A stretch of 64,000 bases of DNA from an uncultured Bacilli bacterium (GTDB lineage Bacteria; Bacillota_I; Bacilli_A; RF39; UBA660). The DNA is taken from positions 300-64,299 of the forward strand of contig CALVHI010000001.1 of assembly GCA_944327365.1 (NCBI GenBank), written 5' to 3'. Every line of letters begins with the position of its first letter. Within the stretch, counting starts at the first letter, position 1. Position numbers and translations under genes: made by a program. This document shows, piece by piece, positions 1 through 64,000 of this stretch. The notes beneath the pieces were generated by a model. The model was not told where the DNA came from, searched no databases, and worked only from the letters and a program-made list of their open reading frames with translations.

Positions 1-1
1 T

Positions 2-136
2 GCCATGGGAGAGCCAGTTGGTTTTTTAGCAGTTCAATTCGTTAAAAATAAGTACAACATTTTAACTGAGCACGACAAGGATATTGTACTAAATTTAAAA
101 GAATTGATTGAAGAACAATTAGAGAAGGTGAGGTGA
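2..136 (+). CDS. 3' end of an upstream gene (partial), probably prophage-encoded; unknown function
   Basis: Open frame running in from the window edge, ending in TGA at 134-136 (...QLEKVR*). It lies immediately upstream of the holin/endolysin pair. Confidence 0.3.
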   Translation, partial: AMGEPVGFLAVQFVKNKYNILTEHDKDIVLNLKELIEEQLEKVR

Positions 137-140
137 GAAT

Positions 141-389
141 ATGGAAATAACATATGTAATAGTAATAGCTATTATCGCTTATATAGCAGGTTCAATTACT
201 AAATTGTTTGTAGATAGCATACCAAATAAATTTATACCATTACAGAACGTTCTAATTGGTATAATTTCAGGTTTACTTTGCTATTTTACAAAAATAGAGC
301 CTAACTTATTACAATCACTAGTACTTTGTATTGTAGCAACTATGGGCGCTGGTGGTATTGCAGATTTAATCAATATAAAAAATAAATAA
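141..389 (+). CDS. Putative phage holin (small two-TM membrane protein)
   Basis: 82 aa with two hydrophobic segments and a charged C-terminus (KNK). RBS AGGTGAG upstream. Sits directly upstream of a peptidoglycan hydrolase gene, the classic lysis-cassette arrangement. Confidence 0.45.
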   Translation: MEITYVIVIAIIAYIAGSITKLFVDSIPNKFIPLQNVLIGIISGLLCYFTKIEPNLLQSLVLCIVATMGAGGIADLINIKNK

Positions 390-477
390 GGAGAGTGAAT
401 AACAATGGAAGAAAAAATTGAAGTAGAATACACAATACCAGAAAATTATGTGGAAGAATATGATGAGGTGGTAGAAG

Positions 478-1233
478 ATGAGTAGAATTCTGCAAAAATA
501 TAACAACAAAATAAGCCAAAAATATAAGGCTGGCAAACATAATGGAATCGATATTATAGGTGATAATGGGAAGTCTAACAATAGCGGTTATTTAGACTAT
601 ATCGTAGCTCATACGGAAGGTGAAGTAGTAGGAGTAGTATCCAATTATGAAAAGAACAATCCAGGCTCAAGAGACTATGGAAACTATGTAAAAATCAAAC
701 ATCCAAACGGATATTATACCTTATACGCTCACATGAAATATGGCTCTGTTGCTGTTAAAAAAGGGGATAAAGTAGAAAAGGGACAAGTTATCGGTTATAT
801 GGGTAATACTGGTAATTCATACGGAGCTCACTTGCATTTTGAAGTGAGGGATACATCTGATACCAAAATAGACCCAACAAACTACATAGATGCCGATTTA
901 CCAAGCGTAGATGCTTATACTACTTTTGTACGTGATTTACAAACAGCAATTGGAGCTAATGTAGATGGCATCGCTGGACCCGAAACCTTATCCAAAACGC
1001 CAACCATATCAACAAGTACAGGATGGAATCACAAAGCAGTAAGACCACTACAAGTCTATTTACAAAGTTTGGGCTATGATTTAGGAAGCTGTGGAGTGGA
1101 TGGCAAGTTTGGTAAAGACATGAAAGCTTGTATTAAAAAATACCAAAAAGATGTTGGCCTTGCCACTAAATATCAAGACGGAATTGTTACAGCGAAGATG
1201 TACACTTGGAAGAAATTATTGAAATTAGATTAA
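478..1233 (+). CDS. M23 family peptidase with two C-terminal peptidoglycan-binding domains (endolysin-like)
   Basis: HNGIDI (HxxxD) and GAHLHFEV (HxH) M23 motifs. Two PG_binding_1-like repeats (DGIAGPETL...; GVDGKFGKDMKACIKKYQKDVGL). Confidence 0.8.
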   Translation: MSRILQKYNNKISQKYKAGKHNGIDIIGDNGKSNNSGYLDYIVAHTEGEVVGVVSNYEKNNPGSRDYGNYVKIKHPNGYYTLYAHMKYGSVAVKKGDKVEKGQVIGYMGNTGNSYGAHLHFEVRDTSDTKIDPTNYIDADLPSVDAYTTFVRDLQTAIGANVDGIAGPETLSKTPTISTSTGWNHKAVRPLQVYLQSLGYDLGSCGVDGKFGKDMKACIKKYQKDVGLATKYQDGIVTAKMYTWKKLLKLD

Positions 1234-1282
1234 AATTAAGCTATAATGAATATGGCTTAGATGTATTTTCACATTTAAAAAG

Positions 1283-1318
1283 GTATGTTAGTGTAATGCT
1301 AGCATACCTCTTTTTTGT
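1283..1318 (+). terminator. Rho-independent terminator after the endolysin gene
   Basis: Hairpin ggtatgttagtg...catacc followed by a TTTTTT run. Confidence 0.5.
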
Positions 1319-1392
1319 TGCCTCAAATAATATTTAGAAATATTTAAACGAACTAAAACGTATTTAAAAAGATTCAAAAACACCAAAAAACA

Positions 1393-1460
1393 TTAAATTT
1401 ATTAAAAAATCAATAAAATTTATTAAAAATTCAATTTTTTTATTGAAAAATTCAAAAAAG
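1393..1460. repeat. AT-rich imperfect tandem repeats (~21-24 bp, about 3 units)
   Basis: aaatttattaaaaaatcaata / aaatttattaaaaattcaatt / tttttattgaaaaattcaaaa. Confidence 0.3.
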
Positions 1461-1518
1461 AATGCTATAGTAAGAATACAAAAAAGGAAGTGCTTTGATT
1501 TTACTCTCATTTTTTGTG

Positions 1519-1692
1519 TAATATTATGATTTTCTAACATAATATTAGTAAGAATAGGTTAGGGTGTAAATTTTCTTCTTGCACTAACGCCTCGAAAGGG
1601 GTTTGAGTAGGATTTATCCGAAAGAATACATGTAGGACTGGGAGACTACACCTATTCTAAAAGCCCATAACTTAATGTTGTGGGCTATTTTT
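1519..1692 (+). ncRNA. Candidate structured RNA or leader: promoter-proximal AT hairpin, 9-bp long-range inverted repeat, terminator-like hairpin
   Basis: Putative promoter TTGATT (1495-1500) / TAATAT (1519-1524). Inverted repeat taatattatg / cataatatta (1519-1528 / 1538-1547). AGAATAGGT (1551-1559) pairs with ACCTATTCT (1650-1658) around a GC-richer core. Hairpin AGCCCATAAC...GTTGTGGGCT followed by ATTTTT at 1662-1692. Confidence 0.25.
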
Positions 1693-2103
1693 ATGAAAGT
1701 AGTGTGGGTTAAATTGGCAAAAAGAAGAATTAATAAAATAGTAGGAAGAATATCTGATGAAGTAGTAGAACGGTATGAATTATATGATTATCGCGGTCAA
1801 GAGATAGTACAATCACTTGATTTGTATTTGCATATTGCAAAACATATCCCTGAATTTGAAAGTGTCGATAGTTATAATAATACTATTTCAAATATATCAA
1901 ATATAATTGCTAATCCCTATTTTGTCTATTATGACCCTCATAGAAATTCTTTGATGTATTTTAAAGAAATAGATGAAAATGTTTGTGTTGTTGTAAAATT
2001 GAATTTAAGAAAAAATAAAGATACTTATATTTCTACAATTTACCCAATTAGTAAAAATAAAATTGATAGATACATAGAAGCAAGTTATATTTTAAATAGG
2101 TAA
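1693..2103 (+). CDS. Hypothetical protein
   Basis: ORF. Start moved to ATG 1693 (MKVV...) because the tracked start at 1675 lies inside the terminator-like hairpin. Confidence 0.4.
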   Translation: MKVVWVKLAKRRINKIVGRISDEVVERYELYDYRGQEIVQSLDLYLHIAKHIPEFESVDSYNNTISNISNIIANPYFVYYDPHRNSLMYFKEIDENVCVVVKLNLRKNKDTYISTIYPISKNKIDRYIEASYILNR

Positions 2104-2111
2104 ATTAAAAA

Positions 2112-2570
2112 TTACAAATAATTAATCTTAAATATCTCAATAAACTCATCAATAGATTTATGGTAATACTCCATAAATCTTTTTTGTGCTATGACATGCC
2201 AATATTCTTGCCATTCCTTGTTTCTATGCATTTCAATATGGTGTGAAGAACAGAGTGGAATCACGCAACCATACTTAATAGAATTAAGTCTATTTCTTCC
2301 AAAAAACACTTCATGTAAATGATCTTTCTTAGATCCACATATAACGCAATGGTCTAAATCGTTAGTTAATATACTAAATCTATCTCTTTCTAATTTAGCT
2401 TGCTTGCTTGTTCTATTTTTCAATTTGGTAGAATTCGATCTAATTAAATATTCTTTATATTTACAATTACTGCATTCTGATATCTTGATATCTCTTTTTA
2501 ATTTTTTACAGTAAAGTTTTCTATTTAATTTTTGCTTTAAGTTTTTACAATTCATATATTTAAAACTCAA
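2112..2570 (-). CDS. Cys/His-rich zinc-finger (HNH-like) protein, probably phage-derived
   Basis: CxxC...HxxxxH...CxxC...HH pattern in a 152-aa basic protein (CSNCKYKEY; HCVICGSKKDHLHEVFF; CSSHHIEMH). Confidence 0.4.
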   Translation of the reverse strand: MSFKYMNCKNLKQKLNRKLYCKKLKRDIKISECSNCKYKEYLIRSNSTKLKNRTSKQAKLERDRFSILTNDLDHCVICGSKKDHLHEVFFGRNRLNSIKYGCVIPLCSSHHIEMHRNKEWQEYWHVIAQKRFMEYYHKSIDEFIEIFKINYL

Positions 2571-2636
2571 GTCGGAGTAATTTTGGGAGTAACAAAAGAA
2601 AAAAGCCCTTAAAATAAGAGCTTTTTAAACACTAAA

Positions 2637-2723
2637 TGGTGCCTGTGGTGGGACTCGAACCCACACGATATTGCTACCACTGGATTTTGAGTCCAGCGCG
2701 TCTACCAATTCCGCCACACAGGC
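2637..2723 (-). tRNA. tRNA-Leu (anticodon CAA), long variable arm
   Basis: Reverse complement folds as GCCTGTG acceptor stem, D-arm GCGGAATTGGTAGACGC, anticodon loop CTCAAAA, long variable arm, T-arm GGTTCGAGTCC, 3' ACCA. Confidence 0.9.
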
Positions 2724-2809
2724 AAATAACAAAATAATTATAACACAAAAAGGCAAAATGCACTAGATAAAATACCTAATTTTAGTATATAATAATAAAG
2801 TGATGATAT

Positions 2810-3400
2810 ATGATATTAATGTCTATTTTGTTATTAATCTTATTTTTAATATGGTCTATCCTAATGAAAAAAGGATATTTAATTAAATTAGATCAGAGCT
2901 TTTATAATATTATTCATATAGCCCAATATAAAACGATACTATTGATATGTATAACATTTCTAGCCAGTGCTAAATTTATCGCTTTCCTCTGCCTATGTTC
3001 TTTCATTTTTTTACAAAACAAAGCAATGTCTTTAATAATAATCATAAATATACTAATCATGTGGGGATTAATTGGAATATTAAAAAACATATTCAAAAGA
3101 GAAAGGCCAAACATAAATCGCCTAGTAAAAGAAAAAGGATATAGCTATCCATCAGGGCACACCATGACAGCTTTAATATTTTATGGATTACTAATCTTCT
3201 TTTTAATCTTAAGTAGTTTATTTCTACCAATTAAGATCTTTTTAATTCTTGTCTTATGCATTCTGATTTTATTTGTAGCTTATTCTCGTATTTATTTAGG
3301 TGTTCATTATTTAAGTGATGTAATAGGAGCACTATTTTTTGGCAGTGGCTACATTTTATTATACATTTACTTTACTTATTTTGTCTTAAATGTTTTATAA
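2810..3400 (+). CDS. PAP2 family phosphatase (undecaprenyl-diphosphatase-like)
   Basis: PAP2 motifs KRERPN...PSGHT...SRIYLGVHYLSDV in a polytopic membrane protein. Confidence 0.7.
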   Translation: MILMSILLLILFLIWSILMKKGYLIKLDQSFYNIIHIAQYKTILLICITFLASAKFIAFLCLCSFIFLQNKAMSLIIIINILIMWGLIGILKNIFKRERPNINRLVKEKGYSYPSGHTMTALIFYGLLIFFLILSSLFLPIKIFLILVLCILILFVAYSRIYLGVHYLSDVIGALFFGSGYILLYIYFTYFVLNVL

Positions 3401-3455
3401 ATTTTTCTTATTTTCAATAATATGATATAATAAAAGCAGATTAAGGAGAGGCAAT

Positions 3456-4880
3456 ATGACCAAAAGAAAAGAAAAAATAATTCCATTTTTTAAATTTTTA
3501 ACAATTGCTATGGCAATCATCACAATAATTACTTTAGGATTATTTAAATTTATTGATATTTTACCAGGAGAATATTTCTTAGTATTATGTATTTTATTAA
3601 TTTTATTTGCAGCAATTTTTTCTTCTCTAATATTAGCAAAAAGAGGAGTTAAGAAAAGAGCGATAGGCACAGTTCTTTCTATTTTATATATTATTTTATT
3701 AGTTTTAATTATTATCTATGAATTAAATACAATTGGTTTTTTGAAAAAATTAGGCTTTCCTAATTACAAAACAGAAAACTACAGTGTTTTAGTATTAGAA
3801 AATAGTAATATTGAAGAATTAAAAAATTTAGATAAAAAAACCATAGGAAGTTTAGAATTTAATTCAGAAGGACTTAAAAAGGCCAAAAAACACATTGAAA
3901 AAGATATTTCACCTGAATTTATCACGAATGATAATATAACAGAGTTAAAAGAAACATTTTTGGCAAATGAAGTAGAAGGAATGTTAATTGAAAATTCTAT
4001 ACTTACCTTAATCAATGAAAGTGATCCAAAATTTAATAAAGAATACAAAGTAATTGATGAATTTTCTATCGATATCCAAACTGAAGATACAGCTGAAGAA
4101 GTTGATATAACCCAACAAGCTTTTAATGTCTATATCTCAGGAATAGATACTTATGGTTTGGTAAGTAGTGTATCTCGTAGTGATGTAAACATGGTAATAA
4201 CAGTTAATCCCAAAACTCATAAAATTCTTATTACTTCAATTCCAAGAGATTACTACGTAACATTAGCAAGTAAAAATGCCAAAGATAAATTAACTCATGC
4301 TGGAATATATGGTATTGAAGAAAGTGTAGCGACCATAGAAAATTTATTAGACATTGAAATTAATTATAATGTAAAAGTAAATTTTAGCTCAGTTATAGAT
4401 ATTGTTGATGCATTAGGAGGTGTAAATGTTTATTCTAAATATAGTTTTACTTCTCAAGATGGCTATGCATTTACCAAAGGTTATAACTTTGTTGATGGAA
4501 AAAAAGCTTTATCGTTTGTAAGAGAGCGTAAAAGCTTTAATGGTGGTGATAGAGTAAGAGTAGAAAATCAAGCAGCAATGATTGAAGCGATAATTAATAA
4601 AGCGATAAGCCCATCAATTATTACCAAATACACAAGTTTATTAAATGCTTTATCAGGGTCATTCATGACAAACCTAGAAACTAATGATATAACAGAATTT
4701 ATTAAGATGCAAATAGATAAAATGCCTAGTTGGGAAATAGAAAATATTAGTTTAAATGGTACAGATGCTCTAGATTATACATATTCTTATGGTGGAACAA
4801 AACTATATGTTATGTACCCAGATAATGAAACAGTAATAAATGCAACTACAAAAATAAATGAAGTTTTAAATTCCAACTAA
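3456..4880 (+). CDS. LytR-CpsA-Psr (LCP) family cell-envelope phosphotransferase
   Basis: N-terminal TM segment. LCP core NMVITVNPKTHKILITSIPRDYYV...THAGIYG...FVRER. Confidence 0.85.
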   Translation: MTKRKEKIIPFFKFLTIAMAIITIITLGLFKFIDILPGEYFLVLCILLILFAAIFSSLILAKRGVKKRAIGTVLSILYIILLVLIIIYELNTIGFLKKLGFPNYKTENYSVLVLENSNIEELKNLDKKTIGSLEFNSEGLKKAKKHIEKDISPEFITNDNITELKETFLANEVEGMLIENSILTLINESDPKFNKEYKVIDEFSIDIQTEDTAEEVDITQQAFNVYISGIDTYGLVSSVSRSDVNMVITVNPKTHKILITSIPRDYYVTLASKNAKDKLTHAGIYGIEESVATIENLLDIEINYNVKVNFSSVIDIVDALGGVNVYSKYSFTSQDGYAFTKGYNFVDGKKALSFVRERKSFNGGDRVRVENQAAMIEAIINKAISPSIITKYTSLLNALSGSFMTNLETNDITEFIKMQIDKMPSWEIENISLNGTDALDYTYSYGGTKLYVMYPDNETVINATTKINEVLNSN

Positions 4881-4881
4881 A

Positions 4882-4914
4882 AAAGGATTACGAAAAGTAG
4901 TCCTTTATTTTTGC
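4882..4914 (+). terminator. Rho-independent terminator after the LCP gene
   Basis: AAGGATTAC gaaaa GTAGTCCTT followed by a T-rich tract. Confidence 0.4.
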
Positions 4915-4917
4915 TTT

Positions 4918-5181
4918 ATAGGAAAACACTTTCAATAGAATTTATGCGCATAAATACATATTCGTACATTCTACAGAAAATAAATACCGTTTGGCTATCC
5001 AGATTTTGCTTCATATAGAATACTTTGATATCTTTTGGCCAATTTATCAGGGATGATTATAATGAAAATGCATAGAGCTTATCAATTTCATTTATATTTA
5101 AATAAGGAAGTTAAGATAAAAGGATATTAAGGTCTGTGGTGTAAAAAATACAGCAAAACAACATAAGTTAATTCTTATGTT
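4918..5181 (+). mobile_element. Miniature IS200/IS605-derived element (TnpB remnant), copy 1
   Basis: Left end TATAGGAAAACAC. Decayed TnpB N-terminus MKMHRAYQFHLYLNKE. Right end ggtctgtggtgtaaaaaatacagcaaaacaacataagttaattcTTATGTT. Homologous to the copies at 25268 and 30246. Confidence 0.55.
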
Positions 5182-6003
5182 TTATAAGCGAAAAAAATTA
5201 ATAGATGGTTGATTAAAAAGTCTAAATCCAAAATTTTGAGTCCCAATTCCATTAGAAATATAAAGCTTTTTTCCCTCTACTTCATAATATTCATTAATGT
5301 AAGTATTCGCTCCATCACGCTTAATGATCCCTCCTAAAAAAGGTATTTTAATTTGTCCACCCAAAGAATGGCCTGCTAAAACAAGGTTACTGTTAGGAAT
5401 ATTTTTGATTAAATCAGGCTTATGCATAATTGTAATCGTATAATAATTGGGATTATATAAGTCATCAATATCTTTAGAATGACTCAAGCCAACAAATTGT
5501 ATAGGCTCACTACATTGATCATAAACTAGCTTTACTTCATTATCTAATAATATAAAATTACTATCTTCTAAAATAGTTTGATAAACGTCCAAATAGGCTT
5601 CATCATGATCACCAATAACAGCAAACTTAAATAGGCGAGCTTCTAACTGATCAAGATATTTTGTTAGTAAGCTCACATCCTCATCTGAAACATTTTTAGA
5701 TTCAAATAGATCTCCAGTAAAGACAATAATATCAGGATTTATCAAATTAATTTCTTGAACTAGTTTTTTAATATCATCTATAAAAGTTGTCATCCCGTAA
5801 TGTAAATCTGAAAAATGTACAATCTTAAGTCCTTGATAAGCTTGATTTAGCTCTTCATCATAAATGGCTATTTCATGAACTTTTAATCCATGAGTATTTA
5901 TATATTTAGCATAAACAAAAAGAAGGGCAAAGAAAATAATTACAAAAACCAAAACCTTAATAAATCTTCTTGGCTTTACTTTAACCTTAACACTCTTATT
6001 CAT
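5182..6003 (-). CDS. Membrane-anchored metallophosphoesterase (calcineurin-like)
   Basis: N-terminal TM segment. Motifs HFSDLHYG, GDLF, GDHD, GHSLGGQ. Confidence 0.75.
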   Translation of the reverse strand: MNKSVKVKVKPRRFIKVLVFVIIFFALLFVYAKYINTHGLKVHEIAIYDEELNQAYQGLKIVHFSDLHYGMTTFIDDIKKLVQEINLINPDIIVFTGDLFESKNVSDEDVSLLTKYLDQLEARLFKFAVIGDHDEAYLDVYQTILEDSNFILLDNEVKLVYDQCSEPIQFVGLSHSKDIDDLYNPNYYTITIMHKPDLIKNIPNSNLVLAGHSLGGQIKIPFLGGIIKRDGANTYINEYYEVEGKKLYISNGIGTQNFGFRLFNQPSINFFRL

Positions 6004-6007
6004 AATA

Positions 6008-6733
6008 TCACCCTAACGTATTCAAAATAAGAAGCAAGATAACACACACCCCATTATGAATCATGTGAACAAGATAAGAAGTATAAATGTTATCGGTTTC
6101 AAAAAAAGCCTTACCAAAGAAAAAACCTAAAGCACTATAAGGAAGCAGATAAAGAAGTTCTAAAAAATCACCGGTAGTAAAAAAAGACAAAATATGTGCA
6201 GAGCCAAAAATAAGTGCTGTTACAAGAGCAAATAAGTACCATTTATTAAATGCTTTCTTAAAACTAGCCCTAAAGGTGATCTCTTCTATTAATGGTCCTA
6301 AAAAAACCATAGTAATAAAACTACTAACTGGATAACTAGCTATTAGATTTCTATTAGCTTCTTCATTGCTAGCAATTCCTCCAACAACACTCGATATAAT
6401 AAGATTACATATAAACATAACACCTATACCAATAATCCAATTCTTAAGTGCCACCCCAACATAATCTCCTTTAAAGCTTTTAAAATCATGAATTAATCTT
6501 TTATGATAAATAATTCCCAGTACACAAAGCAATACAACATAAAGACAAATCTGTGCTAAACTAGCAACAACAATATTATCATGATAATAAAACTTCCCAA
6601 TAAGTCTACCCATAATAAGACTAATCACATAATAAAGAAGAACAGTTCCTAATCCCTTAAAAAATTCTAATATTTTTATTTCTTTACTATCCACCATCAT
6701 CAACTCTTTCTCTATAAATATAACATAAAACAA
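6008..6733 (-). CDS. CPBP family intramembrane glutamic endopeptidase (CAAX protease, Abi-like)
   Basis: Polytopic membrane protein with EEITFR and FGSAHI motifs. Confidence 0.75.
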   Translation of the reverse strand: MFYVIFIEKELMMVDSKEIKILEFFKGLGTVLLYYVISLIMGRLIGKFYYHDNIVVASLAQICLYVVLLCVLGIIYHKRLIHDFKSFKGDYVGVALKNWIIGIGVMFICNLIISSVVGGIASNEEANRNLIASYPVSSFITMVFLGPLIEEITFRASFKKAFNKWYLFALVTALIFGSAHILSFFTTGDFLELLYLLPYSALGFFFGKAFFETDNIYTSYLVHMIHNGVCVILLLILNTLG

Positions 6734-6871
6734 GATAAAAATACAACATTTTAAATCATAAATATCAATATTTAAAATGAATTTGACAAAAATGTAAATG
6801 TCGATATTGATATTTTACGAAAAATTAGTTATAATAAATAATAGAAAGAAAAATAAAGGAGGAAATAATAT

Positions 6872-7138
6872 ATGAAAGAAGCGACTGGAGAATTAAACAT
6901 GACAGTTGTTACAGTAGTAGCAATCGCAGCCGTAGCAGCATTCTTCTATGCGTTTGTATGGCCAGGCATTCAAAACTCTATTAAAGCTAGTACTTATTGT
7001 GCAATGGCAAATTGTGATGATGGACTAGATAAATGTACATACGTTGATGAAGAAGGAGATACTCAAACGGTAGATTGTACGAATTACTTTTCAGAGAATG
7101 GCGCTGGCGGAAGCGCTGGTGGAAACGCAGCTAGTTAA
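6872..7138 (+). CDS. Small pilin-like protein: MKEATGELN leader, one hydrophobic helix, four Cys
   Basis: Conserved N-terminus MKEATGELN shared with the next gene. TM helix. Cys-rich, Gly-rich C-terminus. Strong RBS AGGAGG. Confidence 0.4.
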   Translation: MKEATGELNMTVVTVVAIAAVAAFFYAFVWPGIQNSIKASTYCAMANCDDGLDKCTYVDEEGDTQTVDCTNYFSENGAGGSAGGNAAS

Positions 7139-7160
7139 TTAAAAACGGAGGATAAGTTAA

Positions 7161-7403
7161 ATGAAAGAGGCAACAGGAGAACTTAATTTAACTGTAATTG
7201 TTGTAACGATAGTGGCTTTGTTGTCCTTTTTTTTCTTTTCGGTAATTTGGCCTACAATCCGAAGTAATTTTTCACAAAATACGAGATGTGATGAGGCAGT
7301 TTGCCCCAAAGCAGGAACAACTCCTCGAAATGGTGAGGCAATCTGTACTTATCGCGATGAAGATGGAACACAGCATGATATTACATGCGCTTGGAAAGGT
7401 TAA
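7161..7403 (+). CDS. Small pilin-like protein, paralog of 6872..7138
   Basis: MKEATGELNLTVIVV... with four Cys. RBS GGAGGA. Confidence 0.4.
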   Translation: MKEATGELNLTVIVVTIVALLSFFFFSVIWPTIRSNFSQNTRCDEAVCPKAGTTPRNGEAICTYRDEDGTQHDITCAWKG

Positions 7404-7418
7404 TTAAAGGTGGTATAA

Positions 7419-7955
7419 ATGAAAGAGGCAATAGGTGGAATATCATTATTTAATATTGTTATTGTCTTTGTTTTACTTTTTGCCGGTTATATCAGCATGT
7501 CAATTAACTATTCTAAGGCATATAATGTTAAAAATGAAATCTTAAATATTATTCGGAATCAAGGAGGAGTATGTACAGCGTCTCAACCCAATAACACCAA
7601 TAATTGTTATAATTTTGCTTCTCAAATCACAGATTATTTTAGAGAAGCAAACTATCGGAGCACGGGTACATGTGACATAGATGAAGGATGGGTTGGATAC
7701 AATCGTGAAGGGCAAATTGATTATAATAATTCTGCTTTTTGTGTGAAAGCAATAAAAGTTAATACAAACTCAGAACTTCCCAATGCCCTATATTATCAAA
7801 TAAAAGTGTTTTATCAATTAGATCTCCCAATTATTAGAAGTGTCTTTGACTTAACCATATATGGAGAAACAGCGAGAATTTATGATCCGAATGAATGCAA
7901 AGACCAAATTGGAGACCCAAGTCGATACCCATGGTGTAGAGGAGTGAGATCATGA
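7419..7955 (+). CDS. TadE-like/pseudopilin-like protein (putative)
   Basis: N-terminus MKEAIGG + hydrophobic helix + FAGYISMSINYSKAYNVKNEI, resembling the TadE N-terminal region. Extracellular Cys-containing domain. Confidence 0.35.
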   Translation: MKEAIGGISLFNIVIVFVLLFAGYISMSINYSKAYNVKNEILNIIRNQGGVCTASQPNNTNNCYNFASQITDYFREANYRSTGTCDIDEGWVGYNREGQIDYNNSAFCVKAIKVNTNSELPNALYYQIKVFYQLDLPIIRSVFDLTIYGETARIYDPNECKDQIGDPSRYPWCRGVRS

Positions 7956-8440
7956 GGAATTCAATTGGAGGAACATGGATTATTCAGCTGATGATCTTAT
8001 TTATACTTTTGTTTGTAGGATTTATGATTTTAACTCTAAATTATTCCCGCTCAGTGAAAATTAAAAATGAAATGATTGATATGTTCGAAAAATACGAAGG
8101 GTTAAATGATACATCTATAGAATTAGTAAACAATTATTTAACTTATTCCACATATAGTACAACAGGAATATGCGTAGAGGAAGGGGAAGATGCAACAGGG
8201 ATCTACGGATCAAGAGATCTATCAAGCTTTTATTTGGAAGAAGCCAAGGAAGGATTAGATTATTATTATTGTGTTAAAAAATATGATGGAGCCAATACAA
8301 CAAATTACTATCAAATTACTATTTTTTATCGTTTTAACTTACCAATTCTCGGTAATATATCAAGTTTTTCAATAAAGGGAAGTACTAGTAACTTTCAATC
8401 AAAAGATAATGATAATTATAAAAAAGCTATAGGAGATTAG
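7952..8440 (+). CDS. TadE-like/pseudopilin-like protein (putative), paralog of 7419..7955
   Basis: MRNSIGG + helix + FVGFMILTLNYSRSVKIKNEM. Start overlaps the previous stop (ATGA). Confidence 0.35.
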   Translation: MRNSIGGTWIIQLMILFILLFVGFMILTLNYSRSVKIKNEMIDMFEKYEGLNDTSIELVNNYLTYSTYSTTGICVEEGEDATGIYGSRDLSSFYLEEAKEGLDYYYCVKKYDGANTTNYYQITIFYRFNLPILGNISSFSIKGSTSNFQSKDNDNYKKAIGD

Positions 8441-8455
8441 AAAGAAGGAATAAAT

Positions 8456-9448
8456 ATGAACGTTATTGTCTCAAATAAATACCAAAACATGTTAGCAACA
8501 CTAGATATAGATGTCATAAAAAGCATTAATGGCGAATTTGAAGCGGAAGAATTAGCAAGTATTTTTACTAACTTCTATTTTAATAAAATGATTATTGATA
8601 TTACGGCGATTAAAGGATATCAAAATATTAAAAACATTCAAAAACTATCAGTAAACTTTGATCCAAGTAAATTAATTCTATTATTAGACGATTCGGCTAT
8701 GGTAAACAGTGGTAGTTATTTATCCGGATTAGTATCAATGGGGATATATAATTTTACTAGAAATATTAACGCTGTAAAATTCTTAATAGATAATCCAAAC
8801 TCATATAAAGATGTAGCTCAATATCATAATCTAAACAATAGTGATGATAAAGTAATAGAATACGATTCATTTACAGGAACAGGAAGTGGAGGGCTTAGAA
8901 TTTTAGGTGTAAAAAATGTTACATCTCATGCAGGCTCAACTACTTTAGTATACATGTTAAAGCGCCATCTAGAAGTAGCATATAATGTTGTAGCCTTAGA
9001 AGTAGATAAAGAAGATTTTAAATATTTAAACGATAAAAGCTTAAAATCAACAACATCACTTGATTTATCTTTTAATATTGCCAATAATCCTGATGCTGAA
9101 GTAATTCTTATAGATTTAAATGATTCAAATCAAGAAAATTTATGCAATGATATTATTTATTTAATTGAACCAGGTTTAATTAAGTTAAACAAAATAATTC
9201 GTCAAGATCGAGATATTTTTGAAAAGCTAAAAGATAAAAAAGTAGTTTTAAACAAAAGTGTTTTAACAAACAAAGATATCAATGATTTTGAGCATGAAGC
9301 TAACACGAAAGTATTTTTTAATATTCCATATTTAGATGATAAAAAAGAGCACGAACAAATCTTAGATGATTTTTTAGTAGCGCTAGGTTTTTCAAGATTA
9401 AACAGCAGTAGTTCTGGAAAAGCTAAATTATTTAACATATTTAAGTAG
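8456..9448 (+). CDS. Degenerate ParA/MinD-like protein (TadZ/CpaE-like, deviant Walker A)
   Basis: ILGVKNVTSHAGSTTLVYMLKRHLEVAYNVVALEVD aligns to MinD VTSGKGGVGKTT...VVIDFD, with the lysine and glycines lost. AEVILIDLND is Walker-B-like. N-terminal ~130 aa are receiver-like. Confidence 0.4.
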   Translation: MNVIVSNKYQNMLATLDIDVIKSINGEFEAEELASIFTNFYFNKMIIDITAIKGYQNIKNIQKLSVNFDPSKLILLLDDSAMVNSGSYLSGLVSMGIYNFTRNINAVKFLIDNPNSYKDVAQYHNLNNSDDKVIEYDSFTGTGSGGLRILGVKNVTSHAGSTTLVYMLKRHLEVAYNVVALEVDKEDFKYLNDKSLKSTTSLDLSFNIANNPDAEVILIDLNDSNQENLCNDIIYLIEPGLIKLNKIIRQDRDIFEKLKDKKVVLNKSVLTNKDINDFEHEANTKVFFNIPYLDDKKEHEQILDDFLVALGFSRLNSSSSGKAKLFNIFK

Positions 9449-9520
9449 TTACTTAATAAAAGTAGCTATTTTTTGTTTTAAAAAGCCTTTGTAGCTGATA
9501 TAATAATATATAAGTGAGGA

Positions 9521-10234
9521 ATGCCTATGAAAATAATCAGTTCAATTCTATTAGTAATATCATCAATTGCTATCATCTTTATAACATCTTATACATTAAT
9601 GCATCAAAAAATAAAAGACACTCAAACAGTAATTAAAATAAAAAGTATTGAGAAAGCTACAAGTAATATGACTACAAATGAATTAAGTGAAACATTCAAT
9701 ATTAATTTAAATGGAAAAAGGCATAGGTTAAAAAATGTTTATAGTTATAATGAAAACACTTTAACACTAACTTTATATTTAGATGGCTTTAAAATATTAA
9801 ATAAAATATTAGAAGAAGAACTAAAGGAAAATAGTATAGAAGAAATATTTAATGAAAAAACATTAAGTTATCCAATAATTGATGAAGAAGATCTTGTTGT
9901 ATTAAAAACTGATAAAAATTATTTATTAGTTAAAATTAGTTCAAATATCCAGAACTTAAAAGAAGAATATTTTGTTTGGAATGATGAAAGAAAAAAAATA
10001 TTAGAAAATATATTAGTTTATGATCAAACTAAGCAATATAAAACAGAAGAAAACATCTTTTATGATAAAGAAAAACAAATATTATCTAAAGTAGAAGATA
10101 ATAAAATATATGTTTTAGAAGAACAAGAAGAAAATGTTTTAGAAGAATATGTATATGAAGTAAAAAAAGATAAAGCAACGAAAGAACTAATCAATACTTA
10201 TATTTTACAAGAAAAAAAGCCCCAAAAGGGCTAA
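9521..10234 (+). CDS. Membrane-anchored K/E-rich hypothetical protein
   Basis: N-terminal TM segment, then a charged low-complexity ectodomain. Last gene of the pilin-like cluster. Confidence 0.4.
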   Translation: MPMKIISSILLVISSIAIIFITSYTLMHQKIKDTQTVIKIKSIEKATSNMTTNELSETFNINLNGKRHRLKNVYSYNENTLTLTLYLDGFKILNKILEEELKENSIEEIFNEKTLSYPIIDEEDLVVLKTDKNYLLVKISSNIQNLKEEYFVWNDERKKILENILVYDQTKQYKTEENIFYDKEKQILSKVEDNKIYVLEEQEENVLEEYVYEVKKDKATKELINTYILQEKKPQKG

Positions 10235-10401
10235 ATAGCAAATAAAAAAACATTTATTGTTTGAATTAGTAGAATTTGATATTAGTTAAGTAAAGGAAGT
10301 ATATATCAAAGAATGGAAAAGAATATTCAAACAAATTAAATGTTCGAGAATGTATAGTACAATAAAAATAAGTATTTGTCAAGAAAAAAATTATGAAAAT
10401 C

Positions 10402-11499
10402 TTAGATTTTTTTTAAATTTATTAAAATTCCTAAAAACATAAAATAAACAATAATATTAGTTCCACCATAACTAACAAATGGAAGAGGAATTCCAATAAT
10501 TGGCAGAAGGCCTAAATTCATTCCAATATTCTCAATCTGAGCAAAAATAAACATCAAAAGAAAAGAGGCAATAAACATTCGATATTTTTTTGATTTAGTT
10601 TGAAATAATTTTACTAAAAAATAAAAATTTAACCAGAAGAAACTAATAAGAATAAAAATAAAACTAATAATTCCCAAATTACTAATAGATAGAGCAACAA
10701 TAAAATCAGTAGGAGCCTCTGGTATATATACTCCCGAACTACCCGTAAAAAAATGAGCTGTTCCAATTGATATTAAAGCTCGATCTAATTGAAAAGAATC
10801 TTGATAAACAAAAGTTAAAATACGATCTACTCGATAAAAAAAGCTTGTCCCAATTAAATCAACTAATAAGTCTTGCTTAAAATAATATAAATAGCAAAAA
10901 ACTCCCAAAAATAAAATTAATCCAATACCCAAAAATACATACCATCTAAAACGAATATGATAAACCAAAATAGTGCCAAGCATAATAAGAAAATAAATAA
11001 TAATAGCCCCTGTATCTGGCTCTAAAAAGACGAATAAAGAAGGAATAAAGGTAAGAATAAAAACTTTTATAATGCCCTTAAATTCTTGCTTCATATTTCC
11101 TCGCTTTTCTTTCGATAAAACTTCACTTAAGTAAAGTGCTAAACTAAATTTCATGAGTTCACTAGGCTGAAAAGAGAAAAAAGGGAAAGTAAACCAAGCC
11201 CTAGAGCCATTAATCGTAGTTCCCCAAAATAAAACCAAGATTAATAAAAGGACGTTAATAAAATAGATATATTTAGCATAACTAAAAAAGAATTTAGGTT
11301 TTAACAATCCAAAAACAAATATCACAAAAAAGCCCAAACTAAACCATATAGTTTGCTTTAAAAAATAACTTTCATAAGCATCACTATCTTTAATTAACAT
11401 CATATTAATTAAAGAAATACCAGCTAATAGGAAAATAGGAATAAATAATAATATTTTATCTTTAATTAATTTCTTTTTCATACTATTATTATGTTTCAA
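10402..11499 (-). CDS. ftsW: SEDS family peptidoglycan glycosyltransferase (FtsW/RodA)
   Basis: Polytopic membrane protein with SEDS C-terminal signature NLGLLPIIGIPLPFVSYGGT. Confidence 0.8.
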   Translation of the reverse strand: MKHNNSMKKKLIKDKILLFIPIFLLAGISLINMMLIKDSDAYESYFLKQTIWFSLGFFVIFVFGLLKPKFFFSYAKYIYFINVLLLILVLFWGTTINGSRAWFTFPFFSFQPSELMKFSLALYLSEVLSKEKRGNMKQEFKGIIKVFILTFIPSLFVFLEPDTGAIIIYFLIMLGTILVYHIRFRWYVFLGIGLILFLGVFCYLYYFKQDLLVDLIGTSFFYRVDRILTFVYQDSFQLDRALISIGTAHFFTGSSGVYIPEAPTDFIVALSISNLGIISFIFILISFFWLNFYFLVKLFQTKSKKYRMFIASFLLMFIFAQIENIGMNLGLLPIIGIPLPFVSYGGTNIIVYFMFLGILINLKKI

Positions 11500-11537
11500 A
11501 ATTTTTTCTTTATCATAAAATGTAATAGAGGTGTTCT

Positions 11538-11834
11538 ATGAAAAAAGATTTACCAAGCGTATATGCCAATCCAATTAATAAGGAGATTAAAAACAATTCT
11601 TCTGTCTATTATGGAAAAAATGAAGAAATACGAGGAATGAGCAAAGAAAATATTATGGAAAAAATCAATCATATTTTTGCATCAATCCATCACGTGTATA
11701 AAAGCAATGTTTTAATTTACACAAAAAGTGGCCAAATTAAAACAACAATAGTAGGAAAATCAGGAAATTATCTGCTAACTTTAAATGGAGATAAAATTAA
11801 TATATTAGACATCACAGATATTGAAAGAATTTAA
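11538..11834 (+). CDS. Hypothetical protein
   Basis: 98-aa ORF with RBS; no recognisable motif. Confidence 0.35.
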   Translation: MKKDLPSVYANPINKEIKNNSSVYYGKNEEIRGMSKENIMEKINHIFASIHHVYKSNVLIYTKSGQIKTTIVGKSGNYLLTLNGDKINILDITDIERI

Positions 11835-11910
11835 GCTTCCAAGAAAATTTGACAAGCATTTAAATCTATGGTAAAATACTAATTACTTTTAATTAGGAGG
11901 AAGTATTTAA

Positions 11911-12489
11911 ATGAAAAATATGTGGCTTAAAATGGCCCTAGTTACTTTAATAACAAGTAGTTTAATTATTACATACAAAGAAACAAATAAAGAAAAAATA
12001 TTAGTAGAGAATATTATTATTGATACTGCTTCATATTATAGTGATACGCCTATATCACAATATGATGTTCCAAAAGAAGAAAAAGTAATTTATAAAGGAT
12101 TAACTTTTAGTGAATTAGCAACCAAAATAGATGATGTGTTAAATTCTACATTGGAAGGATATGGCCAAAAAATCGTCTCACTTTCTTTAGAAAAAGAAGT
12201 TGACCCTGTTGTTGCCACTTCAATTATTTTAGTAGAAACTGGCTGTAAATGGACATGTAGTTCTTTGGTTAGAAATGCCAATAATGTTGGCGGAATGAAA
12301 TCTAGCAATGGAAGATATGCTACTTTTACTACACTTGAAGATGGGTTAGAAGCTTTTATTACTAATTTATCTAATAACTACTATAAAAAAGGCTTAACAA
12401 CACCAGAACAAATTAATACCAAATATGCGACTAATCCAAATTGGCACGATGATGTTTATTATTATATGGAAGCAATTATGTCTAGTTAA
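11911..12489 (+). CDS. Glucosaminidase-domain protein (mannosyl-glycoprotein endo-beta-N-acetylglucosaminidase family)
   Basis: N-terminal signal/TM segment. VETGCKW...GGMKSSNGRYATFTTLEDGLEAFITNLSNNYY...KYATNPNW matches the glucosaminidase (FlgJ-type) domain. Confidence 0.7.
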   Translation: MKNMWLKMALVTLITSSLIITYKETNKEKILVENIIIDTASYYSDTPISQYDVPKEEKVIYKGLTFSELATKIDDVLNSTLEGYGQKIVSLSLEKEVDPVVATSIILVETGCKWTCSSLVRNANNVGGMKSSNGRYATFTTLEDGLEAFITNLSNNYYKKGLTTPEQINTKYATNPNWHDDVYYYMEAIMSS

Positions 12490-12535
12490 TTGCTTTTTTC
12501 TTATTTTTATCATATAATTAAAACAGGTGATAAAT

Positions 12536-13858
12536 ATGATTAAAAATAAAAAAGTATTAATATTGGGGATGGCTAAAAGTGGTTATGAAGTAGCAAAATT
12601 AATAAGCAAAGGAAATAATGAAATTATAGTTGTAGATAGTAAAGAGCAAGAGCAAAGCAAAATAGAGGAGCTAATTAAATTAGGAATTGAATTTTTAAAG
12701 ACTGATAAACCGGAGACAATACTAGATAAAACTTATGATGTATTAATAAAAAATCCTGCCGTATTTCCTAATCATCCTTGTGTATTAAAAGCCAAAGAAT
12801 TAAATATACCTGTTGTAAATGAAATGGAAGTAGCATATCATTATATTAAATATCCTGTAAAAATAGTAGGAATAACGGGAAGTAATGGAAAAACAACAAC
12901 AACAACTTTGATTTATGAAGTTCTAAAAAAAGCAGGGATACCGGTAAAATTAGGAGGAAATATTGGAACTCCTCTATCAAAGATAGTTAATGAACTGGAA
13001 GAAAATGATATTTTACTATTAGAAATATCTGATCATCAATTAATAGACATGAAAAACTTTAAAACAAATATCAGCATTCTTACCAATCTCTGTCCAACCC
13101 ATTTAGATTATCACGGCACTTATGAATCTTATAAGAATGTTAAAAAGAAAATCTTTAATCATCATACCAACAAAGACATAGCAATCATCAATAAAGCAAA
13201 TGAAGACTCTGTAAAATTAACTAAAGACATTTTATCGACCAAAATCTATTTTAATGATGATGTAAACTATTATACGAAAGAAGAAATATATATAGATAAT
13301 ATACCTGTTATAAGCACTAAAGACATATTAATAAAGGGAAATCATAACTATGAAAACATACTCATCACATATTTAGTTGCCAAAATCTTAAAGATTGACT
13401 TTAAATATGTTAGTGAAGTCTTAAAAGAATTTAAAGGTGTTGAACATCGCATAGAATATGTAGGTACTATAAAGGAAGTTGCTTATTATAACGATTCTAA
13501 ATCAACCAATCCAACTGCAACAATAACAGCTCTAAAAAGTTTTGATGAAAATATTCATTTAATTTTAGGAGGAATGGATCGCAATCAAGATTTTCATGAT
13601 CTTTATCCATACTTATCAAAAATAAAATGCATTTATGCGATAGGAGACGTAAGAAATCGAATTATGGATTATGCAAAAGAAGAAAATATTAAGGCTTATG
13701 CTTTTCAAACCTTAAAAGAAGCTATGGAAAAAATAAAAGGAGAAGTAGTAAGTGGAGATATCGTTTTATTAAGTCCCGGATCAGCCTCATGGGATCAATA
13801 TCAAAAATTTGAAGATCGTGGTGATGAGTTTAAAAAGATAGTTAAAAGTTATGAGTAA
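12536..13858 (+). CDS. murD: UDP-N-acetylmuramoyl-L-alanine--D-glutamate ligase
   Basis: GITGSNGKTTTTTLI P-loop and Mur ligase architecture. Start set to ATG 12536, 5 nt after AGGTGA; the tracked GTG 12527 is less likely. Confidence 0.9.
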   Translation: MIKNKKVLILGMAKSGYEVAKLISKGNNEIIVVDSKEQEQSKIEELIKLGIEFLKTDKPETILDKTYDVLIKNPAVFPNHPCVLKAKELNIPVVNEMEVAYHYIKYPVKIVGITGSNGKTTTTTLIYEVLKKAGIPVKLGGNIGTPLSKIVNELEENDILLLEISDHQLIDMKNFKTNISILTNLCPTHLDYHGTYESYKNVKKKIFNHHTNKDIAIINKANEDSVKLTKDILSTKIYFNDDVNYYTKEEIYIDNIPVISTKDILIKGNHNYENILITYLVAKILKIDFKYVSEVLKEFKGVEHRIEYVGTIKEVAYYNDSKSTNPTATITALKSFDENIHLILGGMDRNQDFHDLYPYLSKIKCIYAIGDVRNRIMDYAKEENIKAYAFQTLKEAMEKIKGEVVSGDIVLLSPGSASWDQYQKFEDRGDEFKKIVKSYE

Positions 13859-13916
13859 AGTTGCAAAACCTTTACTTTTTCTTTGTTTTTTGTTATACTA
13901 ACCCATAGGTGATAGC

Positions 13917-14594
13917 ATGCTTGTTTGTGGTAAAAATGTTTTAAAAGAAATCCCTAACACGAAAATACATAAAGTTTACTTAAAAGAAGGGTTTAAAGAT
14001 CAAAATATTCTTACATATTTAAAAGAAAATAAAATAAAATACGAATTTACCCCTGAATTTCGATTAAACAAAATGGTCAAAGAACACCATCAAGGAATTG
14101 TCATTGATATGGATGAATATCACTATTATCAGCTAGAAGAAGTATTAGAAGAACCGTTTTTAGTATGTCTTGATCATTTAGAAGATCCCCATAATTTAGG
14201 AGCAATTATTCGTACTTGTGAATGTGCCGGAGTAAAAGGAATTATTATTCCCAAGGATAGAAGTGTAAGAGTAAATGATACAGTCATGAAAATTAGTGCT
14301 GGAGCAATAAACAATGTGAAAATTGTTGAAGTAAATAATTTAAGAGAAACGCTAAAAAAACTCCAAAAAAACCTCTTTTTTATTTATACAGCAGACATGG
14401 ATGGAAAAGATTATAGAAAGATTGATTATGCTCCAAAAAAAGTATTAGTAATTGGTGCCGAAGGAAAAGGTGTAAGTCAGATCGTAAGAAATATAAGTGA
14501 TGAAATAATTGGGATTCCTATGTATGGAAAAATTAACAGTTTAAATGCCAGTGTTTGTGCAGCAATATTAATCTATGGTATGTTAAAGGAGTAA
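13917..14594 (+). CDS. rlmB: TrmH/SpoU family rRNA 2'-O-methyltransferase (RlmB/YacO-like)
   Basis: SpoU methylase motifs LDHLEDPHNLGAIIRTCECAGV, VIGAEGKGVS, NSLNASVCAAILIY. Confidence 0.8.
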   Translation: MLVCGKNVLKEIPNTKIHKVYLKEGFKDQNILTYLKENKIKYEFTPEFRLNKMVKEHHQGIVIDMDEYHYYQLEEVLEEPFLVCLDHLEDPHNLGAIIRTCECAGVKGIIIPKDRSVRVNDTVMKISAGAINNVKIVEVNNLRETLKKLQKNLFFIYTADMDGKDYRKIDYAPKKVLVIGAEGKGVSQIVRNISDEIIGIPMYGKINSLNASVCAAILIYGMLKE

Positions 14595-14598
14595 TATA

Positions 14599-15189
14599 AT
14601 GGAAGAAGAAAAATTAATTCATCTTGCTCTTAAAAACAATGAAGAAGCCAAAAATGAACTAGTAGCAAAATATAAATATATTATTGATATTTTAATAAAG
14701 AAGTATCGAAATTTAATTAATCAATTAGGAATTGACAAGCATGAATTAGAACAAGAAGCATTATATGCCTTTAGTGATGCTCTTCATTCTTTTAACGAAG
14801 AAAAAAAAGTAAAATTGTCTACTTTTATTACAGTATGTGTTGATCGAAGAATAAAAAAAGTAATAAAAAAATACAGCACAGAAAAGGCCAAACTTCTAAA
14901 TTCATTTTATTCTTTAGATTATGACTATGAAGATGGAATGACTCTAAAAGACATAATTAGTGATGAAAAAACAGACCCTCTATATAGTTTAACTGCTAAA
15001 GAAGATTATGATGAACTAATAAAAAAGATAGAAGATAGTTTATCTAATAATGAACTAGAAATATTTAAATTATTAGAAAATGATTTTGATCGAAGTGCTA
15101 TCGCTCTTATTACCAGAAAAACTGATAAACAAGTCGACAATGCTATTCAAAGACTAAAAAATAAAATAAGAGATATTATCAAGGACTAA
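14599..15189 (+). CDS. sigH: Sigma-70 family sigma factor, SigH-like (by motif and rlmB-sigH synteny)
   Basis: Region-2-like EQEALYAFSDALHSFN...STFITVCVDRRI. Directly downstream of rlmB as in Bacillus/Clostridia. Confidence 0.55.
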   Translation: MEEEKLIHLALKNNEEAKNELVAKYKYIIDILIKKYRNLINQLGIDKHELEQEALYAFSDALHSFNEEKKVKLSTFITVCVDRRIKKVIKKYSTEKAKLLNSFYSLDYDYEDGMTLKDIISDEKTDPLYSLTAKEDYDELIKKIEDSLSNNELEIFKLLENDFDRSAIALITRKTDKQVDNAIQRLKNKIRDIIKD

Positions 15190-16090
15190 CTTTATCTCCC
15201 TGATAGATATCTCTTTTTTTCATTTCTTTATCAATATCATTTAAAACACAAAACTTTTTTAAAAGCCAAGTAGGGGCAATAACATCTTCTTTAATAGGAT
15301 CTCCAGTAATTCTCATAATAACAATTTTAGGATCTAAATATTCTAATTGTTCACATACAATATCAATATATTCTTGTTTAGTTAAAAGATGAAAAGGCTT
15401 ATCTTGATACATCTTTGCTAATTGAGTATTTTTATTAATATAAAGCATGTGAATTTTAATTCCCTGAATATCCAAGCGATTTAAGCACTTAACTGTATCA
15501 ATCATCATTTTTTTATTTTCTAAAGGAAGACCATTTATAATATGAACAACAACAAAAATATTTCTTTCTCTTAACTTTTTAACAGCTTCTAAAAAATTAT
15601 TAAAATCATGACCTCTTTTAATAAACCTAAGTGTTTCATCATGTATAGATTGCAATCCTAATTCTACCATCAAGAAAGTTCTTTTATTAAGCTCTTCTAA
15701 ATAATCTAAAACTTCGTCATTTAAAGCATCACTACGAGTAGCAATATCAAGGCCAATAACCCCAGGAATAGTCAATACTTGTTCATATTTTTCTCTTAGA
15801 ATATCTACAGGAGCATAAGTATTTGTATTAGCTTGAAAATAGGCAATATATTGAGAATTAGGCCATTTCTTTTCTACATGATTTTTAACTAAGTAAAATT
15901 GACTAATCAAATCCATATTTTCATAATGATTTCCACTTCCGTGATCACAATAAATACAGCCACCAATCTTATAATTAGGACAAGAAAACCCAGCATTCAA
16001 AGCAACTTTAAAAACCTTATGATGAAATTTATTTCTAAAAAAGTAATTAAGTGTATGATATCTTTTATTATCTAAAGTATAAGAAAACAT
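15179..16090 (-). CDS. Radical SAM protein, TIGR01212 (YtqA-like) family
   Basis: Cys cluster CPNYKIGGCIYCD and conserved C-terminal region of this family. Confidence 0.65.
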   Translation of the reverse strand: MFSYTLDNKRYHTLNYFFRNKFHHKVFKVALNAGFSCPNYKIGGCIYCDHGSGNHYENMDLISQFYLVKNHVEKKWPNSQYIAYFQANTNTYAPVDILREKYEQVLTIPGVIGLDIATRSDALNDEVLDYLEELNKRTFLMVELGLQSIHDETLRFIKRGHDFNNFLEAVKKLRERNIFVVVHIINGLPLENKKMMIDTVKCLNRLDIQGIKIHMLYINKNTQLAKMYQDKPFHLLTKQEYIDIVCEQLEYLDPKIVIMRITGDPIKEDVIAPTWLLKKFCVLNDIDKEMKKRDIYQGDKVSP

Positions 16091-16118
16091 AATATCACCA
16101 ACACTATTTTAAATAAAA

Positions 16119-17939
16119 TTAATTTCTTTGTAAAGCTTTAGTATCAAATAAAGTATTTTGGTAATAACATCTAGCCGCATAATTAACAATAGTATCTATA
16201 AATGGAATATGATATTGTTTAAAGAACTCAATAATTTGCATCATTTCTTCTTCTGTTAAAATTCGCCCAGTTCCCTTAATTGGAAATCCTTTTTCATCTT
16301 TTAAAGAATCAAACTCATATGTAGTATGAAGAACAACATTTTCTCCAATCGCATTACCTGCTTTAAAAGGAGCAAAAAACTTATTAAGTGTCTTTTTTTC
16401 TAAGCCATTTAATGCTGTTTTTTGTAAAGCTATTTCATGAACATGCAAATGAGCATAATCTTTAAAATAATCAACTAAAGTAAAATCGCGATGAATTCCA
16501 TTAATATGAACACCATTTTGAATACAAGCAAAGATTTCTTTACAAGCCCAAATTTGACCATCTTTTTTATGTATAATATCTTGATCTAACTTATCATTTA
16601 ATTGTCGAGCTAGAGGTTGTGTTTTAACTTGTCTAATTCTTTGCTTAAAACTATCAACATTTAATCCTCTTAAGGCACAAAATTTTTCATAGTGATCACT
16701 ACTTTGTAAATATTCATATAAAAGAGTAGGATCTCCTAAATTAAGAGGCAAGTTTTTTTCCACATTTTCTTTTTGTATTTTTCTTAAGCATATAAGAAAT
16801 TTTTTTTCAAGCCTTCTTTGCTCATCTTTTTCTAAATAACACAAGACTCCATAGCAATAATTATGAATATCATCTGTTTGAACATGATTATTTATTAAAA
16901 CCTGTCTAATTATCTCTTCATCTTCTTCATTTTTAATTTGATCTAGCACTAAATAAATTCTTTTTGTAAAAGCAGTTCTTCTCTTAATAAAACGAATATC
17001 TTCTTCAATATGATCATTATGTAATACTTCTTTAGCATAACCTTTAACCAAACTCATATAATTTTCATATCTGATATTTTCTTGTCTTGCTAATCTAGTT
17101 ATTTCGACTCTTTTAAACAAAACATCACTAGCTTGTTCATAATAGCTTTGAAAACGCTGTATAATATCAAGCTTAATCTGTTCATCTAAATCTGGCAAAA
17201 AGATGGTAAATAAATAAAGATCATAATTATTACACCCATAAATATTTAATACTTGTAAAGCACTATAATGATTTAAACAAACTTGCTCTAAAATGTTTTT
17301 TATGTGTAGACAAAATCTTTCTTTTTCATGAGGCAAAGCATAAGTTTGATAATAATAATAGGCTTCGTCTTTTACTTTTTTCGACACCTTTTCATTGTTA
17401 ATAAAAGATAGAAAATTTTTATATGAACTGCGATACTTTTTAAAGTCCTCAGGTAATATTCCTAATTTTTCTTGAGCATAAAATTCAATAAGCCTTTTAG
17501 CCTGATAAAAAGAAATGCGATACTTATGAGCTAAACCATTTATTTTATTACTATCCCATAATTCATTTTTAGCTTCCCAAAAAAGTTGAGAAACAACTTT
17601 AATCCCACCTTTATTTACAGTAGCTAAATACTGTTTAACTAGCAAATCATCAGAATGAGCAAACAAATACATAGATAATGCTTGTTCAAAATAAATATCA
17701 TAAATTCCATACTTTTGATAAATATCTCTAACATATCCAAAACTAACCTCATGACTTGAAATTAACTTTTCTAAACAAAGCGAAACAATAAAATTTAACT
17801 TTTTATAAAACTTTGTTTTATCTTCAAAATTAGCATCTTTAAAATATTTCACAGCAAGTAAAAAATCTCGACTGGAACAGCTATCTCCATAAATAAAAGA
17901 ATTAAAAGCTTTATCATTCATCCAAAATCCCCCTAACAA
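16119..17939 (-). CDS. Large hypothetical protein (606 aa)
   Basis: Long ORF co-directional with and just upstream of the radical SAM gene; no recognisable motif. Confidence 0.5.
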   Translation of the reverse strand: MLGGFWMNDKAFNSFIYGDSCSSRDFLLAVKYFKDANFEDKTKFYKKLNFIVSLCLEKLISSHEVSFGYVRDIYQKYGIYDIYFEQALSMYLFAHSDDLLVKQYLATVNKGGIKVVSQLFWEAKNELWDSNKINGLAHKYRISFYQAKRLIEFYAQEKLGILPEDFKKYRSSYKNFLSFINNEKVSKKVKDEAYYYYQTYALPHEKERFCLHIKNILEQVCLNHYSALQVLNIYGCNNYDLYLFTIFLPDLDEQIKLDIIQRFQSYYEQASDVLFKRVEITRLARQENIRYENYMSLVKGYAKEVLHNDHIEEDIRFIKRRTAFTKRIYLVLDQIKNEEDEEIIRQVLINNHVQTDDIHNYCYGVLCYLEKDEQRRLEKKFLICLRKIQKENVEKNLPLNLGDPTLLYEYLQSSDHYEKFCALRGLNVDSFKQRIRQVKTQPLARQLNDKLDQDIIHKKDGQIWACKEIFACIQNGVHINGIHRDFTLVDYFKDYAHLHVHEIALQKTALNGLEKKTLNKFFAPFKAGNAIGENVVLHTTYEFDSLKDEKGFPIKGTGRILTEEEMMQIIEFFKQYHIPFIDTIVNYAARCYYQNTLFDTKALQRN

Positions 17940-18020
17940 ACGAGGCTATTGTAACATAATTCTATAAATTAGTCAAAAAAAAGTGAAAAGTGCATATATT
18001 TAAACGAAGGAGGCTTATCT

Positions 18021-20621
18021 ATGTGGCATGGTTTAAGTAATGAAGAAGTAGAAGTAAACCGAAAGAAATATGGGACAAACAGTATTACAAAAGTTAAATC
18101 TAAAGGCTTTTTTAAATTACTATTAGAATCCTTAGGAGACCCTATTATAAAGATATTATTAGTCGCTTTAGCTATTAAAGTAGTCTTTTTATTTGAAGAT
18201 TCCAATTATTTTGAAACTCTAGGAATATTAATTGCAATATTTTTAGCATCATTTATATCAACAATATCAGAATATGGAAGCGAAACTGCTTTTCGTCGCC
18301 TTCAAGAAGAAAGTGCTAGAATTTTAGTAAAAGTACTAAGAAATAACCAAACACTTCAAATTCCTCTAGAAGAAATAGTAGTAAATGATATTGTAATTTT
18401 ACAAAGTGGAGATCGTATACCGGCAGATGGATATTTATTAAAAGGAACACTTCGAGTAGATGAATCAAGTCTAAATGGAGAAACAAAGGAAGCTAAAAAA
18501 TATCCTCCAATAAATCCTCATAATTTAGAAGATCAACACAAGTTATATCGTGGATCAGTAGTTTATAATGGAGATGCCTACATGCTTGTAACTAAAGTTG
18601 GGCAAAATACTCTATATGGAGCTTTAGCAAGTGAATTAGGAGAAAGTGCGCCAGTGTCTCCATTAAAATTAAGACTTCAAGGTTTAGCTAAATTGATTAG
18701 CCGTATTGGTTACTTTGGGGCAGCTTTAGTAACCATATCTTATTTATTTTCAGTAATTGTCATAGATAATAATTTTGAAAGTGAACTAATATGGAATACA
18801 CTAACAGATTTTCGAGTAATGGCCGATCATTTAATTTATGCTTTAACTTTAAGTGTAACTATTATTGTTGTAGCAGTCCCTGAAGGCCTACCAATGATGA
18901 TTACTCTTGTTTTATCTAGTAATATGAAGAGAATGCTTAAAAATAATGTACTAGTTCGCAAGCTAGTTGGAATTGAAACAGCAGGTAGCATTAATGTTTT
19001 ACTAACAGATAAAACCGGCACACTAACTAAGGGTAAACTAGAAGTAAGTGAAATTATTACCGCGGACAACATTCATTACAAAACCATCCAATCCCTAAAA
19101 GCAAATCCCCAATACTATGAACAGTTATATTTAAGTCTATACTATAATAATGAAAGTAAATTCGATGATAAAAATGAAGTAATTGGTGGAAATGCTACAG
19201 ATAAATCTTGTTTAAAATTTATAAAAGAAGATAAAAATATTAAACAAAAAGTATTAAATAAAACTCCATTCGATAGTAGTATAAAGTATAGTACAGCCAC
19301 ATTAGATAATAACTACACTTATATTAAAGGAGCTTTAGAAATATTACTTCCTAATATAACATATTATTTAAATAAACAAGGAGAAGAAAAAGTTTTATTA
19401 AATAAAAGAATGCTTACCAATATAAGAGATGATTTAACTAAAAAGAAAATACGAATAATTGCTTTGTGCAGAAATAAAACAAATTCATTAAATAATTTAA
19501 CATTTATTGGTTTTGTTGCTATTAAAGATGAATTAAGAAAAGAAGCAAAAGAAGGGGTTAGTTTAATTAGAAGCGCTGGCATCAATATGATTATGATAAC
19601 AGGAGACGCAAAGGATACGGCAACATCCATAGGAAAAGAAGTAGGCCTTTTAGATAAAGAAGACATAGTACTAACAAGTGAAGAACTATCCAAATTAAAT
19701 GATGATCAGATAAAAAAAATAGCAGGGAAACTAAAAGTGGTAGCAAGAGCTCTACCAACAGATAAATCAAGATTAGTTCGTATATTAGAAGAAATGGATT
19801 TAGTTGTAGGAATGACTGGGGATGGCGTAAATGATGCACCGGCCCTAAAGAAAGCAAATGTTGGATTTGCTATGGGAAGTGGAACAGAAGTAGCGAAAGA
19901 AGCTGCCGATATTGTAATTCTTGATGACAATATTTTGTCAATTAGTAAAGCAATTCTTTATGGAAGAACTATTTTTAAAAGTATTCGTAAGTTTATTATC
20001 TATCAATTAACGGTAAATATGTGTGCCTTAATCCTTTCTATTATTGGCCCATTTATAGGTATTAATACGCCAATTACTATCATTCAAATGTTATGGTTAA
20101 ACATGATTATGGATACTTTCTCTGGACTAGCTTTTTCTTTTGAACCAGCCCTAAAAAACTACATGCATGAACCACCAAAACCTAAAAGTGAACCCATAAT
20201 TAATTCTTATATGATTGGTGAAGTCTTATTTACAGGTCTATATTCTGCAATAATTTGCATTTTATTCTTAAAACTACCTGTTGTAACAGAATTTATACGG
20301 GTTGGTGAAGATAGTAAATATTTAATGACTGCTTATTTTGCATTATTTATCTTTATTGGTATATTTAATGCCTTTAATGCGCGAAGTGAGCGAATTAATA
20401 TTTTTGCTAACTTAAGAAAAAATAAAGTATTTATAGCAATCATAATCTTTATTATAAGTGTCCAAATTTATTTAATTTATCATGGCGGAGATTTATTTAG
20501 GACATATGGCTTGAAAGCAAGTGAATTCTTTATTGTTTTACTCTTAGCAGCAACAGTATTTCCAATTGATTTTCTAAGAAAATGTTTTTTGCGTAAACAT
20601 CACTTAAAAACAGGTGTTTAA
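18021..20621 (+). CDS. Calcium-translocating P-type ATPase (P2-type)
   Basis: DKTGTLT phosphorylation site, TGDGVNDAPALKKA hinge, 10-TM organisation, N-terminus M.HGLS.EEV. Confidence 0.9.
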   Translation: MWHGLSNEEVEVNRKKYGTNSITKVKSKGFFKLLLESLGDPIIKILLVALAIKVVFLFEDSNYFETLGILIAIFLASFISTISEYGSETAFRRLQEESARILVKVLRNNQTLQIPLEEIVVNDIVILQSGDRIPADGYLLKGTLRVDESSLNGETKEAKKYPPINPHNLEDQHKLYRGSVVYNGDAYMLVTKVGQNTLYGALASELGESAPVSPLKLRLQGLAKLISRIGYFGAALVTISYLFSVIVIDNNFESELIWNTLTDFRVMADHLIYALTLSVTIIVVAVPEGLPMMITLVLSSNMKRMLKNNVLVRKLVGIETAGSINVLLTDKTGTLTKGKLEVSEIITADNIHYKTIQSLKANPQYYEQLYLSLYYNNESKFDDKNEVIGGNATDKSCLKFIKEDKNIKQKVLNKTPFDSSIKYSTATLDNNYTYIKGALEILLPNITYYLNKQGEEKVLLNKRMLTNIRDDLTKKKIRIIALCRNKTNSLNNLTFIGFVAIKDELRKEAKEGVSLIRSAGINMIMITGDAKDTATSIGKEVGLLDKEDIVLTSEELSKLNDDQIKKIAGKLKVVARALPTDKSRLVRILEEMDLVVGMTGDGVNDAPALKKANVGFAMGSGTEVAKEAADIVILDDNILSISKAILYGRTIFKSIRKFIIYQLTVNMCALILSIIGPFIGINTPITIIQMLWLNMIMDTFSGLAFSFEPALKNYMHEPPKPKSEPIINSYMIGEVLFTGLYSAIICILFLKLPVVTEFIRVGEDSKYLMTAYFALFIFIGIFNAFNARSERINIFANLRKNKVFIAIIIFIISVQIYLIYHGGDLFRTYGLKASEFFIVLLLAATVFPIDFLRKCFLRKHHLKTGV

Positions 20622-20684
20622 AAAAATTTAAAATTTTCCACCGTTCGACAAATTTTGCACACGTATTATGCTAAGATATAAAAG

Positions 20685-21113
20685 GTGAGAAAAATGAGAA
20701 CATTTTACATATTTAATATTAATAAAAGTTTTTATAACTTAATGAAAAACAATCCATATCATTTATTTAAAACAATGGAAGACATTCATAATTTTAATAA
20801 AAATGATGTATCAGTAGCATATGATTTATTTATGCAAATTGTATCTCCATTTGATAAAGGGAAAATAAATAATTTAATTTTTAATGAATGTAAAGATAAT
20901 GACTTTTATACTAAATTTCATAATATACACAGAATTCAAAACAAATATATACCTGAAGATTCTTGCTTAATAGTAAGTAGCGCTTTTCTATTATTAGAAA
21001 GTAATGTTTTAAAACCAAGTTTTTTAACAGAGCTAAAAGAATTAAATAATTTATTTATTTGTGATTTTAAAAATAAAGATTATTTTTGGTTAAATGAACT
21101 TGTTCGCTTGTAA
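20685..21113 (+). CDS. Hypothetical protein
   Basis: 142-aa ORF; no motif. Confidence 0.35.
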   Translation: MRKMRTFYIFNINKSFYNLMKNNPYHLFKTMEDIHNFNKNDVSVAYDLFMQIVSPFDKGKINNLIFNECKDNDFYTKFHNIHRIQNKYIPEDSCLIVSSAFLLLESNVLKPSFLTELKELNNLFICDFKNKDYFWLNELVRL

Positions 21114-21155
21114 AAAAGGAATGTTTATAGTAAAATATGAGTGAGGTGAAAATTT

Positions 21156-21365
21156 ATGTGGGGACAAATATTATGGTGCGTTATAGGACTAATTGTAGGT
21201 CTTTTGATTGGCTTTTTTTTAGCTAGACATTTTATGCAAAAATATTTAAAGAAAAATCCACCAATTAATGAAAAAATGATTGAAGCAATGATGTCAAGTA
21301 TGGGAAGAAAGCCTAGTAAGAAACAAGTAAATCAAGTAATGCGCGAAATGAATAAATTTATGTAA
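21156..21365 (+). CDS. yneF: YneF family membrane protein (UPF0154)
   Basis: Single TM segment + [10 protein letters not shown]...M-rich tail, very similar to B. subtilis YneF. Confidence 0.75.
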
Positions 21366-21371
21366 TTAATA

Positions 21372-21398
21372 ACCCAAGTTATTCAAAATACTTGGGAT
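21372..21398. terminator. Bidirectional hairpin between convergent yneF and the XRE gene
   Basis: CCCAAGT tattcaaaat ACTTGGG. Confidence 0.35.
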
Positions 21399-21834
21399 TA
21401 TCTATTTTACCTAAAAGATAGTCAGCAGATATATGATATTTTTTACAAATAGTATAAAGAAAAGGGGTAGCAATAATGGCACGATTACTTTCATAATTGC
21501 CTATTGTTCCCTTAGAAACGTTTAATAATGTTGCTAATTTTTCCTGAGATAGTTTATTTTCTTTCCTAAATTCTTTTAATCTAGCTTTAACAATATTAAG
21601 ATCAATATCCTGATCTACATTTTGATATTGTTTCGTATCTGTTAAACCAAAAATATAATCAAGAGAAACATGAAAATAACTACATAAAAGATTTAAATGC
21701 TTGATAGGAATTATAGTATATTCTTTCTCAAAGTGATTAAAAGTTTGTTTGGTTACCCCAATAATTTGGCCTAACTGCTCCTGCGTTAAGCCATTTCTTT
21801 CTCTTAATGATCTAAGCTGTTTTCCATACATCAT
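21379..21834 (-). CDS. Double-HTH XRE family transcriptional regulator (module A)
   Basis: Two HTH_XRE domains (LTQEQLGQIIGVTKQTFNHFE; LSQEKLATLLNVSKGTIGNYE). Divergent from the downstream surface-protein gene. Confidence 0.8.
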   Translation of the reverse strand: MMYGKQLRSLRERNGLTQEQLGQIIGVTKQTFNHFEKEYTIIPIKHLNLLCSYFHVSLDYIFGLTDTKQYQNVDQDIDLNIVKARLKEFRKENKLSQEKLATLLNVSKGTIGNYESNRAIIATPFLYTICKKYHISADYLLGKIDNPKYFE

Positions 21835-21907
21835 TATATCACCTAAAACAATTTTCTCATACCCAATTTATTATTTTGCAATTAGTATCCTAATAATGAG
21901 AATTTTC

Positions 21908-21976
21908 TTGACTTTTTATCTAGCCCAATTTATAATTTAAATATAAGCTAGGAAACTCATCTATCATAGCTTATAT
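21908..21976 (+). promoter_or_regulatory. Consensus sigma-A promoter (TTGACT-17-TATAAT) plus a 10-bp perfect inverted repeat in the 5'UTR of paralog A
   Basis: TTGACT 21908-21913. TATAAT 21931-21936. ATATAAGCTA (21941-21950) / TAGCTTATAT (21967-21976). The same block recurs upstream of paralog C. Confidence 0.55.
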
Positions 21977-22023
21977 TTACACCTAAATGAATGAAGGTGT
22001 ACTTCACAGAAATGAGGTAAGTT

Positions 22024-23325
22024 ATGAAGTTCGAAGTATTAAAAAGAAGTCATTTAAAAAGAAATATTATCATAGGATTATTTGCAGTTGCTATCATATC
22101 AGCCACTGTTCTTAATTTTACTCAAGCTAAATACAGAGTAACAGAAAGTATACCCCTCATAAATGGAACTATCCATTATACCCCCTATGATTTAAACTTA
22201 GTAGCTATGTATCAACAAGATGAGACAGGTGAATATATAAGCATAGATACAGTACCAACAAGTGGATACACACTAAATGAGAGTGAAAGTTATTGTGAAA
22301 TAAATGATACAAAAGATAATACCATAACGATAGAATATCAAGATGGGAAAGTTAATTTTTTAGGTTTAATGAAAAAGGGAACGAAATGTTATTTATACTT
22401 TGATGAATATCAAGCTAAAGATATAATTCTAGCAGGAAAAGACATTAAAGAAAGAACTAGCTTTAATAGTGTACTTACAACCAATACAAATGGAATAATT
22501 TATCAAGAAGAAACAAGTGATGGAACAACTTATTACTTTGCCGGAGATACAGATGAAAACTGGGTATCTTTTGCTGGATATTATTGGCGAATCATAAGGG
22601 TAAATGAAGATGGATCAATAAGAATAATCTATAATGGAACAAGTACTAGTACAACCGGAAGTGGAACCCAACTACAGACAAGCGCATTCAATAGTTCGCG
22701 TGATAATAACGCCTATGTAGGATACATGTATACATTAAATAATGTCCATGGAACAGGAACAAGTAGTACAATCAAAGGAATACTAGATAATTTCTATAAA
22801 GATCATATCGCTGGAGAATATGAAGATTATATTAGTAAAGAAGCAGGATTCTGTGGAGATAGAACAAGAAGTACAAGTAGTAGTTCACTCAATAATTCAG
22901 GAGGAACGGGAACAACGGTAACCTATTATGGAGCATATATCAGATTAGCAAATAGTTCCAAAAATCCAACGTTTGAATGTAGTGATGAAGCATATGACTT
23001 GTATACCGTACAAGAAAGCAGTAAAGGGAATCATGCCTTAACGTATCCAATCGGCCTCATCACAGCCGATGAAGTAGCTTATGCCGGAGGAGTATGGGCC
23101 ACTAGCAATAGTAGTTATTACCTCTATAATGGAGAGTATTACTGGACCATGTCTCCGAATTACTTTGTTGACAATAGCGCTTGGATGTTGTCTGTGGATT
23201 CGGATGGCAATCTCCGCATCAACTACGCGGATCGCTCGAATGGCGTCCGCCCAGTATTAAATCTGGATGCTGGTGTAACAATAAAATCAGGAAATGGCAC
23301 AGCAGATTCTCCATTTGTAGTCTGA
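22024..23325 (+). CDS. Signal-anchored mosaic surface/secreted protein, paralog A (unknown family)
   Basis: N-terminus MKFEVLKRSHLKRNIIIGLFAVAIIS. Variable block about aa 55-135. Conserved blocks ILAGKDI.ERT.F...DGTTYYFAGDTDENWVSFAGYYW.IIR.NEDGS, GFCGDRT, TFEC, GLITADEV.YAGG, YWT.SP, GVRPVLNLDAGVT. Three paralogs in the window. Confidence 0.7.
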   Translation: MKFEVLKRSHLKRNIIIGLFAVAIISATVLNFTQAKYRVTESIPLINGTIHYTPYDLNLVAMYQQDETGEYISIDTVPTSGYTLNESESYCEINDTKDNTITIEYQDGKVNFLGLMKKGTKCYLYFDEYQAKDIILAGKDIKERTSFNSVLTTNTNGIIYQEETSDGTTYYFAGDTDENWVSFAGYYWRIIRVNEDGSIRIIYNGTSTSTTGSGTQLQTSAFNSSRDNNAYVGYMYTLNNVHGTGTSSTIKGILDNFYKDHIAGEYEDYISKEAGFCGDRTRSTSSSSLNNSGGTGTTVTYYGAYIRLANSSKNPTFECSDEAYDLYTVQESSKGNHALTYPIGLITADEVAYAGGVWATSNSSYYLYNGEYYWTMSPNYFVDNSAWMLSVDSDGNLRINYADRSNGVRPVLNLDAGVTIKSGNGTADSPFVV

Positions 23326-23498
23326 CTAACTGACAGTTTTGATAAATCTAGGTGAAACCTAGGTTAAATGCTATAAAAAGTGCAACCTAAAGTGTATAAT
23401 TTTAATTAAATGGTATAACAGTTGGTATAAATGTATATTATTGAAGAACTTATCTGCAAATTTATTCTAATATATAATATTTATTACACGTCAAAATG

Positions 23499-23523
23499 GC
23501 ACAGAGTATTCTGTGCTTTTTAG
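23499..23523 (+). terminator. Rho-independent terminator
   Basis: GCACAGA gtatt TCTGTGC TTTTT. Confidence 0.5.
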
Positions 23524-23908
23524 ATGAGTTAAATAATTATATGTCATAAAGAATAAAATTATAAGGTATTCTAATATATTTAGATGATTGATAAGCAAGA
23601 TGAAATAAAGTTAAACCAGTGTTGAATAAAGACATGAATCTGATCTTCTTGCCTTTATCTATTTTATGAGTTTTAATTTTAATATTTTTATATATTCTTG
23701 TATTTTTACTATAATCAGCACCTAGAATAGTCATATGTGCAAAACAATAGCCATATATCTAATTATTTAGAAACAAAGTTTTTATAACTAAATTCCCAGC
23801 ATATTTTAAACGGGAACTTAAATTTAAAATTAAAACTTTACATTTTTTTCTTGATTTTCACATATAGATATGTTAGACTTATAAATAGAATAAAAGGTGG
23901 TGTTAAGG

Positions 23909-24775
23909 ATGGATTTCCTTGATAAGTTATATAGTAGTAATTATTTTGGTATTGGTTTATTTGCAGTCATTGCATTTTTAGTAGTAACGTTTTTAATTGT
24001 TCTCTTTTTTGGTAAAAAAGATGAAAAGAAAAGAAAATTAGAAGTAACACAAAATCTAGAAGCTACCGACACATTTAAAGAAACGACCAAAGAAGTACCG
24101 GTTGAAATACCAACTAATCCAGAACCTGTAGCGCCTATTGATTTAGACCCAGTATCTCCACTCCCAGTGGAAGAAAAAACTGAACCAGTTATTTCAGAAA
24201 ATAAAGAGCCATTAGAAACGGTTATTCCAGTTGCTCCTGTTGCACCAATAAATGAAGAATACGTTGAAAATTTAACTGTAGAAGAGCCAGCAAAAGAAGA
24301 GGTAAAACCGGTAATTGATCCAATATCACCAATTATTAATGAAGAACCTGTAGCAGAACCAGTAAAATTAGAACCTACTAAAATAAATATTCCAATTGAA
24401 CCAGTTAATCCAGTAATAAACGAAGGAGTAACACCGGTAATAAAAGAAGAAGAACCAAAACTTCAAATTAACGAAGAACCTATATTAAATACATATTATA
24501 AACCAATCGAAAAAACAACTTCAGATCCAATTAAAGTACCAAACATTGATTTTGATTCATTAGCTAAGTCAATATCTAAAGAATTAGATGAATTAGAAAA
24601 TGATACTAAAAAATATGAAGAAATAAAAGTAACACCAATTTCCGAAGTAGCTAAAACAGAAACAAATACAGTAAAGCAACCAGAAACATTTAGTTCTGTT
24701 TATGTAAAAGAGGAACCAAAAACAGAAATTGAACTACCAAAAAGAATCGATTTACCTGTTAAAAAAAATGATTAA
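23909..24775 (+). CDS. Membrane-anchored Pro/Glu/Val-rich repeat protein
   Basis: N-terminal TM (FGIGLFAVIAFLVVTFLIVLFF), then degenerate EPV/PVxP repeats. Start ATG 23909 after AAGGTGG. Confidence 0.55.
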   Translation: MDFLDKLYSSNYFGIGLFAVIAFLVVTFLIVLFFGKKDEKKRKLEVTQNLEATDTFKETTKEVPVEIPTNPEPVAPIDLDPVSPLPVEEKTEPVISENKEPLETVIPVAPVAPINEEYVENLTVEEPAKEEVKPVIDPISPIINEEPVAEPVKLEPTKINIPIEPVNPVINEGVTPVIKEEEPKLQINEEPILNTYYKPIEKTTSDPIKVPNIDFDSLAKSISKELDELENDTKKYEEIKVTPISEVAKTETNTVKQPETFSSVYVKEEPKTEIELPKRIDLPVKKND

Positions 24776-24948
24776 GAGCCTAAAATTAAGCTCTTTTTTT
24801 GTAAAAGTGCCGTAAAATACAAATAAAACGCCTAATTTATGCTTAAAATTACAAAAAAGTTCTTGATTTTAAAGGAGTTTTCTGATAAATTTATTATGTA
24901 AGGTAAAGACCTTATAAATTTTAGTTTTTGAGTTGGGAGGTATATGAA

Positions 24949-25221
24949 ATGTCAAGAACTGAATTAGTAGAATTTGCTGCTGCTAAAACTGAAGTATCAA
25001 AAGCAGAGGTTGGACGTGTATTAGATGCACTATTAGAAGGAATCCAAACAGGACTAAAAAAAGAAGGAAAAGTAACTTTAGTTGGTTTTGGAACTTTTAG
25101 TGCTAAAAAACGTGCTGCTCGTGAAGGTATCAATCCTTTAACTAAAGAAGCTATTAAAATTCCTGCTAAAACAGTTGCTTCTTTCAAAGCTGGAAGCAAA
25201 CTAAAAGACGCTTTAAATTAA
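24949..25221 (+). CDS. hup: DNA-binding protein HU
   Basis: MSRTELVEFAA...GFGTFSAKKRAAREGINPLTKEAIKIPAKTVASFKAGSKLKDAL. Start ATG 24949 after GGGAGG. Confidence 0.9.
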   Translation: MSRTELVEFAAAKTEVSKAEVGRVLDALLEGIQTGLKKEGKVTLVGFGTFSAKKRAAREGINPLTKEAIKIPAKTVASFKAGSKLKDALN

Positions 25222-25231
25222 TTTAGCAGTT

Positions 25232-25262
25232 AAAAAATTCAGATTAATTTCTGAATTTTTTT
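25232..25262 (+). terminator. Rho-independent terminator after hup
   Basis: AATTCAGA ttaattt TCTGAATT TTTTT. Confidence 0.5.
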
Positions 25263-25267
25263 ATCTT

Positions 25268-25716
25268 ATAGGAAAGTACAGAAAAACGTGTATTTTAAAA
25301 TTTTACTCTTAAAGAACATATGTATTTATAGTATGATGCTATTATCAGGGGTGATAATGAATATGAAAATACATAAAGCTTATAAATTTCGTTTGTATCC
25401 AACAAAAGAACAAATAGTATTAATTCGTAAAACTTTTGGATTTGTAATAGATGTGGAAATAAAGATAAAGTTTTGAAAGATTTAAGAATAAGAGAATATC
25501 GCTGTAGCAAATGTGGTTTAGAAATAGAAAGAGATTATAATGCAAGTATCAATATATTAAATGAAGGATTAAGAGGTTACAATAATTAAATTAAAATAGA
25601 AAAAATAAAGAAGTACGGGAGCAACTCTCGGAAATGAGGTCTGTTATGTAAGAAATTACAGCAGAAAAAAACGAACCGTGAGGTTCGGCGGATTAACGTA
25701 AGTTAATTCTTATGTT
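25268..25716 (+). mobile_element. Miniature IS200/IS605-derived element with decayed TnpB (N- and C-terminal fragments) and a conserved RNA-like right end, copy 2
   Basis: Left end TATAGGAAAGTACAG. TnpB N-terminal fragment MKIHKAYKFRLYPTKEQ. C-terminal zinc-finger fragment REYRCSKCGLEIERDYNASINILNEG in another frame. Right end gaagtacgggagcaactctcggaaatgaggtctgttatgtaag...aaccgtgaggttcggcggattaacgtaagttaattcTTATGTT. Confidence 0.6.
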
Positions 25717-25752
25717 CTGTAATGAAAAGAGAATGTAAAGAAAATAATTCAT

Positions 25753-26076
25753 CTATTTTCTAACATCCCCATTTTTATTTTGATCATAAAGCTTATATAA
25801 ATATTTTATTCTAGCTTCAAGTTTAAAGTAGTAAATAATATAAGGAATTAAAAAACAAATCATGAATAAAGCAAAAATAAAATATATTACAGAATCTTTA
25901 ATATGACAAATAAATATAACAGTAAACGAAGCATAAAAAAGAGTAATAATTAAATGAATAAGCCTCTCTTTATTAAAAAAATCAATCTTAATAAGCATTT
26001 CCTTTTCTAAATTATTTTCTTTATTCTTAATTTTTTCTTCTACTTCCCTAATATAAAAATCGATATATTCTTTCAT
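25753..26076 (-). CDS. Small two-TM membrane protein, hypothetical
   Basis: 107-aa ORF with hydrophobic core. Confidence 0.35.
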   Translation of the reverse strand: MKEYIDFYIREVEEKIKNKENNLEKEMLIKIDFFNKERLIHLIITLFYASFTVIFICHIKDSVIYFIFALFMICFLIPYIIYYFKLEARIKYLYKLYDQNKNGDVRK

Positions 26077-26208
26077 CTATCTCACCAATTTTATTTTATC
26101 AAGAATAAAGAAGAAAGTCTACGATTTAGCTCAATTTTTTGTTAACAAAATAAAAAATTAATGTTATAATTAAACATAAAGCCAATAAAATAAATAGGAG
26201 GGATTTTT

Positions 26209-28413
26209 TTGAAAAAAAACAATATATTTTTAACATTTATTATTCCTATTATCACAGTTATAGCTCTTTTAGTTATTCAAGCTCTATGTGATTTAGAACT
26301 TCCTAGCTATACATCAGACATTATTAATAATGGGATTCAACAAGGAGGAATTGATGAAGCACTACCAGAAGTATTAACGGTAGATATGTATGATGCTATT
26401 GTGCGCATTAGTGATGAAAATTCAGCAATTATGGCAAGCTATGATCTATTTATTGCTGATGATCTAAGCACTAGTGAGCGAAATGATCTTACAGAAAAAT
26501 ATCCATTATTAAAAGAAGAAGATCTTTATTTATTAAAACATTTAACAGAAGAGGAAACTAAAATTGTTGAGGAACAAATTAAACTTCCTCTTATTATAAC
26601 AGCAATGCTTTATAGTAATAATGAATCAATAGTAAATTTTTTAAATATAAAAGTACCAGAGAATAGTACTTTATTAGATCTGGTTTTAGCAATGGATAAA
26701 GAAGCCTTTGATCGCATAACAAATACAATAGAAGATACATTAACAACGCTAGATACTTCCATCATTGATCAATATGCAGTATCTAGTGTAAATACGATTT
26801 ATAGCGGTATTGGTCTAAATATGGAAGATTATCAAATCAACTATATCATTACTAAAGGATTAATGATGCTTACAATTGCTGGAATAGGTATGATAGTGGC
26901 AATTGTTGTCGGTTTTTTAATTGCCAAATTAGCAGCAAAAATTGGCTATGTTTTAAGAAGTAAAGTAGTGAGAAAAATCATGAGCTTTTCATCTTCTGAA
27001 TTTAATGAATTTGGTGCATCTAGTCTTATTACAAGATCAACGAATGATATAGAGCAAATAAAAATGTTTTTCGTTATGTTGCTTCGAATCGTTGTATTTG
27101 CTCCCATCATGGGAATAGGAGCTTTTATCAAAGTTAGTGATAATCCTTTAAATTGGATTATTGGTCTAGCTTTAATTATCATTTTCGTTTTAATTGGTTT
27201 ACTTTTTGGCTTTGCTATGCCAAAATTTAAAAAAATGCAAAAATTAATTGATCGCATGAACTTAGTATCAAGAGAAATTATCAGTGGAATGCCAGTTATA
27301 AGGACATTTGGAACAGAAAAATATGAAGAAGAACGTTTTGATAACGCCAATTTAAAACTTACCAAAACTAACCTTTTTGTCAATCGTTTAATGGGTATCA
27401 TGATGCCAAGCATGATGTTAGTAATGAATATTATCAGTATTTTAATAGTATGGTATGGAGCCAAACAAATTGATTTTGGTACTCTACAAGTAGGAACGCT
27501 TCTAGCATTTATTTCTTATACAATGCAAATCATCTTGTCTTTCTTAATGATATCCTTAGTATCAGTAATGATGCCTAGAGCTTTAGTTTCTTTAAAGAGA
27601 GTAAAAGAAATTTTAAAGACAAAATCATCAATTACAGAACCAATTAATCCTGTATCATTCAAGAGCAAACAAAAAGGAGTAGTAGAGTTTAAAAATGTAA
27701 GTTTCCAATACCCTGATGCTGATGAAGCAATGCTTAAAAATATTAGTTTTAAAGCAACTCCAGGTACGACAACAGCCTTTATTGGCTCAACAGGATCAGG
27801 TAAATCAACATTAATTAATTTAATTCCTAGATTTTTTGATGCTACAAGTGGCGAAATCTATGTGGATGGTGTAAATATAAAAGAAGCATCACTAATTGAA
27901 TTAAGAAACAAAATTGGTTATGTTCCTCAAAAAGGAATGCTTTTTAGTGGCACCATTAAGTCAAATTTAATGCTTGGAAATGACAATTTATCAGAAAAAG
28001 AAATGATTGCCTCAGCCCGTGTAAGTCAATCTTTAGAATTTATAAAACAAAAAGAAAACCAATTTGACAGCAGTATTTCTCAAGGGGGATCTAATGTATC
28101 AGGAGGGCAAAAACAAAGATTGTCTATAGCCAGAGCTATTGCTAAAAATCCTGAAATTTACATATTTGATGATTCATTCAGTGCTCTTGATTTTAAAACA
28201 GATGCATCTTTAAGAAAAGCTTTATTTAAATATGCCAAAGATGCTACAATCTTAATTGTTGCTCAAAGAATTAGTACGATCATGAATGCTGATAATATAA
28301 TAGTCTTAAATGAAGGAGAAATAGTTGGCAGTGGTACACATAAACAATTGATGAAAAACTGTCAGATCTATAAAGAAATTGCTCTATCTCAATTAAAGGA
28401 GGAGGAACTATAA
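26209..28413 (+). CDS. ABC exporter, fused permease/ATP-binding subunit (heterodimer partner 1)
   Basis: TMD followed by NBD with Walker A GSTGSGKST, signature SGGQKQR, Walker B IYIFDDSFSALD. TTG start 6 nt after AGGAGGG. Confidence 0.85.
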   Translation: MKKNNIFLTFIIPIITVIALLVIQALCDLELPSYTSDIINNGIQQGGIDEALPEVLTVDMYDAIVRISDENSAIMASYDLFIADDLSTSERNDLTEKYPLLKEEDLYLLKHLTEEETKIVEEQIKLPLIITAMLYSNNESIVNFLNIKVPENSTLLDLVLAMDKEAFDRITNTIEDTLTTLDTSIIDQYAVSSVNTIYSGIGLNMEDYQINYIITKGLMMLTIAGIGMIVAIVVGFLIAKLAAKIGYVLRSKVVRKIMSFSSSEFNEFGASSLITRSTNDIEQIKMFFVMLLRIVVFAPIMGIGAFIKVSDNPLNWIIGLALIIIFVLIGLLFGFAMPKFKKMQKLIDRMNLVSREIISGMPVIRTFGTEKYEEERFDNANLKLTKTNLFVNRLMGIMMPSMMLVMNIISILIVWYGAKQIDFGTLQVGTLLAFISYTMQIILSFLMISLVSVMMPRALVSLKRVKEILKTKSSITEPINPVSFKSKQKGVVEFKNVSFQYPDADEAMLKNISFKATPGTTTAFIGSTGSGKSTLINLIPRFFDATSGEIYVDGVNIKEASLIELRNKIGYVPQKGMLFSGTIKSNLMLGNDNLSEKEMIASARVSQSLEFIKQKENQFDSSISQGGSNVSGGQKQRLSIARAIAKNPEIYIFDDSFSALDFKTDASLRKALFKYAKDATILIVAQRISTIMNADNIIVLNEGEIVGSGTHKQLMKNCQIYKEIALSQLKEEEL

Positions 28414-30215
28414 TGGCAAGACGTATGGGTGGTCCTGGGGCAGTTGAGAAAGCTCGCGATTTTAAAGGGACATTAAAAAAATTTTTAAAAGTAATCTCAG
28501 AATACAAAATCTTACTCATCATAGCTTTTCTATTCGCTATAGGTAGTACAATTTTTGCAATTGTTTCTCCTAAAATATTAGGAAATGCAACAACTGAAAT
28601 TTATAATGGTCTTATTGCTAAAATAAATGGTACAGGATCTATTGATTTTAATGCAATTAAAACAATTTTAATTTGTTTAGCAGTATTATATATTGTAAGT
28701 GCAATATTTAATTATATACAAAATTTAATTATGACCCATGTCTCACAAAGGGCTAGTTATAAATTAAGAAAAGAAATATCTCACAAACTACATCGTTTAC
28801 CAATGAGTTATTTTGATCATCAAAACACTGGAGATATCATGTCTGTAATTACGAATGATATTGATACTTTGCAATTAAACTTAAATCAATCAGCGACTCA
28901 ACTTGTATCATCCATTGTTACTTTAATAGGAATATTTATTATGATGTGTACGATTAGTGTACCCTTAGCAATAATAACAGCTTTAGTTTTACCAGTTGCT
29001 AGTTTGATTGTTATGTTGATTGTTAAAAAAAGTCAAAAGCACTTCTTTAATCAACAAAATTATTTAGGATATGTAGATGGCGAAGTAGAAGAAATGATTA
29101 GTGGGCATACAGTTATCAAAGCTTTTAATGCAGAAGAAAAATCAATGAAAAATTTTGATAGAGATAATGAATTATTATGCACAGCAAGCTATAAAGCTCA
29201 ATTCTTATCTGGATTAATGCATCCAATCATGAATTTTGTTGCTAATCTAAATTACACGATCATAGCTATCATTGGAGCAATTTTTGCCATAAATGGTAAA
29301 ATAACTATCGGTAACATTCAAAGTTTCATTCAATACTCTAGAAACTTCACTAATCCAATCGCTCAACTAGCCCAAATATCTAGTTTAATTCAAAGTATGA
29401 TGGCAGCTAGTGAAAGAGTGTTTAATTTCTTAAGTTTAGAAGAATATATAGATGAAGGAACAAAAGATTGCAACAATGTTAAAGGAAATATTGAATTTAA
29501 ACATGTAAGGTTTGGCTATAATAAAGATAAAATGATTATTAAGGATTTTAATGCTTCGATAAAAAGTGGACAAAAAATTGCTATTGTAGGTCCAACTGGA
29601 GCCGGAAAAACAACAATAGTTAAATTACTAATGCGCTTTTATGAATTAAATGGCGGAGAAATCTTATTAGATGGCTTAAATATTAAAGATTATAAACGGG
29701 AATATTATGAAACCGTATTTGCTATGGTTCTACAAGATACATGGCTATTTAATGGAACAATTTTAGATAATTTACGTTATGGTAATTTAAATGCTTCAGA
29801 TAAAGAAATAATAGATGCAGCGAAAACTGCTAATGCAGATTTCTTCATTAGAACTTTACCTGAAGGCTATAATTCACTGATTAATGAAGAGACAAATAAT
29901 ATTAGTGGTGGTCAAAAACAATTATTAACCATAGCCAGAGCTATTGTTAAAAACCCTAAAGTTTTAATTTTAGATGAAGCAACGAGCAATGTTGATACTC
30001 GTACAGAAGAATTAATTGGTAAAGCAATGGATAAAGTAATGGAAGGAAGAACATCGTTTATTATAGCGCATCGCTTATCAACAATAAAAAATGCTGATTT
30101 AATATTAGTAATGGATGAAGGCGATATTGTAGAAATAGGCCGTCATGAAGAATTATTAGAAAAAAATGGCTTCTATGCTAAAATATATAATTCTCAATTC
30201 GAAAAAGTTTCATAA
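28413..30215 (+). CDS. ABC exporter, fused permease/ATP-binding subunit (heterodimer partner 2)
   Basis: TMD + NBD with GPTGAGKTT, SGGQKQ, LILDEATSNVD. Start overlaps the previous stop (TAATG). Confidence 0.85.
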   Translation: MARRMGGPGAVEKARDFKGTLKKFLKVISEYKILLIIAFLFAIGSTIFAIVSPKILGNATTEIYNGLIAKINGTGSIDFNAIKTILICLAVLYIVSAIFNYIQNLIMTHVSQRASYKLRKEISHKLHRLPMSYFDHQNTGDIMSVITNDIDTLQLNLNQSATQLVSSIVTLIGIFIMMCTISVPLAIITALVLPVASLIVMLIVKKSQKHFFNQQNYLGYVDGEVEEMISGHTVIKAFNAEEKSMKNFDRDNELLCTASYKAQFLSGLMHPIMNFVANLNYTIIAIIGAIFAINGKITIGNIQSFIQYSRNFTNPIAQLAQISSLIQSMMAASERVFNFLSLEEYIDEGTKDCNNVKGNIEFKHVRFGYNKDKMIIKDFNASIKSGQKIAIVGPTGAGKTTIVKLLMRFYELNGGEILLDGLNIKDYKREYYETVFAMVLQDTWLFNGTILDNLRYGNLNASDKEIIDAAKTANADFFIRTLPEGYNSLINEETNNISGGQKQLLTIARAIVKNPKVLILDEATSNVDTRTEELIGKAMDKVMEGRTSFIIAHRLSTIKNADLILVMDEGDIVEIGRHEELLEKNGFYAKIYNSQFEKVS

Positions 30216-30216
30216 G

Positions 30217-30240
30217 ATACTAGAAATAGTATCTTTTTTA
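30217..30240 (+). terminator. Rho-independent terminator after the ABC operon
   Basis: GATACTA gaaa TAGTATC TTTTTT. Confidence 0.5.
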
Positions 30241-30245
30241 GTGTG

Positions 30246-30542
30246 ATAGGAAAGTACACGTTTTTGCGCGCCTGCATGTGTAGAAGAAGTATATCTCAAA
30301 CTAAAAAAATCTCGAAAAAAGGGCAGTGGAGGGAGTAGTAAAAGCAATCATATCATCACAAAAATGTAGCAAATGCGGGTTAGAAATAAAGAATGATTAT
30401 AAATGCAAATATAAATATATCAAAAGAGGGGTTGCAATATTTAAGTAATTAGATTAAAATAAAAATATAGAACAAAAAGAAGTACGAAAGCAAGACTTCA
30501 AAGAACCGTAAGATTCGGGGAATGTTCATTATATTTTATGTT
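30246..30542 (+). mobile_element. Miniature IS200/IS605-derived element, copy 3 (internally deleted)
   Basis: Left end ATAGGAAAGTACACG. Zinc-finger remnant SKCGLEIKNDYKCK. Right end gaagtacgaaagcaagacttcaaagaaccgtaagattcgggg...ATTTTATGTT. Confidence 0.5.
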
Positions 30543-30569
30543 ATAATGATAATTGAAAGAAGTGAGTAT

Positions 30570-31094
30570 ATGAAGAAAAAAGAAATAATTGACTTAATAG
30601 CAGGATTATCATTAATGTTACTAGCGGGAGTAATATTGCTTTTCCCATCATTTAAAGTAAATAATTTAAGCTTTATATTAAAAGTAGTATTTGGTTTTTA
30701 TACTCTAATAAAGCTAACACAGTTTCTATTTATTTTTAAAGAAAAAGATTATGAAAGTCTACTAACATGTCTTATTTCTGCTCTAGCCCTATTAAGTTTA
30801 TTTATAATTAATTTAACAATCCAAAATCTAGTGCTTATCTTAATGATTTGGATGGCGTTAATGTGTTTAATTAAGCTAAAAAAAGCAGACTTTTATCATG
30901 ATAGAAAAAATAAAATGTGGCTCTTGCGTTTATTTATATTATTTACTTTTCTAACAACAGGTTTACTAACCGGAATAAATTTATATTATGAAGTTGATGT
31001 TCAAACAATCATCATTGGTTTCTTCTTCTTAATTAATGGTATATTAGATACAATAGACCCTATAGTCCTATATCTAATGGAGAATAAACAATGA
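30570..31094 (+). CDS. Polytopic membrane protein, hypothetical
   Basis: Start set to ATG 30570 (MKKKEIIDL) after RBS GAAAGAAGTGAG. The tracked start 30522 lies inside the IS remnant. Confidence 0.45.
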   Translation: MKKKEIIDLIAGLSLMLLAGVILLFPSFKVNNLSFILKVVFGFYTLIKLTQFLFIFKEKDYESLLTCLISALALLSLFIINLTIQNLVLILMIWMALMCLIKLKKADFYHDRKNKMWLLRLFILFTFLTTGLLTGINLYYEVDVQTIIIGFFFLINGILDTIDPIVLYLMENKQ

Positions 31095-31954
31095 AATTAG
31101 TAACGGATTTTAAAGAATATCAAATATTAGATTTAAATAATGGTAAAAAGCTAGAATCATGGAATGGCATAATTTTAAATAGACCAGACCCACAAGTAAT
31201 ATGGAAAAAAGAAGAAAATAAAACAGTTAATGAAGCTCATGCTACCTACGAAAGAAGTAATACTGGAGGAGGAAGATGGCATATTCATAAAAATGTTCCG
31301 ACATCATGGACGATAAGTTATCGTGATTTAAAGTTTAACTTAAAACTAATGAGCTTCAAACACACAGGTCTATTCCCTGAACAAGCCTATAATTGGAACT
31401 TAATAAGAGAAAAGATCAAAAAGGCAAATAGACAAGTAAAAGTCTTAAATTTATTTGCTTACACTGGTGCAGCTACTATAGCAGCGTTAAAGGAAGAAGC
31501 TAGTGTTGTTCATGTTGATGCATCGCGGGGAATGATTGAATGGGCAAAAGAAAATGTAAAATTAAATAATTTGGAAAATGCTTCAGTGCGTTTTTTGGTT
31601 GATGATGTAAGAAAATTTGTCAAAAGAGAGATAAGAAGAAAAAATAAATATGATATTATTATCATGGATCCACCATCTTTTGGCAGAGGCTCAAAAAAAG
31701 AAGTGTGGAATATTGAAACAGATCTAGACGGTCTACTAAAGGATACAGCTGAACTGTTAAGCGATGATCCACTTCTTTTCATAATCAATTCTTATACGAC
31801 AGGCATATCAAAAACCATATTAGAAGATCTTCTTTATTTAAGAATTAATTCAAAATTCAAAGGAATAATTGCAAGTGATGAATTAGGAATAAAAACCAAT
31901 ATCTCTAATCTTATATTGCCATGTGGAATTACAGCAAGATGGGAAAAAGAATGA
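31091..31954 (+). CDS. Class I SAM-dependent methyltransferase (RlmI/YwbD-like)
   Basis: SAM-binding LNLFAYTGAATIAA, then DASRGMIEWAKENV, IIIMDPPSFGRG. Confidence 0.75.
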   Translation: MKLVTDFKEYQILDLNNGKKLESWNGIILNRPDPQVIWKKEENKTVNEAHATYERSNTGGGRWHIHKNVPTSWTISYRDLKFNLKLMSFKHTGLFPEQAYNWNLIREKIKKANRQVKVLNLFAYTGAATIAALKEEASVVHVDASRGMIEWAKENVKLNNLENASVRFLVDDVRKFVKREIRRKNKYDIIIMDPPSFGRGSKKEVWNIETDLDGLLKDTAELLSDDPLLFIINSYTTGISKTILEDLLYLRINSKFKGIIASDELGIKTNISNLILPCGITARWEKE

Positions 31955-32072
31955 AAAATTAATTTGTCTTAGTCTATACAGCTGTACTTCTAATAGGCAT
32001 ATGAAACTATTGATTTAAAAGAATAATCTTTAAAATTTTTCATATATTTAATTAGAAAGTTGAGGAAAATAT

Positions 32073-32333
32073 ATGGAAATATTAAAAGTATCTAGTAAAT
32101 CAAATCCAAGTAAAGTAGCAGGAGCAATTGCCAATATTTTTAGAGAAAAAGGCAGTGTAGAAATCCAAACGATTGGAGCCGGTTCTCTTAATCAAGCAAT
32201 AAAAGGAATAGCAATAGCCAGAGGCTTTGTAGCGCCCAGTGGTGATAATTTAGTTGTTATACCAGCCTTTAATGATGTTGTAATTAATGGTGAAGATAAA
32301 ACAGCCATGAAATTAATTGTAACAAAAAAGTAA
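32073..32333 (+). CDS. spoVS: Stage V sporulation protein S (SpoVS family)
   Basis: MEILKVSSKSNPSKVAGAIA...IQTIGAGSLNQAIKGIAIARGFVAPSG...IPAF closely matches SpoVS. Confidence 0.8.
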   Translation: MEILKVSSKSNPSKVAGAIANIFREKGSVEIQTIGAGSLNQAIKGIAIARGFVAPSGDNLVVIPAFNDVVINGEDKTAMKLIVTKK

Positions 32334-32378
32334 AGTCAACATAAAAGTTGGCTTTTTCCATATTTTTATCTAGCTTTA

Positions 32379-32657
32379 ATGGATAAAATAATTTATAATA
32401 ATAGTAGGGTGAAAATCATGAATGAAATTATCTTAGAAGATATTGCCGGAAATAAAATAAAAGCAACTTTTTTATTTACACATTTTGATTATAATTTTGG
32501 AAAAAATTATATTGTTTATTTAATAGAAAATGATTTATTAGCATCTTCCTATGAATTAGTAGATGATAAATATATTATTAATAATGATTTATCTACAGCA
32601 GAATATGATATGATTGATAAAATTATAGAAAGTAAAATGGGAGATAAAAATGAATAA
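32379..32657 (+). CDS. Hypothetical protein
   Basis: 92-aa ORF. Confidence 0.3.
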   Translation: MDKIIYNNSRVKIMNEIILEDIAGNKIKATFLFTHFDYNFGKNYIVYLIENDLLASSYELVDDKYIINNDLSTAEYDMIDKIIESKMGDKNE

Positions 32658-33861
32658 GTTTTTTATTGATTATCAAAATGGAAGAAAGTACTATGCTTAC
32701 CAATATCAAAACGGCCAAATTAAGTATATCGCATTAAACGAAGAACACATAGAAGCTTTATTATCTAAAATTTTATCAGAAAACATCAATAAATTAGTTG
32801 ATCATGATAATTATACTGAAATTTATTTTGATAATTTAAGTATTATCATAGACAATTTGAAAATATTTTATCCCGAACATAATTCAAATGACAAATATTT
32901 TCTAATTCTTTATGATAAAATAAAAGAAATAGAAGAAAAAGAAAGAATTAAAAAAGAGTTACAATCAAGAAAGATAATCCCAAGAGTAAACAGAACTCCA
33001 AAATTACCAACCAAACAAATTATTGCAGGCATCCTTTCTTTTAGTGTTGGCATATCTTTAATAGCGGGATCAATCAATCAAGAAACTAAAAAGAAAGAAA
33101 AAGAACCGGTAATAACTGCCATTACATACACCCCACCAGCAGAAGAAACAAAAAGTGTTATAAATAGTCCAAATTATACAATAAATTTATCTTTCCCTAA
33201 TCGAGTAGAAACCAATCGAGTTAGTGCGGAAGAAAGCAAATTAGAGGAAACAATCAATAATTTTTCTACCTATATTTCCCTATATTCAACAAATTATGGT
33301 CTTCCCTATGAACTTTGTTGTGCCTTAATCACTCAAGAACGTCCCAATTTTAAAGACGGAGTATGCCACAATCCATGTCAAATAACATATAAATATTTTG
33401 TTGGTCAAACTATTACGGCACCTCTATATGATGAATTGGGCTTTACTGGAAATTATGATACATTTTTAGTAACTGAAGATATGCTGAATTCTCCTGAAGG
33501 AAATATCAGGGTAGGTCTAGCCTATCTAAGAAATTGTATTGATCGCTTTGACAGTTTAGTCATGGGAACTTTTGCTTATAATCAAGGCATATCTGCTTTA
33601 AATCAAGCCTGTAACTATTTTGATTTAGATAAAGAAAATTATTTAGGTGAAGAAAATAGCATTAAAGCAAGAGACTTAATTAATCGTTATTATGAAACTT
33701 TAGGGAAATCACATGGAGATAAAAATTATTTAGAAAATGTTTTTAGTTATTTAGAATTAGAAAATCGAGGAAGTATTACTTTATCTTACTATTTAGGAAG
33801 CAATCAAAAAACAATAGAAATTAATAATACTTTAGTGTATAATAGTGAACTTAGTAGGTGA
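32650..33861 (+). CDS. Membrane-anchored lytic transglycosylase (SLT) domain protein
   Basis: TM near aa 120-140. C-terminal domain with ALITQERP (ES-motif region), CQITYKY, AYNQG, resembling SLT family goose-type lysozyme folds. Confidence 0.55.
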   Translation: MNKFFIDYQNGRKYYAYQYQNGQIKYIALNEEHIEALLSKILSENINKLVDHDNYTEIYFDNLSIIIDNLKIFYPEHNSNDKYFLILYDKIKEIEEKERIKKELQSRKIIPRVNRTPKLPTKQIIAGILSFSVGISLIAGSINQETKKKEKEPVITAITYTPPAEETKSVINSPNYTINLSFPNRVETNRVSAEESKLEETINNFSTYISLYSTNYGLPYELCCALITQERPNFKDGVCHNPCQITYKYFVGQTITAPLYDELGFTGNYDTFLVTEDMLNSPEGNIRVGLAYLRNCIDRFDSLVMGTFAYNQGISALNQACNYFDLDKENYLGEENSIKARDLINRYYETLGKSHGDKNYLENVFSYLELENRGSITLSYYLGSNQKTIEINNTLVYNSELSR

Positions 33862-33866
33862 AAAAA

Positions 33867-34577
33867 ATGAACAAAATTGTTTTAATAACTGGATCTTCCC
33901 GTGGTTTAGGAGCTTCCATTGCCAAGCTTTTTTTAGAAGATAAAGATATTGTATATGTGAATTTTAAATCAAGTAAAAAAGAAGCAGAGGCTTTATGTAG
34001 TAAATATAATTTAGCAAGACCTATCCAGTGTAATGTAGCAAATGAACAAGAAGTAAAAAACATGATAAATCAAATAAAAGAAGAACAAAATCATTTAGAT
34101 ATAATTATAAATAATGCTGCTATAGCAAAAGATTCATTAGTTGATGAGAAGACAAAAGAAACTTTTAATGAAGTACTAAACACCAATTTAATAGGCCCCT
34201 TTTTAGTTTCTAAATATGGTCACAAAATTATGGATAAAGGTAGTATTATAAATATATCATCTACAAATGCTTATGATACTTATTATCCATATAGTCTAGA
34301 TTATGATGCATCAAAAGCTGGATTAATTAGTTTAACTAAAAATCTAGCAGTTGAGTATGCCCCCAAAATCAGGGTAAATGCTGTAGCTCCTGGCTGGATA
34401 AACACCGAAATGAATAAAGAATTAGATAAAGATTTTAAAAAAGAAGAATGTAAAAAAATATTACTAGAAAGATTTGCCGAACCTAAAGAAATTGCCAAAG
34501 TTGTCTTTTTCTTAGCAAGTGATGATGCTAGTTATATTAATGGTAGTGTAATTAGAGTAGATGGAGGAGTAAAATGA
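33867..34577 (+). CDS. SDR family oxidoreductase (3-oxoacyl-ACP reductase FabG-like)
   Basis: TGSSRGLG, NNAA, catalytic Y...K (YDASKAG), PGWINTEM. ATG 33867, 6 nt after AGGTGA. Confidence 0.75.
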   Translation: MNKIVLITGSSRGLGASIAKLFLEDKDIVYVNFKSSKKEAEALCSKYNLARPIQCNVANEQEVKNMINQIKEEQNHLDIIINNAAIAKDSLVDEKTKETFNEVLNTNLIGPFLVSKYGHKIMDKGSIINISSTNAYDTYYPYSLDYDASKAGLISLTKNLAVEYAPKIRVNAVAPGWINTEMNKELDKDFKKEECKKILLERFAEPKEIAKVVFFLASDDASYINGSVIRVDGGVK

Positions 34578-35797
34578 TTGATAAATTAATAGATGAAGCG
34601 GAAGAAAAATGTAGAGATGTTTTTAAAAAAATTGATGAAAATGAAGCTTATTTTAGCGCTCTTGTTTTAGATGCTTTTAGATTAGAGCAAATAAGTGAAG
34701 CTCATTTTAATGCAACAACTGGATATGGTTATAATGATTTAGGAAGGGATGCAATTGAAAGAGTATTTGCTAGAGTTTTAAAAGGAGAAAAAGCACTAGT
34801 TAGGAACCAATTTATCAGTGGCTCTCATGCTTTATCAACAGCACTTTTTGCTCTTCTTCGTCCCGGGGATACGCTTTTATCTATAACTGGCATACCATAC
34901 GATACTTTGCATGAAGTAATAGGAATTAAAGACAATCCTAGCTCTTTAAAAAGTTTTAATATTCACTATAGACAAATAGATCTCATCAATAATCACTTTG
35001 ATGACGAAACAATACTAAAAACATTAAAAGAAAATAAAATAAAATTAATTGAAATTCAAAGAAGTAGGGGATATAGTACAAGAGAAAGTATTTTAATAGA
35101 AGATATCGAAAGTATTATAAAAAAGATTAGAGAAGTAGATCAAGAAGTTATTATCATGATAGACAATTGTTACTGTGAAATGGTTGAGAAAACTTCTCCC
35201 CTAGAAGTAGGAGCAAATATTATAGTAGGTTCTTTAATCAAAAATTTAGGTGGATCTTTAGCAAGCAATGGAGCTTATATTTGTGGCGATGAAAAACTAA
35301 TTAACCTTTGTGCCGAAAGATTAAATTTGCCTGGAGAAGGAATTGATGTAGGACCTAGTTTAGGAGCTAATAAAAGCATCTTACAAGGACTTTATTTTGC
35401 TCCCAGTGTTGTTGCATCAAGTCTAAAAACAGCAGTACTAACTTCCTATCTTCTAGAAAAACTAGGTTATCATGTTTCGCCTAAATATAATGAAAAAAGA
35501 GCAGATATTGTAGAAGCTATAACTTTTAGAAATAAAGATTTATTAATTAAATATGTTGAAGGAATTCAAAAATATTCGCCAATTGATTCAAATACACTTC
35601 CAATACCAGCTCCAATGCCCGGATATGATGATGACATTATTATGGCAAGTGGCTCATTTACTCAAGGATCAAGCATCGAGCTTTCTTGCGATGGACCTCT
35701 AAGAGCACCATATATTGCTTACCAACAAGGAGGAGTTACATATAACTATGGAAAGATTGCTATTATAAATGCAATTAAAAATATCATTAGTACTTGA
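34574..35797 (+). CDS. Methionine gamma-lyase family (YnbB/aluminium-resistance) PLP-dependent protein
   Basis: Conserved N-terminus FRLEQISEAHFNATTGYGYND.GRD and overall length typical of the YnbB family. Confidence 0.65.
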   Translation: MIDKLIDEAEEKCRDVFKKIDENEAYFSALVLDAFRLEQISEAHFNATTGYGYNDLGRDAIERVFARVLKGEKALVRNQFISGSHALSTALFALLRPGDTLLSITGIPYDTLHEVIGIKDNPSSLKSFNIHYRQIDLINNHFDDETILKTLKENKIKLIEIQRSRGYSTRESILIEDIESIIKKIREVDQEVIIMIDNCYCEMVEKTSPLEVGANIIVGSLIKNLGGSLASNGAYICGDEKLINLCAERLNLPGEGIDVGPSLGANKSILQGLYFAPSVVASSLKTAVLTSYLLEKLGYHVSPKYNEKRADIVEAITFRNKDLLIKYVEGIQKYSPIDSNTLPIPAPMPGYDDDIIMASGSFTQGSSIELSCDGPLRAPYIAYQQGGVTYNYGKIAIINAIKNIIST

Positions 35798-35848
35798 CGT
35801 TACAACTATAATGCTAACTAATTTATTTAAAAAGATGTTAAAAAGTTA

Positions 35849-35877
35849 TTGACATCCTTTTTATTTAATGATATATT
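35849..35877 (+). promoter_or_regulatory. Consensus promoter for the tRNA operon (TTGACA-17-TATATT)
   Basis: TTGACA 35849-35854, 17-nt spacer, TATATT 35872-35877, about 20 nt upstream of tRNA-Val. Confidence 0.5.
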
Positions 35878-35897
35878 AAATTACGTCAATGGCACAG

Positions 35898-35974
35898 GGG
35901 CGCTTAGCTCAGTTGGTTAGAGCACCTGCCTTACAAGCAGGGGGTCATAGGTTCGAGTCCTATAGCGCCCACCA
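35898..35974 (+). tRNA. tRNA-Val (anticodon TAC)
   Basis: GGGCGCT acceptor stem, D-arm GCTCAGTTGGTTAGAGC, anticodon loop CTTACAA, T-arm GGTTCGAGTCC, ACCA. Confidence 0.9.
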
Positions 35975-35985
35975 TTGTTTTTTTT

Positions 35986-36061
35986 GCCGACATAGCGTAA
36001 CTGGCAGCGCAACTGACTTGTAATCAGTAGGTTGGGGGTTCGACTCCCTCTGTCGGCACCA
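35986..36061 (+). tRNA. tRNA-Thr (anticodon TGT)
   Basis: GCCGACA acceptor stem, anticodon loop CTTGTAA, T-arm GGTTCGACTCC, CCA. Confidence 0.85.
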
Positions 36062-36070
36062 TTTAATTAT

Positions 36071-36154
36071 GGGGAGATAGCGAAGTGGCCAAACGCGGCA
36101 GACTGTAAATCTGTTCCTTCGGGTTCCATGGTTCGAATCCATGTCTCCCCACCA
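36071..36154 (+). tRNA. tRNA-Tyr (anticodon GTA), long variable arm
   Basis: GGGGAGA acceptor stem, anticodon loop CTGTAAA, long variable arm, T-arm GGTTCGAATCC, CCA. Confidence 0.85.
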
Positions 36155-36163
36155 CTTTAATAT

Positions 36164-36239
36164 TGCCTCGTAGCCAAGTGGTAAGGCATCAGACTTTGAC
36201 TCTGACATTCCGCTGGTTCGAACCCAGCCGAGGCAGCCA
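36164..36239 (+). tRNA. tRNA-Gln (anticodon TTG)
   Basis: TGCCTCG acceptor stem, anticodon loop CTTTGAC, T-arm GGTTCGAACCC, CCA. Confidence 0.85.
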
Positions 36240-36244
36240 TACTT

Positions 36245-36320
36245 GGTTCGCTAGCTCAGTAGGTAGAGCATTTGACTTTTAATCAAAGGGTCGAGGGTTC
36301 GAATCCCTCGCGAGCCACCA
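36245..36320 (+). tRNA. tRNA-Lys (anticodon TTT)
   Basis: GGTTCGC acceptor stem, D-arm GCTCAGTAGGTAGAGC, anticodon loop CTTTTAA, T-arm GGTTCGAATCC, CCA. Confidence 0.9.
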
Positions 36321-36424
36321 TCGAGTTTATAAGGGTTTATGAAGATTTCATAAACTTTTTTTATGTCTAATTTTTGAAAAAGCAGTATAGCTTTTAAATT
36401 TGATAATAAAAAGCAACTTGTAAA

Positions 36425-37447
36425 CTAATACATAGATGCTTTTTCTAAAATATAATCATCAAAAACAATAGGCATATTAGAACTAAACATAGAAAAATAA
36501 TTTAATGTTTGTGAACTTAAATAATTATCTATTGGATTATTAATAGAAGTAATTTCTACTTGCATATTCTTTTTAATAAGTGAATCAACTTCTACATAAA
36601 TAAATTCATTTAATATTTTTACTACAGGATATAATTTAGCATTGATATAAACATACTTTATTGCTACATTCATACCATGATTAATGCCAAAAGGAATAAT
36701 TGCCATGTATTTTATTTTTTTATTATGATTAACTTCTTTTATAGAAATAACTTTAGAATAAAGAGTAAATATTTGTTTAAAAGGATTTTCAAACTTTTGA
36801 AATAATTTCTTTTTGTTCTCTTTAATTCCATAAATAGATGAATCTAACAAGATAGCATTTGAACCTTGAATTTTCCTTTTATCCTCTTCATGATTTAATA
36901 TCATCAATTGCCCATTTTGAATAGGCCTTATAATATATTTAAAATCATCATAATTTTTCTCATCCAAATAAGCCATAATACCAAATAAATTTAAATATTT
37001 ATGATCCCAATTTAAATAATCTAAAATATCCTGTTTACTACTAATACCATAATAACCAGTAGGATCAACATAAAAAATAAAGTTTAAAGAATCTTTTATA
37101 TTTAAGCTATGAATCATTTTAAGAGTGTCAATATCATACACAACTATAATAGCATTATGAATAATTAAATCAAAAACATTATCTTCCGTTATCTCTCCGT
37201 TATAAATAACCGGAATATTAGGATCATATTTACGAATAAGTTGTAAATCTAAAAAAGTGTTCACATAAAGATAATCTATCAATTCATGAAGATACTTAAT
37301 AAGATACATCCCATGGCTAAAAGCATTATTACTAACATCTAAAATATAATAAGAATAATGATGATATGTTTTAATGTATTCTATATTAGCTAACATATTT
37401 TTTGTATTAATTTTTATATAATTTATTTTCTTCATTTTCTTCACCAT
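36425..37447 (-). CDS. Highly divergent alanine racemase-like protein (PLP-lysine position apparently substituted)
   Basis: By-eye alignment to Alr: INTKNMLANIEYIK ~ DLDAIYDNVENLR; YILDVSNNAFSHG ~ MAVVKANAYGHG, where K appears replaced by S; C-terminal beta-domain-like IIPFGINHG. Confidence 0.35.
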   Translation of the reverse strand: MVKKMKKINYIKINTKNMLANIEYIKTYHHYSYYILDVSNNAFSHGMYLIKYLHELIDYLYVNTFLDLQLIRKYDPNIPVIYNGEITEDNVFDLIIHNAIIVVYDIDTLKMIHSLNIKDSLNFIFYVDPTGYYGISSKQDILDYLNWDHKYLNLFGIMAYLDEKNYDDFKYIIRPIQNGQLMILNHEEDKRKIQGSNAILLDSSIYGIKENKKKLFQKFENPFKQIFTLYSKVISIKEVNHNKKIKYMAIIPFGINHGMNVAIKYVYINAKLYPVVKILNEFIYVEVDSLIKKNMQVEITSINNPIDNYLSSQTLNYFSMFSSNMPIVFDDYILEKASMY

Positions 37448-37561
37448 AATTAAATTGTAACAAAATAGTAAAGTTAAGTCAAAAAATAATAAATAAGAAT
37501 GTAAAAAGATTGCTAATAAACCATAAATTTTGGTATACTTAATTACAGGTAGGTGAAAGTA

Positions 37562-38797
37562 ATGGCAAAAATTATAGATTTAATAGGAAGAGAAATATTA
37601 GATAGTAGAGGACTGCCTACTGTAGAAGCTACAATTACTTTAGATAATGGTATAACTGCGGTAGCATCAGTTCCCTCAGGAGCATCAACAGGTTCAAAAG
37701 AAGCTTTAGAACTTAGAGATAATGATGTTAAGAGATATCATGGGAAAGGTGTCTTAAAAGCAGTAGAAAACATTAATACATTTATTAAAGATAATTTAGT
37801 AGGAAAAGAATTAGAGCAAGTAATGCTTGACAAATTATTAATTAGTTTAGATGGCACTGAAAATAAAAGTAAGTTAGGAGCCAATGCTACTTTAGCTGTT
37901 TCACTAGCAAGTATTAAAGCATCAGCTAAGCTAGAAAAAAAGGAATTATATGCATATTTATCAGGAGGGAGAGTAAGTATGCCTCTACCTATGGTAAACA
38001 TTATTAATGGTGGTGTACATGCAGATAATAATTTAGATATTCAAGAATTTATGATTGTTCCAACTCTTAAAGGCATGGATAATCGTATTCGTGTATCCAG
38101 TGAAATATTTCAATCTTTAAAAGAAATTTTAAAAAGTCAAGGTCTATCTACATCAGTAGGGGATGAAGGAGGATTTGCCCCTAATTTAGAATACAATAAC
38201 TTAGCCTTAGATCTAATCATGGAAGCAATAAAGAAAAGTGGTTATACTCCAGGAATAGATGTTTTTATAGCTTTAGATATTGCAGCATCTCAATTGTATG
38301 ATCCTAATACTAAAACATATAAAATTGATCAAAGAAACTTAACTAGTGATGAATTAATCAAATATTATATTGCTCTAGTAAATAAATATCCAATTATTAG
38401 TATAGAAGATCCCTTTGAAGAAAATGATTTTGAATCTCTAGCGGTTTTAACAAAATTAATTGGTGAAAAAATAATGTTAGTTGGTGATGATTACTTTGTT
38501 ACTAACACAAAATACTTAGAAAAAGGAATTAGAATGAAAGCCGGTAATGCTATATTACTTAAAGCCAACCAAATTGGTACTGTAACAGAGATGATTAAAA
38601 CGATACTTTTGGCACGAAAAAATGGGTTTAAAATGATCATATCCCATAGAAGTGGTGAAACTCTAGACACTTTTATCGCTGATTTTGCAGTAGGTCTATC
38701 GATTCCTTTTATTAAAACTGGTTCTATACAAAGAGGAGAACGCATAGCAAAGTATAATCGCTTAATGGAGATTGAACAAAAATTATTGCATAAATAA
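37562..38797 (+). CDS. eno: Enolase (phosphopyruvate hydratase)
   Basis: MAKIIDLIGREILDSRG...SHRSGETLD..., full-length enolase. ATG 37562 after AGGTGA. Confidence 0.9.
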   Translation: MAKIIDLIGREILDSRGLPTVEATITLDNGITAVASVPSGASTGSKEALELRDNDVKRYHGKGVLKAVENINTFIKDNLVGKELEQVMLDKLLISLDGTENKSKLGANATLAVSLASIKASAKLEKKELYAYLSGGRVSMPLPMVNIINGGVHADNNLDIQEFMIVPTLKGMDNRIRVSSEIFQSLKEILKSQGLSTSVGDEGGFAPNLEYNNLALDLIMEAIKKSGYTPGIDVFIALDIAASQLYDPNTKTYKIDQRNLTSDELIKYYIALVNKYPIISIEDPFEENDFESLAVLTKLIGEKIMLVGDDYFVTNTKYLEKGIRMKAGNAILLKANQIGTVTEMIKTILLARKNGFKMIISHRSGETLDTFIADFAVGLSIPFIKTGSIQRGERIAKYNRLMEIEQKLLHK

Positions 38798-38838
38798 CTT
38801 CCTAAATCATATATTTCTTCTATAAGAAAGGTGACTTT

Positions 38839-39360
38839 ATGCAAGAAAAAAATATTATAACAGCCAATATACCAAATAATGCAATTACACTAAAGCGTTT
38901 TATTGAACAAAAGCGTCTATTAAAAACCAAACTAAAACTAATTCATATTCAATTACTTGATGAAGATATTAAGCAATTAGAACAAGAAAACTTAACTTTA
39001 TTATCTTTAAATTTAGAAGATTTATATTTAACAAGAAACATGCATCTAATCGCTCCTATCGAGAACAAAATTGTCCCCGCAACAGACAATAATCTAAAAC
39101 TTCAAACTTACTTAATCTATCTAAGCTATTTATATAATTTAAATTTAATTAAACTATATCAAAGTGATCCTCATCTATTATGGAATCTAATTCAAAGCTT
39201 ACAAATATCAATGCATATTAAACAAAGCTTCTATACTTTACTAAAAGAAAATAAAGGAGACTATTTTAGTACTTATTTAGAAGAATTAAATAGTCCTTTA
39301 TATCGAATAAAGCAACAAGAAGACATCCTAACTCTAAAAAAGTGTCAACCAAACATTTAG
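38839..39360 (+). CDS. Hypothetical protein
   Basis: 173-aa ORF, no motif. Confidence 0.35.
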   Translation: MQEKNIITANIPNNAITLKRFIEQKRLLKTKLKLIHIQLLDEDIKQLEQENLTLLSLNLEDLYLTRNMHLIAPIENKIVPATDNNLKLQTYLIYLSYLYNLNLIKLYQSDPHLLWNLIQSLQISMHIKQSFYTLLKENKGDYFSTYLEELNSPLYRIKQQEDILTLKKCQPNI

Positions 39361-39409
39361 ATCTTAATAGTTTTAAAAAATTGTGGTATTATTATAATAG
39401 GTGGTAATT

Positions 39410-40135
39410 ATGTTTATTGGTGAAAATCCCATTCATATTGAAGCAAGTGCTGATATAGCGCCAGTTGTATTAATGCCAGGAGATCCTCTAAGAGCCAAAT
39501 ATATAGCAGATACTTTCTTAAAAGATGCAAAATTAGTTACTAATATCCGAAATATGTCAGGATATACTGGTGAATATAAGGGGAATAAAGTAACTGTAAT
39601 GGCCCATGGCATGGGTATGCCTAGTGCTAGTATCTATGTTTTTGAACTAATTCATTTCTTTCATGTAAAAAAAATTATTAGAATTGGGACATGTGGTGCG
39701 GTTAGTGACAAGTGCAAAGTAGGGGATGTTATTTTAACGCAAAATATTTATTCTGAATCTAATTTTGCCTATACTTATAATAATTATGTTGGCAATGTAG
39801 TTGATGCAAGTGCTTCTTTAAATAAAACTATTTTAGATACTGCAAGAGAATTAAATGTTGATGTACACTATGGTATGACAACTACTATGGATGTATATGG
39901 CCCATATATTGATTATGAAAGAGTCCTAAATCGCATTCCAAGTGACTATGAGATTCTAGGGGAAGAAATGGAAGGATTTGGTGTATGTCATGTTGCAAAT
40001 ACTATGAATATAGAAGCAACGACTCTAATGACTGTAGCAGACTCTAAATTCTCTAAAATAGTTTTAACTCCAGAAGAAAGACAAACAAAATTAAATGATA
40101 TGATTAAATTAGGTTTAGAAGCTATTATCAAATAA
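39410..40135 (+). CDS. deoD: Purine nucleoside phosphorylase DeoD-type
   Basis: VVLMPGDPLRAKYIA.TFL...KKIIRIGTCGA closely matches DeoD. ATG 39410 after AGGTGG. Confidence 0.85.
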   Translation: MFIGENPIHIEASADIAPVVLMPGDPLRAKYIADTFLKDAKLVTNIRNMSGYTGEYKGNKVTVMAHGMGMPSASIYVFELIHFFHVKKIIRIGTCGAVSDKCKVGDVILTQNIYSESNFAYTYNNYVGNVVDASASLNKTILDTARELNVDVHYGMTTTMDVYGPYIDYERVLNRIPSDYEILGEEMEGFGVCHVANTMNIEATTLMTVADSKFSKIVLTPEERQTKLNDMIKLGLEAIIK

Positions 40136-40214
40136 TAGCAAATGAAATCTAATTCAAATAGACTAATAAATAAAGATTTAACAACTTAAAAGAAGAAAGT
40201 CAATTTTCTTCTTT

Positions 40215-40739
40215 TTATATATTCATTTTTTCTTTAATTTCTTGTACTTTCATTTTAATCTTTTTATCTCTCTTAATATTAGTATCAATATTACCAACAA
40301 TATAATCAGCACTAACACCAAAAGTTTCACATATCTGTTTTAAATCAGCAGTACTAATCATCATTTTCCCAATCTCATAATAACTAATACTACTTCTTTT
40401 TGTATCAATCTTAGAAGCAAACATTTCTTGAGTTAAACCTGCCTTTTTTCTAATCTCTTTTAATCTAAGCCCAATCTTTTTTAAATCCATATTTTCAATA
40501 TAATGATATGAATACTGATCAATAAAATCAATAATTCCTAACAAATAATCAATAGGAACCTGATATAAATAAGCAAGCTTAATAATCTGCCTTAAAGATA
40601 CATTAGTAATTCCATTCTCCCAGTTATTGATTAAACTACGTGATACATGTAGCATTGATGCTAATTCTTGTTGAGTATAACCAAACTTATCTCTTAAATG
40701 ATAAATCCTTTGTTCAATAATTGTTATATTTTTGTCCAT
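40215..40739 (-). CDS. Double-HTH XRE family transcriptional regulator (module B)
   Basis: Two HTH_XRE domains (YTQQELASMLHVSRSLINNWE; LTQEMFASKIDTKRSSISYYE). Divergent from paralog B. Confidence 0.8.
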   Translation of the reverse strand: MDKNITIIEQRIYHLRDKFGYTQQELASMLHVSRSLINNWENGITNVSLRQIIKLAYLYQVPIDYLLGIIDFIDQYSYHYIENMDLKKIGLRLKEIRKKAGLTQEMFASKIDTKRSSISYYEIGKMMISTADLKQICETFGVSADYIVGNIDTNIKRDKKIKMKVQEIKEKMNI

Positions 40740-40997
40740 ACCAACAGCTCACTTTATAAATAAAATCAATAACATTGTTTCATACTATTATAAATCGTAC
40801 TAATAATTGACACTAATACTCACTTAATGACACTAAAAATCACAAAATAGTTGAATTTTATTCAACAATACTGTATACTAGAAATATATCATAGACAAAT
40901 ATATGAGAAATAAAACAAGAAGTTTTGATAAGTTTTGTCGAATCACATGTATTATAAATAAATATATGCTATGATACTCAAGGGAAGAGGGAAGTCT

Positions 40998-42269
40998 ATG
41001 GAATTTGAAGTATTAAAAAGAAGTCATCTAAAAAGAAATATTATCATAGGATTATTTGCAGTTGCTATCATATCAGCCGCTGTTCTTAATTTTACCCAAG
41101 CTAAATACCGAGTAACACAAAGTATACCACTTGTAAACGGAAAAATAAACTATAATCCGGGAGATATTATTATATCTGCTTATTATAATGATGAACTATT
41201 AGCAACATTCCCAACCAAAGATAGTGAATATGCTGTAGAAAACATAACTTGTGATAATAACACAACAGCAACATTTGATAAAGATAAATGGCAAATAAAT
41301 ATAACAAACTTAGTAACAAAAGGAACAAAATGTGATGTGACATTTGTAGAAAAAGAATTAGCAAGTGAATCAATATTAGCCGGAAAAGACATTCAAGAAA
41401 GAACAGATTTTAGTACAACACTTACAACCAATACAAATGGAATAATTTATCAAGAAGATACAAGTGATGGAACAACTTATTACTTTGCCGGAGATACAGA
41501 TGAAAACTGGGTATCCTTTGCTGGATATTACTGGCGAATTATCAGGATTAATGAAGATGGATCAATAAGAATGATCTATAATGGAACAAGTACTAGTGCT
41601 ACCGGAGGTGAAACCCGACTACAGACAAGCTCATTCAATTATTCGAATGGCAATAATGCCTATGCAGGATACATGTGTACTTTAAATAGTGTCCATGGAA
41701 CAGGAACAAGTAGTACAATCAAAGGAATAGTAGATAATTTCTATCGAGATCAAATCGCTGGAGAATATGAAGATTATATTAGTAAAGAAGCAGGATTCTG
41801 TGGAGATAGGACCTCAACAACAACAAATGGTGGGGCACCAAATGATACAGGAGGGATAGGAACAACAACAACTTATTATGGAGCAAGATATCGGTTAGAC
41901 ACAAATAAAACACCAACGTTTGAATGTAGTGATGAAGCAAATGATTTGTATACCGCACAAGAAAGCAGTAAAGGTAATCATGCTTTAACGTATCCAATTG
42001 GACTCATCACAGCCGATGAAGTAGCCTATGCCGGAGGAGTATGGGATACTTATAATAGTAGTTATTACCTATATACCAGACAAAGCTACTGGACTATGTC
42101 TCCGTATAATTATAGCGGTGGTGCTAACGTGTTTCTTGTGTCTCACAATGGCGACCTCGGTAACTGGGGCGTGAGTAACACGGTTGGTGTGCGCCCAGTA
42201 TTAAATCTGGATGCTGGTGTAACACTAACCGGAAGTGGAACAACATCTGACCCTTATAGAGTAAATTAG
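40998..42269 (+). CDS. Signal-anchored mosaic surface/secreted protein, paralog B
   Basis: MEFEVLKRSHLKRNIIIGLFAVAIIS... Same conserved blocks as A and C with a distinct variable block. ATG 40998 after GGGAAGAGGGAAG. Confidence 0.7.
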   Translation: MEFEVLKRSHLKRNIIIGLFAVAIISAAVLNFTQAKYRVTQSIPLVNGKINYNPGDIIISAYYNDELLATFPTKDSEYAVENITCDNNTTATFDKDKWQINITNLVTKGTKCDVTFVEKELASESILAGKDIQERTDFSTTLTTNTNGIIYQEDTSDGTTYYFAGDTDENWVSFAGYYWRIIRINEDGSIRMIYNGTSTSATGGETRLQTSSFNYSNGNNAYAGYMCTLNSVHGTGTSSTIKGIVDNFYRDQIAGEYEDYISKEAGFCGDRTSTTTNGGAPNDTGGIGTTTTYYGARYRLDTNKTPTFECSDEANDLYTAQESSKGNHALTYPIGLITADEVAYAGGVWDTYNSSYYLYTRQSYWTMSPYNYSGGANVFLVSHNGDLGNWGVSNTVGVRPVLNLDAGVTLTGSGTTSDPYRVN

Positions 42270-42307
42270 CACTTATGCTTGACAAGTGCTAATTTTTATT
42301 ATATAAT
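42266..42307 (+). promoter_or_regulatory. CIRCE-like HrcA operator (TTAGCACTT-N9-AAGTGCTAA) overlapping a TTGACA-17-TATAAT promoter upstream of clpB
   Basis: TTAGCACTT 42266-42274, N9, AAGTGCTAA 42284-42292. TTGACA 42279-42284. TATAAT 42302-42307. The palindrome plus T-run could also terminate paralog B. Confidence 0.55.
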
Positions 42308-42336
42308 TATATTCGTAATAGAAAGAAGGTGTTAAT

Positions 42337-44445
42337 ATGTATCCAAATATGGGGGAAGAAAACGAAAATGTTTTGGAAAAATATGGACGCGATATTACTG
42401 AAGCAGTAAGACTTAATAAGGTTGATCCAGTTATTGGTAGAGATGATGAAATACGTAGCATTATTCGTATATTATCAAGAAAAACAAAGAATAATCCCGT
42501 ATTAATTGGTGAACCTGGAGTTGGTAAAACAGCAATTGTTGAAGGACTTGCCATTCGTATTACGAAAGGTGATGTACCAAGTACTTTAAAAGGAAAGAAA
42601 ATATGGTCTCTTGATTTAGGTGCTTTAATTGCAGGTGCTAAATACCGTGGTGAATTTGAAGAGCGTCTAAAAAAAGTTCTAAAAGAAATTAGTGATTCAA
42701 ACGGGGATATCATATTATTTATAGATGAAATACACATGATTGTTGGAGCTGGTGCCGAAGGAGCTATGGATGCTGGTAACATGTTAAAACCAATGCTAGC
42801 CAGAGGAGAAATTAGACTAATTGGTGCTACTACTCTAAACGAATATCGTAAGTATATAGAAACTGATGGAGCTTTAGAGCGTCGTTTACAAAAAATAATG
42901 GTCAAAGAACCAAATGTTGAGGATACTATTACGATATTGCGTGGCTTAAAAGAAAAGTTTGAATTATTTCATAGTGTCAACATCAAAGATAGTGCTTTAA
43001 TTAGTGCAGCAACACTTAGTGATCGGTATATAACGGATCGATACCTACCAGATAAAGCAATTGATTTAGTAGATGAAGCATGTGCTACGATAAAAATGCA
43101 AATGGCATCTGTTCCTACGGAACTAGACACATTAACTCGTAAAATTATGAGTCTAGAAATTGAGCGTGAAGCTATTAAGAAAGAAAAAGATGAACTATCG
43201 AAAGCTCGTAAAGCAGAACTTGACAATGAAATAACAAGTCTAAAAGAGGAAGAAGCCAAAATGCGTTCTAAGTGGGAAGAGGAAAAGAATTTAAATGATG
43301 ATATTAACAAGAAAAAAGAAGAATTAGATAATGCTAAATTTAAACTAGAAACTGCAGAAAATAACTATGATTTAGAAACTGCTGCTCGTCTTCGCCATGG
43401 GGAAATCCCTAAGTTAGAGACTGAACTTGAAGCGCTCCGAAGTAAAATAGATTCACAAATGTTAAGTGATACAGTTACCGAGGAAGATATAGCCAAAATT
43501 GTTGCTAAATGGACGAATATTCCTATTCAAAAATTAGTAAGTGGGGAAAAAGAAAAACTTCTCAGTCTAGAAGCTAACTTAAAAAAGAAAGTAATTGGCC
43601 AAGATGAAGCAGTTAAAGTCGTAAGTGATGCCATTATTAGAGCTAGAAGTGGAATCAAAGACCCGAATAGACCAATCGGATCATTTATATTCATGGGTCC
43701 AACTGGTGTTGGTAAAACCGAACTAGCAAAAGCTTTAGCTTATGAATTATTTGATGATGAACGTCACATGGTAAGAATAGACTGTTCTGAATACATGGAA
43801 GCATTCAATGTATCTAGACTTCTAGGAGCCCCTCCAGGATATGTAGGATATAACGAAGGTGGCGAACTTACAGAAGCCGTAAGAAGAAACCCCTATAGTA
43901 TTGTTTTGTTTGATGAAATCGAAAAAGCTCATCCCGATGTATTTAACATATTACTTCAAATCCTAGATGATGGACGTATTACAGATAGTACAGGAAAACT
44001 AGTAGACTTTAAAAATACAATTATTATAATGACATCAAATTTAGGAAGTGAATATATTCTTGATAATGAAGAAAATAATGAATCTAAAGTAATGAACGCT
44101 TTAAAAGAACATTTCCGTCCAGAATTTATTAATCGTATTGATGAAATAGTAATCTTTAAATCTTTAGGAAAAGAAGTTATTTATAATATTCTTGATAAGA
44201 TTATTCATGAAACGGAATCAAGACTTAAAAATATTAATTTACACTTAGAATTAACTGAAAAAGCAAAAGATTACATCATTGCTCACTCATATGATGAAGC
44301 CTATGGAGCAAGACCAATAAAACGTTATGTAACGCATCATATTGAAACACTTTTAGCAGATAAGATTATTAAAGATGAAATAAAATATAATGACACGCTA
44401 ATTGTTGATGTAAATAATGACCAACTAGAAATAAGTCAGGAATAA
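42337..44445 (+). CDS. clpB: ATP-dependent chaperone ClpB lacking the N-terminal domain (starts at AAA-1)
   Basis: Both AAA modules (GEPGVGKT; GPTGVGKTE), coiled-coil middle domain, C-terminal domain. 702 aa beginning LEKYGRDIT..., so the ~150-aa Clp_N domain is absent. Confidence 0.9.
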
Positions 44446-44605
44446 CCTGGCTTTTTTCATATAAAGCATAAAAAAGTGCTATAATAAATCTTATTTTTAT
44501 TTGCCCTAAATTCAATTATCATAAAAAATTAAACATTTAACCTTTACAAAAAGAGTATAATTTACTATAATGTTATTATCGCAAATAAAAATAGGAGTTG
44601 AAAAA

Positions 44606-45151
44606 ATGACAAAACATTTAAAATGCGAGTTTGATGAATACGTGTGTGATATATTAGAAAATGAATATTTTAAAAGAACAAAAAAAGATTTACATCACGG
44701 AACAAGTAAATACGAGCATTCTTTAAGAGTAGCAAAATTAAGCTATCGTTTAGGGAAAATTTTTAAAGCCGATTTAAGAAGCGTATCAAGGGCAGGCCTT
44801 CTTCATGATTTTTTCTTTGGAACCCGCAAAGATAGTCCTGAAAACTCTTATTTACGTCATCCTGTTACAGCATCTAATAATGCTAAAAAATATTTTCATG
44901 TGACAGATCTAGAAAAAGAAGCTATAAAAACGCATATGTTCCATCATGTCTTAGTAAAAAAGATTTTCCCATTTATTAATCGTAAAGAAAAAGCTAGTAT
45001 TAAAGAATTTAAGCCTAAAAGTAAAGAAGGATGGATTATTTGTTTATCTGATCTATTAGTTTCCTTAGTAGAATGTGAAAGATTCCAATTTACTTATGCT
45101 TTTAATGTAGCAGTCTTATTGGTATTTAATATAATCTTATTTAAAAACTAA
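44606..45151 (+). CDS. HD-domain phosphohydrolase
   Basis: H...HD motif (YEHSLRV...GLLHDFFFG). ATG 44606 after GGAG. Confidence 0.6.
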   Translation: MTKHLKCEFDEYVCDILENEYFKRTKKDLHHGTSKYEHSLRVAKLSYRLGKIFKADLRSVSRAGLLHDFFFGTRKDSPENSYLRHPVTASNNAKKYFHVTDLEKEAIKTHMFHHVLVKKIFPFINRKEKASIKEFKPKSKEGWIICLSDLLVSLVECERFQFTYAFNVAVLLVFNIILFKN

Positions 45152-45193
45152 TTCCGAAAGGAATTTTTTTTTACCAAAAAACTCTCAAGAGAC

Positions 45194-46006
45194 TTATCTA
45201 AAATAAATAAAGATGAATATAGCTAAGAATACACAATAAATACTAAACTTCCATAAATTACCTTTTCGAACAATTTCACTTAACCATTGATAAGAGAAAT
45301 ATGTTACAATACCTGCCACAACCATACCTAAAAGATAAGGCATAAATACAGTACTTAAATTACCTGTTACAACAATATCTTTAACTCCAAGTATCATTGT
45401 TCCAACACTAATAGGAAAGTATAAAATAAATGTATATTTTAAAGCTGTACTTCTACTCATACCTACAAGCAAACATAAAACTAATGTTGTACCACTTCGA
45501 CTAATCCCTGGGAACAATGCAATAATTTGAAATAACCCTACAAAAAAAGCATCTTTTAAAGTAATATCATAATCATTTTTCTTTCCATTCTTATTTTTAA
45601 CAAGTAAAAGCATAAAAGCAGTAAGTAAAAAAGCAAATCCAAGAAGAGTAATATTTTGTAATTTATCTTCAATAATATCTTTAAGAAGCAATCCAGCAAT
45701 CCCGATTGGAATCGTTGAAACAAGAATAAACAAACAATATCGAAACTTCTTCTTATTTTCTTCTCTTGTCTCTTTCTTAAAAAGATAAGTAAAAAAAGCT
45801 TTTAATAAATCCCAAATATCTTTTCTAAAAATAAATAAAATAGCCAAGAAAGATCCAAAATTAGCAACAATCTCAAAATTAAGATCATTAAACATTTCGG
45901 AATTAAAAATGTTTTTAAATAAAAATATATGTCCACTCGATGAGACTGGTATCGGTTCAGTAAACCCTTGAATAATACCTAAAATAATATAAACCAAATA
46001 ATCCAA
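45194..46006 (-). CDS. uppP: Undecaprenyl-diphosphate phosphatase
   Basis: BacA/UppP motifs GISRSGTTLV and SSSGH in an 8-TM protein. Confidence 0.85.
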   Translation of the reverse strand: MDYLVYIILGIIQGFTEPIPVSSSGHIFLFKNIFNSEMFNDLNFEIVANFGSFLAILFIFRKDIWDLLKAFFTYLFKKETREENKKKFRYCLFILVSTIPIGIAGLLLKDIIEDKLQNITLLGFAFLLTAFMLLLVKNKNGKKNDYDITLKDAFFVGLFQIIALFPGISRSGTTLVLCLLVGMSRSTALKYTFILYFPISVGTMILGVKDIVVTGNLSTVFMPYLLGMVVAGIVTYFSYQWLSEIVRKGNLWKFSIYCVFLAIFIFIYFR

Positions 46007-46062
46007 TTTAAATCACCTATTTAATTATATAATATTTTTGGAAATTATGAAATAAAATAATA

Positions 46063-46317
46063 ATGGTGATTATGATGTTTCGCATATTACTTTACATAAT
46101 TGGTGTCATATTAACCAGTTTAGGGCTCTTTTTTATTATAATTTATTTAAATTTATTAACAATGGGGTATAGTTTCTCCTTTTTTGTTAAATTTATAAGT
46201 AGAAGATTAGAAACATGGCTTATATTAATAGGTATACTATGTATTGCTATATCGCTAGAAAGGTGGATAAAAAATGAATTATTATTACGATATAATTCTA
46301 AATTGGAACGAAGATAG
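46063..46317 (+). CDS. Small membrane protein, hypothetical
   Basis: 84-aa ORF with two hydrophobic helices. Confidence 0.3.
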   Translation: MVIMMFRILLYIIGVILTSLGLFFIIIYLNLLTMGYSFSFFVKFISRRLETWLILIGILCIAISLERWIKNELLLRYNSKLERR

Positions 46318-46918
46318 AGCTTATGATTTTTTTGAATGGAATGATACAGATAGTTTAGAACTAATAAAAAAAATCCCTCTAATTAAAGTAAAACATAAAG
46401 TTTTTTTAGATTTAATGACAAATAATATTAAAATAGATCAAGAATTTCTAAAAGAATTAGAAGGAAAAACTTTAATAAGTGCCAAAAAAGATTTACAAAA
46501 GATAGATTATGTGGCTCTATTTACAGACACAAAAAATGTTATAGCAATCGAATTTAATCAAGAAGGAATATCTATAAGTAGAAGTAAACTTTTAATAGAG
46601 GATGAATTAAATGTCTTAGAAGTGTTATATGGCATGAAAGAGCATTTATTTAATTATGAATTGTTAGACTCTATTAAAGAAGATAAAACATTAAGACAAA
46701 TTAAAGATGCCAAGAAGTTAATTACCATTGAAATTAATAATTTATACCAAGAAAAAGAAATAGATAAACTAAAATATTTATACTATGAATATAAAAAAGA
46801 ATATATAGATAATATAGAATATATATATGAAAATATTATGAATGATTTAAATAATGAATTTAATGATAATATTTTAAAACTTTACTATATTATTAAATTA
46901 TCGTATCATAAAGTCTAA
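46274..46918 (+). CDS. Hypothetical protein
   Basis: 214-aa ORF. Confidence 0.4.
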   Translation: MNYYYDIILNWNEDRAYDFFEWNDTDSLELIKKIPLIKVKHKVFLDLMTNNIKIDQEFLKELEGKTLISAKKDLQKIDYVALFTDTKNVIAIEFNQEGISISRSKLLIEDELNVLEVLYGMKEHLFNYELLDSIKEDKTLRQIKDAKKLITIEINNLYQEKEIDKLKYLYYEYKKEYIDNIEYIYENIMNDLNNEFNDNILKLYYIIKLSYHKV

Positions 46919-46953
46919 AAATTTGTTATAATATTCCCTAAAGGGATGATTTT

Positions 46954-48369
46954 ATGAATTTACCAGATTTAAACCAAGCTAAAATAAGAACAAAACAAAA
47001 AATAGAAGTTAGGAATGCTACAAATATTAAAAGTGATTTATTTGTCGGTAAGAAATATTTTATTAGAACTTATGGGTGCCAAATGAATGTTCATGATTCC
47101 GAAGAAATAAAAAGAATTTTAGAAAACTTAGGTTTTAGAGAAACACTTGAATTAGAAAATACTGATTTAGTTGTCTTAAATACTTGTGCTATCCGTGAAA
47201 ATGCTCATGATAAAGTATTTGGCTTTTTAGGCAGACTGAAACACTTAAAAAAAGAGAAAAAAGAATTAATTATCTGCATTGGCGGATGTATGCCTCAGGA
47301 AGAAAATGTAGCCAATATATTAAAAGATAAGTATCCATTTGTAGATATAGTATTTGGAACACATAACATTGATGATTTAGGGAAAATGATTTTAAATTTA
47401 AATCACCAACAACAAATAGAAGTTTACTCGATAGAGGGTAGAGTTTATGAAAATATGGACTATATTAGAGATTCTAAATATACAGCATGGGTAAATATTA
47501 TGTATGGGTGTGATAAATTTTGTACATACTGTATTGTTCCCTATACCAGAGGACGTCAAAGAAGCAGAAAAATAGAGAACATTTTAAAAGAAGTTAATAC
47601 TTTAAAAGAACAAGGATATAAAGAAATCACTTTACTTGGGCAAAATGTCAATGCTTATGGTAAAGATTTAGAAGAAAACTATGATTTTGCTACTCTCTTA
47701 GAAACAGTTGCTAAAACAAAAATAGATAGAATTCGTTTTGTAACAAGTCATCCATGGGACTTTACAGATGAAATGATAAATGTTATAGAAAAATACCAAA
47801 ATATTATGCCATACATTCATTTACCACTTCAAAGTGGCAGTACAAGAATTTTAAAACTTATGGGAAGACGCTACACAAAAGAAGAATATATCCAATTATA
47901 TTATAAAATTAAAGCTAAAATACCAGGCGTAAGTATAACGACCGATATTATTGTTGGCTTCCCAAATGAAACAGAAGAAGATTTTAAAGAGACCTTAGAA
48001 GTAGTAAATGAATGTAAATTTGACGGTGCCTTTACATTTATTTACTCACCAAGAGAAGGGACACCAGCATCAAAAATAAAAGACACAATTCCCATAGAAG
48101 TAAAAGAAAATAGATTGCATAAATTAAATGAAATAATTAATTCTTATAGTTTAGCTCATAATCAAGAATATATTGGAAAAACAGAAGATGTTTTAGTATT
48201 AGGGCAAAGTGAAAAAGGAAAAGATAAAGTATATGGATATACCAAAACAATGAAATTAGTGAATATAGATGGAGCAGTAAAAGATATTGGGAAAATAATA
48301 CTAGTACGAATTACTGATGCTAAAAGCTTTAGTCTTGATGGGCAAAAAGAAATTTTTGTTCAAAATTAA
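46954..48369 (+). CDS. miaB: tRNA-2-methylthio-N6-dimethylallyladenosine synthase
   Basis: MTTase N-domain YGCQMN, radical SAM CTYCIVPYTRG, TRAM domain. Confidence 0.85.
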   Translation: MNLPDLNQAKIRTKQKIEVRNATNIKSDLFVGKKYFIRTYGCQMNVHDSEEIKRILENLGFRETLELENTDLVVLNTCAIRENAHDKVFGFLGRLKHLKKEKKELIICIGGCMPQEENVANILKDKYPFVDIVFGTHNIDDLGKMILNLNHQQQIEVYSIEGRVYENMDYIRDSKYTAWVNIMYGCDKFCTYCIVPYTRGRQRSRKIENILKEVNTLKEQGYKEITLLGQNVNAYGKDLEENYDFATLLETVAKTKIDRIRFVTSHPWDFTDEMINVIEKYQNIMPYIHLPLQSGSTRILKLMGRRYTKEEYIQLYYKIKAKIPGVSITTDIIVGFPNETEEDFKETLEVVNECKFDGAFTFIYSPREGTPASKIKDTIPIEVKENRLHKLNEIINSYSLAHNQEYIGKTEDVLVLGQSEKGKDKVYGYTKTMKLVNIDGAVKDIGKIILVRITDAKSFSLDGQKEIFVQN

Positions 48370-48434
48370 ACAATTAGGTCTTGAGATAATCTCAAAAATA
48401 GCTTATAATTATAAATAGTAAAATAGGTGATGAT

Positions 48435-49037
48435 ATGAGAAGTGGTTATAAAATTGCTTTAGGGATTCTTACGATAATGATTTTAGTGACAATTACGATT
48501 GGAACAAGCTATTCTTATTATTCGATAGCAAGTACTCAGGAAAATCCCAATATATTAAATGCAACGTGCTTTGATATAAGCTTTAACGAAGGAAGTAGTT
48601 CTATTAATTTGGGAGCTACTTATCCTATGAGTGATGATAGGGCAAATAGTCTAAGTCCATATACATTTACGCTTACAAATACATGTACAACTGAAAATGC
48701 TACAGATCCTGTTAATTATGTAGTAACTTTAAATACTTTAACAGCGAATATGCCAACGCTTCCATTAAATGTTTTAAAGTATCGTTTAGATACTACCAGC
48801 CCTACATCAACTATGGGAACTAGTACATTATTAAGCAATGCAACAGTATATAATGATTTAAGTGAGACCATAAAAACAAGAGAAGGAATTAATACAAGTT
48901 ACCAATTAATAACTGGCACACTAAATCCAGGAGATTCCGTTACATATAATTTACGTTTATGGATTGATGAAACGGCTACAACTGATATTGAAAACACAAC
49001 ATTTACTGGTCGAGTATTAGTTTATAGCTATATGTAA
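48435..49037 (+). CDS. Signal-anchored secreted protein, family X paralog 1
   Basis: N-terminal TM, then ATYPMSDD, PYTFTLTNTC, LWIDE, FTGRVLVY motifs shared with 51028..52140. Consensus-like promoter TTGAGA-17-TATAAT upstream. Confidence 0.5.
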   Translation: MRSGYKIALGILTIMILVTITIGTSYSYYSIASTQENPNILNATCFDISFNEGSSSINLGATYPMSDDRANSLSPYTFTLTNTCTTENATDPVNYVVTLNTLTANMPTLPLNVLKYRLDTTSPTSTMGTSTLLSNATVYNDLSETIKTREGINTSYQLITGTLNPGDSVTYNLRLWIDETATTDIENTTFTGRVLVYSYM

Positions 49038-49039
49038 GC

Positions 49040-49065
49040 TTCCAATTTTGGAAGTTTTTTCAAAG
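49040..49065 (+). terminator. Rho-independent terminator
   Basis: CTTCCAA tttt GGAAG TTTTTT. Confidence 0.5.
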
Positions 49066-49228
49066 GTGACTTCTCAAAGTAAATGCAACAAGCAAAGTCA
49101 GTAATTATAAGTCGCAAAGTAAAAGCACATAAAAACATTATAAGTAAAAATATATCTAAAATTAAAAACAAGTGGCAATTCTCAAAGTAAAAGCCCACTT
49201 GTTTTTAATTTAAACTGTATATTAATTT

Positions 49229-50566
49229 TTAAAGATTTTCATTAATAAATCTTATATTTGCTTTTCTTATATCAATAGGTGTTAAATATTTTTTAATATT
49301 TAGGATATTCTTTTCACCTAATAATTCTGGTATAAGTTTTATTTCTTTGGGATTAATTTGATAATATCCTAATTTATTTAGTGTTTTATCTGTTAAATAA
49401 CTGTTAATTAAGTCAAAAGGACATTTCCCTTTTAATTCTTCTCTAAATAAACTATTAATATGTGAACATATCGCTTGAAGATCTTCTTCATTATAAATAC
49501 TTAAAGAAACTCCTTGGGGTATAATTCTTCTTAATAATTCATGGTTATTTTCAATGCTACCTTTTTCAAAAGAACTATAAGGATGACAATAATAAATATG
49601 ATCAGTACCTATTCCTTCTATTAATTTTTCTAAATTAATAAATTCTGAGCCATTATCGGTAAGTAATAATTCAATCAATTTATTAAGTTTATCACTTTTT
49701 AATATTTCGTTAAAAGTTTTAAGCTTTTTAACTACTTCATCATTGGTTTGACGATTTATTTTAAAAACGAACAAGAATTTTATTTTAACAATTTGCAAAG
49801 TCAAAAACACAGGTTCATTTGTCCCTTGTATTCCTTGAACACAATCCATTTGCCATTCAATAATATCAGGATTGTTTTTGATTATAACTAAATAATCTTT
49901 GTATGTATGACCTTCTATGTTCCTTTTATAATCTTTATCAATCTCTTGATGTTTTACCTTTCTTCTTGTTCTAGGTAAATCCGAAGATTTAAGTCTTAAT
50001 CTATTATTTTTAATCTGTCTATAAATTGTTTTAATATTAAAATTATAGCCCATAGAATTAATTACACATAACGAATGATAGATAGATTTAGTATTAATAA
50101 CTAAACAATAAAAATCATTGTTTAATATATTCAGTTCCATCTTAGTATAATGAAGATTCGTTCTATTTTTAGACCAATTACTCAGATATTGTGCATTTGC
50201 TTCTTTTGCTCTATAATAATATTTAGCTTTCCTACATTTCTTATTCGGGCAAGAATTACAAACATGTGGGGAAGCTTTTAAATTATCACAAATTTCTAGC
50301 TCAAATCTTTGACAAGTTTTATCACAATCTATGTGTCTATTTCGACATACATCTTTGTGAATACAACATGAAGTTTTACCATAAGAGGAAGGCATTAAAA
50401 TAGTTCTATTTCTTGTTATTTCTCTAGCAATGTTAGAGCGATCTCTATTTAATGCTTTTGCTATATCAGTAATACTAGATCTGTTATTTAGTTCTTCTTC
50501 AATAAAAATTCTTGTTTCTAAAGTGAAATGAGTATTAATTTTTGTTCTTTTCAATTCGATCACCAC
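49229..50566 (-). CDS. IS30 family transposase with Cys-rich insertion
   Basis: N-terminal HTH HFTLETRIFIEEELNNRSSITDIAKALNRDRSNIAREITRN typical of IS30. DDE-type C-terminal region. Extra Cys cluster (CCIHKDVCRNRHIDCDKTCQ...CNSCPNKKC). Confidence 0.8.
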   Translation of the reverse strand: MVIELKRTKINTHFTLETRIFIEEELNNRSSITDIAKALNRDRSNIAREITRNRTILMPSSYGKTSCCIHKDVCRNRHIDCDKTCQRFELEICDNLKASPHVCNSCPNKKCRKAKYYYRAKEANAQYLSNWSKNRTNLHYTKMELNILNNDFYCLVINTKSIYHSLCVINSMGYNFNIKTIYRQIKNNRLRLKSSDLPRTRRKVKHQEIDKDYKRNIEGHTYKDYLVIIKNNPDIIEWQMDCVQGIQGTNEPVFLTLQIVKIKFLFVFKINRQTNDEVVKKLKTFNEILKSDKLNKLIELLLTDNGSEFINLEKLIEGIGTDHIYYCHPYSSFEKGSIENNHELLRRIIPQGVSLSIYNEEDLQAICSHINSLFREELKGKCPFDLINSYLTDKTLNKLGYYQINPKEIKLIPELLGEKNILNIKKYLTPIDIRKANIRFINENL

Positions 50567-50582
50567 TTTCTTTAAAGATTAA

Positions 50583-50789
50583 TTATTCCTCTTTAGAATC
50601 ATATAAACTATAAATATAATCTTTTATATCTTGAATTATTTCTGAAGTACTAGATAAGTACATTAATATTTCTTTCAAATCTAATTTTTTTTGAATCTTA
50701 TGAGAACAAGAATGATAAAAAAGAATAGAATTAACATATGAATTAATATCATCAAGATACATTATTATATCTTCTAAATTATGTTTCAT
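50583..50789 (-). CDS. Small hypothetical ORF inside the IS30-like element
   Basis: 68-aa ORF co-directional with the transposase gene. Confidence 0.3.
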   Translation of the reverse strand: MKHNLEDIIMYLDDINSYVNSILFYHSCSHKIQKKLDLKEILMYLSSTSEIIQDIKDYIYSLYDSKEE

Positions 50790-51027
50790 AAAAAAACACC
50801 TCCTTCCGAAGTGTTACTTTATACAATTCTCAAACTAAATGCAACAATTATGATAATATTAGCATTTTAATAATTTAATTTTGTCTCAAACTAAATACCC
50901 ATACTAATTCTCAAACTAAAAACCCCTAAATTTAAAAAAGGGCTTTTACTTTGAGAATTAAAAAAGTTTTTTCAAATACCTCTTTTCAAATAAAAAAAAA
51001 TACTATATAATGTATTATAGATAGATA

Positions 51028-52140
51028 GTGGTGATAAAATTGAACAACAAAATATATATATCATTATTAATTTCATCAATCATAATTGTAATAATAACAA
51101 CAATTACAATAACATATGCTTATTTATCATATAATGATGCCCAAGAAGGAACAAATACGCTAACAACAAGTTGTTATAATATTATATTTGAAGATGAAGA
51201 ATCAATTAATATAACAAGTTATCCAATGAGTAACGAAACAGCTTTTGAAACTATAACTCCTTATACATTTACAATCAAAAATGATGGATGTAACATAGGA
51301 AGTGGCTATCAAGTAATATTGAATATAGATGAATCAACTTCTGATATTTTATTACCTTATATCAATTTTTCTTTAGATGGAGAAACATCGACCAAACTAA
51401 CCAGTCTTACATCGACAACTTTACCGGTTGGACTAACAGCAACCAACGCCAAAGCTTCTTATGTAATTGAAACAGGAATACTACCTAACATCAATTCCTC
51501 TAAAACTTATAACTTGCATTTATGGATTGATGAGGCAGCTGGAATAGAAGTAATGAATCAAACCTTTAAAGCAGAACTAATCGTCTACAATAAAGCAATA
51601 GAGCCACAGATAGAATTAGTAAACTTAGCAAGTGATCCAAGCTTTACAAGTAGCGGTATTTGGAGTGGTGGTGCAATTGACAATACGCATGTAAAATACG
51701 GAAATACTTCTCTAAAGATGACAGGTGCAAGTGGCCAACCCGAGACTCTAGCAAATAATAGTACTCCGATTAATTTAACGAAAGGTCATATTTATTATTA
51801 TCGTTACGAAGTTTATCATGAAGGAGCCAGTGGTACTGCAGGGTTATATTGGCCTATTGCCGAACCTAGTTTTAGTGATGGTCAATCTATAGGTAATGCT
51901 GGAAGTTGGAATATCATTTCAGCAAGAGATGATCGTTCTGCTTCTAATTTTACTGATGGGCCAAATAATTTTCGCCTAGATTATAACAATAATAATGTAG
52001 CTTCAAGTGTATGGTTTGATGGCTTAGTCTTTCTAGATTTAACCCAAAGTTTTGGCGCTGGAAGTGAACCTTCTAAAGAATGGTGTAATGAAAACATCCT
52101 TTTCTTTGAAGGAACGACTTATATTCCAGTTCCAGACTAA
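51028..52140 (+). CDS. Signal-anchored secreted protein, family X paralog 2 (with C-terminal extension)
   Basis: N-terminal TM. ITSYPMSNE, PYTFTIKNDGC, LWIDE, FKAELIVY shared with 48435..49037. An extra ~170-aa C-terminal domain. Confidence 0.5.
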   Translation: MVIKLNNKIYISLLISSIIIVIITTITITYAYLSYNDAQEGTNTLTTSCYNIIFEDEESINITSYPMSNETAFETITPYTFTIKNDGCNIGSGYQVILNIDESTSDILLPYINFSLDGETSTKLTSLTSTTLPVGLTATNAKASYVIETGILPNINSSKTYNLHLWIDEAAGIEVMNQTFKAELIVYNKAIEPQIELVNLASDPSFTSSGIWSGGAIDNTHVKYGNTSLKMTGASGQPETLANNSTPINLTKGHIYYYRYEVYHEGASGTAGLYWPIAEPSFSDGQSIGNAGSWNIISARDDRSASNFTDGPNNFRLDYNNNNVASSVWFDGLVFLDLTQSFGAGSEPSKEWCNENILFFEGTTYIPVPD

Positions 52141-52216
52141 AATACCCATAATTTTCTAAATAAATATAGTAATTTAAACTTGGGATATGTTAAAATAAGA
52201 TTAGGGGGAAAAGCAA

Positions 52217-53098
52217 ATGAAAAAAAGAAAGACAGATAATATTATTCTTGCTATTGTAGGGCCAACTGGTGTTGGGAAAACTAAATTAAGTATTGAGCTA
52301 GCTAAAAGATATCAGGCAATTATTATTAATTGTGATGCAATGCAAGTATATAAAAGAATGAATATTGGTACAGCAAAAATAAAAGAAGAAGAAAAAGAAC
52401 AAATACCCCATTATTTATTTGATATCAAAGAAATAACGGAAAATTATACTGTCTATGATTATCAAAAAGACGCAAGAAAAATAATAGAGGAAAATAAAGA
52501 TAAAAATATTATCTTTGTAGGAGGATCAGGACTTTATTTAAAGGCGGCATTATATACTTATCAATTTAAAGAAGAACAGACCAATAAAAATAACTATGAT
52601 GGATATTCAAACGATGATCTTTATCAATTAGCCCTAAAAAAAGATGCCAGCATGACGATTCATCCCCATAATCGTCAAAGGCTTATTCGCTTTTTAAACA
52701 AAGAAAAAATCGCCCCACCAAAATCAAAGCCTCTTTATAAAGCAATATACATCGGTCTTACTTGTGATCGAAAAATATTATATGAACGAATCAACCAAAG
52801 AGTGGAGCAAATGTTTAAAGATGGTTTGCTAGAAGAAGTTAAGTCTTTATATCAGGAAAATATTCATTCTAAAGCAATAGAAACAGCAATTGGATACAAA
52901 GAGTTATATGCATATTTTGATGGCTTAATATCACTAGAAGAAGCTAAAGATTTAATTAAGAAAAACTCAAGACACTATGCAAAAAGACAATACACATGGT
53001 TTAATAATCAAATGGATATAACTTGGTTTAATGTGAATTTTAATAATTTTAATGAAACGATAGAAAAAGTAATAGAAAAAATTGAAAAATATAGGTGA
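52217..53098 (+). CDS. miaA: tRNA dimethylallyltransferase
   Basis: GPTGVGKT P-loop and MiaA architecture. Confidence 0.85.
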   Translation: MKKRKTDNIILAIVGPTGVGKTKLSIELAKRYQAIIINCDAMQVYKRMNIGTAKIKEEEKEQIPHYLFDIKEITENYTVYDYQKDARKIIEENKDKNIIFVGGSGLYLKAALYTYQFKEEQTNKNNYDGYSNDDLYQLALKKDASMTIHPHNRQRLIRFLNKEKIAPPKSKPLYKAIYIGLTCDRKILYERINQRVEQMFKDGLLEEVKSLYQENIHSKAIETAIGYKELYAYFDGLISLEEAKDLIKKNSRHYAKRQYTWFNNQMDITWFNVNFNNFNETIEKVIEKIEKYR

Positions 53099-54198
53099 AA
53101 ATCATGGATAAGATAATAAAAAGTGTATTAATAAATTTAGAAAAAGAAGGATATGAAGCTTATATTGTAGGTGGATATGTAAGAGATTTATTAGTAGGCC
53201 TATCTTCATATGATATTGATATATGTACAAATGCAACTCCCAAAGATTTAATGCACATTTTTCCGTCATCTTCATCTAAAAATATAGGAGGAATTTCTTT
53301 TAAGATAAAGGAGTATCACTTTGAAATTACAACATATCGTGAAGAAATAAAATACAAAGAAAGAAGACCAGTAGAATTTAATTATGTTAATAATTTAATA
53401 GTAGATTTACAAAGAAGAGATTTTACCATTAATGCAATCTGTATGAATAGCAAAGGGGAAACAATAGACTTAGTTGGGGGCTCAAAAGACTTAATGGCTT
53501 CAAAAGTAAAGATGATTGGTGATACTAGAAAAAAAATTAAAGAAGATCCTCTAAGAATATTAAGGGCAATACGTATAGCAACCATTCTAAACTTCAATTT
53601 AGATGCAACTCTTTACAAAGAAATCAAATCGAATAAAGGCTTGATATTAACGCTTTCAAGCACCAGAATAAAAGAAGAATTAGATAAAATATTATTATCT
53701 AAAAATGTAAAAAAAGGTCTTAATTTATTAAAAGATTTAGGTATATTAAACTTATTAAAAATATCAAATTGGGAAAAAATAACTCCAGTAAAAAGCTTAG
53801 AAGGAATGTATGCCCAGTTAACAATAGGCTATCCTATTCCCTTTAGTAAAGTAGAAAAAAATAATTTGTCTGCTTTAAAAGAAATTTTAAAAAAGGGATA
53901 TGTAGATAAATTAGTTATGTATGAATACGGATTATATTTATCACAAATAGCAGGAGAAATTCTAAAAATGAATTCTAAAGAAATAAGTAAAATATATCGT
54001 GATTTACCCATTCATAACCAAAAAGAAATAAATATAAAGGCTCCTGATATTGTAAGCCTATTAAATATAGACTATTCTAAAAAAGTAAGAGAAATTATAA
54101 AAGAACTTGAAATATTAATTATAAATGGTAAAATAAGAAATAAAAAAAATGATCTGAAAAAATATATTATAGATTATCAAAGAAAGTGGTTAAAATGA
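53095..54198 (+). CDS. cca: CCA-adding tRNA nucleotidyltransferase
   Basis: GGYVRDLLVG...DIDI polymerase beta-like head. Overlaps the miaA stop (ATGA). Confidence 0.8.
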   Translation: MKIMDKIIKSVLINLEKEGYEAYIVGGYVRDLLVGLSSYDIDICTNATPKDLMHIFPSSSSKNIGGISFKIKEYHFEITTYREEIKYKERRPVEFNYVNNLIVDLQRRDFTINAICMNSKGETIDLVGGSKDLMASKVKMIGDTRKKIKEDPLRILRAIRIATILNFNLDATLYKEIKSNKGLILTLSSTRIKEELDKILLSKNVKKGLNLLKDLGILNLLKISNWEKITPVKSLEGMYAQLTIGYPIPFSKVEKNNLSALKEILKKGYVDKLVMYEYGLYLSQIAGEILKMNSKEISKIYRDLPIHNQKEINIKAPDIVSLLNIDYSKKVREIIKELEILIINGKIRNKKNDLKKYIIDYQRKWLK

Positions 54199-54827
54199 AT
54201 TTAGAAATATTAAAGTGTCAAAAATATATAACAAATAGTTTATTCATCAAAAAAGTTTTATCTTTAAATTTAACTTTAGAAGAATTTTTAATGTTAACAT
54301 ATTTTGATAATGATAATAATGGGTATTTAAATATTGATGAAGTAAGTAAAAATTTAGGAATTCAACCAGAAAAAGCTTATAGCATTTTTACAAGTTTATT
54401 ATCTAAAAAAATAATAGAAATAAAAACAGAAAAAGATATAGAAGGTAGATTAATTGAACGAATTAATTTAGATAATTTTTATTTAATGATAATCTCTGAT
54501 CAAAAAGAGGAAAGTAAAAAAGAAAAGATGACAGATATATATGCTGAATTTGAACGTGAATTTGGCCGTCCAATCAGCAGTATGGAATATGAAATTATTA
54601 ATGCTTGGTTAAGTCATGATTATAGTGAAGAGCTCATTTTAGGAGCATTAAAAGAAGCTGTATATAATGGGGTAAGAAATTTTAGGTATATTGATAAAAT
54701 ATTATATGAATGGCATAAAAAAGGATTTAAAACGTTAAATGATGTAAATAAACATTTAGAAAGAAAAGATGAGAAAAAGGAGGATAGTGAGTTATTTGAT
54801 TATAACTGGTTAGATGATGAAGAGTGA
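54195..54827 (+). CDS. dnaD: DnaD-domain replication initiation/membrane-attachment protein
   Basis: DnaD C-terminal domain YAEFEREFGRPISSMEYEIINAWL...YIDKILYEWHKKG. ATG overlaps the cca stop. Confidence 0.7.
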   Translation: MNLEILKCQKYITNSLFIKKVLSLNLTLEEFLMLTYFDNDNNGYLNIDEVSKNLGIQPEKAYSIFTSLLSKKIIEIKTEKDIEGRLIERINLDNFYLMIISDQKEESKKEKMTDIYAEFEREFGRPISSMEYEIINAWLSHDYSEELILGALKEAVYNGVRNFRYIDKILYEWHKKGFKTLNDVNKHLERKDEKKEDSELFDYNWLDDEE

Positions 54828-55449
54828 AATGATAATCAATATATTAGATAAATATTATCCTGAAGCTAGATGTGAATTAAATTATACCAAAGATTATGAG
54901 CTTTTAATAGCTACTGTACTTAGTGCACAATGTACAGATAAAAGAGTAAATACAGTAACAAGTATTTTGTTTAATAAATATGATTTAAAGGGCTTAAAAG
55001 ATGCTGATGTTCATGATATTGAAAATATTATTAGACCATGTGGCTCGCATACTAAAAAAGCAACTTATATTAAAACGATCGCTAAAAAACTAATAAATGA
55101 TTATAATGGCATAGTCCCTAATAATAGGGAGTATTTAGAAAATTTGCCTGGAGTAGGGAGAAAAACATGTAATGTAGTATTATCGAACATTTACGATATA
55201 CCAGCGATTGCGGTTGATACTCATGTTTCTCGAGTATCAAAGCGTTTAGGACTAGCCAAAGAAGATGATGATGTATCTATAATTGAACAAAAATTAATGA
55301 AGAAATTTCCTAAAGATAAATGGAGCAAGTTACATCATCAATTAGTATTATTTGGTAGATATAACTGTACGGCGAGAAATCCTAAATGTGAGGATTGTTT
55401 ATTTAAAGATAAATGCAAGTATTATAAAAAATTACTCAGTAACGAGTAA
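54814..55449 (+). CDS. nth: Endonuclease III
   Basis: HhH-GPD core (LPGVGRKTCNVVL...DTHVSRV) and [4Fe-4S] cluster loop C-x6-C-x2-C-x5-C. Confidence 0.85.
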   Translation: MMKSEMIINILDKYYPEARCELNYTKDYELLIATVLSAQCTDKRVNTVTSILFNKYDLKGLKDADVHDIENIIRPCGSHTKKATYIKTIAKKLINDYNGIVPNNREYLENLPGVGRKTCNVVLSNIYDIPAIAVDTHVSRVSKRLGLAKEDDDVSIIEQKLMKKFPKDKWSKLHHQLVLFGRYNCTARNPKCEDCLFKDKCKYYKKLLSNE

Positions 55450-55452
55450 TTT

Positions 55453-55986
55453 TTATTGTGACTTAATATCTTGAATTTCAAGAATATCTTTAAAATCTTG
55501 TGCATTAAATATTCCTTGTGTCGTAGCAAGACTACCATCTTTAAAATAAAGAATAATAGGCACTTTAGAAATAATATCGCTATCAATATTTAAAGCATGA
55601 GCAATATCCTCTTTGTAATTCTTATTCGCATCTTTAAATTGAGTAACATTCAAGAAATAGAAATTATTTTGTAGTTGATATTCATTAATTAAAGGTTTTA
55701 AATCTTCTTCTAACTGATAAACATCTTCATCCCCGGTATAACTAATATATAAGAAATAATAACTAGGTGTTTCGGATAAAACAGATCTTATTTCATTAAT
55801 ATCAGTCATTTCTAAACTAATGGTATTCGTACTAATTAAATAGCTTTGATAATATTTTTCTTGTTCTCTAACTGTACTCCATCGATGAAAATATAAAGCA
55901 AGAAAAATTATGGCTAAAATAATACAAAGTCCCAAAAAGTACTTTTTTGCAGTTTGATTTCGATACTTTATTTTTGTACTTGCCAT
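55453..55986 (-). CDS. Membrane-anchored hypothetical protein (possibly thioredoxin-like fold)
   Basis: N-terminal TM segment; no CxxC, so assignment is weak. Confidence 0.3.
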   Translation of the reverse strand: MASTKIKYRNQTAKKYFLGLCIILAIIFLALYFHRWSTVREQEKYYQSYLISTNTISLEMTDINEIRSVLSETPSYYFLYISYTGDEDVYQLEEDLKPLINEYQLQNNFYFLNVTQFKDANKNYKEDIAHALNIDSDIISKVPIILYFKDGSLATTQGIFNAQDFKDILEIQDIKSQ

Positions 55987-56041
55987 AACATCCCTCCATT
56001 AATATTTTATCATATAATAATCTTATTTGTAAATGCTAATT

Positions 56042-58267
56042 TTATTCAGATTTATCTTCTAATTTCACTAACACTTCTCTTGGCTTAGAACCATTAGGAG
56101 GCCCTACAATTCCTCGCTCTTCAAGTAAATCAACGACTCTAGCAGCTCTATTGTATCCAAGTCTAAATCTTCTTTGTAAGAGACTTGTACTAACCTTACC
56201 AGTCTGAATGGCAAATTCTACAATTTCATTATACAAAGGGTCATCATATTCTTCTGCTTCTTTTGGAGAACCATGGATACCACTACCTGTAGCATCTAAA
56301 TTTTGCATCTCCTCACTATAATGAGCAACTTGTTCTTTACACACATAATCTATAATTCTCTTAATCTCATCATCAGTGATAAAACATCCTTGAATACGAA
56401 TTGGAACATTTTCTCCCATAGGCAAATAAAGCATATCACCTTTACCAAGTAATTTTTCAGCTCCACTCATATCTAGTATGGTTCTAGAATCAATGTTAGA
56501 TGCCACTGCAAAAGCAATACGAGACGGTATATTTGCTTTAACAACACCAGTGATTACATCTGTTGATGGCCTTTGAGTAGCTACAATTAAATGTATTCCC
56601 GCTGCTCTAGCCATTTGCGTAATTCTCATAATAGAATCTTCAACCTCTTTACTTGCAACAAGCATTAAATCTGCAAGTTCATCAATAATAGCAACAATAT
56701 AAGGTATCTTAGGCATATTGGTATTTTTAGCTTTATTTTCTTTTATTACCCAATCGTTATAACCAGCAATATTCTTAACATTTGCCTCACTAAACATATC
56801 ATATCTTTTATCCATTTCTGCAACTAACTTTTGAAGAGCAATACTTGCTTTTTTAGGATCACTAACTACAGGACATAAAAGATGAGGAACACCATTATAA
56901 TTAGAAAGTTCTACTTTTTTAGGATCAACTAACACTAATTTTACTTCATCAGGTTTATAGCGCATCAAAATAGAACAAATCATTGTATTCGTACAAACAG
57001 ATTTACCCGAACCTGTAGAACCAGCAATTAAAAGATGGGGCATTTTAGATATATCCGCAAGCTGTGGTCGTCCCATAATATCTTTACCTAAAGCAACAAC
57101 AATTTTAGCATCACTCATCGCTTTTGATTCATGAGCAAGTACTTCTTTAAATTTAACAGCACTAATACTCGGATTGGGAATTTCTACACCAATAGTACTT
57201 TTACCAGGAATAGGGGCTTGTATTCTTACATCTTTAGCAGCCAGTGCCAAAGCAATCTCTTTATTAATACCAACGATTCTTGATACTTTTGTCCCACTAG
57301 GCACCCTTACTTCATACTGAGTAACGGCAGGCCCAATATGAATTTCCACTACTTGGCCATTAATTTGAAAGTCTTTTAGAACTCTTTCTAAGTTTTCTTG
57401 ATTACTACGAATATAATTATTAGAAGCAGACGTTTTCTTTAACGGTTTTACATCATCTAACAAAGATAAAGGAGGAAGAGTATAATTACTACTAACTTCA
57501 TAAATACTATCTTTATTTGTCTCTAAATTTTCTTTTTGAGGTTCTTTTAATGTCTTTAATTCATCCATACTAGTAATAACAATTTTATCATTCTTCTTCT
57601 CTTCAAATTCTTGATCTTCTTCATAAGCATATTCTTCTTGAACCACTTTTTCTTTAGGAACTGTATTTTTAAGAGTAGAGAAGAAAGATTTAATTTTTTG
57701 AACAATATCTGCCATAGTAATATTAAAGAATAAAATAAGCCCAAATAAGCTTAAAATAATACATACGATTTTTGTCCCTGTAAGCCCAAACAAACTAGAA
57801 AACATAACAGCAAAAATAGCTCCAATAACACCTCCGCCAATTTCAATAGAAGTATCCCCACTAGTAAATAAAGCAGTATTAGATCCAATAGTAGAAATTC
57901 TTTCCATATACTGATCAATAGTAGATTGAAAAATATCAGAAGCACCATTACATTGTTCAATAAATCCAAAATGACTAGCAACAAGCAAAACAATAATAAT
58001 AACATAAAAGCCTACTAATCTTTGACTAAAAAATTTAGGCAAACATCTTTTAATTAACATATAAATTCCTAAAACAAGCATAAAGATAAGCAGAAATATC
58101 CAAGCCCATCCGCCCACTAAAAACATTGTAAATTTCTTAATAATAGACCCAACTGGCCCAAATCCAAAACCGATAATACCAATAAGAATTAAAATAAGCC
58201 CTGTAAGCTCAGCACTAAATATTACTTTTGTTTCTTCATCTTTTTTTGCCTTTTTCTTCTTTGCCAT
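56042..58267 (-). CDS. ftsK: DNA translocase FtsK/SpoIIIE
   Basis: N-terminal 4-TM domain, linker, motor domain with GSTGSGKS Walker A, C-terminal winged-helix gamma domain. Confidence 0.9.
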   Translation of the reverse strand: MAKKKKAKKDEETKVIFSAELTGLILILIGIIGFGFGPVGSIIKKFTMFLVGGWAWIFLLIFMLVLGIYMLIKRCLPKFFSQRLVGFYVIIIVLLVASHFGFIEQCNGASDIFQSTIDQYMERISTIGSNTALFTSGDTSIEIGGGVIGAIFAVMFSSLFGLTGTKIVCIILSLFGLILFFNITMADIVQKIKSFFSTLKNTVPKEKVVQEEYAYEEDQEFEEKKNDKIVITSMDELKTLKEPQKENLETNKDSIYEVSSNYTLPPLSLLDDVKPLKKTSASNNYIRSNQENLERVLKDFQINGQVVEIHIGPAVTQYEVRVPSGTKVSRIVGINKEIALALAAKDVRIQAPIPGKSTIGVEIPNPSISAVKFKEVLAHESKAMSDAKIVVALGKDIMGRPQLADISKMPHLLIAGSTGSGKSVCTNTMICSILMRYKPDEVKLVLVDPKKVELSNYNGVPHLLCPVVSDPKKASIALQKLVAEMDKRYDMFSEANVKNIAGYNDWVIKENKAKNTNMPKIPYIVAIIDELADLMLVASKEVEDSIMRITQMARAAGIHLIVATQRPSTDVITGVVKANIPSRIAFAVASNIDSRTILDMSGAEKLLGKGDMLYLPMGENVPIRIQGCFITDDEIKRIIDYVCKEQVAHYSEEMQNLDATGSGIHGSPKEAEEYDDPLYNEIVEFAIQTGKVSTSLLQRRFRLGYNRAARVVDLLEERGIVGPPNGSKPREVLVKLEDKSE

Positions 58268-58412
58268 CTTACTTCACCATAATAATTATAACGTAAAGAA
58301 GAGTTTAATGCAAATAAATATTCGCCAAAATGCCAAGATAAACTGTAAAACGGGTATTTTATGATTGAATTAATCATTTAGATTCTTATATAATAATTTT
58401 AAGAGGTGGAAT

Positions 58413-58682
58413 ATGATTAAAGTAGAAAGAAATAAAGCTGTCTATAAAATTGATGGAAAAATAAAGGGAGAAGTAACTTATCCAAGCATAAATAGTAATA
58501 CTGTAAATATTAATCACACTTTTATTGATCCCTCATTAAGAGGAGAGGGTATTGCAGACAAAATGATGAAGGAAGTTTTTAAATATCTAAAAGATCAAAA
58601 TTTAAAAGTAATTTGCACTTGTTCTTATGCCTCCTCTTGGTTAGAAAAACATCCTGAATATCATGAATTAAAAGTTGATTAA
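58413..58682 (+). CDS. Small GNAT-family N-acetyltransferase (YjdJ-like)
   Basis: 89 aa; HTFIDPSLRGEGIADKMM...CSYAS matches the minimal GNAT family. Confidence 0.6.
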   Translation: MIKVERNKAVYKIDGKIKGEVTYPSINSNTVNINHTFIDPSLRGEGIADKMMKEVFKYLKDQNLKVICTCSYASSWLEKHPEYHELKVD

Positions 58683-58735
58683 CAAGGTATTTTATGCTAT
58701 AATCTATATGCATATTGAAGTATGTGCATAAATAT

Positions 58736-58842
58736 AAAAAAGCGGTGAATCCAGCCGTATAAATTGGAACTTAAAAAAGCGGTGAATCCAGCCATAAATT
58801 GGAACTTAAAAAAGCGGTGAATCCAGCCATAAATTGGAACTT
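58736..58842 (+). ncRNA. toxI: ToxI/AntiQ-like antitoxin RNA: three tandem 35-37-nt repeats plus a partial fourth
   Basis: AAAAAAGCGGTGAATCCAGCC(GT)ATAAATTGGAACTT x3, at 58736-58772, 58773-58807, 58808-58842. Promoter TTGATT-17-TATAAT at 58675-58703. Terminator and ToxN-family gene immediately downstream. Confidence 0.6.
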
Positions 58843-58853
58843 AAAAAAGTAGG

Positions 58854-58882
58854 TTAGAGACTCAACTCTAATCTTTTCTTTT
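58854..58882 (+). terminator. Rho-independent terminator between antitoxin repeats and toxin gene
   Basis: TTAGAG actcaa CTCTAA followed by TCTTTTCTTTT, as in toxIN loci. Confidence 0.5.
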
Positions 58883-58928
58883 AAGCGCTTTTATTGTATA
58901 ATTATATTAGTTACAAGGGGGAATAGAA

Positions 58929-59438
58929 ATGAGAAATTTTAAAATTGTACGTGTTGATTCAGATTATTGTGATTATTTAAGAAATTTTGATTCAAAAGTA
59001 ATTTATAACAGAGGAGTTAAAATTTTAAGACCATTTATAGGAGTTTTATTTAAAATTGATAAATGGGAATATTTTGCTCCTTTGTCAAGTCCTAAGCCAA
59101 AACATAAATCAATGAGAAACACTATAGACTTTTTTAAAATAAAAAATGGCGAATTAGGAGCAATTAATTTTAATAACATGATTCCTGTTACTAAGGATAA
59201 TTATATTGAAATTGATTTATACACAGAAGCAATAGATTTTAAAGAAAGAAAGTATCAAAAAATGTTAAAGGAACAGTTAGCATGGTTAAATGCTAATAAG
59301 CATCAAATTAAAGATCATTCTTATAAATTATATACAAAATATAAAAATAATAAATTATCATCAAGTATTAGACTTAGATGTTGCAATTATCCACTGTTAG
59401 AAAGTAAAAGCATAGAATTTAATAAAATTCACAATTAG
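58929..59438 (+). CDS. toxN: Type III toxin-antitoxin system toxin, ToxN/AbiQ family endoribonuclease
   Basis: 169 aa; FIGVLFKIDKWEYFAPLSSPKPKH...GAINFNNMIPV...RLRCCNYPLLE matches the ToxN/AbiQ fold family. Preceded by tandem repeats and a terminator. Confidence 0.8.
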   Translation: MRNFKIVRVDSDYCDYLRNFDSKVIYNRGVKILRPFIGVLFKIDKWEYFAPLSSPKPKHKSMRNTIDFFKIKNGELGAINFNNMIPVTKDNYIEIDLYTEAIDFKERKYQKMLKEQLAWLNANKHQIKDHSYKLYTKYKNNKLSSSIRLRCCNYPLLESKSIEFNKIHN

Positions 59439-59564
59439 GAAAGAAGGGATACTATAAAAGAAATATTCATTAACGATATTGATGATTTAAACTCGTTTTT
59501 TCATTTTACTAATAAAGACAATCTAAAAGATATAAATTTATATGGTTTAATTCCTAAAATAGGA

Positions 59565-60197
59565 ATGAATGCTAATAATATAGAAGAAACCAAAAAAGTA
59601 TTTTTTTCTGAGGGGAAAAAAGCCGTTTTAGAACTATGTGATGTGTGGCTTAAATGGATGATGAATAATGCTTTTGGACCAAAAGATTTGTATGGCTATT
59701 ATAAAGATATGTCTTTTGATAAAACAAGAAAATTAATGCTTTTTTGGAATGATGAATTTTTAAGTAAAGAATATTTAAAAGATGAAGAAAAATTAAATTT
59801 TGTTTTTGAAATAGTATATAATAAAATGAAAAATGCTGTTTATCTTTTACTCGATATAGATGATAGTATCTATTCTGTATCGGATATAGATGAAGCTAAA
59901 GATAAAATGTTAAAAAATAAAAATAAAATAGATTATTACTATATGAAAGAAATGTATGGATCATTTAGTAATATTGATAATAATAAAATGGAAAGATGGA
60001 ATATGCACACTTTATCTAATATGGGCATACTACCTGATAAAATAAGTTTAATTAAAGCTAGTAATGGTAATGTTGATATGTTATCAGTGATTATGGAAAT
60101 ATATGAAGAAAAAGGGAAAGAATATAATTGGGACATATTAAGTAAATATATTAATTATGTAAAAAGAAGGGAGATAAATAATGGGATTATTCGATAA
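59565..60197 (+). CDS. Hypothetical protein (true start may lie upstream, around 59454)
   Basis: 210-aa ORF. The frame stays open for 42 codons back to the toxN stop, with a strong SD (AGGAAAGAAGGG) 5 nt before an in-frame ATA. Confidence 0.4.
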   Translation: MNANNIEETKKVFFSEGKKAVLELCDVWLKWMMNNAFGPKDLYGYYKDMSFDKTRKLMLFWNDEFLSKEYLKDEEKLNFVFEIVYNKMKNAVYLLLDIDDSIYSVSDIDEAKDKMLKNKNKIDYYYMKEMYGSFSNIDNNKMERWNMHTLSNMGILPDKISLIKASNGNVDMLSVIMEIYEEKGKEYNWDILSKYINYVKRREINNGIIR

Positions 60198-61170
60198 ATT
60201 TAAAAGTGTATTTAAAAAGAAAGAAGAACATAAAGAAGATATTGAAAGTTATGAAAAAGGACTTGAAAAAACAAGAAAAGAGTTTGTTAATGAATTAAGC
60301 ATATTAGGACATAAATATACCAAAGTAAGTGATGAATATTTTGATGAATTAGAAAGTATTTTAATTATGGCGGATATTGGTGTAAATACGGTAATGGACT
60401 TTATTGATCGATTAAAAGCAAGAGTAAAAAAAGAAAATATTACAGACACTAAATATTTACAAGAAGTAATTGTTGATGAGTTATTTATTATTTATGTTAG
60501 TGGTGAATCTTTAAGCGATAAGATTAATATGAATCCAAATGGACCAACCGTTATATTAATGGTTGGTGTAAATGGAGTAGGAAAGACGACAACAATTGCC
60601 AAACTTGCTTATAAATATAAGAATGAAGGTAAAAGTGTTATGATGATAGCGGGCGATACATTCCGAGCAGGAGCTGTTCCTCAATTAAAAGAGTGGGCTA
60701 AAAAAACTGGTTCGATGTTTTATGGCAAAGAAAACACTGATCCAGCTGGAGTAATCTATGATGGCTTAGTAAAAGCTAAGGAAGAAAATGTTGATATTGT
60801 TTTAGTAGATACAGCAGGTAGACTTCAAAACAAAGTAAACTTAATGAAAGAGTTAGAAAAAATAAATAAAGTAATTGGCACTCATGTAGAAGGCTCTCCC
60901 CAAGAAACACTTCTTGTAATTGATGCATCTACCGGCCAAAACGGTATTTTACAAGCGGAAAGCTTCAAAGAAATTACGAACATCACTGGTATAGTCTTAA
61001 CGAAACTAGATGGTACAGCAAAAGGGGGAATAGTTCTTGCTATAAAAGAAAGTGTAGGTATTCCTGTTAAATTCATAGGGTTAGGTGAAGGTATGGAAGA
61101 TTTAAAGCCTTTTGATATTGAAAATTATATTTATGGTTTATTTAAGGATATGATGGATGATGGAAAGTAG
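60181..61170 (+). CDS. ftsY: Signal recognition particle receptor FtsY
   Basis: NG domain with GVNGVGKTTT, DTAGR, TKLDGTAKGG. Confidence 0.9.
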   Translation: MGLFDKFKSVFKKKEEHKEDIESYEKGLEKTRKEFVNELSILGHKYTKVSDEYFDELESILIMADIGVNTVMDFIDRLKARVKKENITDTKYLQEVIVDELFIIYVSGESLSDKINMNPNGPTVILMVGVNGVGKTTTIAKLAYKYKNEGKSVMMIAGDTFRAGAVPQLKEWAKKTGSMFYGKENTDPAGVIYDGLVKAKEENVDIVLVDTAGRLQNKVNLMKELEKINKVIGTHVEGSPQETLLVIDASTGQNGILQAESFKEITNITGIVLTKLDGTAKGGIVLAIKESVGIPVKFIGLGEGMEDLKPFDIENYIYGLFKDMMDDGK

Positions 61171-61444
61171 AGATTATTTAAATTCTTTATTTGATATTTA
61201 TAAAGATTTATTAACCAAAAAAGAACAAAATGCTTTTATAGAGCATTATATGGAAGATTTATCTATGCAAGAGATCGCAGATAATCAAAATGTATCAAAA
61301 AGTAGTGTTGGCATGACTGTAAAAAGAGCCCAGCAAAAATTAATTGATCTAGAATCAAAATTGCACATATATTATAAGAACAAGAAAATAAAAGAAGCAC
61401 TTATAAATAAAGATTATGCTTTAATAGAAAAGATCGTAAATTAA
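61157..61444 (+). CDS. ylxM: YlxM/UPF0122 putative DNA-binding protein of the SRP operon
   Basis: Conserved LFDIYKDLLTKKEQNAFIEHYMEDLSMQEIADNQNVSKS...; lies downstream of ftsY as in Bacillus. Confidence 0.75.
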   Translation: MMESRDYLNSLFDIYKDLLTKKEQNAFIEHYMEDLSMQEIADNQNVSKSSVGMTVKRAQQKLIDLESKLHIYYKNKKIKEALINKDYALIEKIVN

Positions 61445-61514
61445 AAAAAGCAAAAGGCATACAATCAAATTCACTACAACAAGCCCAATTTTCACATGAA
61501 CCAAGCTAATTGAA

Positions 61515-61988
61515 CTATAAATACTTAGGACAATCAATTTTTCCTAAAAGATAATCAGCGCTAACATGATATTTACTACAAATCATATAAAGAAAAGGAG
61601 TACCAATTAAACTTTTACCATTTTCATATATACTCCATGTTGGTTGATCAATATGTAAGAACATAGAAATTTGCTGTTGAGTAAGTTTTTTTTCTTTTCT
61701 AAATTCTTTTAATCTTTTTGAACATAATTCCAAATCAAAGCCTGATTTTACTTGATAAGATTGATTCACAGAGCCAAAAAGGTAATCTATACTTAATTTA
61801 AAATAATCTGCAAATGAAATTAATCTTTTAAGAGGAATAATATTATTATTTGATTCCCACATAGCATAACTACTTCTAGTAACTCCCAATATTTTAGCTA
61901 TATCGTTTTGACTCATACTATTTTGTAATCTTACTTCTTTAATTCTTTTTGTGCTAAACATAATTTTCACCTTTTTAAATTGTCTCAT
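61515..61988 (-). CDS. Double-HTH XRE family transcriptional regulator (module C)
   Basis: Two HTH_XRE domains; C-terminal half closely related to the module A regulator (TPFLYMICSKYHVSADYLLGKID). Confidence 0.8.
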   Translation of the reverse strand: MRQFKKVKIMFSTKRIKEVRLQNSMSQNDIAKILGVTRSSYAMWESNNNIIPLKRLISFADYFKLSIDYLFGSVNQSYQVKSGFDLELCSKRLKEFRKEKKLTQQQISMFLHIDQPTWSIYENGKSLIGTPFLYMICSKYHVSADYLLGKIDCPKYL

Positions 61989-62035
61989 TTATTAAAGAAA
62001 ATAAAAATTATATGTCAGAAATATCTATATTTTTC

Positions 62036-62104
62036 TTGACTTTTTATCTAGCCCAATTTATAATTTAAATATAAGCTAGGAAACTCATCTATCATAGCTT
62101 ATAT
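62036..62104 (+). promoter_or_regulatory. Consensus promoter TTGACT-17-TATAAT plus 10-bp inverted repeat, duplicate of the module A control region
   Basis: TTGACT 62036-62041. TATAAT 62059-62064. ATATAAGCTA 62069-62078 / TAGCTTATAT 62095-62104. About 125 bp nearly identical to 21901-22023. Confidence 0.55.
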
Positions 62105-62151
62105 TTACACCTAAATAAATGAAGGTGTACTTCACAGAAAAGAGGTAAGTT

Positions 62152-63465
62152 ATGAAATTTGAAGTATTAAAAAGAAGTCATTTAAAAAGAAATATTATTA
62201 TAGGAGTATTTGCAGTATTCATAATAAGTGCATGTATATTAAACTTTACTCAAGCTAAATATAGAGTAACAGAAAGTATACCCCTCATAAATGGAACCAT
62301 CCATTATACCCCCTATGATTTAAACTTAGTAGCTATGTATCAGCAAGATGAGGCAGGTGAATATGTTGAGATAGAACAAATGCCTAGTAGTGGTTATACT
62401 ATCAATACAGAAGAAAGTTATTGTACTGTAGATGGCAATAAAGATAATACAATAAGCTTATATACAAACGAAAACGGAGAACATGTTATAGCCAAATTAA
62501 AGAAGGGAAGTAAGTGCTATTTATATTTTGATAAATGTCAAGCTAAAGATGTAATCCTAGCAGGAAAAGACATTCAAAAAAGGACAGATTTTAGTACGGT
62601 ATTAACAACAAATACTGATGGAATAATTTATCAAGAAGAAACAAGTGATGGAACAACTTATTACTTTGCCGGAGATACAGATGAAAATTGGGTATCCTTT
62701 GCCGGCTATTATTGGCAAATCATCAGAATTAATGAAGATGAAAGCGTTCGTTTAATTTATGCAGGCACAAGCCCTTCAATGGGCAATACAGATGACCAAA
62801 TAAGTGCAAGTGCATTCAATAATACAGTTAGCGACAATGCACATATAGGATATATGTTTGGAAGTTTGAATGCGTCAAACTATAATTTGACGCATTCAAA
62901 CATAAATAGTAGTACTATAAAAGCCGTTATAGATAATTGGTATCAAAAAAATATATTAAATGCAAACTATGATCGGTATATTAATACCGAAGCAGGATTC
63001 TGTGGGGATAGAACTCCATACGTTTATAGGTCTGGGCTTTATATATCAGGAGGAGGTACTGGAACAATAGCGACCTATTATGGAGCCTTTGTAAGATTAA
63101 ATATAAATAAAATCCCAACGTTTGAATGTAACAGTAGCAATGACTTGTATACAGTAGATGAAAGTAGTAAAGGATTAACCTATCCAGTCGGACTCATCAC
63201 AGCAGACGAGGTGGTTTATGCGGGGGGAACGTACAAACAAACTAATAATAGTTTTTATCTTAACACAGATAGTACATATTGGACTTTATCACCGTTTGAA
63301 TACGATGGAGACAGTTCCAGAATATTTTATGTGTCAGAAGGATACTTAAACGATTGGCATGGCTCTTATGATGCTTTTGGCGTCCGTCCGGTTATAAACC
63401 TGGATGCTGGTGTAACAATAAAATCTGGAAATGGCACAGCAAATTCACCTTATAAAATATCTTGA
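62152..63465 (+). CDS. Signal-anchored mosaic surface/secreted protein, paralog C
   Basis: First ~65 codons almost identical at DNA level to paralog A. Distinct variable block. Conserved C-terminal blocks through GVRPVINLDAGVTIKSGNGTA. Confidence 0.7.
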   Translation: MKFEVLKRSHLKRNIIIGVFAVFIISACILNFTQAKYRVTESIPLINGTIHYTPYDLNLVAMYQQDEAGEYVEIEQMPSSGYTINTEESYCTVDGNKDNTISLYTNENGEHVIAKLKKGSKCYLYFDKCQAKDVILAGKDIQKRTDFSTVLTTNTDGIIYQEETSDGTTYYFAGDTDENWVSFAGYYWQIIRINEDESVRLIYAGTSPSMGNTDDQISASAFNNTVSDNAHIGYMFGSLNASNYNLTHSNINSSTIKAVIDNWYQKNILNANYDRYINTEAGFCGDRTPYVYRSGLYISGGGTGTIATYYGAFVRLNINKIPTFECNSSNDLYTVDESSKGLTYPVGLITADEVVYAGGTYKQTNNSFYLNTDSTYWTLSPFEYDGDSSRIFYVSEGYLNDWHGSYDAFGVRPVINLDAGVTIKSGNGTANSPYKIS

Positions 63466-63590
63466 TATGAATAATATTGAAAAAATAAAATATAGTATTT
63501 AACTCAATTTTCTTAACAAAAATTAGATCAAAATGAATAAATTTGGTCTTTTTTTTACATATTTAGAATAGAATTAATAGGAGGTCCATT

Positions 63591-64000
63591 ATGTTTAATA
63601 ATTTTGGATTTATTGGTAGTAAATTATTAAAAGAAGCAGAAGAAGAAAGAAAAAATCTACATCACCCCTATGTTGGAAGTGAACATTTACTTTTAGCAAT
63701 ATTAAAAACAGAAGGCATGACTAAAGAAATCCTAGAAGAAGTGGGTTTAACATACCAAAAATTTAGATCAGAACTAATTAATGTTGTTGGTATTCCTAAA
63801 AAGAATATAGACGTTAATCTATACACTCCTTTATTAAAAAGAATCTTATCTAATGCCTTAAGTGATGCCAAAGAAAATAATAAAGGGATCATTACCGAAG
63901 CTCATCTATTAATTGCTCTCTTAGACGAAGGAGAAGGTATAGCTATCCGTATTATGATTGGAATGAATATTAATTTAGATGATTTATATGATGAATTAAA
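63591..64000 (+). CDS. Clp ATPase (ClpC/ClpE-like), N-terminal Clp_N repeat region, partial at the window edge
   Basis: MFNNFGFIGSKLLKEAEEERKNLHHPYVGSEHLLLAILK...AHLLIALL: two Clp_N repeats. RBS AGGAGG. Continues past the window end. Confidence 0.7.
   Translation, partial: MFNNFGFIGSKLLKEAEEERKNLHHPYVGSEHLLLAILKTEGMTKEILEEVGLTYQKFRSELINVVGIPKKNIDVNLYTPLLKRILSNALSDAKENNKGIITEAHLLIALLDEGEGIAIRIMIGMNINLDDLYDEL

Follow-up and report, generated by a model that had tools for sequence, protein, structure and literature searches.

The window analysed here (the whole stretch of DNA, 64,000 nt) carries three full-length members of one gene family, paralogs A, B and C, which are spaced some 20 kb from one another, with housekeeping genes around them, and all lie on the same strand (Table 1). 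At each locus the paralog gene and a regulator gene are divergently transcribed, about 190 bp apart. The host belongs to a group of uncultured human-gut Bacilli, labeled Mycoplasma sp. CAG:776 or Mycoplasmatota at NCBI, yet cell-wall genes are present. Related genomes contain 6 to 13 or more full-length paralogs each.

Table 1. Features of the three loci, with positions in the window.
Feature	Position	Strand	Remarks
Paralog C	62152..63465	+	437 aa
Regulator of locus C	61515..61961	-	148 aa from ATG 61961; longer ORF to 61988; two HTH_3 domains
Sigma-70 type promoter of C	62036..62064	+	-35 TTGACT 62036-62041, 17 nt, -10 TATAAT 62059-62064; 11/12 consensus
Leader (predicted 5'UTR) of C	62066..62151	+	from folding, inverted repeats and family conservation
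Leader hairpin 1 of C (predicted)	62066-62081 and 62092-62107		arms; inverted repeats
Leader hairpin 2 of C (predicted)	62120-62124 and 62130-62134		TGAAG, loop, CTTCA
SD of C	62142-62146
Locus C segment near-identical to A	62031..62361	+	promoter, leader, SD, codons 1-70; broken by diverged patch 62206-62245
Diverged membrane-helix patch of C	62206..62245	+	codons 19-32; 17/40 positions differ from A
Paralog A	22024..23325	+	433 aa; identical to database protein P0003
Regulator of locus A	21379..21834	-	tandem-HTH, 151 aa; 43% identical to C regulator
Promoter of A	21908-21936		same as C
Counterpart segment of locus A	21903..22233	+	from pairwise identity with the locus C segment
A counterpart of helix patch	22078-22117		equals B at 39/40
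Paralog B	40998..42269	+	423 aa from ATG 40998; longer ORF starts 40971
Regulator of locus B	40215..40739	-	tandem-HTH, 174 aa; 33% identical to A regulator
B-type upstream region	40830..40997	+	second conserved leader class, unrelated to A/C type
Core block encoding IIYQEETSDGTTYYFAGDTDENW	C 62618..62687, A 22490-22559, B 41437-41506	+	in all three paralogs
A-C similarity unit	61519-63449 vs 21386-23312		regulator + gene

The product of paralog C is predicted to consist of a membrane helix (residues 11-32), a disordered linker (33-52), a beta-sandwich (57-128) and a DUF6273-like globular domain (140-437); the other family members are predicted to share this layout, their N-terminus being a membrane helix or a signal sequence. 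The DUF6273 model (PF19789) scores 21.1, 23.1 and 19.4 bits on A, B and C, respectively, over the C-terminal ~50 residues only and against a gathering threshold of 23.5; a precomputed PF19789 match is present on some homologues. In a fold search with the predicted model the sole structural matches were phage DUF6273 proteins (E 1.7e-5 to 6e-5), with low TM scores (0.26-0.32). DUF6273 has been described as C-type-lectin-like and ligand-binding (PMC10743442). A PDB sequence search with the family profile gave no match at E <= 1, a Foldseek search of the PDB with the predicted model returned nothing significant, and none of the NCBIfam models matches proteins A, B and C. The family comprises at least 3776 unnamed lectin-like proteins. 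A lipobox-like I-S-A-C occurs only in C, the helices of A and B being free of Cys. The surface exposure of the paralog products and their biological role are inferred.

Each of the three regulators has two HTH_3 stretches (77-112 bits, cut-off 23), as in XRE-family proteins with two HTH domains. The DNA targets of these regulators, and the way in which leader and regulator would act, are putative.

The promoter shared by A and C carries TCTAGC in its spacer, and its hexamers are nearly invariant across 48 loci of other genomes. Read from the promoter, the predicted transcription start lies ~7 nt past TATAAT, immediately 5' of AUAAGCUAGG, and an invariant AGCTAGGAAACT is found near the predicted 5' end of the leader. 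Predicted folding of the C leader gives -22.4 kcal/mol (z = -4.6), with the two hairpins listed in Table 1. Covariation support for these hairpins is almost nil, since both arms are almost invariant and so uninformative; two pairs only are changed on both sides, both in one sequence. Across the family hairpin 1 has a loop of 12 to 17 nt, the pairing partner of the invariant GCUAGG in a second leader subtype is another CCUAGC farther away, and most single changes are G-U compatible. These are hints, none of them significant, which favor a leader that would fold as RNA over a DNA operator of fixed spacing. Rfam 15 gave no match at gathering score in the window and none at E <= 1 in 61950-62250. 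Within the promoter and the 5' coding part, a check for phase variation found no simple repeats or homopolymer tracts, and no inverted repeats flank the promoter. The conserved AAATGAAG was considered as the start of a mini-ORF and rejected, as the frame is not conserved (in L046 a stop follows at codon 3).

The two loci A and C can be compared without gaps at a constant offset of 40128. A sequence-only reading had described a near-identical promoter, leader and 5' coding part at both, and positions 62036-62345 and 21908-22217 indeed agree at 285 of 310 sites (91.9%); its start for A, 21901, marked the right segment and was a trivial 7 nt off. Promoter, leader and SD are identical at 119 of 121 positions (~98%; 62031-62151 vs 21903-22023), the first 54 nt of the CDS (codons 1-18) at 51/54, and CDS nt 95-210 (62246-62361, codons 32-70) at 112/116, giving 94-97% over the two coding parts. 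The shared coding stretch had been taken as continuous, which applies to codons 1-18 and 32-70 but not to the 40 nt of the helix patch between them (CDS nt 55-94), where A and C agree at 23/40 (58%) and A is nearly B. The description of the 5' ends as homogenised likewise fits A and C but not B, which has another leader class, and the helix patch is a swapped cassette in its own right. Outside the segment identity falls to 42% in the 69 nt 5' of 62031 and to 57% in the 119 nt 3' of 62361, and sliding identity along the gene bodies stays at ~50-70%. The sharp downstream divergence and the only moderate similarity of the A and C regulators (Table 1) were thus both borne out, and the uniform identity of a simple recent duplication was not found. 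Within the bodies, A and C are identical over the full 70 nt of the core block, where B is near-identical, and B resembles A at 82-95% over roughly A 22604-23100.

The 5' stretch is not peculiar to this genome. With the N-terminal peptide MxFEVLKRSHLKRNIIIG as search pattern for paralogs, a promoter and leader of A/C type were found upstream of 48 of ~80 paralogs in ~12 related genomes, and the cassette is 75-90% identical across the family, even between species. Where enough flank was available, a regulator was present at every A/C-type locus (45/45). The leader motif alone led to 28 further metagenome loci, 26 of them with a divergent regulator and 17 with a gene start no more than 200 nt downstream of the motif. 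Same-genome pairs in other MAGs have a near-identical leader and a body 60-71% identical (L010/L046, 100/100/71; L067/L068, 98/85/62; L022/L062, 96/84/61). A pair from different genomes, L007/L009, indicates that a conserved leader and a fast body can also arise without within-genome conversion. The B-type leader class has an invariant core of its own, GTTTTGAyAnnnTTTGTCGAA. A phage origin of the module was considered as well: the 16-nt leader core has 7 matches in viral contigs, all without promoter, regulator or gene context, and these were taken as chance.

The relationships among the three paralogs change along their length. Their 437 informative sites fall into 173 runs, against 261 +/- 9 expected, and long A=C and A=B tracts alternate along the genes; A=C runs reach 32 sites and A=B runs 25, against maxima of 13 and 22 in 20000 permutations. 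For the A-C pair, most of the body has a dS of 0.8-1.6, with lower values in the conserved core (0.40, codons 141-185) and in codons 34-66 (0.17) and a higher one in codons 19-33 (2.3); for the A-B pair, codons 19-33 give 0.09 and codons 186-300 give 0.23. At leader columns that vary within the family, A equals C at 31/32, whereas A agrees with the leaders of other genomes at 35% on average.

Public metagenomes contain alleles in which such tracts are combined differently at orthologous loci, all of them, like the window, from short-read assemblies. L084 is a C locus with an A-type tract at codons ~15-165 and 100% C-type sequence elsewhere (81 A-type informative sites, then 309 C-type, with zero mismatch); the right breakpoint of the tract lies inside the core block, and the allele also has a unique stretch of ~60 nt absent from A, B and C. 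Its contig measures only 2.7 kb and begins within the leader, 50 nt 5' of the gene, and an assembly path that crossed shared blocks might in principle have produced the chimera. At the B locus, L085 and L086 have B-type flanks that enclose a membrane-helix patch of C type followed by an N-domain of A type (tract order B, C, A, B); they come from two samples, on contigs of 19 and 36.6 kb that match the window at 97.7% identity across 9.3 kb. Mosaics are also seen at the protein level (P0002, P0004, P0008, P0009), and breakpoints coincide with blocks identical in A, B and C. The true donors may be unsampled paralogs of the same genome. As informative sites are clustered, dS is heterogeneous, A and C agree at nearly all variable leader columns and recombinant alleles occur at orthologous loci, exchange among A, B and C, whether as recombination or as gene conversion, is supported at the level of sequence comparison. 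The suggestions of conversion among copies and of cassette shuffling between loci thus stand, while conversion as the cause of the 5' similarity is supported in part, much of that similarity being functional conservation across species of the whole family.

We therefore favor, with a probability of roughly 0.8 for both components taken together, the reading that the stretch shared by A and C serves a large, unnamed gene family as its standard 5' 'expression cassette', and that A and C are near-identical there because the cassette is conserved family-wide and the copies in addition swap pieces by recombination. The cassette would comprise a near-consensus promoter, a leader of ~85 nt starting AGCTAGGAAACT with two possible hairpins, a ribosome-binding site, and the helix and linker codons. 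Purifying selection on cis-regulatory and export signals would hold it at 75-90% between species, with recent homologous recombination (gene conversion) between dispersed paralogs adding to the A-C identity. Short identical blocks could act as crossover points through which tracts of roughly 40 to 450 nt pass between copies. The same exchange would yield mosaic bodies, in which A resembles C or B depending on the tract, and new allele combinations per locus in different strains. Its likely result is a diversified set of binding proteins, at the surface or secreted.

Strong purifying selection on promoter, leader and signal sequence, with zero exchange between copies, would explain the conservation of the cassette across species, its invariant motifs, and an N-terminal peptide constant enough to serve as a search pattern. 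We nevertheless consider selection by itself very unlikely. It leaves unexplained that A equals C at nearly all leader positions free to vary, that dS is 0.17 in codons 34-66 and 1-2.3 elsewhere, and that recombinant alleles exist at orthologous loci, and rate differences cannot make the nearest relative of A alternate between C and B along the gene. No likelier is a scenario in which the whole module was duplicated recently and regulator and body then diversified very rapidly around an unchanged 5' cassette. It would account for a similarity unit that is exactly regulator plus gene, and the between-genome pair L007/L009 (leader 97%, body 74%) shows a comparable profile. However, the body is almost saturated at synonymous sites (dS 0.8-1.6) while 2 of 121 leader positions differ, identity between the regulators is just 43%, and A has young tracts in common with B (dS 0.09 and 0.23); such a history predicts dN far above dS with a low body dS, the opposite of what is found.

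Programmed switching, in which a site-specific recombinase would act on the 5' region, or this region would serve as a movable expression site (as for Mycoplasma vsp, vpma and vsa), is less probable still, even though a conserved 5'UTR and signal-peptide region is a hallmark of such systems (PMC2268961). Each copy has a full promoter of its own, lacking flanking inverted repeats; the copies lie far apart among housekeeping genes on one strand; no recombinase was found among the scanned and annotated genes around the loci, which are part of the ORFs of the window; and breakpoints vary between alleles and fall in generic identity blocks. Nor is there a single shared promoter or expression site, A and C having full consensus promoters and B its own conserved upstream class. 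The least probable alternative is an assembly artefact, the joining of reads from different loci or strains into an identical stretch or mosaic alleles: repeats do disturb assembly, since contigs of other samples break exactly at module loci (L083 starts 114 nt 5' of B and L084 within its leader), but A and C occupy separate unique contexts within a single contig, at a distance of 40 kb, the C locus with leader and flanks (99.93% over 8.8 kb) and the B locus (100% over 4.1 kb) were assembled independently elsewhere (L001, L082), the B-locus mosaic was obtained twice on long contigs, and a mis-join would rearrange flanks rather than create similarity. An exact look-up of the source contigs for A (P0003) and for P0004 gave no record, and the independent assemblies cover C and B only.

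Compared with known systems, the conserved cassette with gene conversion between copies is familiar as a process and new in its setting. The opa genes of Neisseria are dispersed, complete and independently promoted copies with conserved 5' and framework regions and variable cassettes, and homologous recombination between loci reassorts these cassettes, so that an allele at one locus is a mosaic of sequence from others. Opa proteins are outer-membrane beta-barrels, switched on and off via a pentamer repeat in the signal-peptide codons. The A/B/C family is likewise dispersed and independently promoted, with a conserved 5' region and mosaic alleles; unlike opa, it lacks the pentamer repeat, has a predicted DUF6273-like fold, and gives each copy its own divergent tandem-HTH regulator. 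In Mycoplasma bovis vsp and M. agalactiae vpma, the 5'UTR and signal-peptide codons are conserved and the mature parts are unrelated (PMC2268961), and the A/B/C family conserves the same two elements. The vsp and vpma genes are, however, clustered around one active promoter, with an adjacent recombinase that makes site-specific inversions, and encode lipoproteins; each of these features was looked for in A/B/C and not found, the recombinase among the genes scanned or annotated around the loci.

In the Borrelia 'upstream homology box' (UHB)/erp (ospE/F-related) genes the paralogs, as in the A/B/C family, have a highly conserved upstream region and leader peptide before divergent mature proteins, and recombination among members is reported in work cited by PMC10016077. 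The erp genes differ in lying on cp32 prophage plasmids, in encoding lipoproteins, and in responding to shared trans factors rather than to one adjacent regulator per copy. For the lpl lipoprotein paralogs of Staphylococcus aureus, the conserved unit is reported to be an intergenic region together with the 5' part of the next ORF, with variable centers (PMC2568036). The A/B/C family similarly conserves an intergenic and 5' coding unit and varies later; relative to the tandem lpl genes, its modules are dispersed and the conserved unit ends at the -35 box. Phage DUF6273 receptor-binding and DGR target proteins are a further parallel, phage DUF6273 proteins being the sole, low-TM structural matches to the predicted fold. 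By contrast with these, A/B/C diversity would come from recombination between chromosomal paralogs, and the proteins have an N-terminal membrane helix instead of tail-fibre modules. When the C locus was compared with the window, nothing matched it besides an internal palindrome and the loci of A and B, with no DGR template repeat in the window, and no reverse transcriptase was found among the window genes scanned. The process, that of a mosaic multigene surface-protein family, is therefore known, whereas the module is uncharacterised and the lineage is new for the process.

A bolder extension, which we regard as unlikely, is that the module represents a new regulator-gated variable-adhesin system, its leader being an undescribed cis-regulatory RNA or operator common to dozens of paralogs. 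The invariant leader AGCUAGGAAACU and the hairpins would then be functional, with CUUCA pairing either with the upstream UGAAG or with the SD/start region. Each fast-diverging tandem-HTH regulator would bind the locus-specific ~65 bp just 5' of the -35 box, the stretch at which conversion tracts stop. Without rearranging its DNA, the cell would use a transcription-factor network to express one or a few paralogs at once, the binding domains meanwhile being reshuffled by recombination.

Returning to the conserved cassette with gene conversion, the bacteria concerned have small genomes and, although uncultured, are frequent in the human gut. They seem to invest heavily in variable binders, surface-bound or secreted: a genome may have a dozen copies or more, the coding parts are demonstrably reshuffled between copies and strains, promoter and leader are shared and highly conserved, and every copy has its own regulator. 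The conserved leader also explains the breaks in contigs of these organisms at module loci. The conserved leader motif could be used in designing expression or binding experiments, and its 26-nt form, which matched such modules only, provides a handle for finding every copy in metagenomes.

Compared without gaps at one constant offset, paralogs A and C are identical at 119/121 positions from 62031 up to the start codon, a stretch spanning the -35 and -10 boxes, the leader (predicted 5'UTR) and the SD. Identity continues at 51/54 positions in CDS nt 1-54 and at 112/116 in CDS nt 95-210, confirming the near-identical promoter, 5'UTR and first codons noticed in the sequence-only reading. The common coding part stands overall, but it is not continuous: CDS nt 55-94, encoding most of the membrane helix, match at just 23/40, and there A equals B at 39/40. 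Identity is 42% directly before the near-identical stretch and drops to ~57% directly after it, the sharp divergence described earlier. Homogenisation thus extends from the promoter through the leader and the export or anchor signal to the linker; the cassettes that have been exchanged encode the helix, the N-terminal sandwich and portions of the binding domain.

At each of the three loci the paralog is transcribed divergently from a regulator gene ~190-260 bp away (see table). Loci A and C resemble each other over exactly the regulator and the gene (61519-63449 vs 21386-23312), and the regulators are, as had been claimed, only moderately similar (protein identity 43% for A vs C, 33% for A vs B). 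The loci are spaced ~20 kb apart in a window of 28% G+C, embedded in housekeeping genes that include a P-type ATPase, ABC transporters, enolase, ClpB/ClpC-like ATPases, FtsY and FtsK.

Coordinates of the paralogs, their regulators and other features (window positions, or residues of the AlphaFold model)
Feature	Position	Strand or orientation	Remarks
Regulator of locus A	21379-21834	divergent to A	small protein, two HTH_3 domains
Paralog A	22024-23325	+	433 aa
Regulator of locus B	40215-40739	divergent to B	small protein, two HTH_3 domains
B-type upstream region	40830-40997		second conserved class in the same gene family; also in ~14 loci of other genomes
Paralog B	40998-42269	+	423 aa; longer ORF from 40971
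Regulator of locus C	61515-61961	divergent to C	small protein, two HTH_3 domains
Promoter of C	-35 at 62036; -10 ending 62064		TTGACT, 17 nt, TATAAT; 11/12 consensus
Paralog C	62152-63465	+	437 aa
Membrane helix	residues 11-32		AlphaFold model
Disordered linker	residues 33-52		AlphaFold model
Beta-sandwich	residues 57-128		AlphaFold model
Large globular domain	residues 140-437		AlphaFold model
Cell-wall genes	478-1233, 3456-4880, 10402-11499, 12527-13858, 45194-46006		M23 peptidase with PG-binding domain, LytR-CpsA-Psr, FtsW/RodA, Mur ligase, BacA
tRNA genes	35898-36317 and 2640-2723	five clustered on +, one on -

The near-identity of A and C is not an assembly artefact: in another sample locus C and its leader were recovered independently at 99.93% identity, together with 8.8 kb of context (L001), an independent assembly of locus B is 100% identical over 4.1 kb (L082), and the differing unique flanks of A and C lie on one contig. 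No independent record of locus A was found when looked up. Two further metagenome contigs end inside upstream regions (L083 begins 114 nt upstream of B, L084 50 nt upstream of the gene), which is consistent with the common cassette disrupting short-read assembly.

Recombination or gene conversion among the copies, as proposed earlier, is supported by a codon alignment of A, B and C. The 437 informative sites, each grouping two copies against the third, fall into 173 runs (261 +/- 9 in random order); the longest A=C run has 32 sites against a permutation maximum of 13, and the longest A=B run 25 against 22. Synonymous divergence varies more than 10-fold among segments. For A-C, codons 19-33 have 2.3, codons 34-66 have 0.17, the conserved core (codons 141-185) has 0.40 and the remaining body 0.8-1.6; for A-B, codons 19-33 have 0.09 and codons 186-300 have 0.23. 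Segments that differ in ancestry can make the nearest relative alternate along the gene; rate variation or selection alone cannot produce such alternation. The variable part of gene C also carries a 38-nt near-perfect palindrome (62864-62901, 94.7% self-complementary), which the L084 allele shares and A and B lack.

Shuffling of cassettes between loci, proposed as a population-level search, was seen in other samples, and database relatives of C include proteins mixing A, B and C blocks. L084, a 2.7-kb scaffold from a separate study, represents the C locus and matches the window (93.5% over 1.9 kb) up to the scaffold end; the match takes in the downstream ATPase gene. From CDS nt ~560 on, 309 informative sites are C-type, with zero mismatches; from about codon 15 to 165, 81 informative sites are A-type, and this tract is interrupted by a unique segment of ~60 nt that includes an 18-nt insertion. 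L085 and L086, contigs of 19 and 36.6 kb from two further samples, carry the B locus at 97.7% identity to the window across 9.3 kb; the tract types, in order, are B for the upstream region (135 sites), C for the helix patch (nt 72-112), A for the N-domain (nt 225-346) and B for the 3' half (92 sites). Breakpoints lie within a few blocks identical in A, B and C (CDS nt 10-30; core block A 22490-22559), as would be expected for homologous recombination. L084, L085 and L086 are short-read assemblies, and a pure artefact appears unlikely given that the long-contig case is replicated. Two relatives, P0005 (758 aa) and P0013 (724 aa), have two tandem DUF6273-like bodies behind a single N-terminal region; whole-domain duplication therefore also occurs in this gene family.

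The 5' end is conserved well beyond the window. A scan of one genome per species gave 113 relatives. They come from uncultured genomes, about a dozen in all, whose labels are Mycoplasma sp. CAG:776, uncultured Mycoplasmatota or Bacilli; a single genome can have 13 copies or more, and a protein search returned at least 3776 matches, none named. Of ~80 family loci, 48 have an A/C-type upstream region recognisable at nucleotide identities of 75-90%; its conservation begins abruptly at about -45, with near-invariant blocks in the order TTTTTCTTGACTTTT, TATAAT, TATAAGCTAGGAAACT, and AAATGAAG followed after 5 nt by CTTCA. The divergent tandem-HTH gene is present at every one of the 45 A/C-type loci whose flank is long enough. 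With a 26-nt motif derived from the -10 box and leader, 28 additional metagenome loci were found, 26 of them with the regulator; in 17 of the 28 the gene starts within 200 nt downstream, and most others have little stored downstream sequence. The B-type class (outside the window in L056, L011 and L031, among others) has its own promoter-like TTGA-N-TGTATAnT and an invariant GTTTTGAyAnnnTTTGTCGAA, then ATG.A motifs; ~17 family loci belong to neither class.

Selection and conversion both act on this 5' region. Selection accounts for the cassette being alignable between species, but not for the identity of A and C, since at 32 freely variable leader columns A equals C at 31, whereas leaders from other genomes agree with A at a mean of 35% and at most 62% of these columns. 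Near-identical leaders with divergent bodies also occur in same-genome pairs from other MAGs, with identities over leader, first 195 nt and rest of 100/100/71% (L010/L046), 98/85/62% (L067/L068) and 96/84/61% (L022/L062). The gene-conversion reading is thus broadened: the evidence supports a functional cassette that a large uncharacterised family conserves and to which within-genome recombination adds similarity.

If the transcription start deduced from the promoter holds, the mRNA of C would start just before AUAAGCUAGGAAACU. Its 95-nt leader folds at -22.4 kcal/mol (z = -4.6 vs shuffles), with a predicted 5'-terminal hairpin (arms AUAAGCUA / UAGCUUAU); the family consensus adds a second predicted hairpin, UGAAG-N5-CUUCA, immediately before the SD. 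In a second leader subtype the invariant GCUAGG is instead predicted to pair with CCUAGC farther away, enclosing an inner hairpin. The arms are almost invariant, so covariation carries no information, and an Rfam search of the leader gave no matching family. The motifs could still be a DNA operator, as a CTAG-containing copy (TCTAGC) also lies in the promoter spacer; however, variable loop length, partner switching in the second subtype and single changes that are G-U-compatible are three hints, short of proof, that the leader acts as RNA. CUUCA might alternatively base-pair with the UGAAG of codons 3-5 or the SD region; speculatively, this would switch translation or stabilise the 5' end. The leader of one metagenome contig, L112 (ERZ1090861 NODE-27870, about 195-370), is composite: its A/C-type promoter and hairpin region is complete, and the B-type GTTTTGACATGTTTTGTCGAA element lies between that region and the start codon, which suggests that the elements are modular.

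The process matches that of mosaic multigene surface-protein families and is of a kind already known. Neisseria opa, a family of this type, resembles it in process, as does the Borrelia upstream-homology-box/erp family. We know of no counterpart in which each copy is strictly paired with its own fast-diverging tandem-HTH regulator and shares a common structured leader; this regulator-gene module and its leader are new, and we infer its mechanism of regulation. An inversion system of the Mycoplasma vsp/vpma type was rejected: A, B and C are dispersed, each with its own promoter, breakpoints vary and there is no general lipobox; no recombinase was found among the scanned or annotated genes near the three loci. 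The likeness to vsp/vpma lies in the conserved 5'UTR and signal peptide (PMC2268961), and that to S. aureus lpl in mosaic process (PMC2568036).

The AlphaFold model has a mean pLDDT of 85. Pfam gave sub-threshold DUF6273 matches at the C-terminus only, and PDB searches, by family sequence profile and by fold of the model, gave no significant match; structure matches were predicted phage proteins annotated DUF6273 or receptor-binding protein (E 1.7e-5 to 4e-4, low TM). DUF6273 has been described in phage proteins as a ligand-binding domain resembling C-type lectins (PMC10743442). A lipobox-like I-S-A-C (62215-62232, codons 22-27 of C) is limited to C and to relatives whose helix patch is C-type (for example P0004 and P0008), A and B having no cysteine; a helix-cassette swap might change the mode of membrane attachment.

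From its cell-wall genes the organism is walled, despite the 'Mycoplasma' and 'Mycoplasmatota' labels on relatives. The window also holds a type III toxin-antitoxin locus (58735-59438), arranged as a ToxI-like RNA repeat (58735-58849; 35-nt unit, 3.2 tandem copies, 97% matches) directly 5' of a gene (58929-59438) whose product matches PF13958 ToxN_toxin. ORF 1675-2103, matching PF18812 (PBECR3, phage Barnase-EndoU-ColicinE5/D-RelE-like nuclease), may encode a toxin domain.
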